Source: Ophelia neglecta (Eukaryota). Taken from it: a stretch of 64,000 nucleotides of DNA. Location of the stretch: positions 61,628,001 through 61,692,000 of the forward strand of contig OZ260665.1 in the NCBI GenBank assembly GCA_965285935.1, in the 5' to 3' direction. Shown here in pieces: positions 1-64,000 of the stretch (position 1 is its first letter; every line of letters starts with the position of its first letter). The notes beneath the pieces are model-generated. The model made no database searches and was not told where the DNA came from. It saw only the letters and a list, made by a program, of their open reading frames with translations. The translations under genes and the position numbers were made by a program.

Positions 1-3000
1 GGTGAGAGACGCACCTGTCAACGCAGCGCCTGCTTTCAGAAGATGGTTCGTAAAGTGGCCAAGGAGTTCCTGGTAGATGAACGCGACCGACTTTACTATG
101 CTGATAACTACACTTGCTGCCCCCCTCCTCTCTTTGTACCGGTCGTCACATTGGTCGAGGTGAGATGCTCCTCAAAGTCTCCCAACTTAATCTCATTTCA
201 CTAATTATGTTACTGATTCATTCATTCTTTAAAACTGAGACAGATATCAATCTGTCTTAAGCATATCAATATCATTCTTCAGCCGAAGTCATATTGTGGG
301 CTGAGCCATTCCAAAGTTCATTGGCAGGATAGATTTAATGACATCATTCAGGGAACAAGTTAATACAACATTAGAATACTAAAAAAGTACTTGTAGCTTC
401 AATTGATCTGCAACATATTAGAAATGGAAGCACTTCTGTAGACTTGATTGTACCTGGTTCCAGCCTCACAGTGCAGCATTGACCTGGCATTTCTCCTATT
501 ATTGTGTACTGTATTGATTGAACGAGCGAGAAATCTAATGGTGTCATAATTATATCTTTTGGTAAACATGGTATTGTGATGGCTGACACATTCCAGTTTC
601 TTCTTTACACATCAAGTACTATATATGGAAGATGTTAATAAGTGAGTAATCGAACGACGAGTTTAGCTGCTTTTAGGCACGATAACTCTGTGATGATTGC
701 ATTATCCTAATACCCGTGCCGCTTCTGTGTTTGATCAGGCTATTAATACAACAGCCATTAAAATCATACATTGCAACTATTGGTAACCTTTTATTGACAG
801 TAAACATAAATTATTTGCATACTTGCTATTTGGTGATGCAAAAGTGTGGGTCTTTATCGGAAAGCCTCTTTTGGCGATGACCAATAGACAGAAAGTTGCT
901 GAAGCCAGGGCAGGATCAATGATATCGACTGATAAAGCCTGAGCAGTTTTATTAGGATTGGGTGTAGTCTTAGTGGATTTATGAATGGCAGAAGAATAGC
1001 AATCGGCTCCGTTTGTAAACACTCAACTTTATACCTAGCAACTATATATTCATTCACCAGGAGATGTATAAAGAGGTGAAATGTGATAAAAGGAAGCAAT
1101 GAGAGAGATTATTGGAATTCTGAATACAGAAAAAAGCAATGTATGGTTGGGGACAATGTTAATTACTTTCAGGTCAACTTGATTGATTTAATTAAATAGA
1201 TAGCCTATGCATTAATAATCCTTGTGCAGATAATTGATCAGGTAGAATATCTTATTATTTAAATTTTCATAGAAGATGAAATGTATCGAACAATTGATAA
1301 GGAGTGAACTTTTTGGTTTTGTTCGTATACGTAGAAGTCATAGAGGCTGTAAAAGATACTCCATTACAGGGTGTATTAATCTGTGGCTACTCATGTAGGC
1401 GCCACTGCCCTCATAACATAATTAGGTTTATTACTGTTGTGCGGTATCTCTAACCGTGTTTTGTAGTGTCAATCTAGAGGTTGTTGTAAACCAGATGTGG
1501 CCCACCCTTTATTGTTGGTCTATTGTTAATTAATACCACAAAGGGTAATTAGGTGTGAAAGGAGTCCCACACATGCTGGGAGTGCTGTAAAATCCACTTC
1601 CTGCACCAGACACACACGTGCCATTCAGTAGGCGGGGGCGATAACAATTAAACCTTCAGGGCAAGCTTTAATGATTTCTGTAGCTGTCCTTCTTATAAAA
1701 GACTGCATTCAATGATATTTATTAAATAACTGTTCTCCCATTTCCTCCATATTCCATTTGTCAACCTTGCTTGCGCTTTCAGATTTGCAAACTTTTGATA
1801 GGAATTATTCTTCTTGAAGTTATATTTCAATGCTATAAAATTATCATTTGGATTATTTGACACAAGTATATTTATTAGACTATGCTAATGGTATTAACCT
1901 AGTTTTAACCAATATTAATGTAAACAATATATACACATACATATTACATATCCATGTATGTAATTGGGGAGTTTACTGTAGTTCAATGCATATATTTCTT
2001 AAAATGCAAATCCTTTTAACAACTATGTGATCTTTAATAATACAATTATTTCACCAAATTCAAATTGGAATGACTGGACAAAGTCTGTCATATACATTGG
2101 ATTTTTGATTATAATCTCTAATTAAGAGCTTTATTGGTCAAAAGCTGCCTCAATTGCCCTTAGCTTTCCCCATCAATAAGACACAACTGCAGATGAATGA
2201 ATGATCACCCAGTAGCAGGCTTTCAGTAAAGGCCAAAGTAATTAGCCCCTAATGGTGTGCAAGGTAGTGTTGGTATTTGTCCTGAAGTTTGAAGAGACCA
2301 AACGATCACCTATTAGAGCTGGGCAACTGCCTGACATCCGGTCTACATGACCCGGCTGTCCACGGCTATTTCTGGTGACACAGCCCTCCAGGAAATCGAT
2401 TGCAAGCAGCCTAAATAGATCTATACAAATATTGACATGCCGGTAAATTTGACCAGAGAAAGTAACTACGGCATTACGTCTTGCTAGTGACTAGCGGACT
2501 AGGAGCAAACTCCAGGAAGGTGTTGATCACTGGGTACCAGTCAGCTGATTGGTGTAAGTCACTGGGTACCAGTCAGCTGACTGATGTAAGTCACTGGGTG
2601 CCAGTCAGTAGACTGGTGTAAGTCACTGGATACCATAAGCTGAAAGGTGTAAGTCACTGGGTACTAGTCAGCTGACTGATGTAAGTCACTGGGTGCCAGT
2701 CAGCTGACTGGTGTAAGTCACTGGGTGCCAGTCAGCTGACTGGTGTAAGTCACTAGGTACCAGTCAGCTGACTTATGTAAGTCACTGGGTGCCAGTCAGC
2801 TGACTGGTGTAAGTCACTGGGTACCAGTCAGCTGACTGATGTAAGTCACTGGGTGCCAGTCAGCTAACTGGTGTAAGTCACTGGGTACCAGTCAGCTGAC
2901 TGATGTAAGTCACTGGGCGCCAGTCAGCTGACTGGTGTAAGTCACTGGATACCAGTCAGCTGACTGATGTAAGTAACTGGGTGCCAGTCAGCTGACTGGT

Positions 3001-6000
3001 GTAAGTCACTGGGTACCAGTCAGCTGACTTATGTAAGTCACTGGGTGCCAGTCAGCTGACTGGTGTAAGTCACTGGGTACCAGTCAGCTGACTGATGTTA
3101 GTCACTGGGTGCCAGTCAGCTGACTGGTGTAAGTCACTGGGTACCAGTCAGCTGACTGGTGTAAATCACTGGGTACCAATATACTTAAAGTTGTATGTCA
3201 TTGTGTACCAATCAGTCAAGATCTATATTGTCAGGCCAGTAAAAACCTCAAACAACAACAACATGTAGTCAGGTATCACTTAGTCAAGGTTTATGTCAAA
3301 TTTGTGTTTAATAGGCTGATCCATAACAATTCTGAGGTGGAGGAAGCCACATAGAAATGACTTAACACCCACCAATAATTGTTCATGAAATATGTGGACA
3401 AAACGTGTCTTAACTTTTTTTTTTTTTTTCAGATTTCAATGTTAATAACTCAACTATAATAAAGCACACACAGTCATATAGTCTAGGTTCCCAGAAGGTG
3501 ATGAGATTTTGTACAATAGCAACTAAATAAAAACAATGATAGTTGCCATCATCGCCTATCACAGTGTAGTGTCTTTTTCTGGATGAATGAGTGTTATCAG
3601 TGTGTGATACACCCAGACAAGCTTCTTCTGCTAAGATAATAACCTTATTAGTTATATAAAGCCAATGTAGATTGTTATTCATGATGACAGTTTTGCCATA
3701 TATCAAAGCCAATGAATTTTCTATGTACGTAGATAACTGTCATGATTCAAAAAAGTTTGACTGTAGCTTTATAAATGTATGCATGAGGCACATTGTATGT
3801 TCTGTGAAGAGCAGTGCATGTGGCCCTGATATTTTGGCTCATTTCAGGATGAAATACCTTGGTGGGCTCATGCTTTATGTCTTTGACAGTTGGTTGTCTG
3901 CATGTTTGGCTGTGCTCATCCCTTGTCAGATTACAAATGTTGTTGGCCAGCCTTTTAGTGGTACAAAGTTTAGTTTGTTGGGGAGAAAGGCCAACTGCAA
4001 TTTGTTGCAGTTAACCTAACAATCTAATCATATCCTATATTTACTTGTGTTACATAGTAAATATATCATTCCTCATAGTTCAAAAATATCAGTCATGAAA
4101 CCCAAAACTCAAAAGCTAACACAACATAATGTGTGTTACTATAACTGACATACATAAGAATTATTAATGCTAAGTTGAGTTAATTATATGCATTCATAAA
4201 TAAGGGCAGTGCCATATTAGGGCCAGCTTTACAAGTCTTTCAGTTAGTCTTTATAACTAGTCAAAAGTTTTATGATATAGACTTATAATTGCTTATGCAC
4301 GTAGAAGTTAAAGGTATATTGTTTAATTTGCAGTGTAAAGATAAATTGAATGGCCCAAGGAATGTGTTGTCTAAGAGTCAATATCCCAATGAAGTTATCA
4401 GCAGTATATTGTCATCAAATATTGTGGCTTGATAGGTGTTAAGGATATTGATGTGAAAAAATGATTATGAATCATTACTATGTGGTTATATCTGTGGAGC
4501 GACCATTATATAAATGACAAAAATTAAATGCTTCATGAATTGTATTATCCTAATGTGTTTATTTCACACTGGTTTCAGGTAGCTGTTTAGTTTGCCGATT
4601 CAAAGACAGATTATATTTTATGGACTGTCTTTTAGATTTAGTCTGGAATGGTTGACTGGATTGCATTAAAATTACTGACATGTGGGAACTGAGCCAAAGT
4701 CAGCCAGCTGTATTAATTAGCCAGAATTCTCTTCTCAGGCACCATTAAATTTAAAGTTTGATACCCTAACATAGAATATCATTAGTTCTTGGTGTAACCA
4801 CCTCTTTAATTTGACACTTTAAAAAAGGCAGAACAATTTACAACAGACTTGAATTGGCCACCACCCCACCTAGGGTGGTGAATTGCTGTGTTAAGTTGCT
4901 GAGTGCTGTTTTATATTGATTTTGATTCAATGAGCTGTGTGTATGTTGAAGTAACTCAGCAGAAAATTAATGTTTTTGGGTACAATTTTAAACATTTGGG
5001 TCAGATTGTATTAAAATTAATTAAGTCCACTATTAAGACCAATTAATTAATCTGATATATATCAGATTTAGAAGATTTTATACTAGTTAGGTGTAAGGCA
5101 AAAGTCAGAATTATATAATTGTTTTTCTTTGCATTAAGTTCTTCTTAATCAATACAGCTGGATCTCTTCAATAATATTTTATGCCGATCCCCATGGTGCA
5201 ATTCATATTATATTAAACAGGAAGCTAAAAAAAATGCATTTAAAATTGCTTATAAAAATTTGCTTTTTAGTAAAAAAAGAAGGAGGAAGGCAAACAGCTG
5301 TAAATTTGCACACTTATTCAAATAAAAGAAATATGTGTGGGTACTGGTTCATAGATTCATCTTCAGTGTTCACTACACATTACCTTTTAACCTGTACTTG
5401 TAGTTGGAAAAGTGGGAGGGTATATGGGAGAGGAACAACTAAGCCCCCCCCCCCCCACCCCCACCCACACACACACTTTTTATAAACTGACCTCAATATT
5501 CTGGATTTTTTGGTTCCACTGATGATATGATTGTAACAAGCTGTCTAGGTACATGTACATGTATATAGATGGTATAGTTGCATGTGATTTTTCCTTAAAT
5601 ACTCACTATCTAACTATACACACATTCTTAGTGCAGACACTGCACACTTGTTACTAGCTGATGATGATCTAGTATTTTAATAATGTCTTCTCTGGTAGCA
5701 TATTGCCATTCCTATAGCTGAAGATATATAAACTGACCATAAGGAAGTTGATGTATGAGGAGCAGGCTGACTTGATTACACTCTTATTGACATTGTTGGC
5801 AGTGTTCTCATAGTTTCTAGACAGCTATGAGTGTGAGACGGCTTTCTTGTCACATCGTAACACTTGCTGGTGCTACAGATGCTGTCCTAAACTTATACTT
5901 GTTCATGCACTCATCATTCTTACCTGCAGAACCAAATTTTTATTTTCTTGAGACAGCATGCAATACCTTGATTTTCATGACAGTTTTCACATATATTGAA

Positions 6001-9000
6001 ATGTGAGGAAATAGCCTTACTTGTACACATACAGAATGGCATAATGCTACCACAATGAAAACTACTCTCATATACTTGGATATATGTAAATGGCAAATAC
6101 ATTTATTTATACATAGCCAAAATATGAATAGAAATTCCAGCTTGGACTGTGATGCTGATGGAAATGTACATGTATAGCAAACAGTTAGGAAAAGAGAAAG
6201 TATGAATAAGAAATAAACTTTTTCTTTTATCATAATTTTTATGAGATAAAGTGTGAGTATAAAGTTCTACAGAAGACAAATGATAACCTGTAATATTACT
6301 GAGTTGATCATAGATGTGAACGTGATTGAACCCTGAAGAGTGTGTTTCTTAATGAACAGATGTTTGAGTGTGTGACCTCCCTGTGTTCTGTCAAGGTCAG
6401 CTGACAAGTTAATCAAGGTCATTTGACGAGGCAGTTGGATGCAGTAATATAAGTTTGGTGACACACGTCCGTCTGCCGTTATTCCTAATTGTATGTTGTC
6501 CCAAGGCATGTCATGTACTGTGTGTTTGCCCTGTCAGGGAGACTACCTGAATGCCTTTAATATTGAATTGTTTTTGTCAAGATATATTGTTTATGTCAGA
6601 TAAAACAAGTAACAATGTAATTATGAATTTCATGACTTCAATGCACTGCTATTGCAATCTTAAGATTTTTATACTTCACCTTTTGGAATGGAAATATTTC
6701 GTAATAGTTCATGTGTCATCATTTCCTGTGTTTGAAAACTACAGTAATCACAACTTAATTTGTGTCTGAGACCAGCCTAGCCAGACAACCTAATGTTACC
6801 TCCCACTCAGACAGTTATCTTAATTAACTGTTGACTAAAGAAGACGTCTTTTAAATTATTTTAAATAAAGAAACATAAAATTTGGACCAGTATGATCTGT
6901 ACTGGATCATGGCTTATTTATGGATCTGCATTATATCATAATTATATAGGTTACCTCATTAAGTCAGTTTAGTTATGTCAAAAAATAATCTTTTTTTCTC
7001 CTATTTTAAATGTCTAACCCCAATTTATTTATTTATTAGTGTCATTAAATTTTAAAGTCATAGATAAAAAAATTAATTGGGGACTGTCTCATTTACATTT
7101 TTATTTACAAGGTGAAACATATTGAATTATCATTGGGATCTCCCATATTGGTTAATAAATATTGTCTTAGCTCTTTCAACAATACAGCCCTCAGTACCTC
7201 TTTAGTTACAGAAATTCAGAGTTAAAATTGTTAATCACTTGTTTACAGTTAACAAGAATACATTAACAAAAGTGCCTGATCACTATGAATAGTTGAATCC
7301 TTCCTGGTGGGTGAAGTGAACTGCGGCCTTGTCATAAAAGCCTTCTTTTATAAAGAATCTCCCTATGGACCAACCAGAGACAAATAGTACAATAATAGCA
7401 CTATAAGTCTCTGGACCAACCAAGACCACAAACCAAGTTATGGCTCGTCTATACATAGCATGAGGGCTAGTAAATCAAATAGCTAATCACTGCTGATTCA
7501 GAGTATCAGCGCCTGAACGATGTGAAATAAATTACAAGCAGAAATGCTGAGGCCTTGAATGACTTTAAACAGTAATTCAAGCCAACCTGTTTATTGCTGA
7601 ATGGTTTTATAGGAATTATGTGACTAATAAGATGTCATTCAACTTCCACAGGGCTTAGAGCACTAGATAAACACTTTATTAATAATAATACCTGATGAAA
7701 ATGGTTATAATAATGATATTAATAAATTAACTTAGGTGTCAACTCAATTTTGGTTAAGAAAATTACCTTCAATGCTCCCCAACTATTTAGAGAAAGAGGA
7801 CAATGGCCTGGATTTACATGTAAAATTGATGCTTTGATCTACGTATCATTTATTACCGGTAATTTCAAATATACCTCCATGTGCTTTTATTAATCATTGC
7901 AAGAGAAAACGAAATTGTTTTTCTTTAATTTACACAACTTGCCAAGAATTTGTTCTGTGTATTGATGTATACAAATATCTTACTGAGGTAAGTATGTACA
8001 TGTATTTTATTTCTAATGATTTTTTTTCTATTTCAGATTGGCAGTTTTGTGTATTACACCCTAAAGAAAGGTGAAATGAGTCCGGCGGGGCCAGTACCTG
8101 TCGACAGTGTCTTCATTTACAGACCTGACAAAAGGGTGGAAATCTGGAGGTTCTTGTTTTACATGCTGATTCATGCAGGGTACGTCTTCTACATTCTAAC
8201 ACTGTTAACCCTGACATTTTCACAACCTCCTAATTTTATGATAATCGCAAAATTCGCGAAATTGTCAAGCTTGTGAAAATTTTCCTGTATAGGGTTTTCG
8301 CACACTGCCATACTTTCCACAAGAAATCACTCCAGCGTTACTACGGGATGAAACTTGGTGTTGAAAATACATGTGGTAATCTGTGAAATTTTCCTACTCA
8401 CGAAACATTTCTTGGCTTACAGTGAATGATACTTAAACACAGGCAGGCTCAGTCTGCTGTTTTTATAATTAAAGGGTGAGTCCTGTTCATTCAAACACAG
8501 TCAGACTCAGTCTGCTATAGACAAATGTCAATCTTGCACATTCATCAATTAATCCTTTAACATTAGACTCAGGTATTGGCCTTTTCAGAATCATGTCAGT
8601 TATAGATTGTAATTGTGGTTATAATCCAGCTTGACATTCCATACATGTACATATAACTCATCAATAGCTAGAGAGACATAGTAGAAATACATGGTAGAGA
8701 GTAGACATGTACATGTCTTGTTTAATTATTATGACAGCTTTTATTAATTACTAAATTTAGGCATGACAACTGGCATCTTGGGGCAAAAGTGTCCATAAAA
8801 TTTGACACCAATGTGACCGTAGCATTGTACTAAATGATCAACCACACAGCTCACAGCTGGGTGACTCATTAAGATTTTTGTTGATTAATTAATTAGATTT
8901 TCCTTTCGTTATCTTCTATCTTCTATGTATTTGGATACATAATGGGTGTACATTCTGAAGTGCTATGAACCAGTGCAATGACCCAAAATTCCTACAACAA

Positions 9001-12000
9001 TATACCGCGGTAGACATGTTGCGAAGGTACAAGACTCTAATGTGGGTTGACTGTCAGTTGACTTTCAAAAAGAAAAATATTACAAAATTAGCCTACATGT
9101 TTACTATACACAATATATAACTTATTTTTTATTGTTTTTTACTGGTTTGTGTTACTATGTCTCAGGTCTTGTTGTCAAATAAGACTGAGATTATTTTCAC
9201 TGGATTGTATTTCTGTATGCTATCTAACATGAAAGTCAATGAAACAAAATAGATAAAACTTTGGATTGTTTTGAAAACTGTAAATAGAATCCTTGGCGTT
9301 AATACTTGTCTGGCATTTAAAAAGTTTAAGAAGCATCATCTACATGGCCCATGAAATAAACATATATATACTTATACCTTTCATTCAGTTTTTAGATTCA
9401 CCTTTCATATACAATTTTAGAGTCATTTTCCATTCTTAAATATTCATGTTAAATGAGATAAATCTGGACAGCCATCATCTCCTTAGATCTTTTTGTAATA
9501 CTTATTGCTGCAAAACAGTTGATTTACCTTTAAAAGCTAATCTTTTAGTGCCCTTTCTCACATTGCTTTAACAGAATTGCTTTAACATTTTTTTAATGTA
9601 GACGTAAACAGACTTATATGTAAATACCTGCTCTTCTGTATATTAGGATCAGTCTACCATTGAACAGGGTAATACATGGGACTGGGAATTCCCTCAATTG
9701 ATTTGTTCTGGGATTTCCCAAATTCCTGCTGATCCAGTTCCATGGATTTGGAGTTTTTGTTGTACGCGACATACTAGATCCTAAAACCAGCACTGCATGA
9801 CTCGGGAGCCGGGTTAGGTCATATTGAATATTCTTTCCATTAGTGGGATTGCCTATTAAAGTAAATTCTTTGGTAATCAATATTTGGGTGCTCAACATTA
9901 TTTTGATGCCAGTCGAAACATCAACATTGCACTTAACAGACAATAAAAATTGCATGCTTTGTCTCATACTGGGCATATAATGGAGATACAACTATTAAAA
10001 TTCTATTGAGTTTTGTTGTATTAGCTGGAGTAATAGTGTCAACTTCTTGATAGAAGTCCAGCGTTACAGCTCACTTGTCGTACGTGATCAAGTGTTTTTT
10101 TTTGGAGCGTATTGTTCCAAGATCTAGATGGTGTGGTAGAATTGTGGTCAAGTAGTGGATAATCATGACTCATCTCGTTTACTCTGTTAATTTGACTTTT
10201 TCAATGCTAAAACACCCGGAAAGAAAGTCATGAGTCATTGGATTGATGTTTGTATACTTAACTTCCTTTATTGATCTCTCAATACCTTGTTCACACCCTC
10301 CCAGATATTTGTGTGTGTGTTTAGGGAGTGGGTGGGTGGGGGGTTCAGCCGGGCCCAGGCTGCTCAGGTTTTGTCCTAAATTTGTGCATCTTGACCACAT
10401 TGAATATGAAAGGAGGGTCTTTGGGTTAACTTCCTAATTAAAGTCCCCCCCCCCTCCCCTCTTCACATTCCTTCATCACCCTCTGCCACCTCCCACGCTT
10501 TGCCTGTAGGAAAATAACAATAACCTATTAAAAGCGCGGCTGTAGATAATGTCTAATACCAGTCAATACCTTGGTAATGTAATCTCATGATCAATACAAA
10601 GAGCACATCAGCTCCAGCTGATCACAACTAACCTTTGTGCCCTCTTTAACCCAGACTTTTTTATTTTTGTTGAAGTTAACACTACTTTTTAGACGAAATT
10701 TGCATGGTAAATATAAGCTAACAGATGTTGCTTATGTGATAGTGTGGTCCATGGCTTTCCTAAATGTCAACAAACTGTTTGTTTCAACACTGTTTTTTTG
10801 GGGATGTAGCAGAACATAATATATATATTTACACATAAACTACATATTAACTAGTGAAGTTGGTTCCTACTACAAGAGAATTCTAGCACAGGGTTGGTAC
10901 TTTATGACTTGGTTAGTGGCAGGTCCAGTTTTTGGTGACCCAGAGACAGGGAGTGCCCCCAGGGTCCCAGCATCCGTCTCTCTGAATCTCCTAGTCTACC
11001 TGTTTTTTGAGTCTCTCCACAATATATCCTATCTCAAACCATACTGTTATAACGCTGAACACTATAACAGGGGCACAGATTACAAAGAGCACGATTATAA
11101 GGCACACCAATTGCCAATGTCAAATAATTGCAATTTTACAGTACTTTGATTGACATTTGAGCTTAAGTTGAAGGCACTGGCAGATAAATATTACAATAAA
11201 CATAAAGGAAGATACCGGGTAACAAAAAATACAATTGGAATGTTAAAGCCACAGGCATTTCAATGACCGGGAACAAAATTTTATATCTTCCACTGTGAAA
11301 ATTTGGAATTTTTAAATGCTTATGATACATACCACAGTATGTGGTGAAAGAATTTCATGCTGAGTTATTACTACTGTTGGAGTTTTGTAGGAAAAACAGT
11401 TTAAAATATACTCTTTGCAAGTGTCATCATTTTCACTTTTTTTATTGACTGTTGACCACAAATCAGTAATTTGCATCAAACATAACTTTGAATACTGGTA
11501 AATAAGTTACCAATTCGATTGAAGTTTTCACTTTTCATTTGTTTGTTTCAGATGGGTGCATTTATTCTTCAACATGTTAGTTCAGTTCCTGGTGGGACTG
11601 CCCTTGGAGATGGTTCATGGCTCACTTCGAATTGGGACTGTGTATATGGCCGGGGTGCTAGCGGGTAAGGCTAGGCTAAAACCAACATCATGCATTTAGC
11701 TGAAACTCATATTCCACAAGCTTTCCCTCAAAGAAAGTTTTGAGCACAAGAAATGTATTTCTAGCTTCTATGACCATAGAATTCCTGTCACATTTTGGTG
11801 AATTCTAAACATCCATGTTGAAAACCTACTTTTGGTAAAAATTTCAGTGTTTTGCTAAAACAGATGTCCCACTACAAACTACATTATCTTGGTAGGGTCA
11901 GTGTATAGCTAGGGTCTAGTAGCAGTGACATCATCTATTTATACTCATTTCATTCAATGATTGGATTGATGACTAGGTTCAGGGACTGGGTCATTGTGAC

Positions 12001-15000
12001 CTGACCTTAAAGTGATGCATCATTTGTGACCTTACTACACTTAAATTAGTGACATTACAGTGCAGGCTGACCTGGGCTTGTCCTCAGTCCAAGCTTCTAC
12101 TAATTAATCATGAAAATATTTACCCTGAGAGTTGCACTCGGACTGAACTTTAGTGGCATTTGGTTATTTTTGATTTCATCCTGATACAATGTTCGATTAA
12201 AAGAAAAAAAAGCTAATAAAACTTTATACATATTCTTCAATTTTACTAAAATTTGCAAGTTGTCTGAATGTTATCAACTGTTTTGATTGACAATACCCAT
12301 CCTTTAAATTTTCCCACAAGCACCATTAAGATAAAGCATTCACAATTTATATATTAACTTATGAATACCCTGGTGCTGTAATTTCTTCACTTTAATGATT
12401 GTCTTGCTGGCAATCGATGATGGTTCCCCAGTTGTTCTATAATCAAGATATTATGCAATACATGTATGTATAATGTATATAAATTCCATTTTTCTTTTGT
12501 TGTTTCCAGGATCATTGGGGACGTCAGTGTTTGATCTAGATGCCTATTTAGTAGGAGCCTCGGGCGGGGTGTATGCTTTACTGGCTGCTCATTTAGCAAA
12601 TATATTACTAGTAAGTATGGTATATTTCACTTATACATGTACATTACTTTACTATTATCATTTATTTGTAAACATCTGACCCAATTTATATTTCCTGTTA
12701 GAAAGCTATGTTCAAAACAAATTCATTCATTGTATTCCAAATAAAATGTGACATACAAGGGGCTTCTTTGAACAAATTAAATCTAAACATGGAAAATAGT
12801 TGATGGGATGGCCTGAAAAGGACGAATAAAAATGATTGTTCAAAAATGCTCTAGTCGGCATTAGATAAGTTGAAATCAGATGCCTGGTTTTAGTCTTTGA
12901 TGGCTCTATATATGAACATATCACATTCTTTTGTATGATGATGTGTTTGATGAATTAGAGTGCTTCTTACTGGCCCTTTCATGGGTGATCTTCTCTCATC
13001 ACCTTAATTGGCATTTGTGACAAAGTGAGTATCTTGAATACACTGACCACTTACCGGAAGGAAACACCCTGTAAATTAAATAGCCTCGGCAAATGGCTAA
13101 CTTAGGTAAAATACCAGGTCAGCCAGGAGCTGGTTATTAATAATCTCAGGGAACTGCACTCTGTGCTTGTCATACTTATGATACTGGACATGCTTGCGTA
13201 GGAGTAACTCAGAGTGACTAGCTGTGTCTGATCTGTAATCCTCGGCGATGGGACGGTAAACATGACTGCTGCAAATGGCAAGGGTCGAGCAGCATATATG
13301 AGAGATAAGCTATCAGCATGTATATTATTAATGAATAATTTAATGTAGGAGATAGTGAGGGATTGCCGCAGTTAGGCAATCCACAAGTGACATTTTCGTG
13401 AGGCACTGGTGCTATGCCCTTTCCTGCAGTCAATTCCAGCCTGAAACACTAGACATAAGGGCCATCAAAATTCAATTACGGCTAAATTGTCAGTGTTTTT
13501 GGGAGCGTGTGCGTAGGTGGCTGCCATTTTCCTTTGTCGCTTTCAGCGTGGTTGATAGCTAAGGTGCCTAGATTGCAGAGCTATATAAGAGCACTTGGCC
13601 AGTCTTCATAAAGCTCTTTGGCCAAAGTCAAGTGGGCCCACCAGACATGATCACGCCTTGATCAACTTCTAACAATATGGCATGCTTTATTATGACCTTT
13701 AGAGTTTTACACCTCAAGAACATTGTGGTACAAGTAGGTGTCATTTGAAATTCTTTATAGTATAAAGTATTTTTGAGAAGAAAAACCATTAATCTCAAAA
13801 TTACTTGATTGACTTTGATGCATTCTGGTTATACATGTATATGCTCATTAACAGCTTAAAGAGGAAGCAGCTTGGCTTGTATATTAATTGTACAGAGTGG
13901 GTGTGAGTAGTACACGTGAAGTTGTTTCCTGCACCCTCCACTACTACTGACCTTGTTTAAACCCCCTTTCCATTGCCGTAGCTATCTCTCAGTACAGCCG
14001 CCAAAGATGAAGGAATTCAAGCAGCCCTGGATATGTCTGTCTATCCCACCCTGTCCGTTCCTCTGTCCACCCCACCTGCTTCTTTTCACCCTTACCCCCT
14101 ATCCATCATATCATGTCTAAGCTAAGTAGCGGACAATCCAGGCACTCCTATGACAAGCAGCTCTGGCCTTTACAGTGGCAACAGTTCTCCTCTGACCTTT
14201 ACGCTGGCAGCCGTAGACGTCATTTCACACCCGAGCAGGGCTGGTTTCAGATCCCTTAACCCGAGCAGATACCCAGAGATTTACATGAGTCTCACAGCTC
14301 CATAGTCCCACCTGATGTGTAGGGACAATATTATCATTAAGATCCCCTGGGGATCTAATATCATCTCCAGTTGTGGCATTATTGACTTGTTAATGAAGGT
14401 CAATGGTGGCTAAAGGATAGTAAACCATAAGCACTGACCTTCTGGGGACATTACAAGCTGGACGGTGTGCGTTTACACTCCATCTATTAACTTCTACACC
14501 ACTTGGGCCCATTATGGTCCAATATATTTTACACTAAGAGATGAGACTTAAAGTTAGCTTAATGGTGAGGACAGAAATATGGGCTTAGTGATAGATCTCT
14601 GGTTGATATTCAATTTACATGGATTATTCATAATTTTAACCTTTACACAAATGTCTGCCTAAATTAAACCATGAACTAGCTACTACTTCAAGGCAATTGA
14701 TGCCATGGCTTGGCGTCTTTTTTGTGCCATTGCTTTAAAAATGCTTTTTAAGCCCATAAGGCAAGTCCAGCAAAAACTGATATAATGATGATTGAAGCAC
14801 GTACATTGTAGGCCAGCATATAAATGTATCCTTATACATACCCTCCCATAATGTGATCAACAATTATGGTAAATAATAGAGCAATATCCTCCGCCCCCTT
14901 CTTCACTACCCAGGCCAATGCTTATTGCTCATGTATGATTCCAAGAATGGACAACAGGTGGATTTGCTACATTAGAATGTAACAAGTAGGTGTCTGTGTT

Positions 15001-16692
15001 GCCTCTGATTGGTATGATGTGTGTGGTGTCACAGGAAATTGATTCCTCCCACAATAACCTTGATGAGAGTGCTTCATCCTCACAGATTTTGCCTGCTTCC
15101 TGCCCCTGTCTCTATTTGTGTCTTCGGGGATGCTTTCCTGGTAGCCACTGGCATTGGCTGCCCTCTTATTGGCTGAGGGGGAGGGGGAAGGGGGGAGGGG
15201 GTGCAGGATACATAGCCGCTCCACTACAGAGGAAATGGTGATTTTCAAGAGGCAGGCACCTTTTTGGTAATGCATTAATGTATGATGAATTCATAATTTT
15301 CCAGCCAAATCCTCTGAAGCATAGATACTATGGATATTCACTCCAGGGAATTTATTCATTTGAAGAGGTATAAGTTTTCACATACATGGTCATTACCAAT
15401 TCACTTATACTGATAGTGTTCACAAAGAATACTATTTTGTATTATCAATATGCTGGTTACAATTCTGGTTTATATTCCTATAACTAGTCTCTACATGTAA
15501 GGTAAGAGTGAATAAAGTTTCACCAGGCAGTTCTGAGAGAAGACCCCCCCCCCCTTCTTTTCACCCATTACTTTTAGCCATATCAATACTTTCCCTCTAC
15601 CACTCTGCCTCCCATGATTAAATGATGGCAAGTTTATGCATTTATATCCTTCCTTGATTCAATAAAGATGACAGGCGTGGGAGTTAAAATGGATTTAACC
15701 TTTTGCTAACCAGGTTTTCCTTCATTTCAGAATTACTCGGAGATGGAGTTGGGTATTTTAAAGTTAGCTGCTGTCTTTATCATCGGTGAGTTGTTAATCT
15801 CCAGATGCAGATCTAAAGAGGGATTGGCTTGTAGGGTGCGGGAAGGGGCCTCTGTAGACAGGACTGAGGGTTAAGCCACTTAGACCTCAGACCGTGCTCT
15901 TAACACCTTCATCTCACATGGAGATACTCTTTGGAGCAATGTGCATGTCCAAAGTTAACAATGGGACAGGTTTAGACCACCCCCTCCCTATTAATCACCT
16001 TGAAGGGGGTCAGACCAACCCCTCCCCCTTAATCACGTGGAAGGGGTTCAGACCCCCCCCCCCCCCATCCTCCCCTTTATCACCTGGAAGGGGTTTAGAC
16101 CGCCCCCCTCCCCTTTATTACCTGGAAGGGGGTCAGACCACCGCTCTCCCCTAAGTCAACTAGAATAATGGTCAGACCACCTCTTTCCCCTAAATCACCA
16201 GGATGGGGGGCCTCCCACAAACACTCCCTCCATTCCAAACAAACCGGTGATTTTAATAGGAAATGTTATTCAAGTTTTAATAATATCTATAGCAGTATGA
16301 AGGAAGGTATTCACAAGTAAAGAAAGGTATTGCTTCAAAGTATATGGCATAAGTTTCTCACTTGAAGGATGTATCAAAGATAAAAGAAAATAATAAGACA
16401 TGAACTTATATGATAAATATTATATAATATCTTCTAGAGTTTTCGCTTGTTTCTTTCAGCAAGTGCTGATGTAGGTTTTGCGATATGGGGTCGTTACAGT
16501 ACAAATGAGCCGAGCCCACCAGTTGGTTATGTAGCCCACCTAATGGGGGCGCTGGCAGGGCTTACTATCGGACTATTGGTGCTTAAAAACTTTGAACAGA
16601 AATTGCACTCCCAGGTGATGTGGTGGGTGGCCCTTGGGGTCTACTCTGCCTGTACCCTCTTCGCTGTGCTGTGGAATATATTTTTCTACTAA
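1..16692 (+). CDS. RHBDL: Rhomboid-family intramembrane serine protease (RHBDL2/RHBDL3/Drosophila rhomboid-like); 5' end lies outside the window. Exons: <1-159, 8037-8179, 11552-11664, 12510-12610, 15731-15785, 16460-16692
   Basis: All introns are GT-AG and phase-consistent (804 nt, 267 aa plus stop in window). The spliced protein has YTCCPPP, the WR motif ([14 protein letters not shown]), [14 protein letters not shown], catalytic Ser in GASGG and catalytic His in AHLMG. Confidence 0.95.
2527..3178. repeat. 32-bp palindromic minisatellite, about 20 copies, in the first rhomboid intron in the window
   Basis: Unit GTCACTGGGT(A/G)CCAGTCAGCTGACTG(G/A)TGTAA repeated head to tail, without spacers. 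Confidence 0.95.
8200..8424. mobile_element. Degenerate Tc1/mariner-type MITE remnant
   Basis: Ends CACTGTTAACC...GGCTTACAGTG are roughly inverted, with internal TTCGCGAAA(T)T-type subrepeats. Confidence 0.35.
15970..16210. repeat. C-rich degenerate tandem repeat, about 40-bp unit, about 6 copies
   Basis: Recurring GGAAGGGG(G)TCAGACC(A)CCCCTCCCCTTTAATCACCT. Confidence 0.8.
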
Positions 16693-17588
16693 GATTCGAG
16701 TGGACATTACTCAGCCGTGTAGATGTTGGTTCCATGTGTCATGTAGGGAATTTTTTTATTAATTATCATTTAATTTGATTGAGATATATAGGAAATTTTA
16801 TTAATACCTGCATTTATGCACAATAAATGTGCCGAACTGCTGTTGATGTTTAGTATCGCAATTAAAGTATTAATATTTATATTAATACAAAGTTTGGCAT
16901 TCCTTGGGAAAATCTGCAGAAGACATGTCACTATTTCTTAAAAATATATGTCTGTAGTAGTGGTAGTCTTGTATAAAAAATGTAAAAATTGCATTCCTAT
17001 TTATAGACATTCCAAAGCCTTTTCTTATATCAAATCACTTTGCTTAGTTATATGCTAATTTATAAAGAGCAGACTGCAGCATGCGTGCATAGATGGCAAG
17101 GTTAACTTGATCCACTTGTTATATTTCTATCTATAGATATGGTATCTTGAAGTATTTATTATTAATTCTACATGTATGACAGGACATGCTACATTCCGCA
17201 CATTGCTCAGATTATCTATCTCAGAGACATTCCTTCATACAAACTGCTGGGCATGACAAAGCTATTTTCTATTAGTAATAGTAATAGTAGTACTGTAGTA
17301 GTTAAATTCAATTGCCAAACAGTGAGTTATATTAAATCCTTTGATTAAGCTGTAGAACGTATTGCATTTCATCAGATTTAAACTCTGTTTATTGGCTGGC
17401 CACATAGTGCTTATAGTATTCTGCATTTTGGTATCTATGCCACCATCAGCTCATTGTGTACATATTCATTGCGTAAGAAATTGTTCATTGTACATAGCGC
17501 CTTATTTAATTAGTATGTGAGATTCTGGTGACTGATGTGTTTTTATTTATGTGTTTGTTTCGCAGAATCTTTGATCTATATATCTATG

Positions 17589-17658
17589 AATAAATGCTGT
17601 TCCATATTGTAATTATGTAATTATATTGTAATTATGTAATTACTAGCTCTTGAATAAA
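17589..17658 (+). terminator. Candidate polyadenylation signals for the rhomboid gene (AATAAA at 17589 and 17653)
   Basis: Two AATAAA hexamers about 0.9 kb after the stop codon, followed by T/GT-rich sequence. Confidence 0.45.
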
Positions 17659-17719
17659 GATTATTTATATTTTATAAACTAACTTGGATTGGAGTCATTT
17701 TTTTCTGTTTTTCCCCATA

Positions 17720-17887
17720 TTGTTGTTGTTGTTTGGGGTTTTACATGGCTTTCAACACTTATATGGTCATATCGCCACGGTGCCTACTTGTGACAGCGGG
17801 CCCAATGCCCTCTTTATAGTGCTGCCTCACTGGAGTACCTGCCGTAGACGCCAGACAGGGAACCCCACCCAGTCACATTATACTGAT
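17720..17887 (-). mobile_element. 3' half of a SINE (Nin/Deu-domain-like core, CAA-repeat tail)
   Basis: Minus strand reads TCAGTATAATGTGACTGGGTGG...CCAGTGAGGCAGCACTATAAA...TGTTGAAAG..GTAAAACCCCAAACAACAAC, resembling the conserved core and tail of invertebrate SINEs as I recall them. Confidence 0.6.
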
Positions 17888-19963
17888 GTACACTGCCATG
17901 GTGCAGAACAGCTCTGCCCTCATACTTATGACATCATTATACTAAGTGGCATCATAAAGCTATGTAGGTGGCTATATGTATATTGCCACGGAAGGTTCAA
18001 AGTCCCTATGTTTAACCCTGCTTGCGTTGAACAGCACTTGGGCCAATAAATTCATCTTCTTTTAAAAACCTTTTAGTTTCAATTTTTTTTAAAACCTTTT
18101 TTGCCATAAAGAATAAGTTTCCTTTCTTCCCAATCAGGAATCTATAATCTAAATTGGTTTAATATATGTGTATTCTGTGTTCAGAAACTGACATTCTAGA
18201 TTTCATTAACTATTATTCATCCCATATTTGATTTCTTTTATTGGCAGTTTATTTGGGGAAATCTAAGATACCCAATTTAGAATGGAGCTCGACACGTAGA
18301 GTCTGTGTTACTTGTTTTACATTAATTATCCCCTGTGTACTTAGTTAAAAATTCCTCATTTGATAGTGACTATTCAATCTTGAATACAAGACTTTCCTTA
18401 GACAGAAACATTAGGTATAATGTTTCTATAATTGCAAAATGTTTCTACATTGTGTGGGCTTACAATTACATCAAGATTGTTCTAAGGGGTATTTGGAAGT
18501 AAAGAATTTAACTGCCCCATACAGTATATACATTGTCTTATATCGTAACATACAGCATACATTATTATACATAATCTTGTAAACATTATAACCATGTTGC
18601 TCAAAACCTGATATGTTTTGTTGAAGCTTTGCCCTCATGATGGTATAACTAGATCTGTTGACTTTTGATACATGATATTTTTTATAAGGTGTCACTTGAG
18701 CAATATATTGTACTACTTGATCCCTTCTACTCTTTCCACTGCTGTGCAGTATTCAATGAAGTATCATGCACCAACCTTTGCTTTTGCCAAACAATAATAC
18801 AGAATACAACTGTACAGCAGTGTATTTGCCTATAATCTGGTCACTCATATAAAATGATTATTATTACGCAAACTCAAGTTCAATAATCTGACAATAAAAG
18901 CTAATAAAGTGTCTTCTAGTTAGACTCAAAGTAGCAGAATTATTGATCCAGTGAACTGTCCAGCAGAATGAGGTGACATCTGGCGAACACAATACAAACA
19001 ATTCAGTTTCAAATACCCTTTTTAAGGGTTGAGTTGACATTATGGGCGTAGCAAGAGGAGGTAGGTTTTATCTCTTCAGACCCTACTTATGTACCCTACT
19101 ATCTTGACACCTACTATCTTGTCCTACCCTGCTGCCATGCACAGCAAATCGAATACTACATAGTAGTATAGTAATGTGATTAGGATCTCGACAGGCGGAA
19201 TCGAAGTTACTGAATGATTATTTCTAGCTATTTCTTTACTCTTTTTAGCACAATCAATAAAAATACACAAATAACAGCAAAATCCATATACTGACAAGTT
19301 TGCCACGATAAAACGACAATAACAGTACACATTGACATTACACTTATAAACACAATGCCACTGACAATGACACCGATATGTAGCCCAGTGGAAGCTGAGG
19401 CACCAGTATACTTAACTTACTTCCATGGTGATCCAAAACTATTTCCGAATTATTTAATGGCTACCATTTTAAATACCAGTTCCTGTTCATACCGAGTGAC
19501 ATCATTTGTCATTTATCTTTAAGCTCTAAATTTTAAGGGAAGATATGGTCAGCTAAAATAATCCGGGAGGGGGTGGGGGTGGGGGGATCCTGCTTCATCC
19601 TATCAATTGCGGAAATTAAGAACTTGTTTTAAAAGTGAAACGGCAGAACAAATTTCGTGACATATATATTGTAAGCCTTCTAAAAGGAACCAGTCTGTAA
19701 TAATGGTCTTTTAGGGGGAAACATCTAGATCTAATTACACATTAGTTTTGTCAAAGATATAGAGAATACATATCTATGGTTTTGTTTAGCAGGCAAATTT
19801 CCGCTTTTTGCTGTTATTGGGCAGCCCTGCTATCTCATTCCCACGTCGAATCGCACGTGATTATGACACAGCTGGGCTTGGTGGCCACAGGTGGCAAGGG
19901 ATGAGTGTTCTAAGCATTACGATCTGGCTATAGGTTTTAACTCCATCTACACACTAAAACAGA

Positions 19964-22900
19964 TCACAAACGTGTTGTTAAAGTTTCCTTGAGAATGCGT
20001 CCACATTGCCATTTCGTTCTCTTGTTGTCACGCCTTATTCGTGATTGCTCGGAAATGAGCAACAGGCCGGATCCTAGAACCATACACCCTCCTGTGCCAT
20101 ATAAAGCATAGCTCCATGATCCAGTAAGCTCTGAGCTGTATGCTATTATGATGAAATAAATTAAGTTAAGAGATTTAATGAACAAGTTCACAAGTTTTAT
20201 CCCCGGCGCAATACATAAGTGTCACAGGAAGAAAGTAATCTAAAAAGACCCCCACCATCATGCTTAAGAGAGAGGCATTTGAGAGAGAGTTAAGATGGTA
20301 CCAACCGCATAATGGTTGTGCATAGAGCGAAGGCACACCCATGAAGAATGCCATCCATCCTACTGCTGCGTTGTACAAAGATTGCTCCATTATATCTGTC
20401 AATATGATAGGGGGCACGGTTAAACAGACGCTGGAAAAGAATCCAATCCATGTGGATAAGAACATCAATGCCGTAAAGTTCTTCCCGACTGAAGGTGTTA
20501 TGGCAGCACCTAAAGAAGCAGCACAGCATATTAAGAAGAACAATGTGCTTTTCTGGAATATGTTTCTGTCGACCAGCGCCCCCATAAACGAGCGGCCACA
20601 TATGCCTCCAACTGAAACCATTGTGGCAAGTAACGATGACTCCATAATATCAAGTCCAACGTTTTCTCCATGAGCAGGAAGTAGGAAGAACAAAAGTGGA
20701 AAAAATGCAGACATTGTGAATAGGAGAGAAACATTGAAAAGTAAAAACCCTCTTGTGCTAAAAATTCTCCTTAATTGACCAAATCTCCCATTTTCCCGTG
20801 CATTGGTCTGCACTAAAGAAAGTTTCGCTGTTCCTGTGTCGTATTTCCTTACACTAATCACTGACACCTCAATGCGTTGTACCTTTTTTATCGGCAACTG
20901 GTCTTCTTCATTATATTTAAGGATCGTTTGTGAACGTTTATAAACATCATCAGCCGTCGGAGGTTGAATGAGCTCATTGTTGCCTGATGTACACTCTCCA
21001 GCAGTATGCTTCCTTGTATAAAATGACGGTGGTCTTAATAGGGACGCAAAGACCAGTATATTCAGCATGATGCCAGACCAGATTAGGAAAGTTCCTTTCA
21101 GGCTGTACATTCCAAGAAGGAACGTGAACAGAGGTGCTCCAAAGAGACCTCCAATGCCAGACCCAACAAAGATTACCCCTAAAGCTAGACCTCTGTGTTT
21201 TTTGAAGTAGGTGTTCACAAGAGCGACTGGCGTAAAAAGCATAATAGCATCACCTAGACCTATAAAACAAAAAACACCTGCGGACTCATTTATCCTCTTA
21301 TATTACGGTTGATTGTAATAATAGAAATGGTAAAAAGGATCGTCTGGGTAGCCAAGAGTACGACAAAACTTTCAAATTTTGCATAGGCGTTTTGTCATTA
21401 GTACATATTTCGATAGGCATAATTGAAAAAAAACTTTCTTTGGGATTTGTTTGTTTTACAATGACGATTTAGATTAAAGTCGAAGAGCTACACACGTGTC
21501 GACTATAACTTTGGTGCATACGCTACTCACCTATCATCAAGCCAAGAGTTAAATACAGATATTCCAACTTTGGCAAAAAACTTGTGATTAGATTTGCGAG
21601 AAATACTAATATTCCAGAGACGAAGCACAGCGTCCTTAAAGTACAAATGTTTGTTAAACCTCCTACGACTGGAGCTGAAACGACACGTAGAAAGAATATA
21701 CGCGGACAATATATCCACTTAATATATTGCACTTTAAAGTGATGCAAGCATCTGAAGACACATTTTTTGATTGCCAATAGTTATATCTCCTAAATTGGAA
21801 GGTTAAATAACTTAAGTCTTGTTAATGGTTGCATTTTATTATTTTCTGATTTGGTTAGGCTAAGGCAAAAATAAATCAAACTTAGGTCGATTGATTTTTC
21901 CGCTTGCTTGTGCAGCTTCAAACGTTTCTTATGTTAGTTTTCAATTTTAACATATTTTTTTCATAATTCGTCGACCTGAGACAAGTAATATTTTTATGGA
22001 TAATTTTCTAGCCATCATGATATATTAAAAACTTGAATGTCTTAATGTGATATGATGGCATAAAACCTGCAGCTCGCGTTAGCAATTCTGTAAAACAAAA
22101 CCCGTCGACCACTTATCCATTTGGACAAATTTTCCACATTTTGTCGAGAGGATGGTTTGAGCAGTTTTGTGGCTCGAGAGGTTTCCAGCGAGGGACGACT
22201 GTATTACAGATATAAAAATTGTCTTCCTACGTACCTAACATGAATCCTACAGCTTGAACCAAAGCTCCAACCCACGCTATTGATGTCGGCTTAGATCCAT
22301 AATTTTCCATCAAGGCAAGATATTGCACTCCAAATATTGTCTGATTCATCCCCGCTAGAAACACTTCCTTCATACATAAAGCTAAATAGCGAAAAAATAT
22401 GTCCAGTTTAATCTGTGAGGTATTGCACATGTTCATGAATATTATCCACTTAATATATAGCCCCGTTGAAGGGGTATTCGGCAGGGCTATTCGGTAGAGC
22501 TATTGCAGAACATATATTGCATTTTCATCACTGAATATCATTGTGGCCATTTCAGATTTATGCAAATGATTGGGAGGAGGCTTCTCGTGACATGAAGAAA
22601 ATCTCACGTAATAACAGTATAGTTTGAATATCAAAAATGAGCTTTAAAATAAAATACTAGATAGCAATGCGAAAGCCACAGTGAAACTAGAAATAAGGCT
22701 TATGTACTTCAGACATGAAATGTCTATCCAAAGCTCCTGGACCAGACTTTTGAGAAATACTATTGCATTTAATACATACCAAAGAGAATCACCCAGGCCC
22801 ATCCTCTGTCCACAGGGATAGTGTGCACATCTTTCTTTTGTTTTGTCCCAGTAGAATTTGTTGAAATCGGCAAACAAATAGCCGTATTCGAATCAAATTT

Positions 22901-22990
22901 ATTATCTGTCTTAGTGGATTTGCCCTCATCAAAGCATTCAAACGCAGAATTTGTAGCTCCAGATAGGCCAAACTTACTTTTCTCTCCCAT
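19964..22990 (-). CDS. SLC16: MFS transporter, SLC16/monocarboxylate transporter family, 544 aa. Exons (minus): 22990-22780, 22381-22235, 21674-21531, 21259-20306, 20142-19964
   Basis: GT-AG, phase-1 junctions throughout, 1635 nt in frame. Motifs: PVDRGWAWVILFA (SLC16 TM1 PDGGWGW-like), YFKKHRGLALG, LLRPP, a long central loop, GRSFMGALVD and ELTGSWSYALY. Confidence 0.92.
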
Positions 22991-23429
22991 GTTGGCTGTA
23001 GTGGCTAATAGTGAAGCAAAAAAAAAAACATGCAGCTCTCCTGCATTGAATAAGTGCTATATAGGACTACTTATAATTTGTCTTGCCTGGTTGAAACTGA
23101 GTGACTGGACAGTAAACTCTGGTTCATCTGGTTTTTACAAAGTACTGGTGAAACTCAAGGTTAAACTACAGAAAATGATCTGGTTTCGCGCTGTCGGCGC
23201 ATGACACATGCTTTAAAATGATAGTCATCCACAGGTAAAGTAGGCATCCGTGCAGCTATTTAGTGAGAAATTTCGAATGAAATTCATGTATGTTTAAACG
23301 AGCTGCGCAGTATGTCCAGGACTGTGGACGGTATACATATTCCTGAGCACACAGGATGTGGGACTGCCCTTTGTAGGTAAGGTGTCTCCAAGTATCCCAT
23401 CAATCACTCCTTTTGAACGAACAGAGCTT

Positions 23430-24345
23430 ATTTACTGATAAAATAAATGAATTTAGAGATATGACGAACAAGTCAGAAGTGTTATCAACGCCACACATCA
23501 GTCCTACAAGAAGAAAGTAATCCACATAGACCCTTACCATAGTGCTAAAGAAACCGGCTTAAAGTTTGAGACAATTGAGATAGTACCAACATCACTGTGG
23601 TTGTTCATACAGCGAGGCCCCCCCCCCCCCCCCCTGAAAAGTCCGATCCATTCTTTTGCTGCATTGTACAAAGGTTTCTGCAATATATTCGTCAATATGA
23701 TAGGGGTGGCTGGGTTAAGCATACGCTTGAAAAGCATCCTATCCACGTTGATAAGAACATCAATGCCGGAAAGTTCTTCCCGACTGAAGGTGTTATGGCA
23801 GCAGGTAATTTAAGTAGCGGCACAGCATGTTGAAGATAACAATGTTCTTTTCTGGAATATGTTTCTGTCGACCAGCGCCCCCAGGAGCGGGTGACCCAAC
23901 ATGCCTCCAACTGAAACCATGGTGGCAAGTAAAAATGATTCCAAAATATCGAGTCGAATGTTTCCATGAAGAGGAAGTAAGAAAGCCATGAGAGGAATAT
24001 AGCCAGACATTGTGATGAAGACAGAAATATTGAAGATTAATCAGTCACTTGTGCTGAAAATTCTCCCTAATTGACCAAATCTCCCATTTTCCCGTGCACT
24101 GGTCTGCCCTCCAGAAAGAGAAGCTATTCCTAGGTAGTCCTTCTTTTTCCTTTTTACTAACACCTCAATTCATTGTACACGTTCCGGCAATTGGACCGAA
24201 GCTCTATTCTCAATGTTGTTCTGATCTTTTTAAAAAATATATTCGGGGATCGTTGAAGGACGCTTTGAAACATCCTTGGCCGTTGGCGACTGATTGAGAC
24301 CATTCTTGTTTGATGTGAATATTTCAGAAGCGTGTTTCCTTGCAG
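23430..24345 (-). pseudogene. Degraded partial duplicate of the SLC16 gene (3' part of exon 4 plus the following intron)
   Basis: Colinear similarity to about 20140-21020, for example TTCTGGAATATGTTTCTGTCGACCAGCGCCCC and GTTCTTCCCGACTGAAGGTGTTATGGCAGCA. Frameshifts split it over ORFs 23810-24010, 23692-23967 and 23534-23746, and it carries a poly-C expansion. Confidence 0.9.
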
Positions 24346-24999
24346 GACATGCTTTAACAATGATATATATTCATATATGCCTTGGCTGGCTCTGAACGAC
24401 ATGGTAAGGAATGGTATGTTTAAGAATAGCGTATACGTTGTGCGAAATGTCGAAGGTGAAGGTTTATGTGCCCAAAACCTCATCCATCCAACCACGGGAA
24501 AACAGCTGCAGGAACCCTTATAAGGTACCCTACATAAAGACGTTGTTGTTTCAATCGAAAATTGTCATATATTGTTATTAAATTGCAAGTATATCTATAA
24601 GCAGCTGAACTGTGCAGTTTATCCTGTGAACGGAGGACATATGCATGTTTAGTGTATGTTAGACTTTCCTTTGAGAGAAAGATATCTGCTAATGGTCCAT
24701 CAATTACTTCTCAGATAAATCTGTCAAATGGATGTGTGCCGTTCTATTTTATAGTACAGGTCAAATTCGTTTCGGCTCGTCAACAGGCCTTGATAAACCT
24801 CATCTCACTACATAGCTTGACTGGTTTTTTTTATAAGAAAAAGACAATTATTAACGTGACTGCATGTGGAAAGGACTTTACCTTTCGACGGTGAAAGTAT
24901 ACTAGTTAATTCGTTTGCGTGGTATCCTGAATAATAATGTATTCTCACAATTTGACAACAGAATATTTCATTTTCGGGTGGGTTTTCATGATGGTATAA

Positions 25000-25155
25000 G
25001 GTCCCGACATTGTAAAACAAGGTCATGTCATTGTATTGTTGTGAACCAAGGTCTCTTCACTGTAAGACGATGTCCCTTCATTGTAGAACTTGGTCCCGTC
25101 ATTGTAGAACAATCATTCTAAAACGGGGTCCCGTCTTTGTAGAACGAAGTCCCCT
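25000..25155. repeat. Degenerate 21-bp tandem repeat, about 7 copies
   Basis: Recurring GGTCCCGTCATTGTAGAAC(AA). Confidence 0.7.
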
Positions 25156-26639
25156 TGCCTATTTATACATAATAATGACTGACAAATACCTAAAAACGTG
25201 TACTTTTAAATAGTATATACACGCATTGTAAACTACCTTAATTATTACTTATGGGCTTACCTTAGCTACGAAGGTGAATAACCCATGAAGTATGATTAAA
25301 TGGCTTCAGGCTTCTACACGTCACATGAGAAATGGGCATATTAAAAGATTAACCATACCACGTTAAAGTTATTATGAACAAATATGTGTTATATTTTGTG
25401 TACCGATATAATTCCCTCTTAGCGAGCAATCAATGATCCGTGTACAAATAAATCTGGTACAGGTATTATTTTATTAAGTAATCTCCAATCTTGACAATAC
25501 ACGATCCGTCATTATGCAAAAGGATATGGGTTGTGGTTATACATAAGTGTTATATGTATATTGTGCGGGATAACGACCAAATAAACAAGAGTATGTATAC
25601 TCTTATTTATTCTACCATCGATGTAGCGGGCAGATTTCACAAGGTTTACGAGCCAAATTGAACTCTTTCGAGATAAGAAGACAGTCAAGTCCGTTTTAAG
25701 AACCGTTCACTTGACACGGATTTTTGGTCGATAATTACGTTACACATTAAAGTCCGGTAAGTAGATATATACATTTATCTCTTGGGAAACCCCGGTTTCA
25801 AGCATTTCATTTTGCTTATATGTCATATCATCTCATTGTAAATAAAGCATACAGGCCTAGGTGGTAAGAGCTTGCATTGAGGAGGGTAAACGCCCAACCG
25901 ATTAAGAAACAACTGAGTTCCTAACTTTATATATTTCCCCAAGTTTCTAATGACTTCCGGAAATTCTTAATTCTCAGTCCGTCAAATCTACATGTATATT
26001 AAAAAATAATTCCAACTTGAGATAGGCATTAAAAGTAGAATAATGATACTCCACCCACATGATCGTAATGGCATAACGAAGCCTAAAACTGCTTGCATTT
26101 ACACTGTGGGAGCGATAAACCTACTTTCTGAGTAGGGACACGAGAGTAGGAAGGGACAGAGAACCAAGTAATTTCGATGGGAGTTCCCTTCAAAGCGGAC
26201 TTTGCTTGTCACCACATTAACACACATAGACTTTTGGCGCTCTTATTTGTATCGAGCCATAGGTGACTTTTTTTTCCCAATAAATCAACATATAAAGAAA
26301 ACTGTTCAGGCATTTGCACAGACGATTGACTGCGCTCTACCGAAGAATATTTCTGATGTGCTAAAGTAAATGTCTTTAGGGGTGGTACAAAATCTATCGT
26401 ATACCTTTGTAAATTAATTACATCACTGGTTAAGTGTTACTAAACAACTGGTTTATAAGTAGCTAAGTCGATGAAAAATTGTCAATATATGCTAGCTGCT
26501 TTTCTAATTACTTTCATGATCATAAATTATTCTTAAATCAGTTAAAAGATCCCATGTTTGACACAGTTATAACACGAGTTTCGTCATGAACTTACAGGTC
26601 GATATATGTGGGTGAAAGTCTACAAAAATATAGGTGAAG

Positions 26640-27079
26640 ATGGGCTGTGGTGGGAGCACCGCTACTACAACTACCACCTCCGTCGACAATCACGCATCTA
26701 AGCCTATTATAAACAAGTCCGAAAACGGAAAAGGGCAGGAAGCTGATAAACAAACCGCAGATGACCATGATCTTATACCTCAAACAACAAAGAATAAAAC
26801 GAACAATGGCCAAGAAGAGAATACTGTAATGGAAAACAGGGAGGTGAGCACAGGTAGCCGATTTTGACATACATGTTAACAAATGTAATACAAAAAGCAT
26901 TAAAATAGCCAAATTATAGGACCCATTTTGATCTGTTTTTTTCATAATCACAGGAGACTGAAAATATGGAAACATTAGAAGAAATAGCGAAAGTTTCAGT
27001 GGATGACATTCTTGCGGGAGCTATGAACAACCTGAAAAAACTGCCATCGGCGGAGCACAATGAAGAGCGAAATCATTAA
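26640..27079 (+). CDS. 109-aa putative lipid-anchored small AKAP-like protein. Exons 26640-26843 and 26954-27079
   Basis: AAGATGG start, N-terminal MGCGGS, donor GAG|GTGAGC, acceptor TTTTTTTCATAATCACAG|, phase-0 join. Exon 2 encodes ETENMETLEEIAKVSVDDILAGAMNNLKKLPSAEHNEERNH*. Confidence 0.72.
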
Positions 27080-28429
27080 CCATTTACGAGAGCGTGGCTT
27101 GGGACCGAAGCACTGCTAAATTCCCTTTCGAATGTTTACAGTTTATCCCGATTGATTACAGAACAACTGTACGCTCTCATGGACAAGTTATCCTCCATAA
27201 TCATTTGGCATTATGATAAGTGTAATGTCCAGGTCTGTATATGGTCATACGTACAACGAAGGAAGGCGACTTACCAACGACAACCCAACATGTCTACAAG
27301 TTCATCTAGACAAGCTATTAGAGGACCTCGTGTTTAAAACACCGCTTGAAACGCGTACGACCGCATTCTTCCGATCTTTCTTTACAAAGTTAATTCAAAC
27401 TTGCCATGCTGTTTTTTATAACTTGCAATTCGGAAGTGTTCGTAGGCAATATCCGTTAGAATTATATTGAAGGTTTGAGTCCTATGACCATTGAAGCTTC
27501 ACACGGTGTTTTTTGAAATTTTAACATAATTCACGGGGGTTCGTCTATTTGCCGCGCCTTTCCTTATCGGTGTATTACAAAGCCCACAAGGATTATTACG
27601 GCGAGATAATACGGATTAATCTCTATACAGTGACACAGAGGACATATACAGTCGGTGTGTTTATGAGACGGTCAATCTTCACCTTGATTAGACAATGATG
27701 TGTCTCAGTGAATAAACTCGCCCTTCGAGTTGTTTTTCTACTTATTTATTGTTGGAGCTACCTCCTTAATCCGATCTCGAGGATGTGCATGCGGCTGTCA
27801 AACTACAACCATCTATATAACTTATATTTGTGATGTTTTACCGTGTGATTTTAAATACAAATTGCTTCATAACAAATAGAAGTGGACGAGTCTACCTTAT
27901 TAATTAAGGTGTTTACTAATAGATCTTTTAGCCTACATGATAGATTTGAGTTGCTGTTTTATTAAATGTAGATTTGAGTTAAGTATAATAATCAGTTTTT
28001 TTATACTCCGTAATTCCGTAATCTCTACCTGAGATTAGCTTATATTTAAGTAAAGACCATTCATTTATCCTGATTAGTCTTGTAACACAAACTACAATCA
28101 GATTGTTTTAATTAAATGTTTATAAATGTAGGGGAATCTGAGTTCTTGATCCGAATCGCTTTCCTACTAGAAACAAATTGATCTGAAAATATGTCAGGAA
28201 CCGTCTGTAATGATGGTACAGAAAGTTTCGGTTGTCGGTCCCTTTAACAAAACTCTACCGAAGATTTATTTTATTTAACACCTGGAATAAGCTTTTTCTA
28301 ATTCGAAAAAAACTAGATTTTGCACCCAAACAGATGGTTTTTGTTACACAATGTATATAAATGCAGAACCCAGAGAAAACATTATATAAAATCAACGTGA
28401 CGGTTGATTGGTACTTATCCAGAGTAGGG

Positions 28430-30420
28430 CCCCACCAAGCAAAAAAACGTTTTTTAAATGTCTTAAAAATGTTTTTTTTTCAAAACATATAAACGTTTGA
28501 TAAAACCTAGATAAAAATATTATTAAACATTAATTTGTTGGTTCTTATTAACATTAATTTACCGTTTTTTAGAAACATTTTCAACATGCGTTTTTATAAT
28601 GTTTTTCCTCAAACGTCTTTTCAACGTTATTTTGTTGAGTTTTTAAACATATTTTAAACGTTTTTAAATAACATTTTAACAAACGTTTTCCTCAAACGTG
28701 TTTCCAACGTTCTTTTGTTGGTTATTTTTAACATATTTTTAACGTTTAAAAAAAACATTCACAGTATTATTCCTTAAATGCGTTCTTTTTAACATAGTTT
28801 TAACATTTTCACAAAAACATTCTTAACAAACGTTTTTATAATGATTTGTCTCAAAAGTGTTTCCAACATTATTATGTTGGCTTTTTTTAACATATGTTAA
28901 CGTTTTTAAAAACATTCACAATATTATTTCTTAAATGCGTTTTCAAGATTTCTTTCTTCTTTTAAACATTTAAATAATATAGATACAACATTTTTCAACT
29001 ATTAACAAAGTTAATTTAATGGGGCAACACTGCCATAAATGATAAAAGCTTTACTTTTACACAAATTCATCAAGCATGCCATAGCTTTCTAGCTTCCTAG
29101 CAATACTTTGTAGCTTTCTTTAACATACTTTTTATGGCATAAAGGTTTACAAAACTTTTTACGTTGCACATCTCAGGTGATATAACACATCTAAAATCAA
29201 TCTAAATTGAACTTTAAACAAATGGCAATATACTTTATTTGATCACATTATAGAACCCCTACTCCAACATGTGATATATAGTGGACATGTTATACCAAAA
29301 ATAGTATTTCATAAGTGAATAAACATAAAGTTCAAAATATGGTAGAAAGTTAAGCAAATAGTTGTGTTATTCTGCGCCATTATTTAGAACAAAGAAGCAT
29401 AGAAAAAAATCCTATGACAAAAACGTACATGTGTCAGAATCGTACATGCGCGCGCATGTGTCAGAATCGTACATGCGCGCGCATGTGTCAGAATCGTACA
29501 TGCGCGCGCATGTGTCAGAATCGTACATGCGCGCGCATGTGTCAGAATCGTACTTGCGCGCGCATGTGTCAGAATCGTTCATGCGCGCGCATGTGTCAGA
29601 ATCGTACATGCGCGCGCATGTCTCAGAAACGTACATGCGCACGCATGTGTCAGAAACGTACATGCGCGCGCATGTCTCAGAATCGTTCATGCGCGCGCAT
29701 GTCTCAAAACTGTTTATGCGCACGCATGTCTGAAAACTGTTTATGCGCACGCATGTCTGAAAACTGTTCATGCGCCCGTAGGTCATTTTGTGAGCCATGC
29801 GTGCCCAGACAAAAAATTGAGTAGCCTCGGAAGTGGTAGCCTTTCAGCATACTTAAGGGCATTCTCTTCAGCAGAATATTTGTCCTATACATAATTGGGG
29901 ACACCATTAAGTTCATGGTGTTGTAGTGATTCATAAAAAATGTGAACGTGCTTGACTCATGCTATTTAAGATTTTAAGAGGCAACATATTTCCTAGTCCA
30001 AGAATCATCTTTATATTTGTTATATTTTGATAATTTTTACAGTTGGAAATTCTGTATGTAGGTTGCTTTGTTACTTATTTGTTTATTTCATGAATAGTTT
30101 AGGCTTAGCACTACTATGGATATACATTTTTCAAACGTTTTTCATGACTATCTGTTTTATACTGCTTTAGTAACGTTAAAGTAGTAACCATGAATGAACG
30201 TTTGCCTTAAATGTTTGCGGTAACATAATTATCACATAATAAAAAATGCATTTCAAACGTTATTTAAAACTTTTTATTCCAAACGTTTTAAGAGAACTTT
30301 ACTTTTTAACATTTATTTAGAAAATTAAAAATATTTCTAAAACGTTTTGTCTAAACATTTCTCGTTAACCATTTCATTCCACTTTAAAACGTTTGATAAA
30401 ATGTTTAATGTTTGGTGGGG
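28430..30420. mobile_element. About 2-kb non-autonomous DNA transposon (CMC/EnSpm-like CCC termini) with AAACGTTT subterminal repeats and an internal minisatellite
   Basis: Left end CCCCACCAAGCAAAAAAACGTTTTTT is inverted relative to right end AAAATGTTTAATGTTTGGTGGGG. Both arms contain many AAACGTTT/AAACATTT motifs. No transposase ORF and no clean TSD. Confidence 0.65.
29424..29777. repeat. 27-bp CpG-rich palindromic minisatellite, about 13 copies
   Basis: Unit CATGTGTCAGAATCGTACATGCGCGCG. It generates the 9-aa-periodic ORFs in several frames. Confidence 0.95.
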
Positions 30421-33159
30421 ACTATATTTTGTGCAGTGTGCATTATTTGTGTCAGGCGTCACTTCTGACTGTTTTACTAAATGGCCTGGCTGGCAAACTT
30501 TCCCAAATAACCGTTTCTCTTGCGTCTCGTATCTGCAATTCTGTATCAGGTTTACCATATGACTCGGGTCGGGGTGTCGGTTTTTATGTAAGTGTAGTGA
30601 GGAGTGAAACTGGAGATTAATAATAAACTGGGTTGAAGTCATCGGCTCTCAGTTACAGAAATGGAAAGCATATGAAATTGAAACTGAATACTTTTATTGA
30701 ATGCTAAGATGTGGGTCTTACATTTTTTGCAGCTGCCAATTCTACCATAGATATGTTCAGATATGTTAAATTCTCTTGAAGTAATTTGCAAACTCATAAA
30801 GTCAAGTAATTGATTCCAGTAATCATATATATTAAATTAAAAAAATATATACATTGGCTTAGTTTATGCTTTTTATTTGGCGGACGTTATCACTAGACAA
30901 AAACTATGTGTCTTTTTTCTACCATAGGAAATATAATCTACCATCTGCGCATAAGCAAAGGCACAAGTGAAAATAGGGCTTTTTAAAATATACACGCCTA
31001 ATATTTTGAAATCCATTATATGAAGTGTGAATTACTACGCCTTTAGGAAAAGAAATGACGATATATACTTTTCGTGGTGAAGGAGTGTAGTATAGGTAAT
31101 ATGTGAGGTGCGCAGTGTAGTAGTATCCAAAGATATAAGCTTCATTTGTATTTAAGAACAAGCTTAAACAGGACATTTCAATGAGAAAAAAAATACAACA
31201 ATTTTTGTTTTTGCTCTGACAAGGACGATGTTGCCAAGTTTGTCTGCAAACAATTGTCGAATTCCACCACGTTAAAGTAACAATTGACTTTTATTTTTAA
31301 AAATATGATCATTGTCAAAGCAAAACATATAGGCCTATGAAGGGTTTGAAACAAAGGAATTTAAAAATGTCTCCAATCAAGATAGTAGTAGTTAGTCCTT
31401 GATCGGATGTATGAAGGACATTCAAATCCGGTCACGAGTATAGCCCAGATAAGTTGTTTGCCAAAATCTTGTATTATGGGGATTTCATGCTGGTCTAAAC
31501 AAAGGAAAGGTACACTCGCTTTATTTCAAATCAATATTGCACTTGAAACTAGGTACTGCAACTTGCATGGTATATAGAGAGTGTGGTCGCATACCACTGT
31601 ATCACCGGTATATTCGCTTAGAAACATTTCTGAAATTCTGGGGACAGTTAAGCCCAAAATAAAACCGGGCTTATGTAGTACAGTATATCATGAGACATGT
31701 TCGAAGCAACTGACTAACAAATGGTTGGAAAGGTTACCATATTAGCATGGGATAACCAAATTGTATCTATTACCAGTATGTAGCTCATTAAGTTTAATGT
31801 ATGATAGGAAACATCTCTAGATAATAACCTTCTCCTTATTTGCGAAGAGGAGTTTCTGGGTGGAATGGCCTAGCAATTTGTCGTTTTCTATGTAGATCAA
31901 AAATACCCAAAGAAAACAGAAAATGTTGGCATTTGGTGGGGTATTGTTTAATTGTGCACTTCTAAATGAAGGTCCGTGTTTTTTCAATAACTTGCGTATT
32001 TATATTGAAAAACTAACTACAATGTACATTGCACGTGATATTATTTAAGGAATAAGAGTAGCGTGGTATAAAAAGTATGTATACAAATCATTACCATATG
32101 ATTTAATTTACTTATGTTACTAACAGTCATACTATGTGAAAATAATTTGTAAAATATAGTGTGTAATATACAATGACAATTACAATAATTTAGTTGTAAT
32201 CTCTGAAACTGTCGACATCGGTGGAAGCAACCCTGTAACAAAATTAGTAGTATATACAGCCTGCGAATCCAGCCTATCTTTGGCAGATGGCAATTCCTAT
32301 GCATAATGTGCATTAGTGAAAACATGGACAATCCCTCTTACTTGTTCTGTCACCATCTTGGCTAAATAGCGTTTAGGCTTGCATATTTGATGGGAATATC
32401 AGAATAATATCAGGTTGAGTAAACTACTAATCTATGTCAGAAGTGCGACTAATAATACTAAATATATAATGCAGATCATATAGGATGTTTGAGGTGACAG
32501 TGTGCCAAATAATCTGATACTCTTACGTTCCCTTCATTTTGGTATAGCTTTTCTAACGCAATAGGCTATCTTTTGGATTCCTTCTTATGGTAAGGAACGC
32601 CAAGCATTCAAGGCATAAAAATAAACACACTCTAACATAAATACAGTGTCAGTAATGGCATATATGTTCAAGGGATAGGTCCATAAAGCGTCTTGAACTA
32701 TGCAGGTTACTTTGCAGCAGGGCAAATTCAATTGTTCAAGTTTGTATGGAATAGTGACAAAGACGGTATCATAAAATTCATTCGAAGCTTGGCCGCATAC
32801 AATTAAGTGCTCGGCACCATAAATCAGAGCTTTATACATATTATGGCTGCAGTCTTTAAAATGGTCAGCAACTTGAATAAGTCAGAGAGGTATGTATACC
32901 AGATCTATAGCGTGTTCCCTTCTTTTACCTGAAATTTACCGTACTCTTTTATTTTATATATAGAAGCAACAAGAATAGGATAGATTTTGTATCATAATTA
33001 TGGACACAACTATTTCTATAACTCATTCACCATTTTGAAAAAACTGTCTTAACAGTTGTGAAGGTAGATTCATGCCCGATTATTTCCAGCTTGTCAATAA
33101 ACACCAGCGTGAAATATTTCAATGAAAAACACAAAGCATAAAATATATGTCTCACACAG

Positions 33160-33400
33160 GCTCCCGCTATTGGCTAAAGAACTAGATGTCATGGGTTGGG
33201 ATACTATTGACGAAACCAGCATCATAATTATAGACAAGCCCTGGAATAAGTTCAATACTGCCATCTAGGATCTTATCAACAGGCATATACTATAAAAATG
33301 TGCAAAATGAACAATTCTCCATATGCAACAGAGGATATCCTAACAATAATAAAGGGAGAGAAAGAGAATGTCCAGGAAAAGAAAGAGAATGGTGAAAAAC
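33160..33400 (+). mobile_element. Degenerate LINE ORF2 fragment (endonuclease-RT linker)
   Basis: Translates as LAKELDVMGWDTIDETSIIIIDKPWNKFNTAI*DLINRH...NSPYATEDILTIIK, matching the W..F...I...I.KH / PW.T..I pattern of CR1/L2/Jockey-type linkers, with stops. Confidence 0.45.
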
Positions 33401-33749
33401 TTCGAATGCTCCTCAACTAGATTCACCATCCTATATGAGCAATACAGGGGACACGAGAGAGTACTCCAGAAGGAACTCAGATGAATTTACTAGTCCCACT
33501 TTTAAAGTATAACACCTCTAACAGAGGATGAAACATTCGATGGCTTCTTCAGAGATTCTGGAGCTTCATCAAGAGAACGAGGGAAGAGTTCGCCTTGATA
33601 CGACATTCTGAACATACAAACTGAATCCGTCTTCACATGTGAACAGGGAATGTCAGTTGATCTCTATGTGGGATAAGCGCGCATTATGTGCCACTTCAAT
33701 TTGATTAGCTGTCTTAAAACTTAAAGGAAAATGTAAAATGACTTGCCTT

Positions 33750-34010
33750 GGTTTCGGGGCAACTGCAGTTCGACTTGGGGGCTACTTCAATTTGACTTGT
33801 GTGCAACTGCAGTTTGACTTGGAGGCTACACCAATTTGACTTGCGTGGCAACTAAAGTTTGACTTGAAGGCTACTTCAATTTGATTTGTGTGCAACTACA
33901 AGATGACTTGGGGGTAACTTCTTTAATTTGATTTGTGTGCAACTACAAGATGACTTGGGGGTAACTTCTTTAATTTGATTTTGGGCTTCTTCAATTTGAC
34001 TTGGAGCAAC
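33750..34010. repeat. About 44-bp (2 x 22-bp) tandem repeat, 5-6 copies
   Basis: Unit CAACTGCAGTTTGACTTGGAGGCTACTTCAATTTGACTTGTGTG. Confidence 0.85.
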
Positions 34011-35314
34011 CTTGGCTAATAACTCATTCATGACCATTCGTATATACTCAAATTGCAAACGCCCTCAGGCCATTTTCACTATTTACCCCCACAGATCTGC
34101 GGCCAGTGGTATAAGCACCCCACTAATGGAGGACATCAGTTCCACAGGCGTGGACATTATGGCCCCAAACCTTACATCCATCCACAGACAGTCATACGAA
34201 GGCGGCAAACCCTCGAAAGAGACTCCGCCATTAACTTAACCACTACATTTATCTTCAGCCAAGTATAGCCAAATACCCCACTGTATGTGACTTTAGCACA
34301 ATCTGCACAATTACCAAATATCCGCAATAAAGCTAATAAGAGCCCCAGATTTTTGAGACGTCGTAACGTACAAATCAGCGGTACCTCAAGAGCTAGGTAG
34401 GCCACTACTCGAGTTGGCTCCGTTTTTGCTCCCCGTAAACCACATTTAAAGCGATTCAGTATATAGGACGGATGGAAACAGAGCTGCACCAGTCCCACAG
34501 ACGATCTCATTGCCTGCCGGGTTTGGGACACGGCCGCACCATGCAGACCATCCGGCATCCAACAGCTGAGTTCTCTTATTATGAGGTTGCATATAAATGG
34601 ATGAAGAAAATTTAAACTTGGGCGATAGCGCTAGTTTGCACACTGCGGCCACCTTGAATACGGCAGCCATCATGCATAAAATGTCCTCCTCTGTGTTTAC
34701 AACATACAATGCTAAGAAAGTATTCATCGATTACCAAACCAAGTTTAATTGACATATGTTTGGTTTTCAAATAGTATGGGATCTACGTAGTGTCAAACCT
34801 AATAATGAACCGTTTAATCTTGTTTGTTCGAATTGTATCCTATGCCTTGTAGCTTATATTTCGACAACAAACAACACATATTTAGCACCGAAGTCAAAGT
34901 GAGACGCGGTAAATGCCAGGCACAATAATTTACATAAACTAAAAGGAAATGGATCGGTCCAAGGGGCTCTATACACAAACTTGACCTTAAGTAGCGTAAA
35001 CTTATCTCATGATATTTCCAGTCATACAAAGTATGGTCAATAATACATCCAATATACTTGAACATAGTTTAATTCTCAGCGGAAACTCTATCACAAATAA
35101 TATCAAATGTCTAAACATTTACGCATGAAAAGAATGATATGCTCTAGACTGTTGCCGATATACACCTTGAAAATAATCTGTTAATAATTCACCTCAATTT
35201 GCGATATGAACATGCTGATTTGTCTCATGTTTATTCAATTTTTTGTATTTTAATCGCGAGGGGCACTGGTAGGCCTAAATGTGTTTTTTCTTTTCATTTT
35301 TCAATGGCGCATGC

Positions 35315-35650
35315 GGTCGGACCCTGTGACATCATTTCTTGGTCAGCCCACATGACCGACTTAGATATGAAGTCACAGGGATCGGGTCAAATGACCGGAC
35401 TTAGATGTGACGTCACCTGTATGACGCATGTGTCCAGCCTAGATATGATGTTACCGTTATGGAACACGTGACAAGTACATATGACGTCAAATCTAGATAT
35501 GTCACATGATTTGTCCCTGTGATGTTATATCCAGGTCGGCCCCGTGGGCTGACCAAGATATGACGTAACTGGGTTGGGTCATATTACCCGACCAGGAATT
35601 GACGTCATATTTATGAGTTATGTCACTGAGCTAGATATGACGTCAAAGGA
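35315..35650. repeat. Foldback/inverted repeat containing four perfect TGACGTCA (CRE) octamers
   Basis: Arms at about 35317-35383 and 35513-35580 are imperfect reverse complements. TGACGTCA occurs at 35408, 35482, 35600 and 35638. Confidence 0.75.
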
Positions 35651-38265
35651 ATGAGCCAAAAACCTGACTGAAGTCATGTACCTTTAACATGTTTAAGATG
35701 ATTTACTTCGTTACGGCTACTATAAGCTTTTATCCTTTGATTGACCCCCCATTTATCTCTTGCGAATTAACAGGTGAGCAAAATTAGTAGCCCGGTCCTC
35801 CCTATTAATGCACAGAGGAGCTGGTTGCCTTTCAGCAACGTTGAGGGCAATTTCTTAAACGGAACATTTGTGCTTTACATAATACACATTTGGAAAAGTT
35901 AATGGTGATGACTTGTAGTGTTACATAAAAAGTGCATGTGCACGTCTCTTACGTTTATAGACTTTAAAAAGCAACACATTCCTGGTCAAAACATCCATTT
36001 TAATATCATAATTTTAATTTACATTCTGATCGTTTAAAAGTGAAATCTCGTTAGGAAGCTGCTTTGTAATGTATTATTTTATTTCTTAGATTTCTTAGAC
36101 CTGGATACATTAGGCCTACTACCATTGTGGACATACGTTTCTAATACGTGTATAGCAATTTGACTACTTCTAGCTGATTTCTTTATTTTGTTGTTTTGCT
36201 TTTATTATAGCATTCAGTAGTTTTTTGACTTTTTAAAAAATTATCAGTATTCTATTAATAGTAAGATGGATCTTCTGACCAAGAATATGTGAAACTTCAT
36301 AAAGTCTAAAGACGCACAAGACGATCACATGCATTTTTTTTATGAAATGCTACAACATTTATAGAAGAGGGCACCATAGATGTCGGAATTGAAGAGGAGT
36401 TTCCCGGCATACCTACACAGATACTGCAACCTACACGCATGAAGTGCATCGAAAAGAAATGGTCGATTAAGGCGCCAAAAAGGATTAATAACGTATTACT
36501 ATTTAACCTAATCCATGTTATAATTCATTCTGTAAGATACTTTATTTCTTTTGGGGCCATTTTTGAAAAAAAAAAGTCTATGATAATGACTATATGCATG
36601 TAAATCATTCATCAGATAAGTCACATATAAGGAAAAGCCGTCAAAACTTAAGTGTACGGAATTTGTCGGATTGGCCATGCATATGTTATAAACTTCCTTT
36701 CAAAATGGATTTTTGTAATGTTCCGATAACTTCAAACTCGAGTTTGAAAAAAATATACAGGTATCAATTAATGTGATTCGACAGTGGGCACAATTATAGT
36801 CAAACTCAAATACTTATTTGGTGATGTCTGTATGAAGAAGTGTCCGGAATTTTTTCCCGGCGTGCACGTAATTAGACCCTAACTCATCTAGACTGAGCCA
36901 GGAATAAAAAGATGTCTAGACACACAATTATATCCCGTAAATAAAGAGTAAGGTTTTTCATTGAAAACATATGTCGTTTAGATTTAGTCTTACTCCAATA
37001 AATTACGGTAAAGTGGTTTCACTGCTTGCAGAGAATTATAAGCTCTATTTGTACGGAATCAGTATGGAAATGTGTTTGATTATAAAATTCAACAATTAAT
37101 GTACTCAGCTAATCAATAATGTTTGAGAAAAAGAACGCTTGACACTTTTAGTTCTAGATTCGAACAATCGTCAGTGAATTAGTGAAATACAGAGTTATAT
37201 TTATTAATTCATTCAGTTACGACCTGGCATGTAAATGTACTTTTAGGGGCACTTTGCTTTCTTTTGCGATCATTTTTATTAAGGAATTCGTACTGTGGGG
37301 ATCAAGTAATGTTCTCTAAAGAAAATTCATAGGATGAACCTCATATCAGCAGTGCCCGTGCAAACTTAGTTTGCAAAGTCAACCGCTCTCTGCACGGTCC
37401 CAATTTCTTCAGGGTTGGGATAATATAGGCCTAGGCCTTAATACCTCAATAACTTTTTTCTGAACTTGGTTTTGCTTGTGGATAGCTAGAAAATGAGTCA
37501 AAAGGATATGGATATAGCTGCAGCGTGCTTGTCCTTGGGTTTAAGATGTACCAAAAAGTCTGATTTGACTATGTCCATAAACACGCTCGTGTGAATAACC
37601 TTTAGATAAACAAGGCTTAACACTTAGTTACATAGTTCTGTGGTATGCCTCTATCTTATTCTCTCCATCCGTGTATAGTTGTATACAGAATGGAGGTCAG
37701 GTTTCAAGTGACACTTTCACAGCAGCTGCATAAGATAGTTGTGACAATTATCTGTTATGTCGACTTGTGTAGCAATTCATTTTACTCAGCACGATTTTTA
37801 TTTTTCGTGTTTTGTGTGCTTTCAAATTGGTTTTAGTAGCCTTCACGTATATCCTACTGGTCAAGTTCTCTTTTTTTACTAGGCTCCATGTTTGTGTTCC
37901 ATTAGTGTTTTATTCTACCTGAATACTACACTATATTTGTAAAACTATACCTAAATAAATTTAATACAACGTCAAACTATGCACAGAACTCCCCATTAAT
38001 CAAAGCGTGCTTTACATGCCTGGGTGGTTTTCAACCTATTAAATGGTAATTATGCTACACGCGATAACAGTTACTACCTTTCACTGGATCGATTCCACAG
38101 CTACGGTTGAACTAATACGTTTCTGTGGACATAAGAAAAAAACACAGTGCAGTGTTGGAGATCTCTATATAATTATATACGTGCGCGACCGTTTAGAGTT
38201 GACCGTTATACACCTGGAATCACCAGCCAACAGTGTTCACCGTGATCGCGAACTCATTTATAAAT

Positions 38266-41200
38266 ATGGGAGTAAACATGATGGACGTTCAAATAAAGGT
38301 AACATTTAATATGAATAGTAAATTTTAAATGGTAGATGCACCACAAACTTAAGTGTTAGGTCTGACTGCTATATATTTTACAACACGTTAATTTATCATC
38401 TTTTTTATTGAGAACATGTTGTAAATGCAGTACAGAGAAAACTACTATTTTCTTTGCCAACATATGAGGTACTGAAAGTTCTCTATCGGCGAGAGACCGA
38501 AAATGTCGCCATTATTTCTTTAACCGATTATAAATTAGTAAACAAAATAGCGATATCTTTAGAAATGTATATAACATGTATATAACCTAATTCATGCATC
38601 TGAAAGAAATAAACAAGTTATCTTTATACCTGTAGATAGACAAAACACCCAGCGACAGAAAAAACAAGGCATCGGACGGACTGGACCTAACCTACAGAAT
38701 AAATGAAGTGCCGCCGTGGCACCTTTGCATATTCCTTGGTTTTCAAGTAAGTTGACAATTTATGTCTCATGACAAAGGGAGAATAGAGTGCTTGTATTAC
38801 AAAATTATCATCAAATATGATGATGATATTTTGCCTCGCACAGAATTGAACTAGGGACACCCATAGCTCTTGTGAGATGTATATGCATACTGTTTTATAT
38901 AGGTAGTCGTAGCCTAGTGCGATGAATTTATCACCCACTCAAGTCTGTTTTTATATCCTTGTTATCATGTGTCAAAATAGCGTCCGATTTAAAGCAATTT
39001 TCTAAAGGCATGCAGTAGTGTAATGTTATCATACAATACGTTTCTTTAGTGACAGATTTCTAAATACTAGAGAGGATTAGTTCTTCTGATAAATAAGTTT
39101 AGAAAACTTGTGCTTTCAACCACGAGATGTCAAGTTGGGTGTATTCTTATGGTGTTCTATAGGAATAAGTGCTGTCCGTTTGGCAGCTTCTCCAGCTTAT
39201 AAGTAGATATAATAGGGACGGACCATAGTGGTTTCTAGTATGTTCCGGACCAATATGTCCAGACTGGTAACTAATTTAATAATACAGTGCAATCTAAATG
39301 TGAATTCTGGAGAAAGGTCCCGGCTTTTAGAACATTTGAAACAACGCATCAATTATTTAAGAAAGCAGGATGCCGTTGCCGTTGAGCTCCCACACATGTT
39401 ACCGGAAATAAATTTTTACCCGGCTTCGTGAAGTTTTCACCAAGTGTGCAGACAATATTTTGAATCGGGAAGCTTTGACGAGCGCAACAGCCACGTTCTG
39501 AGGGCTACACAATTTGAGACTTCACTCATCATAATCTTCAAGAACCTACTTATCATTTTAGACATTTGTATTCCGGATATTTGAAGCATTGCTTATCGAT
39601 TAAGTCAAAATTATACCGGACTTCTTTGGATATTACTGATTAAGCTTATATAATTATATAGTTTGGAACACGCCTTTGCGTGTTGGCCTTACTGAAACAT
39701 TGTATAGATAGATATAAATCAATTACATTCCTGAATACATAAACAAACCGTTTTATTGTGTTAGGGCCTTTTGAAAAAAAAAACGGGCAGAGGAAACGAA
39801 GCAAATTTATTACACATATTATTGATAGCCTGGATTGAAAGTTTTGTTGATTGCCCCGTGGCTATTTATTTTCATCATCCTGATTCCTATAAGTCAAACA
39901 TCATGTTCCAATATATTTAGTACCCTTTGCTCAGCTCTGATCGTATAAGTTATGTGCTCGTATTGGTTTATTATATTTTTTTGTATATACCATATAGATC
40001 AAGGATGATAAAATGGAATAGCCACGTGCTTCTACCTGTATCAAGTTTACTACCCTTTTCACCCTTTATCATTCCGTAAGGGGTAGTTAATACTGGGGTG
40101 ACTAGGCCATCAAGTTGACCTGACATAAACTTTATTATAACCACCTCGGAATGTTGAGGTCAGTCAGTCATCAAAGCGTAATGTTGGGGTAATAAATCTT
40201 TCTCGTTCGCCACGGCAGAAAGCTGCTTTCAGAAGCACTTTTAAATGCGATGGTAGTTGTAGGAAGTGCCGTGATAGTTAACGATAGTTCTCAGGCCTTT
40301 CTTCAGGAGATAGTCCAGACACAAATCCGTTACCTATTTACCTTGTACATGTCTACATATTGTGAGGCTGAGAATTATGGAAATTTTACAGAAAATCACA
40401 TTTTTCGATCTATTTCCGAGTTTATTATGGTAATAAAACTTATACTAGCCACCTCCACCCCCCGGGCACCATGCTTCAATGAATTTCCATCGCCACGCCG
40501 CGTGACAAAAGGGATTTTAGCTTCTGCGAAATTTTTTGAATATTTCTTGGTGGTTATGGGAAAGTCATTTTAAGCAGAGGAAGCAGTGATAAATAGAAAA
40601 AAAAATACATATCCCACCCCTCCCCACCCCCACCCCTCCCTCCATCCCTATCTCACGCTTAAACAGGTATGTTCCAAAGGCAACAACAGTGTGGTATTGA
40701 GGCTTTATGATCTGATTGACCCATTCAGAAATGTATAAAGTACTCAGGCTTCGCCTCAATTGTATACAGCCATTGCTTAAATAAACATATGCGATATGAA
40801 GCCATGGAAGTGAACGCAAAGGATCAAGTTTATACAGTTTTACATTAGTTTTACAAAATAATTAGACTGGGGGAATTTCCTACAAAGTATTAGTTCAATT
40901 TCTTGTTCAAGGCTTTAATTTAAAAAAAACACTCTTAGGAAACAAACATTACAATTTAATGTGGCAGGTTTCTTTCTTTTCAATAATATATGTTAGAATT
41001 CGTTTTAATCAAAGATAAAATGACAATAGCTAAATCCGTGTGGTTTGACAGTCTCCCTCCGGCGTTTACACTATAGAACCTCCGAAATTTCCTTTGGCCC
41101 TTAATTTACCCCAAAATAACCTCGTTAGAAATGCGCTGAGTACTTTAACATTGCCTGGCGGTGGACTGCGAAGAGGCTGCTGATAACAACAACCAATTAT

Positions 41201-44200
41201 ATAGTTTTGTATTATTAGATAATCGAAATATATCTGGTTGATCATGTTTATGAACATATGAATCTAGGTACACGTTACAATAACAAGATGAAATTATTAA
41301 ATTGATGGTGAATTTAACTTTAAATAGGTTAGTGAAATATGATCATGAAATTGTTTCTTTTCCCGGAAAAATCAAGAAGACTTCGCTCTTAAACATGGGC
41401 TATAGCTAGTATGATTGGGTAAACCCCAGTACCTTGGTAACATTTATATGTTTAATAGAATAACTGATCCAATGACAATCCCGTAAAAACATTATGTTGG
41501 ACCTTATGAAAATGGCTTCAATATATGAATTATTTTGTATAGGCCTATATGAAAATGGCATAATAGTAAAATATTTGATGAATTAAGCATGTTTATAGTG
41601 TGCTATGATTGTTGTGTTTACGTGAGTATAGTCACAATATATATATGGGCCTATCGAGGCCATACTTTTTGACCAAATCATGCTCATCCAACTTTTAGTT
41701 TATCTATCGAAATCATCGTTGTAGTCAAGATCTTTATCCAAGTTGATGGAAGTTCTTTCCTGAAAAATGTGTATTACAGCATTACATGACGATGCTTGCC
41801 TCTATCCTGTCGACATCTCTGATTGTGGGCAATGCCGTCTGCATGGGGCAGGACTATGTGGCTAAAAGCGAACTCCTCGGAACTCTTTTCTTCGTTTCTG
41901 GGATTGTTACTATCCTCCAATCCACTGTAGGAAGCAGGTATAAGTTTGATCTATGTTGAGTAAAGAATAATAACGAAAAAAACAATATTAGTTACTTGTA
42001 ACGTGCATTTGAAATGGTTTTACTTTCATTGTTTCATTGGTTAAAGAATATACGCTGCTTTGAAAAAACACAATATGTTTATTGGACACACATAGGTTAC
42101 CGATTATCCAAGGTGGTTCATTTGCCTTTTTGGTGCCGAGTCTTGCTATTATGAAGCTGAAGAAATGGGAATGCCCCAATATTGATCCTATCGGCGATGG
42201 AAACGGTAAATATTTAATACTTAAAGTACTCTTAATAAATGATTTTTCTGTACGTTTTATAATGGTTGGTCATCTAGCCCCTAATTTTGAGATCCAACAG
42301 GGCTATGAAATAAGTCACTCTGTATATAATATAGAACCAATCGGTTGGTTGCAGGTGGTTTGTTTACTCGCTAAATGTGGTTTATATACTGCATAAATGT
42401 GGTTTATATACTGCATAAATTTGGTTAGAAAAACAATGAACATGACATTTTAAACGCTCTCGTGGTAGTCAGAGAGCATTGCCAAAAGCTGCATATTCAG
42501 CGCAGCATACTAAATAGGTTCTAAAGTTTATATTACCAGTACAATTTAGCAATAAAAATGGGCGTTGTTTGGTGAAATATATATAATACCGGTCATACCC
42601 TCACGTCCTCGTCAACAGTGTGTCTAGGATGCCAGTTACACATGTGCATTTCTCCATACACCCCAAGGAATTTCGTGCAACACCGATGGCCCCACACAGC
42701 ATTCTACACGTCGCCGCAGCAGCTAGATTACAAACCGTGTATTTAATCCAGGAAAATTTTGGGGTACATAATAGATTGTCGTCTCTGAGGAAGCTTGATG
42801 GTGGATATCTGTTATATAGGGTCCAACGTAACCCTATAGAGCACTGTTTAGACTGAAAAAAAGGGGCATGGTCCTGACTCCTGACACCCTCTTTATCCCC
42901 CCCCCCATAAATCTGCGGGGTAGTTTGAACTTGAATCTGCTTTCGTACATTTCAGGTACACATCTATTGAGCTTAAATATGACGAATTCAGAAAATGTTA
43001 CCCTCACCCACACGGAAATATGGCAATTACGAATCAGGGAGGTCTGTAACGTTGCTTATTAATATTACGTAGTTGGGGTAGTGACCGGGTTAAGGAGCGT
43101 TAAAATATAGAACATTTTAATGCTAGATGACTGTATGTTTCTTGGTATTGCTTAAGAAATTATTGTCATAAATTAGAACGTCTGATGCTCACTTCACATC
43201 TTTAAAAAAAAAATAACCTATGAATGCATCTGAGCACAAACCCTGCTGAAATAATAACACACCTCGACTGTAGTCCTTTGTTCTCGATGTGTACCAACCC
43301 AATTGAGTTTGTTCAAACAAGTAGTTGAACGTAATCATTGTAGATACAGGGGGCGATAATTATCGCCTCACTAGCCCAGATTTTGATCGGATTGAGCGGT
43401 GTGGTTGGGCTGGTGATGAGATTTGTTGGGCCACTCTCTATAGGACCTACAATAACACTTGTTGGATTGTCATTGTTTTCTGTTGGAGGATCATACAGTT
43501 CTGGACAATGGGGAATTGCGGTTTTGTAAGTTTAATCAACTATAATAAATAATATGTTAAACAATTTACAAGAAATTGAAAAAAAAAAGATAATTGTTAT
43601 AATAGTAATATGCATTGTGAATGTGTTATAAGCAAAAAATATCTATTCAATTCCTTAGGGTACATTCAGGTTCATAGGCTGCTATAGAGATGCAGAAACA
43701 GGGAATCGCAAATCAGTACTTGCTTAGAACGCCGGAACATAATTATAGCACGCAGAGCCAAAATCATGTTTTGGGCGACTTATTTAAAATGAATCGTTCA
43801 CAAAGCTAACAAATAAACTATAATTACTAAAACTATAACTGAATTAACGTATGGCCATCTCTTTTCATCTTCAGGACAATAGCAATGATAACCCTCTTTT
43901 CACAATATTTGCGGAATTGCCACATCCCTTGTTGTAAAATCTCATGCAAAAAGGGCAACAGAGGGATTCATAAAACCAAATCCCCATTTTTCCAGTTGTT
44001 TCCGGTAAGTCTATATCCACTTTGATCTCGTCACAGCCGTATCTTATGATATGATATTTTAGACAGTTCGAGGCATTATATTTCTTGTATCGAAAGCGCC
44101 AACTTTTCTTTATTTGATTATTATTTATAGGCGTGCTTGCTACATCAAACCTGTCATTTTTGTTCTATATTCATAAATTGGATTCCTGAATAGGAAATGC

Positions 44201-47200
44201 TGTCTTCCTGCACACACATGGATACTATAGATTATAACTATATAACCATTCGCAGTCATACCTGCCAAAATATTTATAAGTCTGCCAGCCCAAACAAAGC
44301 TTGAATCAAAACATGTTAGTTTTACTAATCATTTCCTTATAAGGTTATCCTAGCCGTCTGCGTTTCCTGGCTTCTGTGTTTTGTGCTGACCATAACAAAC
44401 GTATGGCCGTCTGACCCGGAGGTCACGGGGTACAAAGCCAGAACCGACGTTAAGTTAGGAGCACTTTTAAACGCCAAATGGTTTAGATTCCCTTACCCAC
44501 GTAAGCCTATACTTATATCATAAAACCATATAACCCGATATATATATATTATGCCTGATAGGCATGTAGAATGTAGTTCTTAAGAGTTATGTAAATCTTA
44601 AGTGTAAAAAGGCACTAGGGAGCTACCATATGGGATTCCGGAATCTAGCCGAAGGGGGGAGGGACTATCTGGTTTGCATATCAAGAGGTATCGCGTCCTT
44701 AATTCCCTGAAAAAGTTCATGTTTAAACGTGTAATGAAACCCATAAATGCAAACACAACTGGGCTTAAATACAGGGTTCCTGCATTATCGTGACAGTTGT
44801 CAACTTACCTTCATCTGCACTCAGTGGACCAATTCACCATAAATCAAGGTTGAGTTTAAACTATTGTTTGGAACGTCGCCGATGGAATTTACCATGCGTG
44901 GCACTTTATTTCTACTCTATGATTAATTTAATTCGGACTCACTTGGTGATCTCCAGAGACACTTTCTACCTTCTCTACGATAAATTAAACTCGGATTCAC
45001 TAGGTCGATTTTCAAAACGAAATGGCTGCGATAGGTCGAGAGTTCACGGGAGTCATCGAATCAAGAAATTGAAATGCAAAAAAAATATTGAACCCATAAT
45101 ATGTAGTCATATACAAGAAACTAGATGATGATTTTATATTTGACCTTGACCTCTTTTCGCGGGACAAATTGAGAAAACCGATTTTCTAAAAAAAGGAATT
45201 CATTATTTTCTCAGATATTCAACGTCTGACCAATTTCCCCTTCATTTCTTCTTTGTTTATTTTCTTCGGAGTTTACAGAGACCCCAATTTTGTTCAAGAA
45301 TGTTTTTAATCCCCCCCCCCCCCCTCTCGATCAAAAATGTTCACTACCTTGCTCATAGTATATTTGCTTTCCGAAACATAACAAAAACTCTAGGTTCGAT
45401 TCAACAAATTATATCATTACCTGTTGGCCGCTCTTTGCTTGTCGATAAGGGCCTTTTATTTATAATGATTTTTGATAAAGAAAAGACCAACTTCTCAATC
45501 TAACCTAGTGCTCTGACGGCAAGCATGCGTTTAGGCCCGTACCTACATTACCTGACTTTGAAAGAATGTTCTAGACCCAGTGACGAGTATGTAAATATCT
45601 GCAATACCTGATTATTTTCAATTTAATTTTGTTTATACATATGAGCAGTACAGTGGGGCTTGCCGACGTTCAGTGTTGGGGCTGTGTTGGGAATGCTCGG
45701 AGGAGTTTTGGCCGGGATCGTGGAATCTATCGGGGATTACTACGCCTGCGCCCGTGTGGCCGGCGCTTCACCGCCTGTTAATCACGCCATCAATAGAGGT
45801 AACGAGCATTTCTGTTGATATTCATGGCGGGAGATATGCCTACGCATTTAATTCGTGTCATTCTCTTTTTTTATACCCATGTAGTCAAGTAGGCTTAATT
45901 TTAAATTTGTATGACAACTGTGTGGTTAAATTTGGTTTTAAAGTTCATAGTTCCTATGCAAACATTCCCTCTTCCGCAAAATGAATGAGGTCATTTCTGG
46001 GCCAATTAAATGGTTATTAAGGCCTTCACATCCGGAGGCAGCAACATGTTTGTCAACAAATTATAGACGCTTGAATGGCGTTAAACACATTCAAAAGCAC
46101 ATTATTTAGTAAATACATATATAACGAAATACCTTGCATGAATAAATGCATCCAGGTCTATACTAATGTCAATATATTTAAGGGTACATCCCGGCGTTTT
46201 TTTGTATCTCCTACCAAGGTATCTTCGTCGAAGGCATTGGGTGCATATTAGCTGGGCTTTGGGGGACCGGAAACGGTTCCACGTCATACACACAGAATAC
46301 CGGTACCATCGGCATCACAAAAGTAAGACGCATATTTCACATTTATGTCGATGTTTTTTTAGGTGTGTCTAAATATACTGAATAAAGTAAGTTAGTCAAA
46401 CTCATATTACTGCATTCAATTAGAAGATTTTACATTTAGATTATTTTCTGAAACAACAAGCATAATTGCTTTGTCATTAAAACCACAGACATTCTTTTGT
46501 AAACTTTGGACCGGCGTTTTGAAAGCATATTCATTGAATTCATGCAGTTGGTAAGGAATATCTTAACATCAGTGCCCTATATTCTCAGGTAGGAAGCAGA
46601 CGGGTAATTCAATATGCTGGAGGGATTTTACTAGTGTTTGGTGTACTCGGCAAAGTTGGAGCCTTCTTCGTTATTATACCTGACCCTGTCATAGGAGGGC
46701 TTTTTATAGGGCTGTTTGGTAAGGAGTCTTGAATTCTCCGCCTGGTTCGTCCATAGAAATAGTATTTGGTCCAGTTTAAATCATTATACAAATATGGGCT
46801 CAGAATGGCAGCAATAACACGGAAATTTTCATGGAAAGCCTTATTTAAACTTTTTAAATGCTTTAAATCTATATATCATTATTAGGTATGGTGACTGCAG
46901 TGGGAATATCCAATTTACAGTTTGTTGATATGAATTCAACAAGAAATCTGTTTATATTTGGGACCGCCTTGATACTGGGAATGGCGATTCCGGAATGGAT
47001 TAAATCCAATAACGATGCTATCAATTCAGGCTCGTTAAAACTTTCATACTTTAATGCGACCAAGACTCCGAAATCTAACATTTTGACCTTGTCAATCTTG
47101 TGACTTAAACAAACTGCGTTCGAGAAAACCCATACCATTTATAAGCGTATTCTTTTATATTTACCTCACCTCGTACCTTGTATGTTCGTTGCATTCGTAA

Positions 47201-47713
47201 ATAGTTTTATTTTTAATATCAACAGGTAATGAAACATTTGACCAGATAGTGATAATATTGTTAAATTCTCATATGTTAATCGGAGGGGTGGTCGGCTTTG
47301 TGCTGGACAACACAATCCCTGGTTAGACATTCTTACCTATCTAAATAGGTCTATACGTTTCTGTACATAACGTTTTATGTTGATTGTTTTACTCATTCGA
47401 TTTTAAGCCACTTTCAAAGACGTTTTAGTTGTTAGTTGGTACTGATAATCACTCTTTAGATCAAAAATCACACCCCTTATTGATTGGTCTGATACACCAC
47501 TTAGGTTCGGACACGGAAAGAGGCCTTACCAAGTGGAGAGGTCTAGCAGGTACCCTAGAACATCAGGAAAAAACCCATGATGATTCGACCTATGAATTTC
47601 CATGCGGGATGAAATATATTAGGAGATGTTCATGTTTTCGATTTGTGCCTCTATGCCCAACATTTCTTAGTAAACACGGGCGAGAAGGTAATGTAGTAAG
47701 CACTCGATTTTAG
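38266..47713 (+). CDS. SLC23: SLC23/NAT (NCS2) nucleobase-ascorbate transporter family member, 599 aa. Exons: 38266-38298 (tentative), 38636-38746, 41780-41937, 42096-42205, 42956-43041, 43344-43525, 43875-44004, 44344-44500, 45649-45798, 46219-46322, 46589-46718, 46886-47029, 47226-47321, 47505-47713
   Basis: 1800 nt in frame. Motifs: [13 protein letters not shown] (QH motif), [38 protein letters not shown] signature [27 protein letters not shown] and LDNTIPG. One intron requires a GC donor. Confidence 0.95.
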
Positions 47714-48324
47714 GATTTCTGGATGGTGTTCAACAGTTTTGTTATTTTGGTAGTTATATTTAAGCTCTTGACATTTTCCCTTTTATATGTGGAACTAATA
47801 AACACACCTAACATTTCCATAAATGATTTGAATTTAATTGCTACTCAATTTTTTTTTATAAACAAATGTATTCAATTAAATTCCATTTTCTTTAACCCGG
47901 CATGAGTATACAGGTGTGTATATGATTATGATTATAATTTGTAAATTAACAAACTTCAATATTATTATATACTATCAGCTGAGGTTAATGCAGACAAGTG
48001 GATTAATTTGCATATTGTTGTTGCTCAGCATCACTTCGATTTTTGAATGACTGTGAAATTTTGCTATATAAGGCAAATGAAAAGGACAATTATTATTATG
48101 TGACTGTTGTGTGTTTTAAATGACAATGGGGTTTAATGTATATGTACTTATTCGTGCAAAAAAATGTCATTTTTATGCAACCCAATGGATAACCTCTATC
48201 ATGTTGCTATATGTGTATTAATTTACCATGTTTGTATTAAAATCTGAACAGAGTATTCAGAATAAACATGTGATCATGAAATATATGAAAATAATTAAAC
48301 AAAATAAACCCGTTGTTTGAAACA

Positions 48325-49534
48325 TAGACCGACCATAATAAACACCCTGTACGAAAGAGGACGTGTCTTTAACAGGCCAGTAAAAACCGGTCAGGACCGC
48401 AGTATGCATGATGTCAACCGGGGTGGCAGGGACCCCAGGGCCGCACTGCTACCAGAAAAAAGTCATCAAGCACGCTTTTTAGACCGCCCACCTCGCACTA
48501 TTTTTCTTATGCTAGCAGTATCACATACCATGCGCCAGCTGGTGGGCGAATCATGTACCAATTGTGTAATCAGTATTTGGTCACGCTATCTGGCGAATCG
48601 ATATGAAGCATCAATTGCGTTCTGCCGCTGGCGCTACTTGCAAATTTATTTGCCGTCATTCTCCGATACGCGTCGCATAGTATTTGCGGTGGCGCACAGT
48701 GTACAGTAAAGGCGGCATTTATAAGGCATTTTCGTTTTTATTATCCAGGGTGGGCGGAAGGGGGTGGGGGATGCTGACAGAGCAAATTTACAAAGGAAAT
48801 GTTGGCCGAAAACCTACAACAATGACTGCTGATGGTTGGAGGAGGGCGAGGGATGATAGGGTGGTTAGATGGGATGGGAATGGGAGGGGATATAGTGATT
48901 TTTGGCAATTAGCTGTTGCATGTAAAAGCATTCTGGTAGGTGACCAAGGGGGGTTGAAAGTGAGCAAAATGGTCCAATCATGTTTAGCGAATGGACTATT
49001 TTCTAACATGTTCTCAAAACATTTATGAGGAAGGCTTTCAGTTTATATTTACATGGTTATCCAACCAGTTTTGACATATTACAAATGTGGTTTGGACACA
49101 AGGTTAACAGATCCCATATAACAATTACTTTGGGTGATATAATTTTGTGTGATATCAATTGGTCATAAACTAACTTAGCTGATATTTTTATTTATTAACC
49201 CTGCATGTTTAAAAAAAATTGGAAAATTTAACCTAAAAATATATATATACTATATATATTTAGATATTAGACCTAATAAAGCATAATTCCAAAAATGTGC
49301 TTTTCAACTGTTGATTAAATCTGTAGGGTAATAAGCTTTTAACCTAAACCCCCGCTTACCCAAGGAAGGAACTTGTTTGTTTCTTGTAAACATTGAGCAT
49401 TGGGAAATGCCCCAGATTTTAAAGCACTGTGGGATTCCCTAAAATGTGAGTAATTTGGGTGTGATATTCATATTAGTGGTCTCAATTGACAGGTGGTTTG
49501 AATGTACAGATGGTCTTTTAGGCAGGTTTCACTG
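48325..49534. mobile_element. Non-autonomous pogo/Tigger-like (Tc1/mariner) element with a degraded left end
   Basis: Right end GACAGGTGG...GGTCTTTTAGGCAGGTTTCACTG|TA is a typical TA-flanked CAGTGAAACCT terminus. The left end at about 48325-48395 is only weakly complementary. Confidence 0.4.
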
Positions 49535-51210
49535 TATAGGCATGTGTAAAAATGCACATCACCCCTTTCCTGTATTAAAATGGATAGAAACAGTCATGTC
49601 ACTGTTGAAGCTTCCAACTTAACTGAAGAATTTGTCAAGCAAGGCTTTTACTATAATAGGCTTCCGAAATGAGATACAAACTTCAGAAAAAAAAAGAAGA
49701 AAATAAAATAAAAGTTGCCATCCTGACTTTAGTGATATGAACTTGACACCGCACAGTGAGGCTGCATTTGAGAATCAAATAAAGGCAGGGTAAGTGTTAT
49801 TTCTGAGAGGCCCTCGAAGTGTAGAAACCAGCTGCAAAAATAAATAATAACCTTCTGAGCTTTAAAACCTTACATACAGCAGTGAGCTACATAGAATTTA
49901 TATTATTCCCAGGATACAGCTAGCTCAAATAAAAAAGTTAAATTAATTAAAGCATTAACTGCATGCTGGCAGTAAAATCCCTTAATCATGATTTAATAAT
50001 TCGGGCTTCATCATTATTTTCTGCTGAAATAACCCCTATCTGGTTAAAAACTTGTAACCACATATTATAATTGTGTTGCTTTTGAATGAATATTTAGCGT
50101 GACGTCAAGGGAATAGGCCAAAGTTTTTTCTTCAAATTATGTATATAATATATTACTTATATGCTATTTAATGTTTTAAAGTAGAAGTCAGGTTTTCAAA
50201 AGATACCCCAATATTGCCTTTCACCAGCATAAAAGAGTAGGCCGAATAAAATAAATATGCTGAAGATTCTTAAATTATTAGGAAAAAAGTTATGTTTTGA
50301 TTACACTTAGTCCTGTGGAAATTGCATAGAAAGAGAATTGCTTTTCGGAAAAAAATTGGTCTTTTACTAGTCACAAGTCTTCAACAATCTATGGTTTCAT
50401 TTGCACATATACGTTCGAATGATGCCCAGTTTACAATTTATTGCACAATAAAGCAATAAGATTGATCAATGAAAATAAACATGCAATTGGCTGGTTAGTA
50501 GCAGTAATTGACGTGGCAAATCTATACCGTGCATGTTCCATGTCAGCCCTTCAAGACAAGTCATGCCAAGGTCCCCAAGGCAGTCATTCGAGGGGGGGGT
50601 CGCATATGAAATAGTTATTTAACACTCTTAAAAAGAACTGATGGTCATGTAGCTCTGGGTGGCAAATCTTACCATGGCTTGTGCATAGTATTATGTTCCC
50701 ACGTAATGGTCGGATTAAGAGCAACGTCAGATGTCAAATTGGTTCACGTTTCACTATTCATTTTTCTTCGAATTAGGAAACAGGTGATAAGTTAGTTCAC
50801 GTTCCACTATTCGGACTTTTTTATTGCCTTTCAAATGACACACATCGATGTGAAATGACTTCTAGAGCATATTTCATATCAATTTTCACCAAGTTAAGAC
50901 TATTTTCATACCCAAACTGAACAGTAAAACTGGAAACGGGAGCCAACTTGGCGTTGCTCGGATTAAGTCTGTATACTGCGAGAAAAAAAATACCTTTGTG
51001 CTCGGGCCACCGCGACCGCCTCCCTCCGCCCCCTGCATGGCTACGGGCCCGGTGTTGTTAAATATTGATCGATCAAGTAATCCTATACTGGTGAAGATAG
51101 CGGAACGTTTCGAATCATTCCTCTACTTGTTTTAAGGCTCATAGACGGTCGTCAGCACCAATAAATTGACTCGCTATTTAACACTGTTTTCTTCACACAT
51201 CAAGGCAAAA

Positions 51211-54200
51211 ATGGACTCATTTATAGCAACCTGGAGACGGATTTCTTCCGAAAATGAAGACGAATTCCACAAAGCTCTTGGTGAGATATTGTCATTCATA
51301 TATTTTGAAAAAGGTTACATGTTTTCCGCGTAAACGCAACTTGTTTTGATACGAGTCATTACCTATGTAGGCTTAGGCTTTAGATATAAACAAATAAAAC
51401 GTTTGAGTGGTTGCATTAGTCTAATCATATCAGTAGGAATTAACCAGCTCACGACAGTGAGTATATAATGTTGTACAAAAATGAGATAAACATGAACACA
51501 AAAGCAACATTCATATATTTTATAGAGAAGGTAGAATCCGGGTTAGAACAGCCACAAGCAGTGCATGCCTGGATTTGAATTGAGAAGGCATTGTTGACTT
51601 GCTGCTTTATTGCCGTCTCTCCCGGGTGGTAGCATGTTGAATCCGAATTTGTGTCTGTCCTGCCACATTTGCAACCTTCAAAATAACAGATCTCAATTTT
51701 AAGAATTTGATTCCAGATAAATTCCCCAAACAATCCATTATTTATCACACTAGCTGTTAAATTTATGGACATGTTGCAATTTGGTAATTTCACCGTGGCA
51801 AAGTATCCTAAGGTCAAAGTCATTGCGTTCTAGAATCTTTTTCTCAAGAAACCACTGAGACCCACTTTCACTTACTAACAAAACCAAAATATATAAAAAA
51901 AGATAGAAGTATTCAAATTTCAAAAAAATGTAAAAACACAGCAGCAACCACAGTCCTCATGTGCCAAAAGTAGAACTTTACCTTAATCTCGTTAACATAA
52001 TTTTTACCTTTTAGTATCAACATTTTTTTCTATAGGGCTACATGCATTTGTATATTTCCTGGGCGTAATCTGTCGAAAAAGCTTTTAATCGGAGGTAACA
52101 CTGAAGTCACTGATCACGGCTGACTGTACAATTTACCGTCTAAATGGCGTGCTGGGATAAATTCAAAGCACCATTGCATGCAAGAAGTTTAAGGCGGGCA
52201 AAGAAAGTCGATAATGCTGACTATTGAAAAAAAGAGAAATTGGCCTTAACCGTTGTAGCATAGAAAGGTGTAAATAACCGATCTAATCCTTCATATTCGT
52301 TCAAAGAGGTAAATCAACGGATATGACCCTCTTAGCTGATCAGGTCTGTACTGTACTGTCTGTCTGGTGTGATGAAATGAATTCAATAGTACTATTGGAA
52401 ACGTTGTGGATTCTTTGTTGTCGCCTCCAACGAAATGAAAAAGGTCAGTGTCACAAGAGACTGGCAAACAAACGGCACTACGTCTAGCAAATTCATAGGC
52501 AATTATAATAAATTTCGGAATTTCATACATCATTTGTATGATTTTTATATTTATAAACCATTTTTGAACATTTCCTTAAAATCGACAATAAAAACTTGGT
52601 CGCAAAGCCACCATGGAAGCTATTATGGTTTACCTTTCAGAAATATATTATATTCAAAAAAACATACGGATGTGAAATATCAAAACAAACAATTAAGTGG
52701 CCAAGAAGCTGAGTCATTGGATGGAATAGCTTTCAATAATGGCGGTCAATTTCCTTTAAACTTTTGAAGGTCCAGGACATGAAAAACAGTAGGAAATACG
52801 CATATACATACATAGATACATACATGCATGCACCAAAATTGGATTTTGCATATACATGTACATGTACTTATAATATACTAAATCAACCTTCAACCCATCA
52901 ACCTACTTTTACTCAAAAATGCCTGAGGCTTCTTATTAAGCCACATTCATTGGATATCCTAGGAATCTAGTATATTAACACAATGTAAATTTTTTGTGAA
53001 AACTGCAGAATCCGTTAAAAATATATCCGCATTAGCATATCTGTTGCTACCAAAGACATTCATAACTCTTGTTGTTTTCATGCCTCTGCGACTCGTATGC
53101 TTAAGTTGGCTTTACAAGATTCGGCAAAATATGCGAATTCTTGACTGATTCTATCTAAGGATAACCCAGGCTTGTTTACAATATTTTCATTACTCCATAA
53201 CAATAGTTAACTTAACTAATGCGTGCTTGGAAACGAACTTTGCCGGGATAAGGATTTAGAATACAGATTTAAAAATTAAAACGCATAAATTAGCGATATA
53301 TATATTTTATGTTTTCCTAGCTTGTAATATATCATGTTTCTTGCAGAATCTGATTTTTTTTATAATATTTTATTTTCATGAATATCAATATCTTTATTTT
53401 CATGTTTTGCCATTGGTATATACATGTATCTACCATATTAAGATATTTTCCTATAGATGCAATTCTCACTCTCAACGTATTCTACTTATACACAAAGGCA
53501 TTCCGCAAGCAGCACTTGATGTGTTTCTGAAGTCCGCGGATATGATGAGATTCTCGATCTCTCAAGATGGGGACACCTTCACCAATACGGTAGACTGTCC
53601 TGGCATGCCTACCCACACGGAGAAGTATAAGCTGGGTGTACCTCTAAAAGCCAAGGACATGCTAGGATCTGACAGCGATGTACGTTAAATAGGCCTACAA
53701 ATTGATATACACATTTGTCTCAGCGCGTGTTCTTTATACTAAATAATCTTAGCTACCCCACACTGCAATCCCACAGCCCACAAATTATCGAAATCCCATA
53801 GGCCAAATTGCTTATCCTAAGAACTGATTTCAAAAAAACCTCGTACTTGGTTTTCACGAAACAAAATTTCCGCCACACTTTTAAACGTAAGACGTTTTTA
53901 AAAAATTTCAAATGGTATATTAAAGACCCTCATCTTTAATACTATGCTATACGGTAGGGTCGAAAGACCCCCCAATGTGAGTTTCCGACTGCGCAAAATC
54001 TCGATTCACAAAAATAGACACACAGTTGTACATTCATTATCAGATTCGTATTTCTTACAATCAAAATCATATTAAAGCCTGTGTAAGTGTCACAATTGTC
54101 ACTCCAGGTATTACGTTACGGGACGTCCTGGGCGTTACGTTCCCAGCTTTACACCGCAAATCCATTTCACAGGATTTTATAAAATGAGCGATCAAGGGTT

Positions 54201-55640
54201 CGATGAAATTGGCTTTTCCCAGTTCACAAATATTATAAACGGGATATGTTATTCCCAGTTCACGGACTTATTAAAGTTACATGCCCGATTGACGGTAAAT
54301 TAAAAAAGCCGATCCCAGTGGTCGGATTTCCCCTAACCCCCCCCCCCCTGCTTTTAACTGTTATAGAAACCCATGGAAACATTCAAAACATCTCTGTGCA
54401 TGACACTTCCGTATGCCGAATAGGCCAGTTTTTTTCTATCATGCTTTACTTTAGGAGACCAGCTGCATGGTTTCAAGTCAAACTAAATTAATTTGTTTAA
54501 AACAAAAGTTTCAGAATAACTGTTATATTCGCGGTAAGGGACTGATTATATTAATACCTATTAAATACACAACAACATATAGCCCTCTAAATAATCGCGC
54601 GTACATTCAAAAGGTTTGAAATATGGTTTCATAGGTTATATCTTACTGCAACAGTATTAATGGTTACAATGAATGCAAATTTCGCACGGGTATGCATGAT
54701 CAGATCTGGGCATTTTATTAAGTACTTAGATTAAGTATTAAATTATAAGTATGTATTAATAAGAATAATAATACAAGCCATGGGCCTATAGCCATATACC
54801 TTTTTCCATCTCATCCGATTTCTCTTTAATATGCAAACACATTGAAAGAAAAATATGTCGTGTATAATAATTTGTTTAACATATTCTGACAAATTTTATC
54901 TATTACCCATTGCAAGTTATGTACTGTTACCAGTTTTTGTTTTGGTAACCCCGGCACCTTCTTTAATCTCAACAAATGACCTTAGGGACGGACCATAAGA
55001 TATCTAGGGGGGGGGGGGGCAGAAAAAAATGAAAATAAATTTTCTGGCTTTGATTTTCTCAAAAAATAAATAATCTGCCAGAAAAGTACATAAAAAAAAA
55101 TAATCTGCCTATTATTTTTAAGTAAAAAAATATATCATATAGAGGAAAAAAATAATCTGGCAGTTTCTGTGGTGAAAAGAAATTTTCTGTCAACTTTATT
55201 CATGAAAAAAAATTTCCTAACTAGAGCCAAGTTCTCTGGCCCCCCCCCCCCTAGATATCTAATGGTCCGTCCCTTAATTCTTCCTCCAGGTTATTATCAA
55301 GTGCGAGGGAGGAAAGATTGTTGACACTCGTTCGAGCCCTGGAAAATACGAAATTATCGCAATCTCCACTGCTAATGGCAACAAAATGACAGTTGTAAGT
55401 ACGACTGACGTTCCTTATATTGAATGAAAGCATTATTTAACAACCATAATCTATAATATACACGACTGTTTGTAGTTTCGGATCGTCGACAGGAAAAAAA
55501 ATTTATTTGCAAGATACCAACAAACTGACCAAATGTAGGCTACATGTTTGATAAACACTTATTGATCATATAATGTTTGTGTCGGACAGGTTCGGACTAC
55601 TGGCAGCGTTAAAACAACGGCTGTGTGGGAGAAATGCTGA
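51211..55640 (+). CDS. FABP: Divergent fatty-acid-binding protein / intracellular lipid-binding protein, 135 aa. Exons 51211-51280, 53498-53679, 55290-55394, 55590-55640
   Basis: MDSFIATWRRISSENEDEFHKALGIP matches the iLBP N-terminal signature (F.GxW...SENFDEF.KALG). Also ISQDGDTF and KYKLG. Classic 4-exon layout with intron phases 1,0,0, 408 nt. Confidence 0.88.
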
Positions 55641-56495
55641 AAGGCATATCATGTACCTGGTACAGCAATGAGAGATTTAAATGAGATGAAGGTGGAGGGG
55701 AGGAGGAGAGTCTGCACTACTTATTTACCCCCAGGTTCTGCAGTAGAGGCATCTTAAATTTGCCGGATTTTCCTTTTATTCATAATGAAGCCTTCTCCCC
55801 CATCCGAGTCACATCCGAGATTAATCATTTATCGTCGATCACTTGCTAGATTTTTTAAATTATAATGGTAATTATCTGTTCTACGTAGAATGCCAGGAGT
55901 AGAGGCCGACAGTGTTAAAACAGACACCTGAGTGTTTTTAGAAAAGCCCAGCTATGTCGAGTTGTCTCGTTCTCTTGTCAACAGATATACTGTGTTCTAC
56001 AGGAGAAACTGGGTACGCCCCTTACCCTTGTGACGACAATCGCTGAGAAATTAACTTTACACACACTATTCTGATTTTCAAACTGATGGTGGTACCCTTT
56101 GCACTTACAGCTTCGTGGAATTCTCCTTCCAGGCCTTTGATATTGCACTGTGGCATCTCATATCTGGACCGTTTGAAATGAACAGCTGGATTGCTGTAAT
56201 AAAAATAACACACTTTTATTTGCATGTTCTCGATAACAAAATTTTTGCCCTAATCTTATTGCTTGACCTAATGCCTGTGTTGTACAAAAAATATCTGCAA
56301 TTTTATTTAAATAGTTTGGAAGCTCTTATAGTTATGGGAAATCATTTTAACTAGGCTAGTCCACACAATATGTATATTAAATTGAATAAATATATGCTTA
56401 CCGTTTAACTTGAGGTCATCTACGATAGCTGCTCAAAGCAGGTAGCTTCTGTTTGGTGATAATCCACATTGTCTCCGGACTTCTTTCCCTTTTTT
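51449..56495 (-). pseudogene. Putative 3' exons of the same minus-strand gene: 56495-56402, 56193-56026, 52483-52251, 51874-51794, 51675-51449. Two in-frame TGA codons; hydrophobic GPI-signal-like C-terminus
   Basis: A phase-consistent GT-AG path exists. The last two exons read ...DFDLRILCHGCKCGRTDTNSDSTCYHPG...ACTACGCSNPDSTFSIKYMNVAFVFMFISFLYNIIYSLS*. The reading frame of the middle exons is ambiguous. Confidence 0.4.
54985..55273. mobile_element. PIF/Harbinger-type MITE, 289 bp, TTA target-site duplication
   Basis: TTA|GGGACGGACCATAAGATATCTAG(G)n ... (C)nTAGATATCTAATGGTCCGTCCC|TTA. Confidence 0.9.
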
Positions 56496-56662
56496 CTACA
56501 ACGCAATATCAATCAATCCTGCTGCCTTTCTCTTTGTTCGTCTGTGAAAATTCATGCAAGACAAGACACAAATCGCCATCTTTAGGACACAATCCTAACT
56601 ACTGTGTCAGTGTTGAATACGACATGCACAGTTAAAATCTGGGCTATATGAAATGCCTCACT

Positions 56663-57004
56663 CCCGGGGGGGGGGGGGGGGTACTCCCATTATTTTTGGG
56701 TGGGGGTGTGCGGCTGGTACCTGGCAAACCCTACCCTTGAATTAGGGACATTATGACTTCAAACTTGGCACTTTGTTATGACATACATGTAACCTCGTGG
56801 AATGGAATACAGGTTATTCACTGCCCTAGGCAATTCAGAATCATGCCCGACAGGATGAATTTATTTCTAGAAACCATACCCTTTATTAGGGAAGAAATCA
56901 ACAAAAAGGTACCCTTGGTTTAGGGAAGTTTTGAGGAAAAACGACCCTTCTCGGCCGCACATACCCAGTATGCCGGATAATGGGAGTACCCCCCCCCCCC
57001 CGGG
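56663..57004. mobile_element. MITE, 342 bp, with a perfect 8-bp TSD (GCCTCACT)
   Basis: GCCTCACT|CCC(G)nTACTCCCATTAT ... ATAATGGGAGTA(C)nGGG|GCCTCACT. Confidence 0.92.
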
Positions 57005-57565
57005 GCCTCACTAAAAGAGAGATGGATACTCTATCTAGATTGAAAGGCAAATGTTTGGTATAAATAGCCTATACCCAAAAGTCTATTAAAAAAAAATTCA
57101 GGGAAAAAAACACTTTCTAGAAACACAGCTATAGGCCTTATACAATCAATCTGAGTATGGCAAATATCCGATAGGAGCACAAGACCTGTTTTTAACGCTT
57201 AGAATTCTCGGTCCTGGTTTTAAGACACTGATTCCATCCCATGAAATTGATCCCTGAAAGGAACACGTCCCTAGACGATGAAATTAGTCCATGAACAAAA
57301 TAGCCCAGGGCGACACGCTTTGCAAACTGAAGAGATTGTGAAAATGCAACTGTATGTTAATATGTACTTTGTAAATTTGTCGTCGTTAGTTATCAACTGA
57401 CACGGGTTTTTTTTATGGAACTACGAGGGCTTTTTGGGGAACAACATGCACTTATCTCATGGAGCTCTCAGGGACTCAATGACCAACAGTGAAGCAAGAT
57501 AATAATTCTAAATGCATTATTGTCTTATTCATTTACTATACTAATAGATATATGACTAGCCTTAC

Positions 57566-60500
57566 TGTGGCAGTGGTAAAAGTCAGATAGCGGCTGCAGG
57601 ATCCTTCTTTGGAATTCTTTGATTTGCTCAGCAGCTTCTTTACTGCAATATTTCGTCACAGCTGTCTGGTAACATGTCTTGAAAGTGTCCATTGCACTTA
57701 AAAAAAAACCCAGAGAATTGAGATATGCGTCTAATGGGGAATAAGTTGTTAATATTAATTCTATCTATCCGGAGTAAGATATTTAAACCACAAGCCATCA
57801 GAGACACAGCTCTAAGGTTGGGGCCAACGACTCAGTAGGAGGAATAACAGTGGCTTAAGGTGAAGTGGTATTTTGGCATGCCAGAATTCACTGAAATTTT
57901 TTTTTTCACCTAAAAAGTTAGAATAATTTCATTCTAAATTTCAAGAAATTAACTTTGGTACTGCGTGGGGACATTTATCATAGGTAGCCGATTTTTGGTA
58001 ACTTTTGCCAGTCTCAGGGCTAATAACAGTGCTACAATAACAAGGGGGTTTCACCCATGACACCCCGTCCCCTCCCTCCTTTCAGATACATAAACATACA
58101 TACACACACCCTCACACGTCTAAATGAATCCCCCTTCATATCTGATGACAATTAGTATGCTTACGAGGATGTACATGTAGGATAGAGTTACATGATAGGT
58201 GCTGTGTACAAAATTTTAATGTTTTACAGTTCATGGTATACTGCATGTGTAAGTTTTTATAGTATGAGCCCAAATTTTAATAACAAAAATTATGCTAGTA
58301 GGAAGCTGAGTTAGGATAGCAATTTTTTCACAATACCTGCATAATTCAGATATGCCATTGTTCCAGGTCATCTCAGGGTTGATCAGAGTTGTTGTTTTAA
58401 TATTCTTCTCACAGGACATGCCCTGTTTGTTCAGCTGGTCTATTCCTGTACACCGGTGAGACAGGAATGCTACAATGAATGGAGAAATCATACAGATCTA
58501 TGATAGAAATTTGTGTGCTGGGGATTGTGATAGTTCATATTATTTCAGAGTATTCGCATTAAAGCTATGCTGAAACTCTGTTTTTTTTGGCCTGTATAGT
58601 ATACATTCAAGAGTTATGTCAGTGCTGGCATATATATATACTGTGCCCACATTATACCCAGCTGTGTTTTGACACCATTGCAAAATTAAATCATCTGTCT
58701 AAAGGAAGTTATATCCTGAAAATTGACTTGTGAGCAAGTTAAAATAATGCTAACTTCAGAAATTTATAAGGTTATTGACAAAATTATAGAAACTATCTAT
58801 AACAAGCATCTCGAACTAAAGGCTGTAAAATATAATAAATGCAAACATAAAAAAATATAAATGGATTACGCTTGGAATCATAAATTCATTAACATTTTGG
58901 GGTAAGTTATCCAAGCAGGTGGTCAATACACCTTGTCCAGTACTTTACATGTCTTTGTAAATGCCAATTCACCAAGTTCTACAAATAATTTTATATAAGA
59001 TAGGTTCATAAATCATTTGCAAAATACCTTGTACAATCATGTTCTTAAGATTTAGTTCAGTATTCTTGTACTTCCTCCATTAGATTACGGCATACTAGCT
59101 GGGGGCCATAACCCAGGTAGGCTTGTAACACTCAAAAGAGGTATCACTCTTAGCAACTATATTTCCCATTCAGAATCTCTACTTAAAACTCCTAAAATCT
59201 CTACTTAAAACTTAAAAAGTTCAAAGCATCTTTATACAGTCTCCTGAATTTCTACTACTGAAATTCTACTATAAATAGAATGCTGAATATTTTTAAAGTA
59301 TATCTACTTGTTATAATGTTGATATGCACTCCTATAAAACAAGTGAAGGATCTAATGTTGATATGCACTCCTATAACACAAGTGAAGGATCTAATGTTGA
59401 TATGCACTCCTATAACACAAGTGAAGGATCTAAGTATTACCCACCAAAAGGAAGTCACCACATTGTTGAAAAATCCATTAGTATATAGGTCTAGTATAAT
59501 TAACATTTCTAACAAGGTGCAGACTCACAGTTTACAAGGGGTCACCTTAACATTAAAAATTGTCAAATTAATTAGTAAGAGGCAAACTCTTGTTAATTGC
59601 TTTGGTTGTTAATAAAATACCAATAACATGATTTTGCAGGGCGTAACGCCATATCAATGGCCCTACATAAATTCTTAGCAGCCCGCCATAGTCATAGTGC
59701 CCGAGGGTTAGCCGAGGGTGCTATGACTATGAAGGGCTGCTAATAATTTATGGAGGGACACTGAAGTAGCGTAACGCCTGTCAAAATCATGTTATTACTA
59801 TTATTATCACTTTCTTAAATGACGTTCCGGTGTATATGTGAAAGAAATATAGCCCCAGCTTTGTGTATCCTATCGAGTAGTATGTGTATTTTATAGCAGT
59901 GATCGGCACCAGAAGACTACTAGGTAATACTACTTATGCTTGTGATATGTATATGCTGACTTTTGTCCAGCTAATATTTATCCAATTTTCTCGAACAAAA
60001 ATATGATCAAAATAAACATTTTATACACATTTTTGTAGTCAAACCTTGGAATTTAGCTATTTCCTGGGAATATATAATAATAAATGCATTAAAAGGTTAA
60101 TCATTAAAATCGTACCGCCCGGCTTTACGTCCCTTATGAACATGTTTATAAGACTGCCAGTCCGCTAATCATTAGCGAACTGCCTCTCATTAGCGGACTG
60201 GCTCTGACTCACCAGTCAACGGTTACGCTGTTTTACCGCCCATGTAAAATAGAGCTATCCTACAGGTAATGCCCTCGTAAGTGATAAAAATAGCCTGGTC
60301 TGCTCCCTTATAGTTACACAGTTAACTGTTCATTTATTTAAATAGTTTTCATAAATTATTCTTATTTTTTGTAACAATAGCTGCTCTTACAGCTTGGTTC
60401 ATTTATTGCATTATGTGAACTTATTATTTAGTTGCATACTGCACCTTGATTGTTTCGATATGCTTATTAATATGCATTTAAACAATATTGTTGCAATATA

Positions 60501-63500
60501 ATATTAAAATAAAACAAAATACTGGGTATGTATATCGAAATAAAGGCTTGCCTGCCGAAAATTCAATAAAACATACCAGGTGTTTTGTTTTATTAATATG
60601 TTTATTGATATCTATTTGATCTAGTTTTGAGTTACTAGCTCCAGCATCCATTCTTTGTTTTTATAGGAGGGGCCCTACATCGCAGGGACCACTGTATATC
60701 GTATAGTCCAAAAAATTGTTCCTCTTTATTATTGCCAGTAAGGGGAGTGGGGTAGGATACACTTATTTTTCTCATATTGTTCATTGTCTTCCACCAATAT
60801 AATGTCAGCTAACTGAGGTTTTCTCGTTTAGTCCAAGCATGCTTACGTTATTAAATTATATTATATACTCATATTTCAGTATCAGTTCATGGTGTCTTTC
60901 ATGCTAGCAGCATTTTATTATATCTATAATTGATGTTGTACAGGGACAATTAAATTTTAGGAATCTGCTTGAATCTGTCATTTTCAAATTTGCTGATAAA
61001 TTTTCCACCAAATTATCCACGTATAATACATGTGGAATCCTCTAAAAGATTCCAGGCTTAAGTAGGGTCCATAAGCAACTGATGACTCTCATTAAGACTG
61101 CTCAAGTGTGTTAGTTCTAGGTACAGTTATATTACACAGTAATGGACAAAATGGCCTTGAGTGGTTGATTCCGCTCATCCCTAAAGGTAGAGACCAAGTG
61201 CATCTGCTTCTTACTGATTATGTATATTACAGATGCATGTGATCACTCTCAATAAAAGTGTGACTGGTTCACTTTACAAAGTTAACATTTTAATTGCACT
61301 ATCAAGGAGACTTACGTATTTTATTTGGTAATCAATTATCTAAATATATATCTACTATAAGAATTGAAGCATTATTGATGTAGTTTGCTGTTTCACAAAA
61401 TTCAAATATGAACAGCTATAAGTTTGTTTGTATCTAAGATACACTAACAGATTCAGATTCAGAAATCTATTTGTCCCAGTAAAACACTAAATAATAAAAT
61501 AAAGAACAATAGAATGATACAATAAATTAAATGAAAAGGAGACTCTTACTATGGATATAAATATAATACTGCTATTGAGAGGCATAATGAACTGAGAAAA
61601 AAAATATATAGACCGTTATTTTTGAAGCAGGTTAAATAATACAAAAAGGTCTAGGTTTAATTATTATTGATATCGAATGGTAAATTCATTAAGCTACTTA
61701 CTCTCATAATTTTCCTTGCACATAAATTCAAAGGCATTTAAAATTCCATCAAGCAATTTTTTCACTGCAGTATCACACAACTTGTAAATTTGACTGATGC
61801 ACTGCTTGTACTCATATGTACATATGCCTAAAAATATACATACATGTACTTATCATATTATTTATTTTTTGAATTAGTATTTGCAATTCATGAAAATTGA
61901 GGGTACTGGCTATTGGCTAAACACCACACGTACATTTCCATTTAGTTGCCATTTTGATTATGAAGTTGTATGGACCCTACTTAAGTACCAATAAAAGCCA
62001 CTGCAACTCATCAATTTGCAGGTTATTGGGAACTTGTTTGGTGTTACATTTGGGCTGTGGCGACGGTGGTGGGGCGTCTTCCAAAAATGAAGACCATTTA
62101 CCTACATGTATGTAAATTCATGTACATCTATTAGCAAACCTATATAACTCCCACAAAACCCTCTGGTTGCAAACCTAAGAGCCAGTTCTAGACCCCTGAC
62201 TCAGCGGGCACTGCCTGGGGCTCCTGCTCCAGAGCCATCATGCACCGGGAAACCACCTAGGGTTCCTGCTTCAGAACATTCATGCACCAGCTGGGGAACC
62301 AACACAATATCTCAGGCACTTACCCCAGAACCACAATTTTCCCCAAACTTTGGCAGCTAGACCTACTTAGTTTGATTAGGTCCAGGGGACTACATTTATG
62401 ATGACTTAGTACTATGTTTAACCTAACTCAAAATTCAGGGCAATGATCCTTAGTTGCAACACTCTAATTTGTACCTGCAGCGTTGATTTAATTGGTGAAA
62501 GGTTATCCTTCGAAAGGCATGGCCATCTTCAACAAAACTGATAATGGCATCACATTTGTTTATTTCTTCTTGCGAACAGCAATGAACCATGGTGGGCAAT
62601 ATGAACACTGAAAAGAGGAAAATTAATAAATATATATAGGGAACAAAGCAGAAACTTTTAAAATGCTCTGCAAATTCAAATATCATCGCATGTACCTCAA
62701 GTTCCCAATTAGTAAAAAAAATACATTAGGCCCCTGTTCATTTGAAAAATCAAGTAGCTTATTATCTTTATTTTTTCAAACTTAACATAAAAATTAAACT
62801 AAAAAATGAAGCAGTAAAAATTGCCCACATAATTGCATCCAATAATTGTTTAACCACATATACATATATTATCTTTCAATTGCATTACAAATAGGTCTCT
62901 TCATTCTGTCAACAAGCTGTGAGGAAAACCGAACATAAGATTGTCCTAAAATTTGGCATGCATATTCCTTGGCAATTACAACAATAACTTTTTCAATCTA
63001 AGAAAAGTCCATGTCGTTTTAGGACAATTTGTGCTTTAGTGAATTTTTGCAAGATTTCTATACGTGCTTAAAGCTGGGACTAGTATATCATACTAGTCCC
63101 AGCTATAAGTATCGAGTTCAATTCATGCATATTGGCATAAACTTGAATATTTGGCATGTCTGACTGGTATATTTATTTCTTAAGGTCATTGCCCGAAATC
63201 AAGGCCACAATTTTGCCAAAATGGGATGCGCAATAGTGATGCAGATTGTTTTAATAATAAAGTTACCCAAACAACATTGAGGTACAATATCAAGAGGGTT
63301 TTCACAACTTAATTGTTCTTATATCAAGGAATGTGTTATCTGAATTTTCACACCACATACTGTATTAATACGGGGGTTTGAATTTGAACAACATAAGAGC
63401 AATATCCTGGCAGCTGGTTAATTATTCTGGGAATATTAGTGACTCCATATATAAGTTGAGACAATTTTTTACAAGCCTCAAGAAATACTCATCAATATCA

Positions 63501-63990
63501 CAGTTTTTCTAATGAAATCGCCACTTTAAAATGGAAAACTGAGCTCTCCATCAGAGAAACTAGTGTCAACAGCAAGCTATGCTGCTTGCAACTTCCAATT
63601 TAATATTGGTGTAAATTAAGCATATTTTTTTCTATCTTTTGTAATTTAATTGTCTTAAAAGTTTATCTTGGAATTAAACTTCAAAATAGTCAATTCGGAT
63701 GAACCACTATAACTTTGCAAGCTGCAGTTTTCTTACCTTCCACGGCTGCGGCAATTGTACCAGTGGCTAATTGGGTCAGGCATGCCCTGAAAAAATGGTT
63801 CATGCATACGCCCTATTCTCTAGCGATATTGAAAAAAAAGGTTCAACTTTCAAAAAAATGAAAAAGAATACAACTTTTGCTATAGATCTAACCCCCACAG
63901 TTTGAGCAAATATAATGGTCGCGACTATATTACAGTCTTCCTCTTCTGCCGTTGGTGTGGGTTGTATTACAAACTGGGGAACGACAACAT
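57566..63990 (-). CDS. 5' part of an uncharacterised secreted Cys-rich helical-repeat protein, possibly frameshifted. Exons (minus): 63990-63971 (tentative start), 63786-63737, 62607-62475, 61827-61702, 58469-58337, 57696-57566
   Basis: Strong splice sites. Reads MLSFPSLACLTQLATGTIAAAVEVFILPTMVHCCSQEEINKC...LNQRCR / YEYKQCISQIYKLCDTAVKKLLDGILNAFEFMCKENYE / TFLSHRC...ELCS / AMDTFKTCYQTAVTKYCSKEAAEQ...YHCH. All phases match except at the start of exon 61827-61702, which is 1 nt off. Confidence 0.7.
59314..59432. repeat. 39-bp tandem repeat, 3 copies
   Basis: TAATGTTGATATGCACTCCTATAACACAAGTGAAGGATC, three copies. Confidence 0.9.
59622..60287. mobile_element. Crypton-like non-autonomous element with a terminal hairpin of about 175 bp
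   Basis: 59622-59796 is an imperfect palindrome (AATAACATGATTTTG...GCCCGAGGGTTAGCCGAGGG...CAAAATCATGTTATT). It is followed by an inverted pair, TTATCACTT at about 59804 and AAGTGATAA at about 60279. Confidence 0.5.
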
Positions 63991-64000
63991 GGTGGACAAA

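What the first reader, a model, noticed from the sequence alone, without database searches (positions are those of the whole stretch)
26640..27079. Hidden 109-aa microprotein: dual-acylation N-terminus plus PKA-anchoring (AKAP-like) helix
Seen in sequence: a 2-exon ORF, only partly shown in the ORF track, giving MGCGGSTATTT..., a polar disordered linker, then LEEIAKVSVDDILAGAMNNL. Established knowledge: Gly2/Cys3/Ser6 is the N-myristoylation plus palmitoylation pattern, and PKA R-subunit-binding helices (Ht31 LIEEAASRIVDAVIEQV, AKAP-IS IEYLAKQIVDNAIQQA) have paired hydrophobic residues every four positions. Here those pairs are I-A, S-V, I-L and A-M; the Ser is the one deviation. The layout of acyl anchor, linker and AKB helix is that of vertebrate smAKAP and AKAP7-alpha. 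Inference: an invertebrate membrane-tethered PKA scaffold, homologous or convergent, and easily missed by annotation. Candidate 5'-UTR donor at 25756|GTAAGT.
Basis: partly seen in the sequence, partly recalled or inferred. Interest (0 to 1): 0.75.

Follow-up and report, generated by a model that had tools for sequence, protein, structure and literature searches.

The report
Possible small lipid-anchored protein gene
A short two-exon reading frame in an invertebrate genome probably encodes a small lipid-anchored membrane protein ending in a short helix, but nothing yet shows that it is expressed or that it anchors protein kinase A.

Summary
ATG 26640 opens a 68-codon exon (MGCGGST...), a canonical 110-nt GT-AG intron follows, and a 41-codon exon (26954-27079) carries LEEIAKVSVDDILAGAMNNL.

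Several features argue for a real gene. These are start context, splice signals, branch point, a GC-poor intron, composition-based coding scores and a GC-richer block reaching AATAAA. Only 3 of 75 ORFs in the window allow an equally good spliced extension. MGCxx[ST] starts arise in about 1 of 300 random windows.

Nothing independent supports it. No RNA run exists. No homologue, paralogue or Pfam family was found.

The AKAP reading rests on motif only. The helix fits 7 of 8 published hydrophobic-face positions. It lacks the F/Y-A type-I determinant, its hydrophobic moment is ordinary, and AlphaFold2 breaks it at KVS. Similarity to the human smAKAP helix is at chance level, and the SmAKAP family has no match.

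My reading is a probable orphan membrane-tethered microprotein, about 0.6. A convergent PKA anchor is about 0.18 and chance about 0.3. The scan had not noted this before. The spliced model was searched exon by exon only.

The parts
25757..26597 (+). Putative 5'-UTR intron (donor CCG|GTAAGT, acceptor TTACAG|G). This part is speculative.
   Evidence: Sequence read. The donor is consensus and the acceptor tract is weak. No RNA is available to test it.
26606..26608 (+). Out-of-frame upstream ATG in weak context. It opens a 31-aa ORF that overlaps the main start.
   Evidence: ORF 26606..26701. Base 26606 is A>C in one contig of the same sample, so the upstream ATG is polymorphic (table 3).
26631..26633 (+). 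In-frame TAG three codons upstream of the start codon
   Evidence: the ORF list begins at GTG 26634.
26640..26660 (+). Start codon and MGCGGST, an N-myristoylation (Gly2, Ser6) plus palmitoylation (Cys3) type motif
   Evidence: It is the only such start among 75 ORFs. MGCxx[ST] is expected 0.0033 times per simulated window. The acylation rules are recalled knowledge, not tested here.
26640..26843 (+). Coding exon 1: 68 codons giving a polar, low-complexity linker that ends in phase 0
   Evidence: Codon log-likelihood is 0.103 bits per codon, the best of six frames and in the top 1.1% of 89 random stop-free stretches. GC is 0.441.
26844..26953 (+). 110-nt GT-AG intron with a TTTTGAT branch-like site (26926-26932) and a T7 tract
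   Evidence: GC is 0.318, and five of its six frames carry stops (1-4 each). The sixth, an antisense frame, is open and belongs to the 127-aa antisense ORF. Donor matches 7 of 9 consensus positions and the acceptor has 12 of 17 pyrimidines.
26954..27079 (+). Coding exon 2: 41 codons plus TAA
   Evidence: Codon log-likelihood is 0.251 bits per codon, the best of six frames and in the top 0.2% of 426 random stretches. It ranks 5th in the window-wide scan.
26984..27037 (+). IAKVSVDDILAGAMNNLK, the 18-residue amphipathic stretch in AKAP register
   Evidence: 7 of 8 hydrophobic-face positions and 7 of 7 polar positions fit. AlphaFold2 gives helices at residues 2-12 and 16-29 of the exon-2 peptide with a break at 13-15. 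The hydrophobic moment is ordinary.
27080..27716 (+). Putative 3' UTR ending at AATAAA (27711-27716)
   Evidence: GC is 0.407 here against 0.319 beyond. The GC profile falls to 0.265 in the 27800-27999 window.

Best explanation
This is most likely a real, single-copy, lineage-restricted two-exon gene for a 109-aa protein.

Proposed mechanism:
- The initiator Met is removed and Gly2 is N-myristoylated during translation.
- Cys3 is then S-palmitoylated, so the protein sits on the cytosolic face of a membrane.
- About 70 polar, acidic, Thr/Asn-rich residues form a flexible tether.
- The C-terminal amphipathic helix (about residues 78-98 of the model) is the only structured element. It serves as a docking peptide that brings a soluble partner to that membrane.
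- The best specific guess for the partner is a four-helix docking-and-dimerisation (D/D) domain of the RIIa type, meaning a PKA regulatory subunit or another RIIa-domain protein. I put that at roughly one chance in three if the gene is real.
- The Ser inside the hydrophobic face (KVSVDD) could act as a phospho-switch.

Shown: the reading frame, the splice and start signals, the composition and the helix pattern.

Inferred: transcription, translation, both acylations, membrane location and every binding partner.
For: Signals and composition:
- The start has A at -3 and G at +4 with an in-frame stop upstream. The donor is canonical, a branch-like site and T-tract are present, and the acceptor is CAG.
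- Intron GC is 0.318 against 0.441 and 0.405 in the exons.
- A 1.2-kb GC-richer, A-skewed block runs from 26600 to about 27800 and ends near AATAAA at 27711.

Coding scores:
- A codon model trained on 6652 kinase codons of this genome scores both exons highest in the proposed frame. Exon 1 scores 0.103 and exon 2 scores 0.251 bits per codon.
- These values fall inside the range of real exons, and 1.1% of 89 and 0.2% of 426 random stop-free stretches reach them.

Chance estimates:
- Only 3 of 75 ATG ORFs of at least 60 aa have an equally good spliced in-frame extension of at least 40 codons.
- The MGC..S start is unique among the 75 ORFs. It arose once in 300 simulated windows.

Other points:
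- The locus is single copy, so it is not a repeat.
- The antisense 127-aa ORF has no Pfam match.
- The protein-language-model neighbours of exon 1 are small disordered proteins, 'CHD9 neighbor protein' at 0.83 and DUF4612 at 0.77. These are leads only.
- Five RIIa-domain exons exist in the genome, so candidate partners are present.
- No variant lies between 26607 and 27504 although 10 variant places lie in the 3601 bases laid. By my own arithmetic p is about 0.04-0.08, and the test is post hoc.
Against: - No RNA run holds the locus. The three holders are DNA contigs of one sample and show no joints.
- No homologue was found anywhere, no paralogue, and no Pfam family above threshold.
- The synonymous-codon score is uninformative: -0.001 and -0.004, between the real and random means.
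- The codon score mostly reflects amino-acid composition. It ranks the antisense of a true MFS exon and a 27-nt tandem repeat above the candidate, and it scores the true MFS exon at -0.03.
- An out-of-frame upstream ATG lies 34 nt before the start.
- The helix statistics are weak or post hoc.
Confidence: 0.6

Rival explanations
1. Chance ORF: intergenic DNA that happens to contain an open frame with good-looking signals. No mRNA or protein is made.
For: - There is no transcript and no homologue.
- The window holds 75 ATG ORFs of at least 60 aa and 19 ORFs of at least 110 aa.
- Three other 18-residue windows in the six-frame translation pass the same helix criterion by chance (4 of 42627).
- Synonymous codon use gives no signal.
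- MGCxx[ST] at 0.0033 per window means a few such starts across the roughly 750 windows read in this genome.
- The thing was selected by eye from a very large scan.
Against: The joint occurrence of the following is unlikely by chance. My own multiplication of the and rates gives roughly 1e-4 per window before any helix criterion.
- an acylation-type start
- a strong start context
- a canonical short intron with an AT-rich interior
- an in-frame second exon with a high composition score
- a GC block ending at a poly(A) signal

Confidence: 0.3
2. One reading: a true A-kinase anchoring protein. The helix binds the D/D dimer of PKA RI or RII and places the kinase at the membrane. It would be analogous to smAKAP or AKAP7-alpha but would have arisen independently. 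This is a sub-case of the best explanation.
For: - The helix IAKVSVDDILAGAMNNLK puts A, V, I, L, A, M and L at 7 of the 8 hydrophobic-face positions (2, 5, 6, 9, 10, 13, 14, 17) given in PMC12083921 section 5. All 7 solvent-face positions tested are polar or small.
- The four-residue periodicity (moment at 90 degrees, 0.40-0.45) is stronger than the plain helical one (0.18-0.28) in those windows, as expected for paired hydrophobics.
- Human smAKAP also has a Ser in its helix, and S66D abolishes RI binding (PMC12203939 figure legend).
- RIIa-domain exons exist in the genome.
- The layout of acyl anchor, linker and single helix equals that of smAKAP (plasma-membrane localisation and A-kinase-binding (AKB) helix: bioRxiv 10.1101/2023.12.10.570836).
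Against: - Position 1 is Ile, not the F/Y reported as 97.7% conserved in type-I helices. In smAKAP, YA-to-LL abolishes RI binding without conferring RII binding (PMC12083921).
- Position 5 is Ser and a Gly sits mid-helix.
- AlphaFold2 breaks the helix at K13-S15.
- There is no Pfam AKAP-family hit and no SmAKAP match in the genome.
- Alignment to the human AKB helix scores 19, a value reached by 2236 of 20000 shuffles. Eight of the 1565 stop-free segments of the window score 30-33.
- The hydrophobic moment is reached by 1579 of 20000 shuffles.
- Motif-only AKAP predictions are known (recalled) to give many false positives.
Confidence: 0.18
3. Exon 1 is the first coding exon of the SLC23-type (nucleobase/ascorbate) transporter gene downstream. 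It would splice 11.8 kb onward to the exon at 38636. The helix exon would then be an alternative terminal exon or a chance frame.
For: - The first recognisable transporter exon (38636-38746) starts in phase 0 directly after a TAG acceptor and has no Met.
- Exon 1 also ends in phase 0.
- Among 21 ATG-to-donor phase-0 segments between 23000 and 38600, it has by far the highest composition score (6.9 bits) and a full start context.
- Transporter identity is confirmed by PF00860 at E = 5.7e-8 and 3.6e-7.
Against: - A strong acceptor lies only 110 nt after the donor and opens a well-scoring frame.
- A nearer candidate first exon exists at 38266-38298, 337 nt upstream, with a full start context.
- Phase agreement alone has a one-in-three chance.
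- Exon 1 was never compared with long proteins, because of the length window.
Confidence: 0.08

Closest known systems
smAKAP (C2orf88), the vertebrate small membrane A-kinase anchoring protein
   Same: It is about 100 aa, starts with an MGC-type acylated N-terminus (recalled), has a linker, and ends in one C-terminal R-subunit-binding helix. It localises to the plasma membrane. A Ser lies within the helix, and the helices share a short DIL..A core.
   Different: - There is no detectable homology. The Pfam SmAKAP family has no match and alignment to the human helix is at chance level.
- The candidate has I-A where smAKAP needs Y-A for RI binding.
- smAKAP is reported to arise at the base of vertebrates (PMC12083921 sections 4-5 and passages).
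AKAP7-alpha / AKAP18-alpha (short lipid-anchored AKAP isoform)
   Same: The layout is the same, from recalled knowledge: an N-terminal myristoyl and palmitoyl anchor followed by a single RII-binding helix in a protein of about 80 aa.
   Different: No Pfam family of any kind matched exon 2 at E <= 10. I made no sequence comparison because I held no tool-given AKAP7 sequence.
Small MGC-start disordered proteins of unknown function (OCC1/C12orf75 family PF15506; DUF4612/C1orf21 PF15389; 'CHD9 neighbor protein')
   Same: These are short, polar, disordered proteins. Exon 1 residues 1-27 align to OCC1 profile positions 1-27. The language-model neighbours of exon 1 are the CHD9-neighbour cluster (0.83) and a DUF4612 cluster (0.77).
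   Different: - The OCC1 match is 12.4 bits, E = 0.18, against a cut-off of 27.
- The genome-wide OCC1 search did not pick this locus.
- Atlas scores under 0.9 are leads only.
- None of these families is known (recalled) to carry an R-binding helix.

Membership tests
AKAP (functional class) | A 14-18 residue amphipathic helix with hydrophobic side chains at positions 2, 5, 6, 9, 10, 13, 14 and 17 (PMC12083921 section 5) | tested here: met
   IAKVSVDDILAGAMNNLK has 7 of 8 positions hydrophobic or Ala, with Ser at position 5. All 7 solvent positions are polar or small. The cut-offs were set after seeing it. 4 of 42627 six-frame windows and 82 of 20000 shuffles pass.
AKAP (functional class) | The helix is continuous and stable enough to dock | tested here: inconclusive
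   AlphaFold2 on the single sequence gives mean pLDDT 82.5, with helices at 2-12 and 16-29 and a break at 13-15 inside the proposed helix. Single-sequence models of 41 residues are unreliable. The hydrophobic moment of 0.455 is reached by 1579 of 20000 shuffles.
AKAP (functional class) | Direct binding to the D/D domain of PKA RI or RII | not testable with these tools
   No multimer prediction or binding assay is available. Five RIIa-domain exons are present in the genome.
Type-I (RI-selective) AKAP | F or Y at helix position 1 and Ala at position 2 ('FA motif') | tested here: not met
   The candidate has I-A. The motif is described in PMC12083921 (abstract and section 5).
smAKAP family (Pfam PF15127) | Match to the family profile | tested here: not met
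   Neither exon matched SmAKAP in Pfam-A at E <= 10. There is no match in the whole genome at E <= 10, but the control genomes are prokaryotes and rang nowhere.
smAKAP family (Pfam PF15127) | Significant sequence similarity to the human AKB helix | tested here: not met
   The local score is 19, reached by 2236 of 20000 shuffles. With soft gaps the score is 24, reached by 491 of 20000.
OCC1 family (PF15506) | Profile match above the curated cut-off of 27 bits | tested here: not met
   12.4 bits, E = 0.18, N-terminal 27 residues only.
Dual-acylated (myristoyl + palmitoyl) proteins | Met-Gly start, small uncharged residue at 3, Ser/Thr at 6, Cys next to Gly2 | tested here: met
   MGCGGST fits the PROSITE-type pattern, which I recalled. 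The modification itself cannot be tested here.
Expressed protein-coding gene | A spliced transcript across 26843/26954 | not testable with these tools
   No RNA run holds the locus.

The most novel reading that the evidence does not exclude
A lophotrochozoan invertebrate independently evolved a roughly 100-aa dual-acylated membrane anchor for PKA, or for another RIIa-domain protein. It would be a functional twin of vertebrate smAKAP/AKAP7-alpha with no sequence ancestry in common, encoded by an unannotated orphan two-exon gene, and possibly switched off by phosphorylation of the Ser inside its helix.
Probability: 0.18. Interest if true: 0.65.

Novelty: new member of a known kind. Interest (0 to 1): 0.4.

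Why it matters
The recent evolutionary survey of AKAPs places smAKAP, and the main burst of AKAP origins, at the base of the vertebrates (PMC12083921). A small acylated PKA anchor in a mollusc- or annelid-type animal would show that this minimal design arises convergently. It would also give a compact tool for studying local cAMP signalling in invertebrate neurons.

More modestly, the locus shows how a plausible microprotein gene can be invisible to homology-based annotation. At present it is a well-formed prediction without expression or binding evidence. Its value lies mainly in being cheap to test.

Tried and rejected
**Homology to smAKAP: rejected.**
- No Pfam match.
- Alignment to the human A-kinase-binding helix is at chance level.

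**OCC1 membership: rejected.**
- The match is 12.4 bits against a cut-off of 27.
- The genome-wide OCC1 search hit another place at E = 3.58. On inspection that place showed no gene-like frame.

**Repeat or transposon origin: rejected.** The locus is single copy.

**A minus-strand gene: rejected.** The 127-aa antisense ORF has no family. It is the hydrophobic mirror of a polar frame.

**Searches that found nothing:**
- PDB sequences
- the protein database with exon 1 and with exon 2
- 1.84 billion representatives with exon 2
- the ESM Atlas with exon 2
- JGI metagenomes with exon 1: 380 pattern matches, none related
- Foldseek against the PDB: 0 matches

These blanks are weak for three reasons.
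- A 41-aa query can only find near-identical relatives in so large a library.
- saw only proteins of 37-119 aa, and only those of 23-72 aa.
- Exon 1 was never compared with long proteins.

**Synteny route: failed.**
- The neighbouring MFS exon found no relative at E <= 1e-10 among 4368 candidates.
- That reference included the stop codon, which may have affected the search.
- The result suggests that close relatives of this animal are absent from the protein library.

**Literature:**
- The terms 'AVLISE' and 'THAHIT' gave only spurious hits.
- Searches listed no paper describing a small acylated AKAP in an invertebrate.
- PMC4980077 is not held.
- Supplementary Figures S1/S2 of PMC12083921 list AKAP orthologues by phylum. 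I could not see them, and they may bear on the novelty claim.

**Uninformative tests:** the synonymous-codon test and the hydrophobic moment.

**Earlier scan notes:** one search found none on this subject.

Full report
**What is there**

- ATG 26640 has A at -3 and G at +4. It is preceded by an in-frame TAG at 26631.
- The ATG opens 68 codons, MGCGGSTATTTTTS...MENRE, ending at 26843 before GAG|GTGAGC.
- The next 110 bases have GC 0.318. They contain a TTTTGAT branch-like site 22 nt before the acceptor and a T7 tract, and they end in CACAG|G.
- From 26954, 41 further codons read ETENMETLEEIAKVSVDDILAGAMNNLKKLPSAEHNEERNH and stop at 27077-27079.
- The mechanical ORF list shows only the unspliced pieces 26634..26867 and 26966..27079. 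It also shows an out-of-frame upstream ORF from ATG 26606 and a 127-aa antisense ORF.
- AATAAA lies at 27711-27716.

I left out every step that needs the joined protein.

**Context**

The locus is single copy in a 762-Mb genome. Earlier notes of this scan call the animal a lophotrochozoan without RNA data.

The locus lies in a 15.6-kb gap between two genes.
- On the minus strand is an MFS-type transporter gene. Its last exon is 20175-21242 (MFS_1, E = 3.3e-24) and its start lies near 22990. A short duplicated fragment sits at 23813-24010.
- On the plus strand is an SLC23-type permease gene. Its first recognisable exon is 38636-38746. Later exons match PF00860.

**Is it a gene? Evidence for**

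- *Composition.* Exon GC is 0.441 and 0.405, against 0.318 in the intron and 0.32-0.36 in the flanks. A GC-richer, A-skewed block runs from 26600 to about 27800, with GC 0.265 in the 27800-27999 window just past the AATAAA.
- *Codon model.* I built it from 6652 in-frame kinase codons of this genome, using 27 of 30 loci. Three loci were dropped for internal stops.
  - The proposed frame is the best of six for both exons, at 0.103 and 0.251 bits per codon.
  - Real exons average 0.145 with SD about 0.09.
  - 1.1% of 89 and 0.2% of 426 random stop-free stretches of equal length reach these values.
  - All six frames of the intron score negative.
- *Spliced extension.* Only 3 of 75 ATG ORFs of at least 60 aa, the candidate included, can be extended by an equally good donor and acceptor into 40 or more in-frame codons.
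- *The start.* It is the only PROSITE-type myristoylation start among those 75 ORFs. In 300 simulated windows, MGCxx[ST] arose 0.0033 times per window.
- *Variation.* No sequence variant lies between 26607 and 27504, although 10 variant places lie in the 3601 bases laid. One of them removes the upstream ATG.

**Is it a gene? Evidence against**

- No RNA run holds the locus. The three holders are DNA contigs of one sample, collinear with the genome and without joints.
- The synonymous-codon score is uninformative.
- The codon score mainly measures amino-acid composition. In a window-wide scan the two exons rank 5th and 17th. A 27-nt tandem repeat and the antisense of the real MFS exon rank higher, and the MFS exon itself scores slightly negative.
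- No relative was found:
  - Pfam
  - PDB sequences
  - the protein database with either exon
  - 1.84 billion representatives with exon 2
  - metagenomes with exon 1
  - the genome itself
- These blanks are weak. The queries are very short and the length windows narrow. Even the neighbouring 355-aa transporter exon found nothing at E <= 1e-10, so close relatives of this animal seem to be missing from the libraries.

I put a real gene at about 0.6-0.7.

**Is it an AKAP? In favour**

- PMC12083921 (abstract, sections 4 and 5, and passages) defines the anchoring helix as 14-18 residues with its hydrophobic face at positions 2, 5, 6, 9, 10, 13, 14 and 17.
- In the register IAKVSVDDILAGAMNNLK, 7 of those 8 positions are hydrophobic or Ala. 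All 7 solvent positions I tested are polar or small.
- The criterion was set after seeing the peptide. It is met by 4 of 42627 six-frame windows and by 82 of 20000 shuffles of the exon-2 peptide.
- The four-residue periodicity is stronger than the plain helical moment in those windows.
- Five RIIa-domain exons are present in the genome.

**Is it an AKAP? Against**

- The same paper reports F/Y-A at positions 1-2 as the type-I determinant. It also reports that YA-to-LL abolishes smAKAP binding to RI without giving RII binding. The candidate has I-A.
- The maximal hydrophobic moment of 0.455 is reached by 1579 of 20000 shuffles.
- AlphaFold2 on the single sequence (pLDDT 82.5) gives two helices, 2-12 and 16-29, with a break at K13-S15 inside the proposed helix. 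Foldseek found nothing.
- No Pfam family matches exon 2, and SmAKAP has no match in the genome.
- The human smAKAP binding helix, as printed in bioRxiv 10.1101/2023.12.10.570836 (methods passage), aligns only over DIL..A.
  - The score is 19, reached by 2236 of 20000 shuffles.
  - With soft gaps the score is 24, reached by 491 of 20000.
  - Eight of the 1565 stop-free segments of the window score 30-33.

Homology is therefore rejected. Only convergence remains, at about 0.18 overall.

One parallel is worth noting. smAKAP has a Ser in its helix whose phosphomimetic S66D blocks anchoring (figure legend in PMC12203939). The candidate's only off-pattern residue is also a Ser, followed by acidic residues.

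**Other readings**

- *Similar small proteins.* The N-terminus weakly resembles small MGC-start proteins. OCC1 scores E = 0.18 and 12.4 bits over residues 1-27. The Atlas neighbours are 'CHD9 neighbor protein' at 0.83 and DUF4612 at 0.77. All are below any threshold.
- *A structural rival.* Exon 1 ends in phase 0. The first transporter exon, at 38636, begins in phase 0 and has no Met, so exon 1 could be that gene's 5' coding exon. Against this, a strong acceptor lies 110 nt after the donor. A nearer small start exon also exists at 38266-38298. I give this rival 0.08.

**Verdict**

- This is best filed as a probable orphan gene for a small lipid-anchored protein with one docking helix. PKA anchoring is an attractive but untested possibility.
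- Searches of the held literature listed no paper describing an invertebrate small acylated AKAP. I could not see supplementary figures S1/S2 of PMC12083921.

Noticed in passing
window 20175-22990 (minus strand) and 23534-24010 (minus strand): A four-exon MFS (monocarboxylate-transporter-like) gene starts near 22990. About 1 kb upstream of its start lies a short duplicated, probably dead, fragment of its last exon (MFS_1, E = 0.0014). It carries near-identical peptide stretches.
   Followed up: partly
window 38636-47710 (plus strand): An SLC23-type nucleobase/ascorbate permease gene with many exons (PF00860 at 43344-43526 and 45645-45815). Its first recognisable exon has no start codon. Candidate start exons are 38266-38298 or, 11.8 kb upstream, the finding's exon 1.
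   Followed up: partly
window 29428-29775: A tandem array of a 27-nt unit, about 11-13 copies at 93-94% matches. It is open in several frames on both strands and gives long repetitive pseudo-ORFs that score high in composition-based coding tests.
   Followed up: partly
window 28430-29000: An AT-rich interspersed repeat (GC about 0.22-0.25) with internal 83-nt repeats. In the DNA contigs of three runs its summed depth is about 50 to 200 times that of the flanks, so it is a high-copy element.
   Followed up: no
window 16447-16692 (plus strand): The probable last exon of a rhomboid-type protease gene (Rhomboid domain, E = 0.0037, below the cut-off). It ends in a stop codon.
   Followed up: partly
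window 26606: An A/C polymorphism within the sample removes the out-of-frame upstream ATG that precedes the candidate start codon.
   Followed up: no
G000 contigs C1 (about 136-140 Mb), C5 (about 111-116 Mb) and C9 (about 16-20 Mb): Large clusters of intronless kinase-domain ORFs of about 290-310 aa, with dozens of near-equal Pkinase hits. They indicate a lineage-specific tandem expansion of one kinase family.
   Followed up: no
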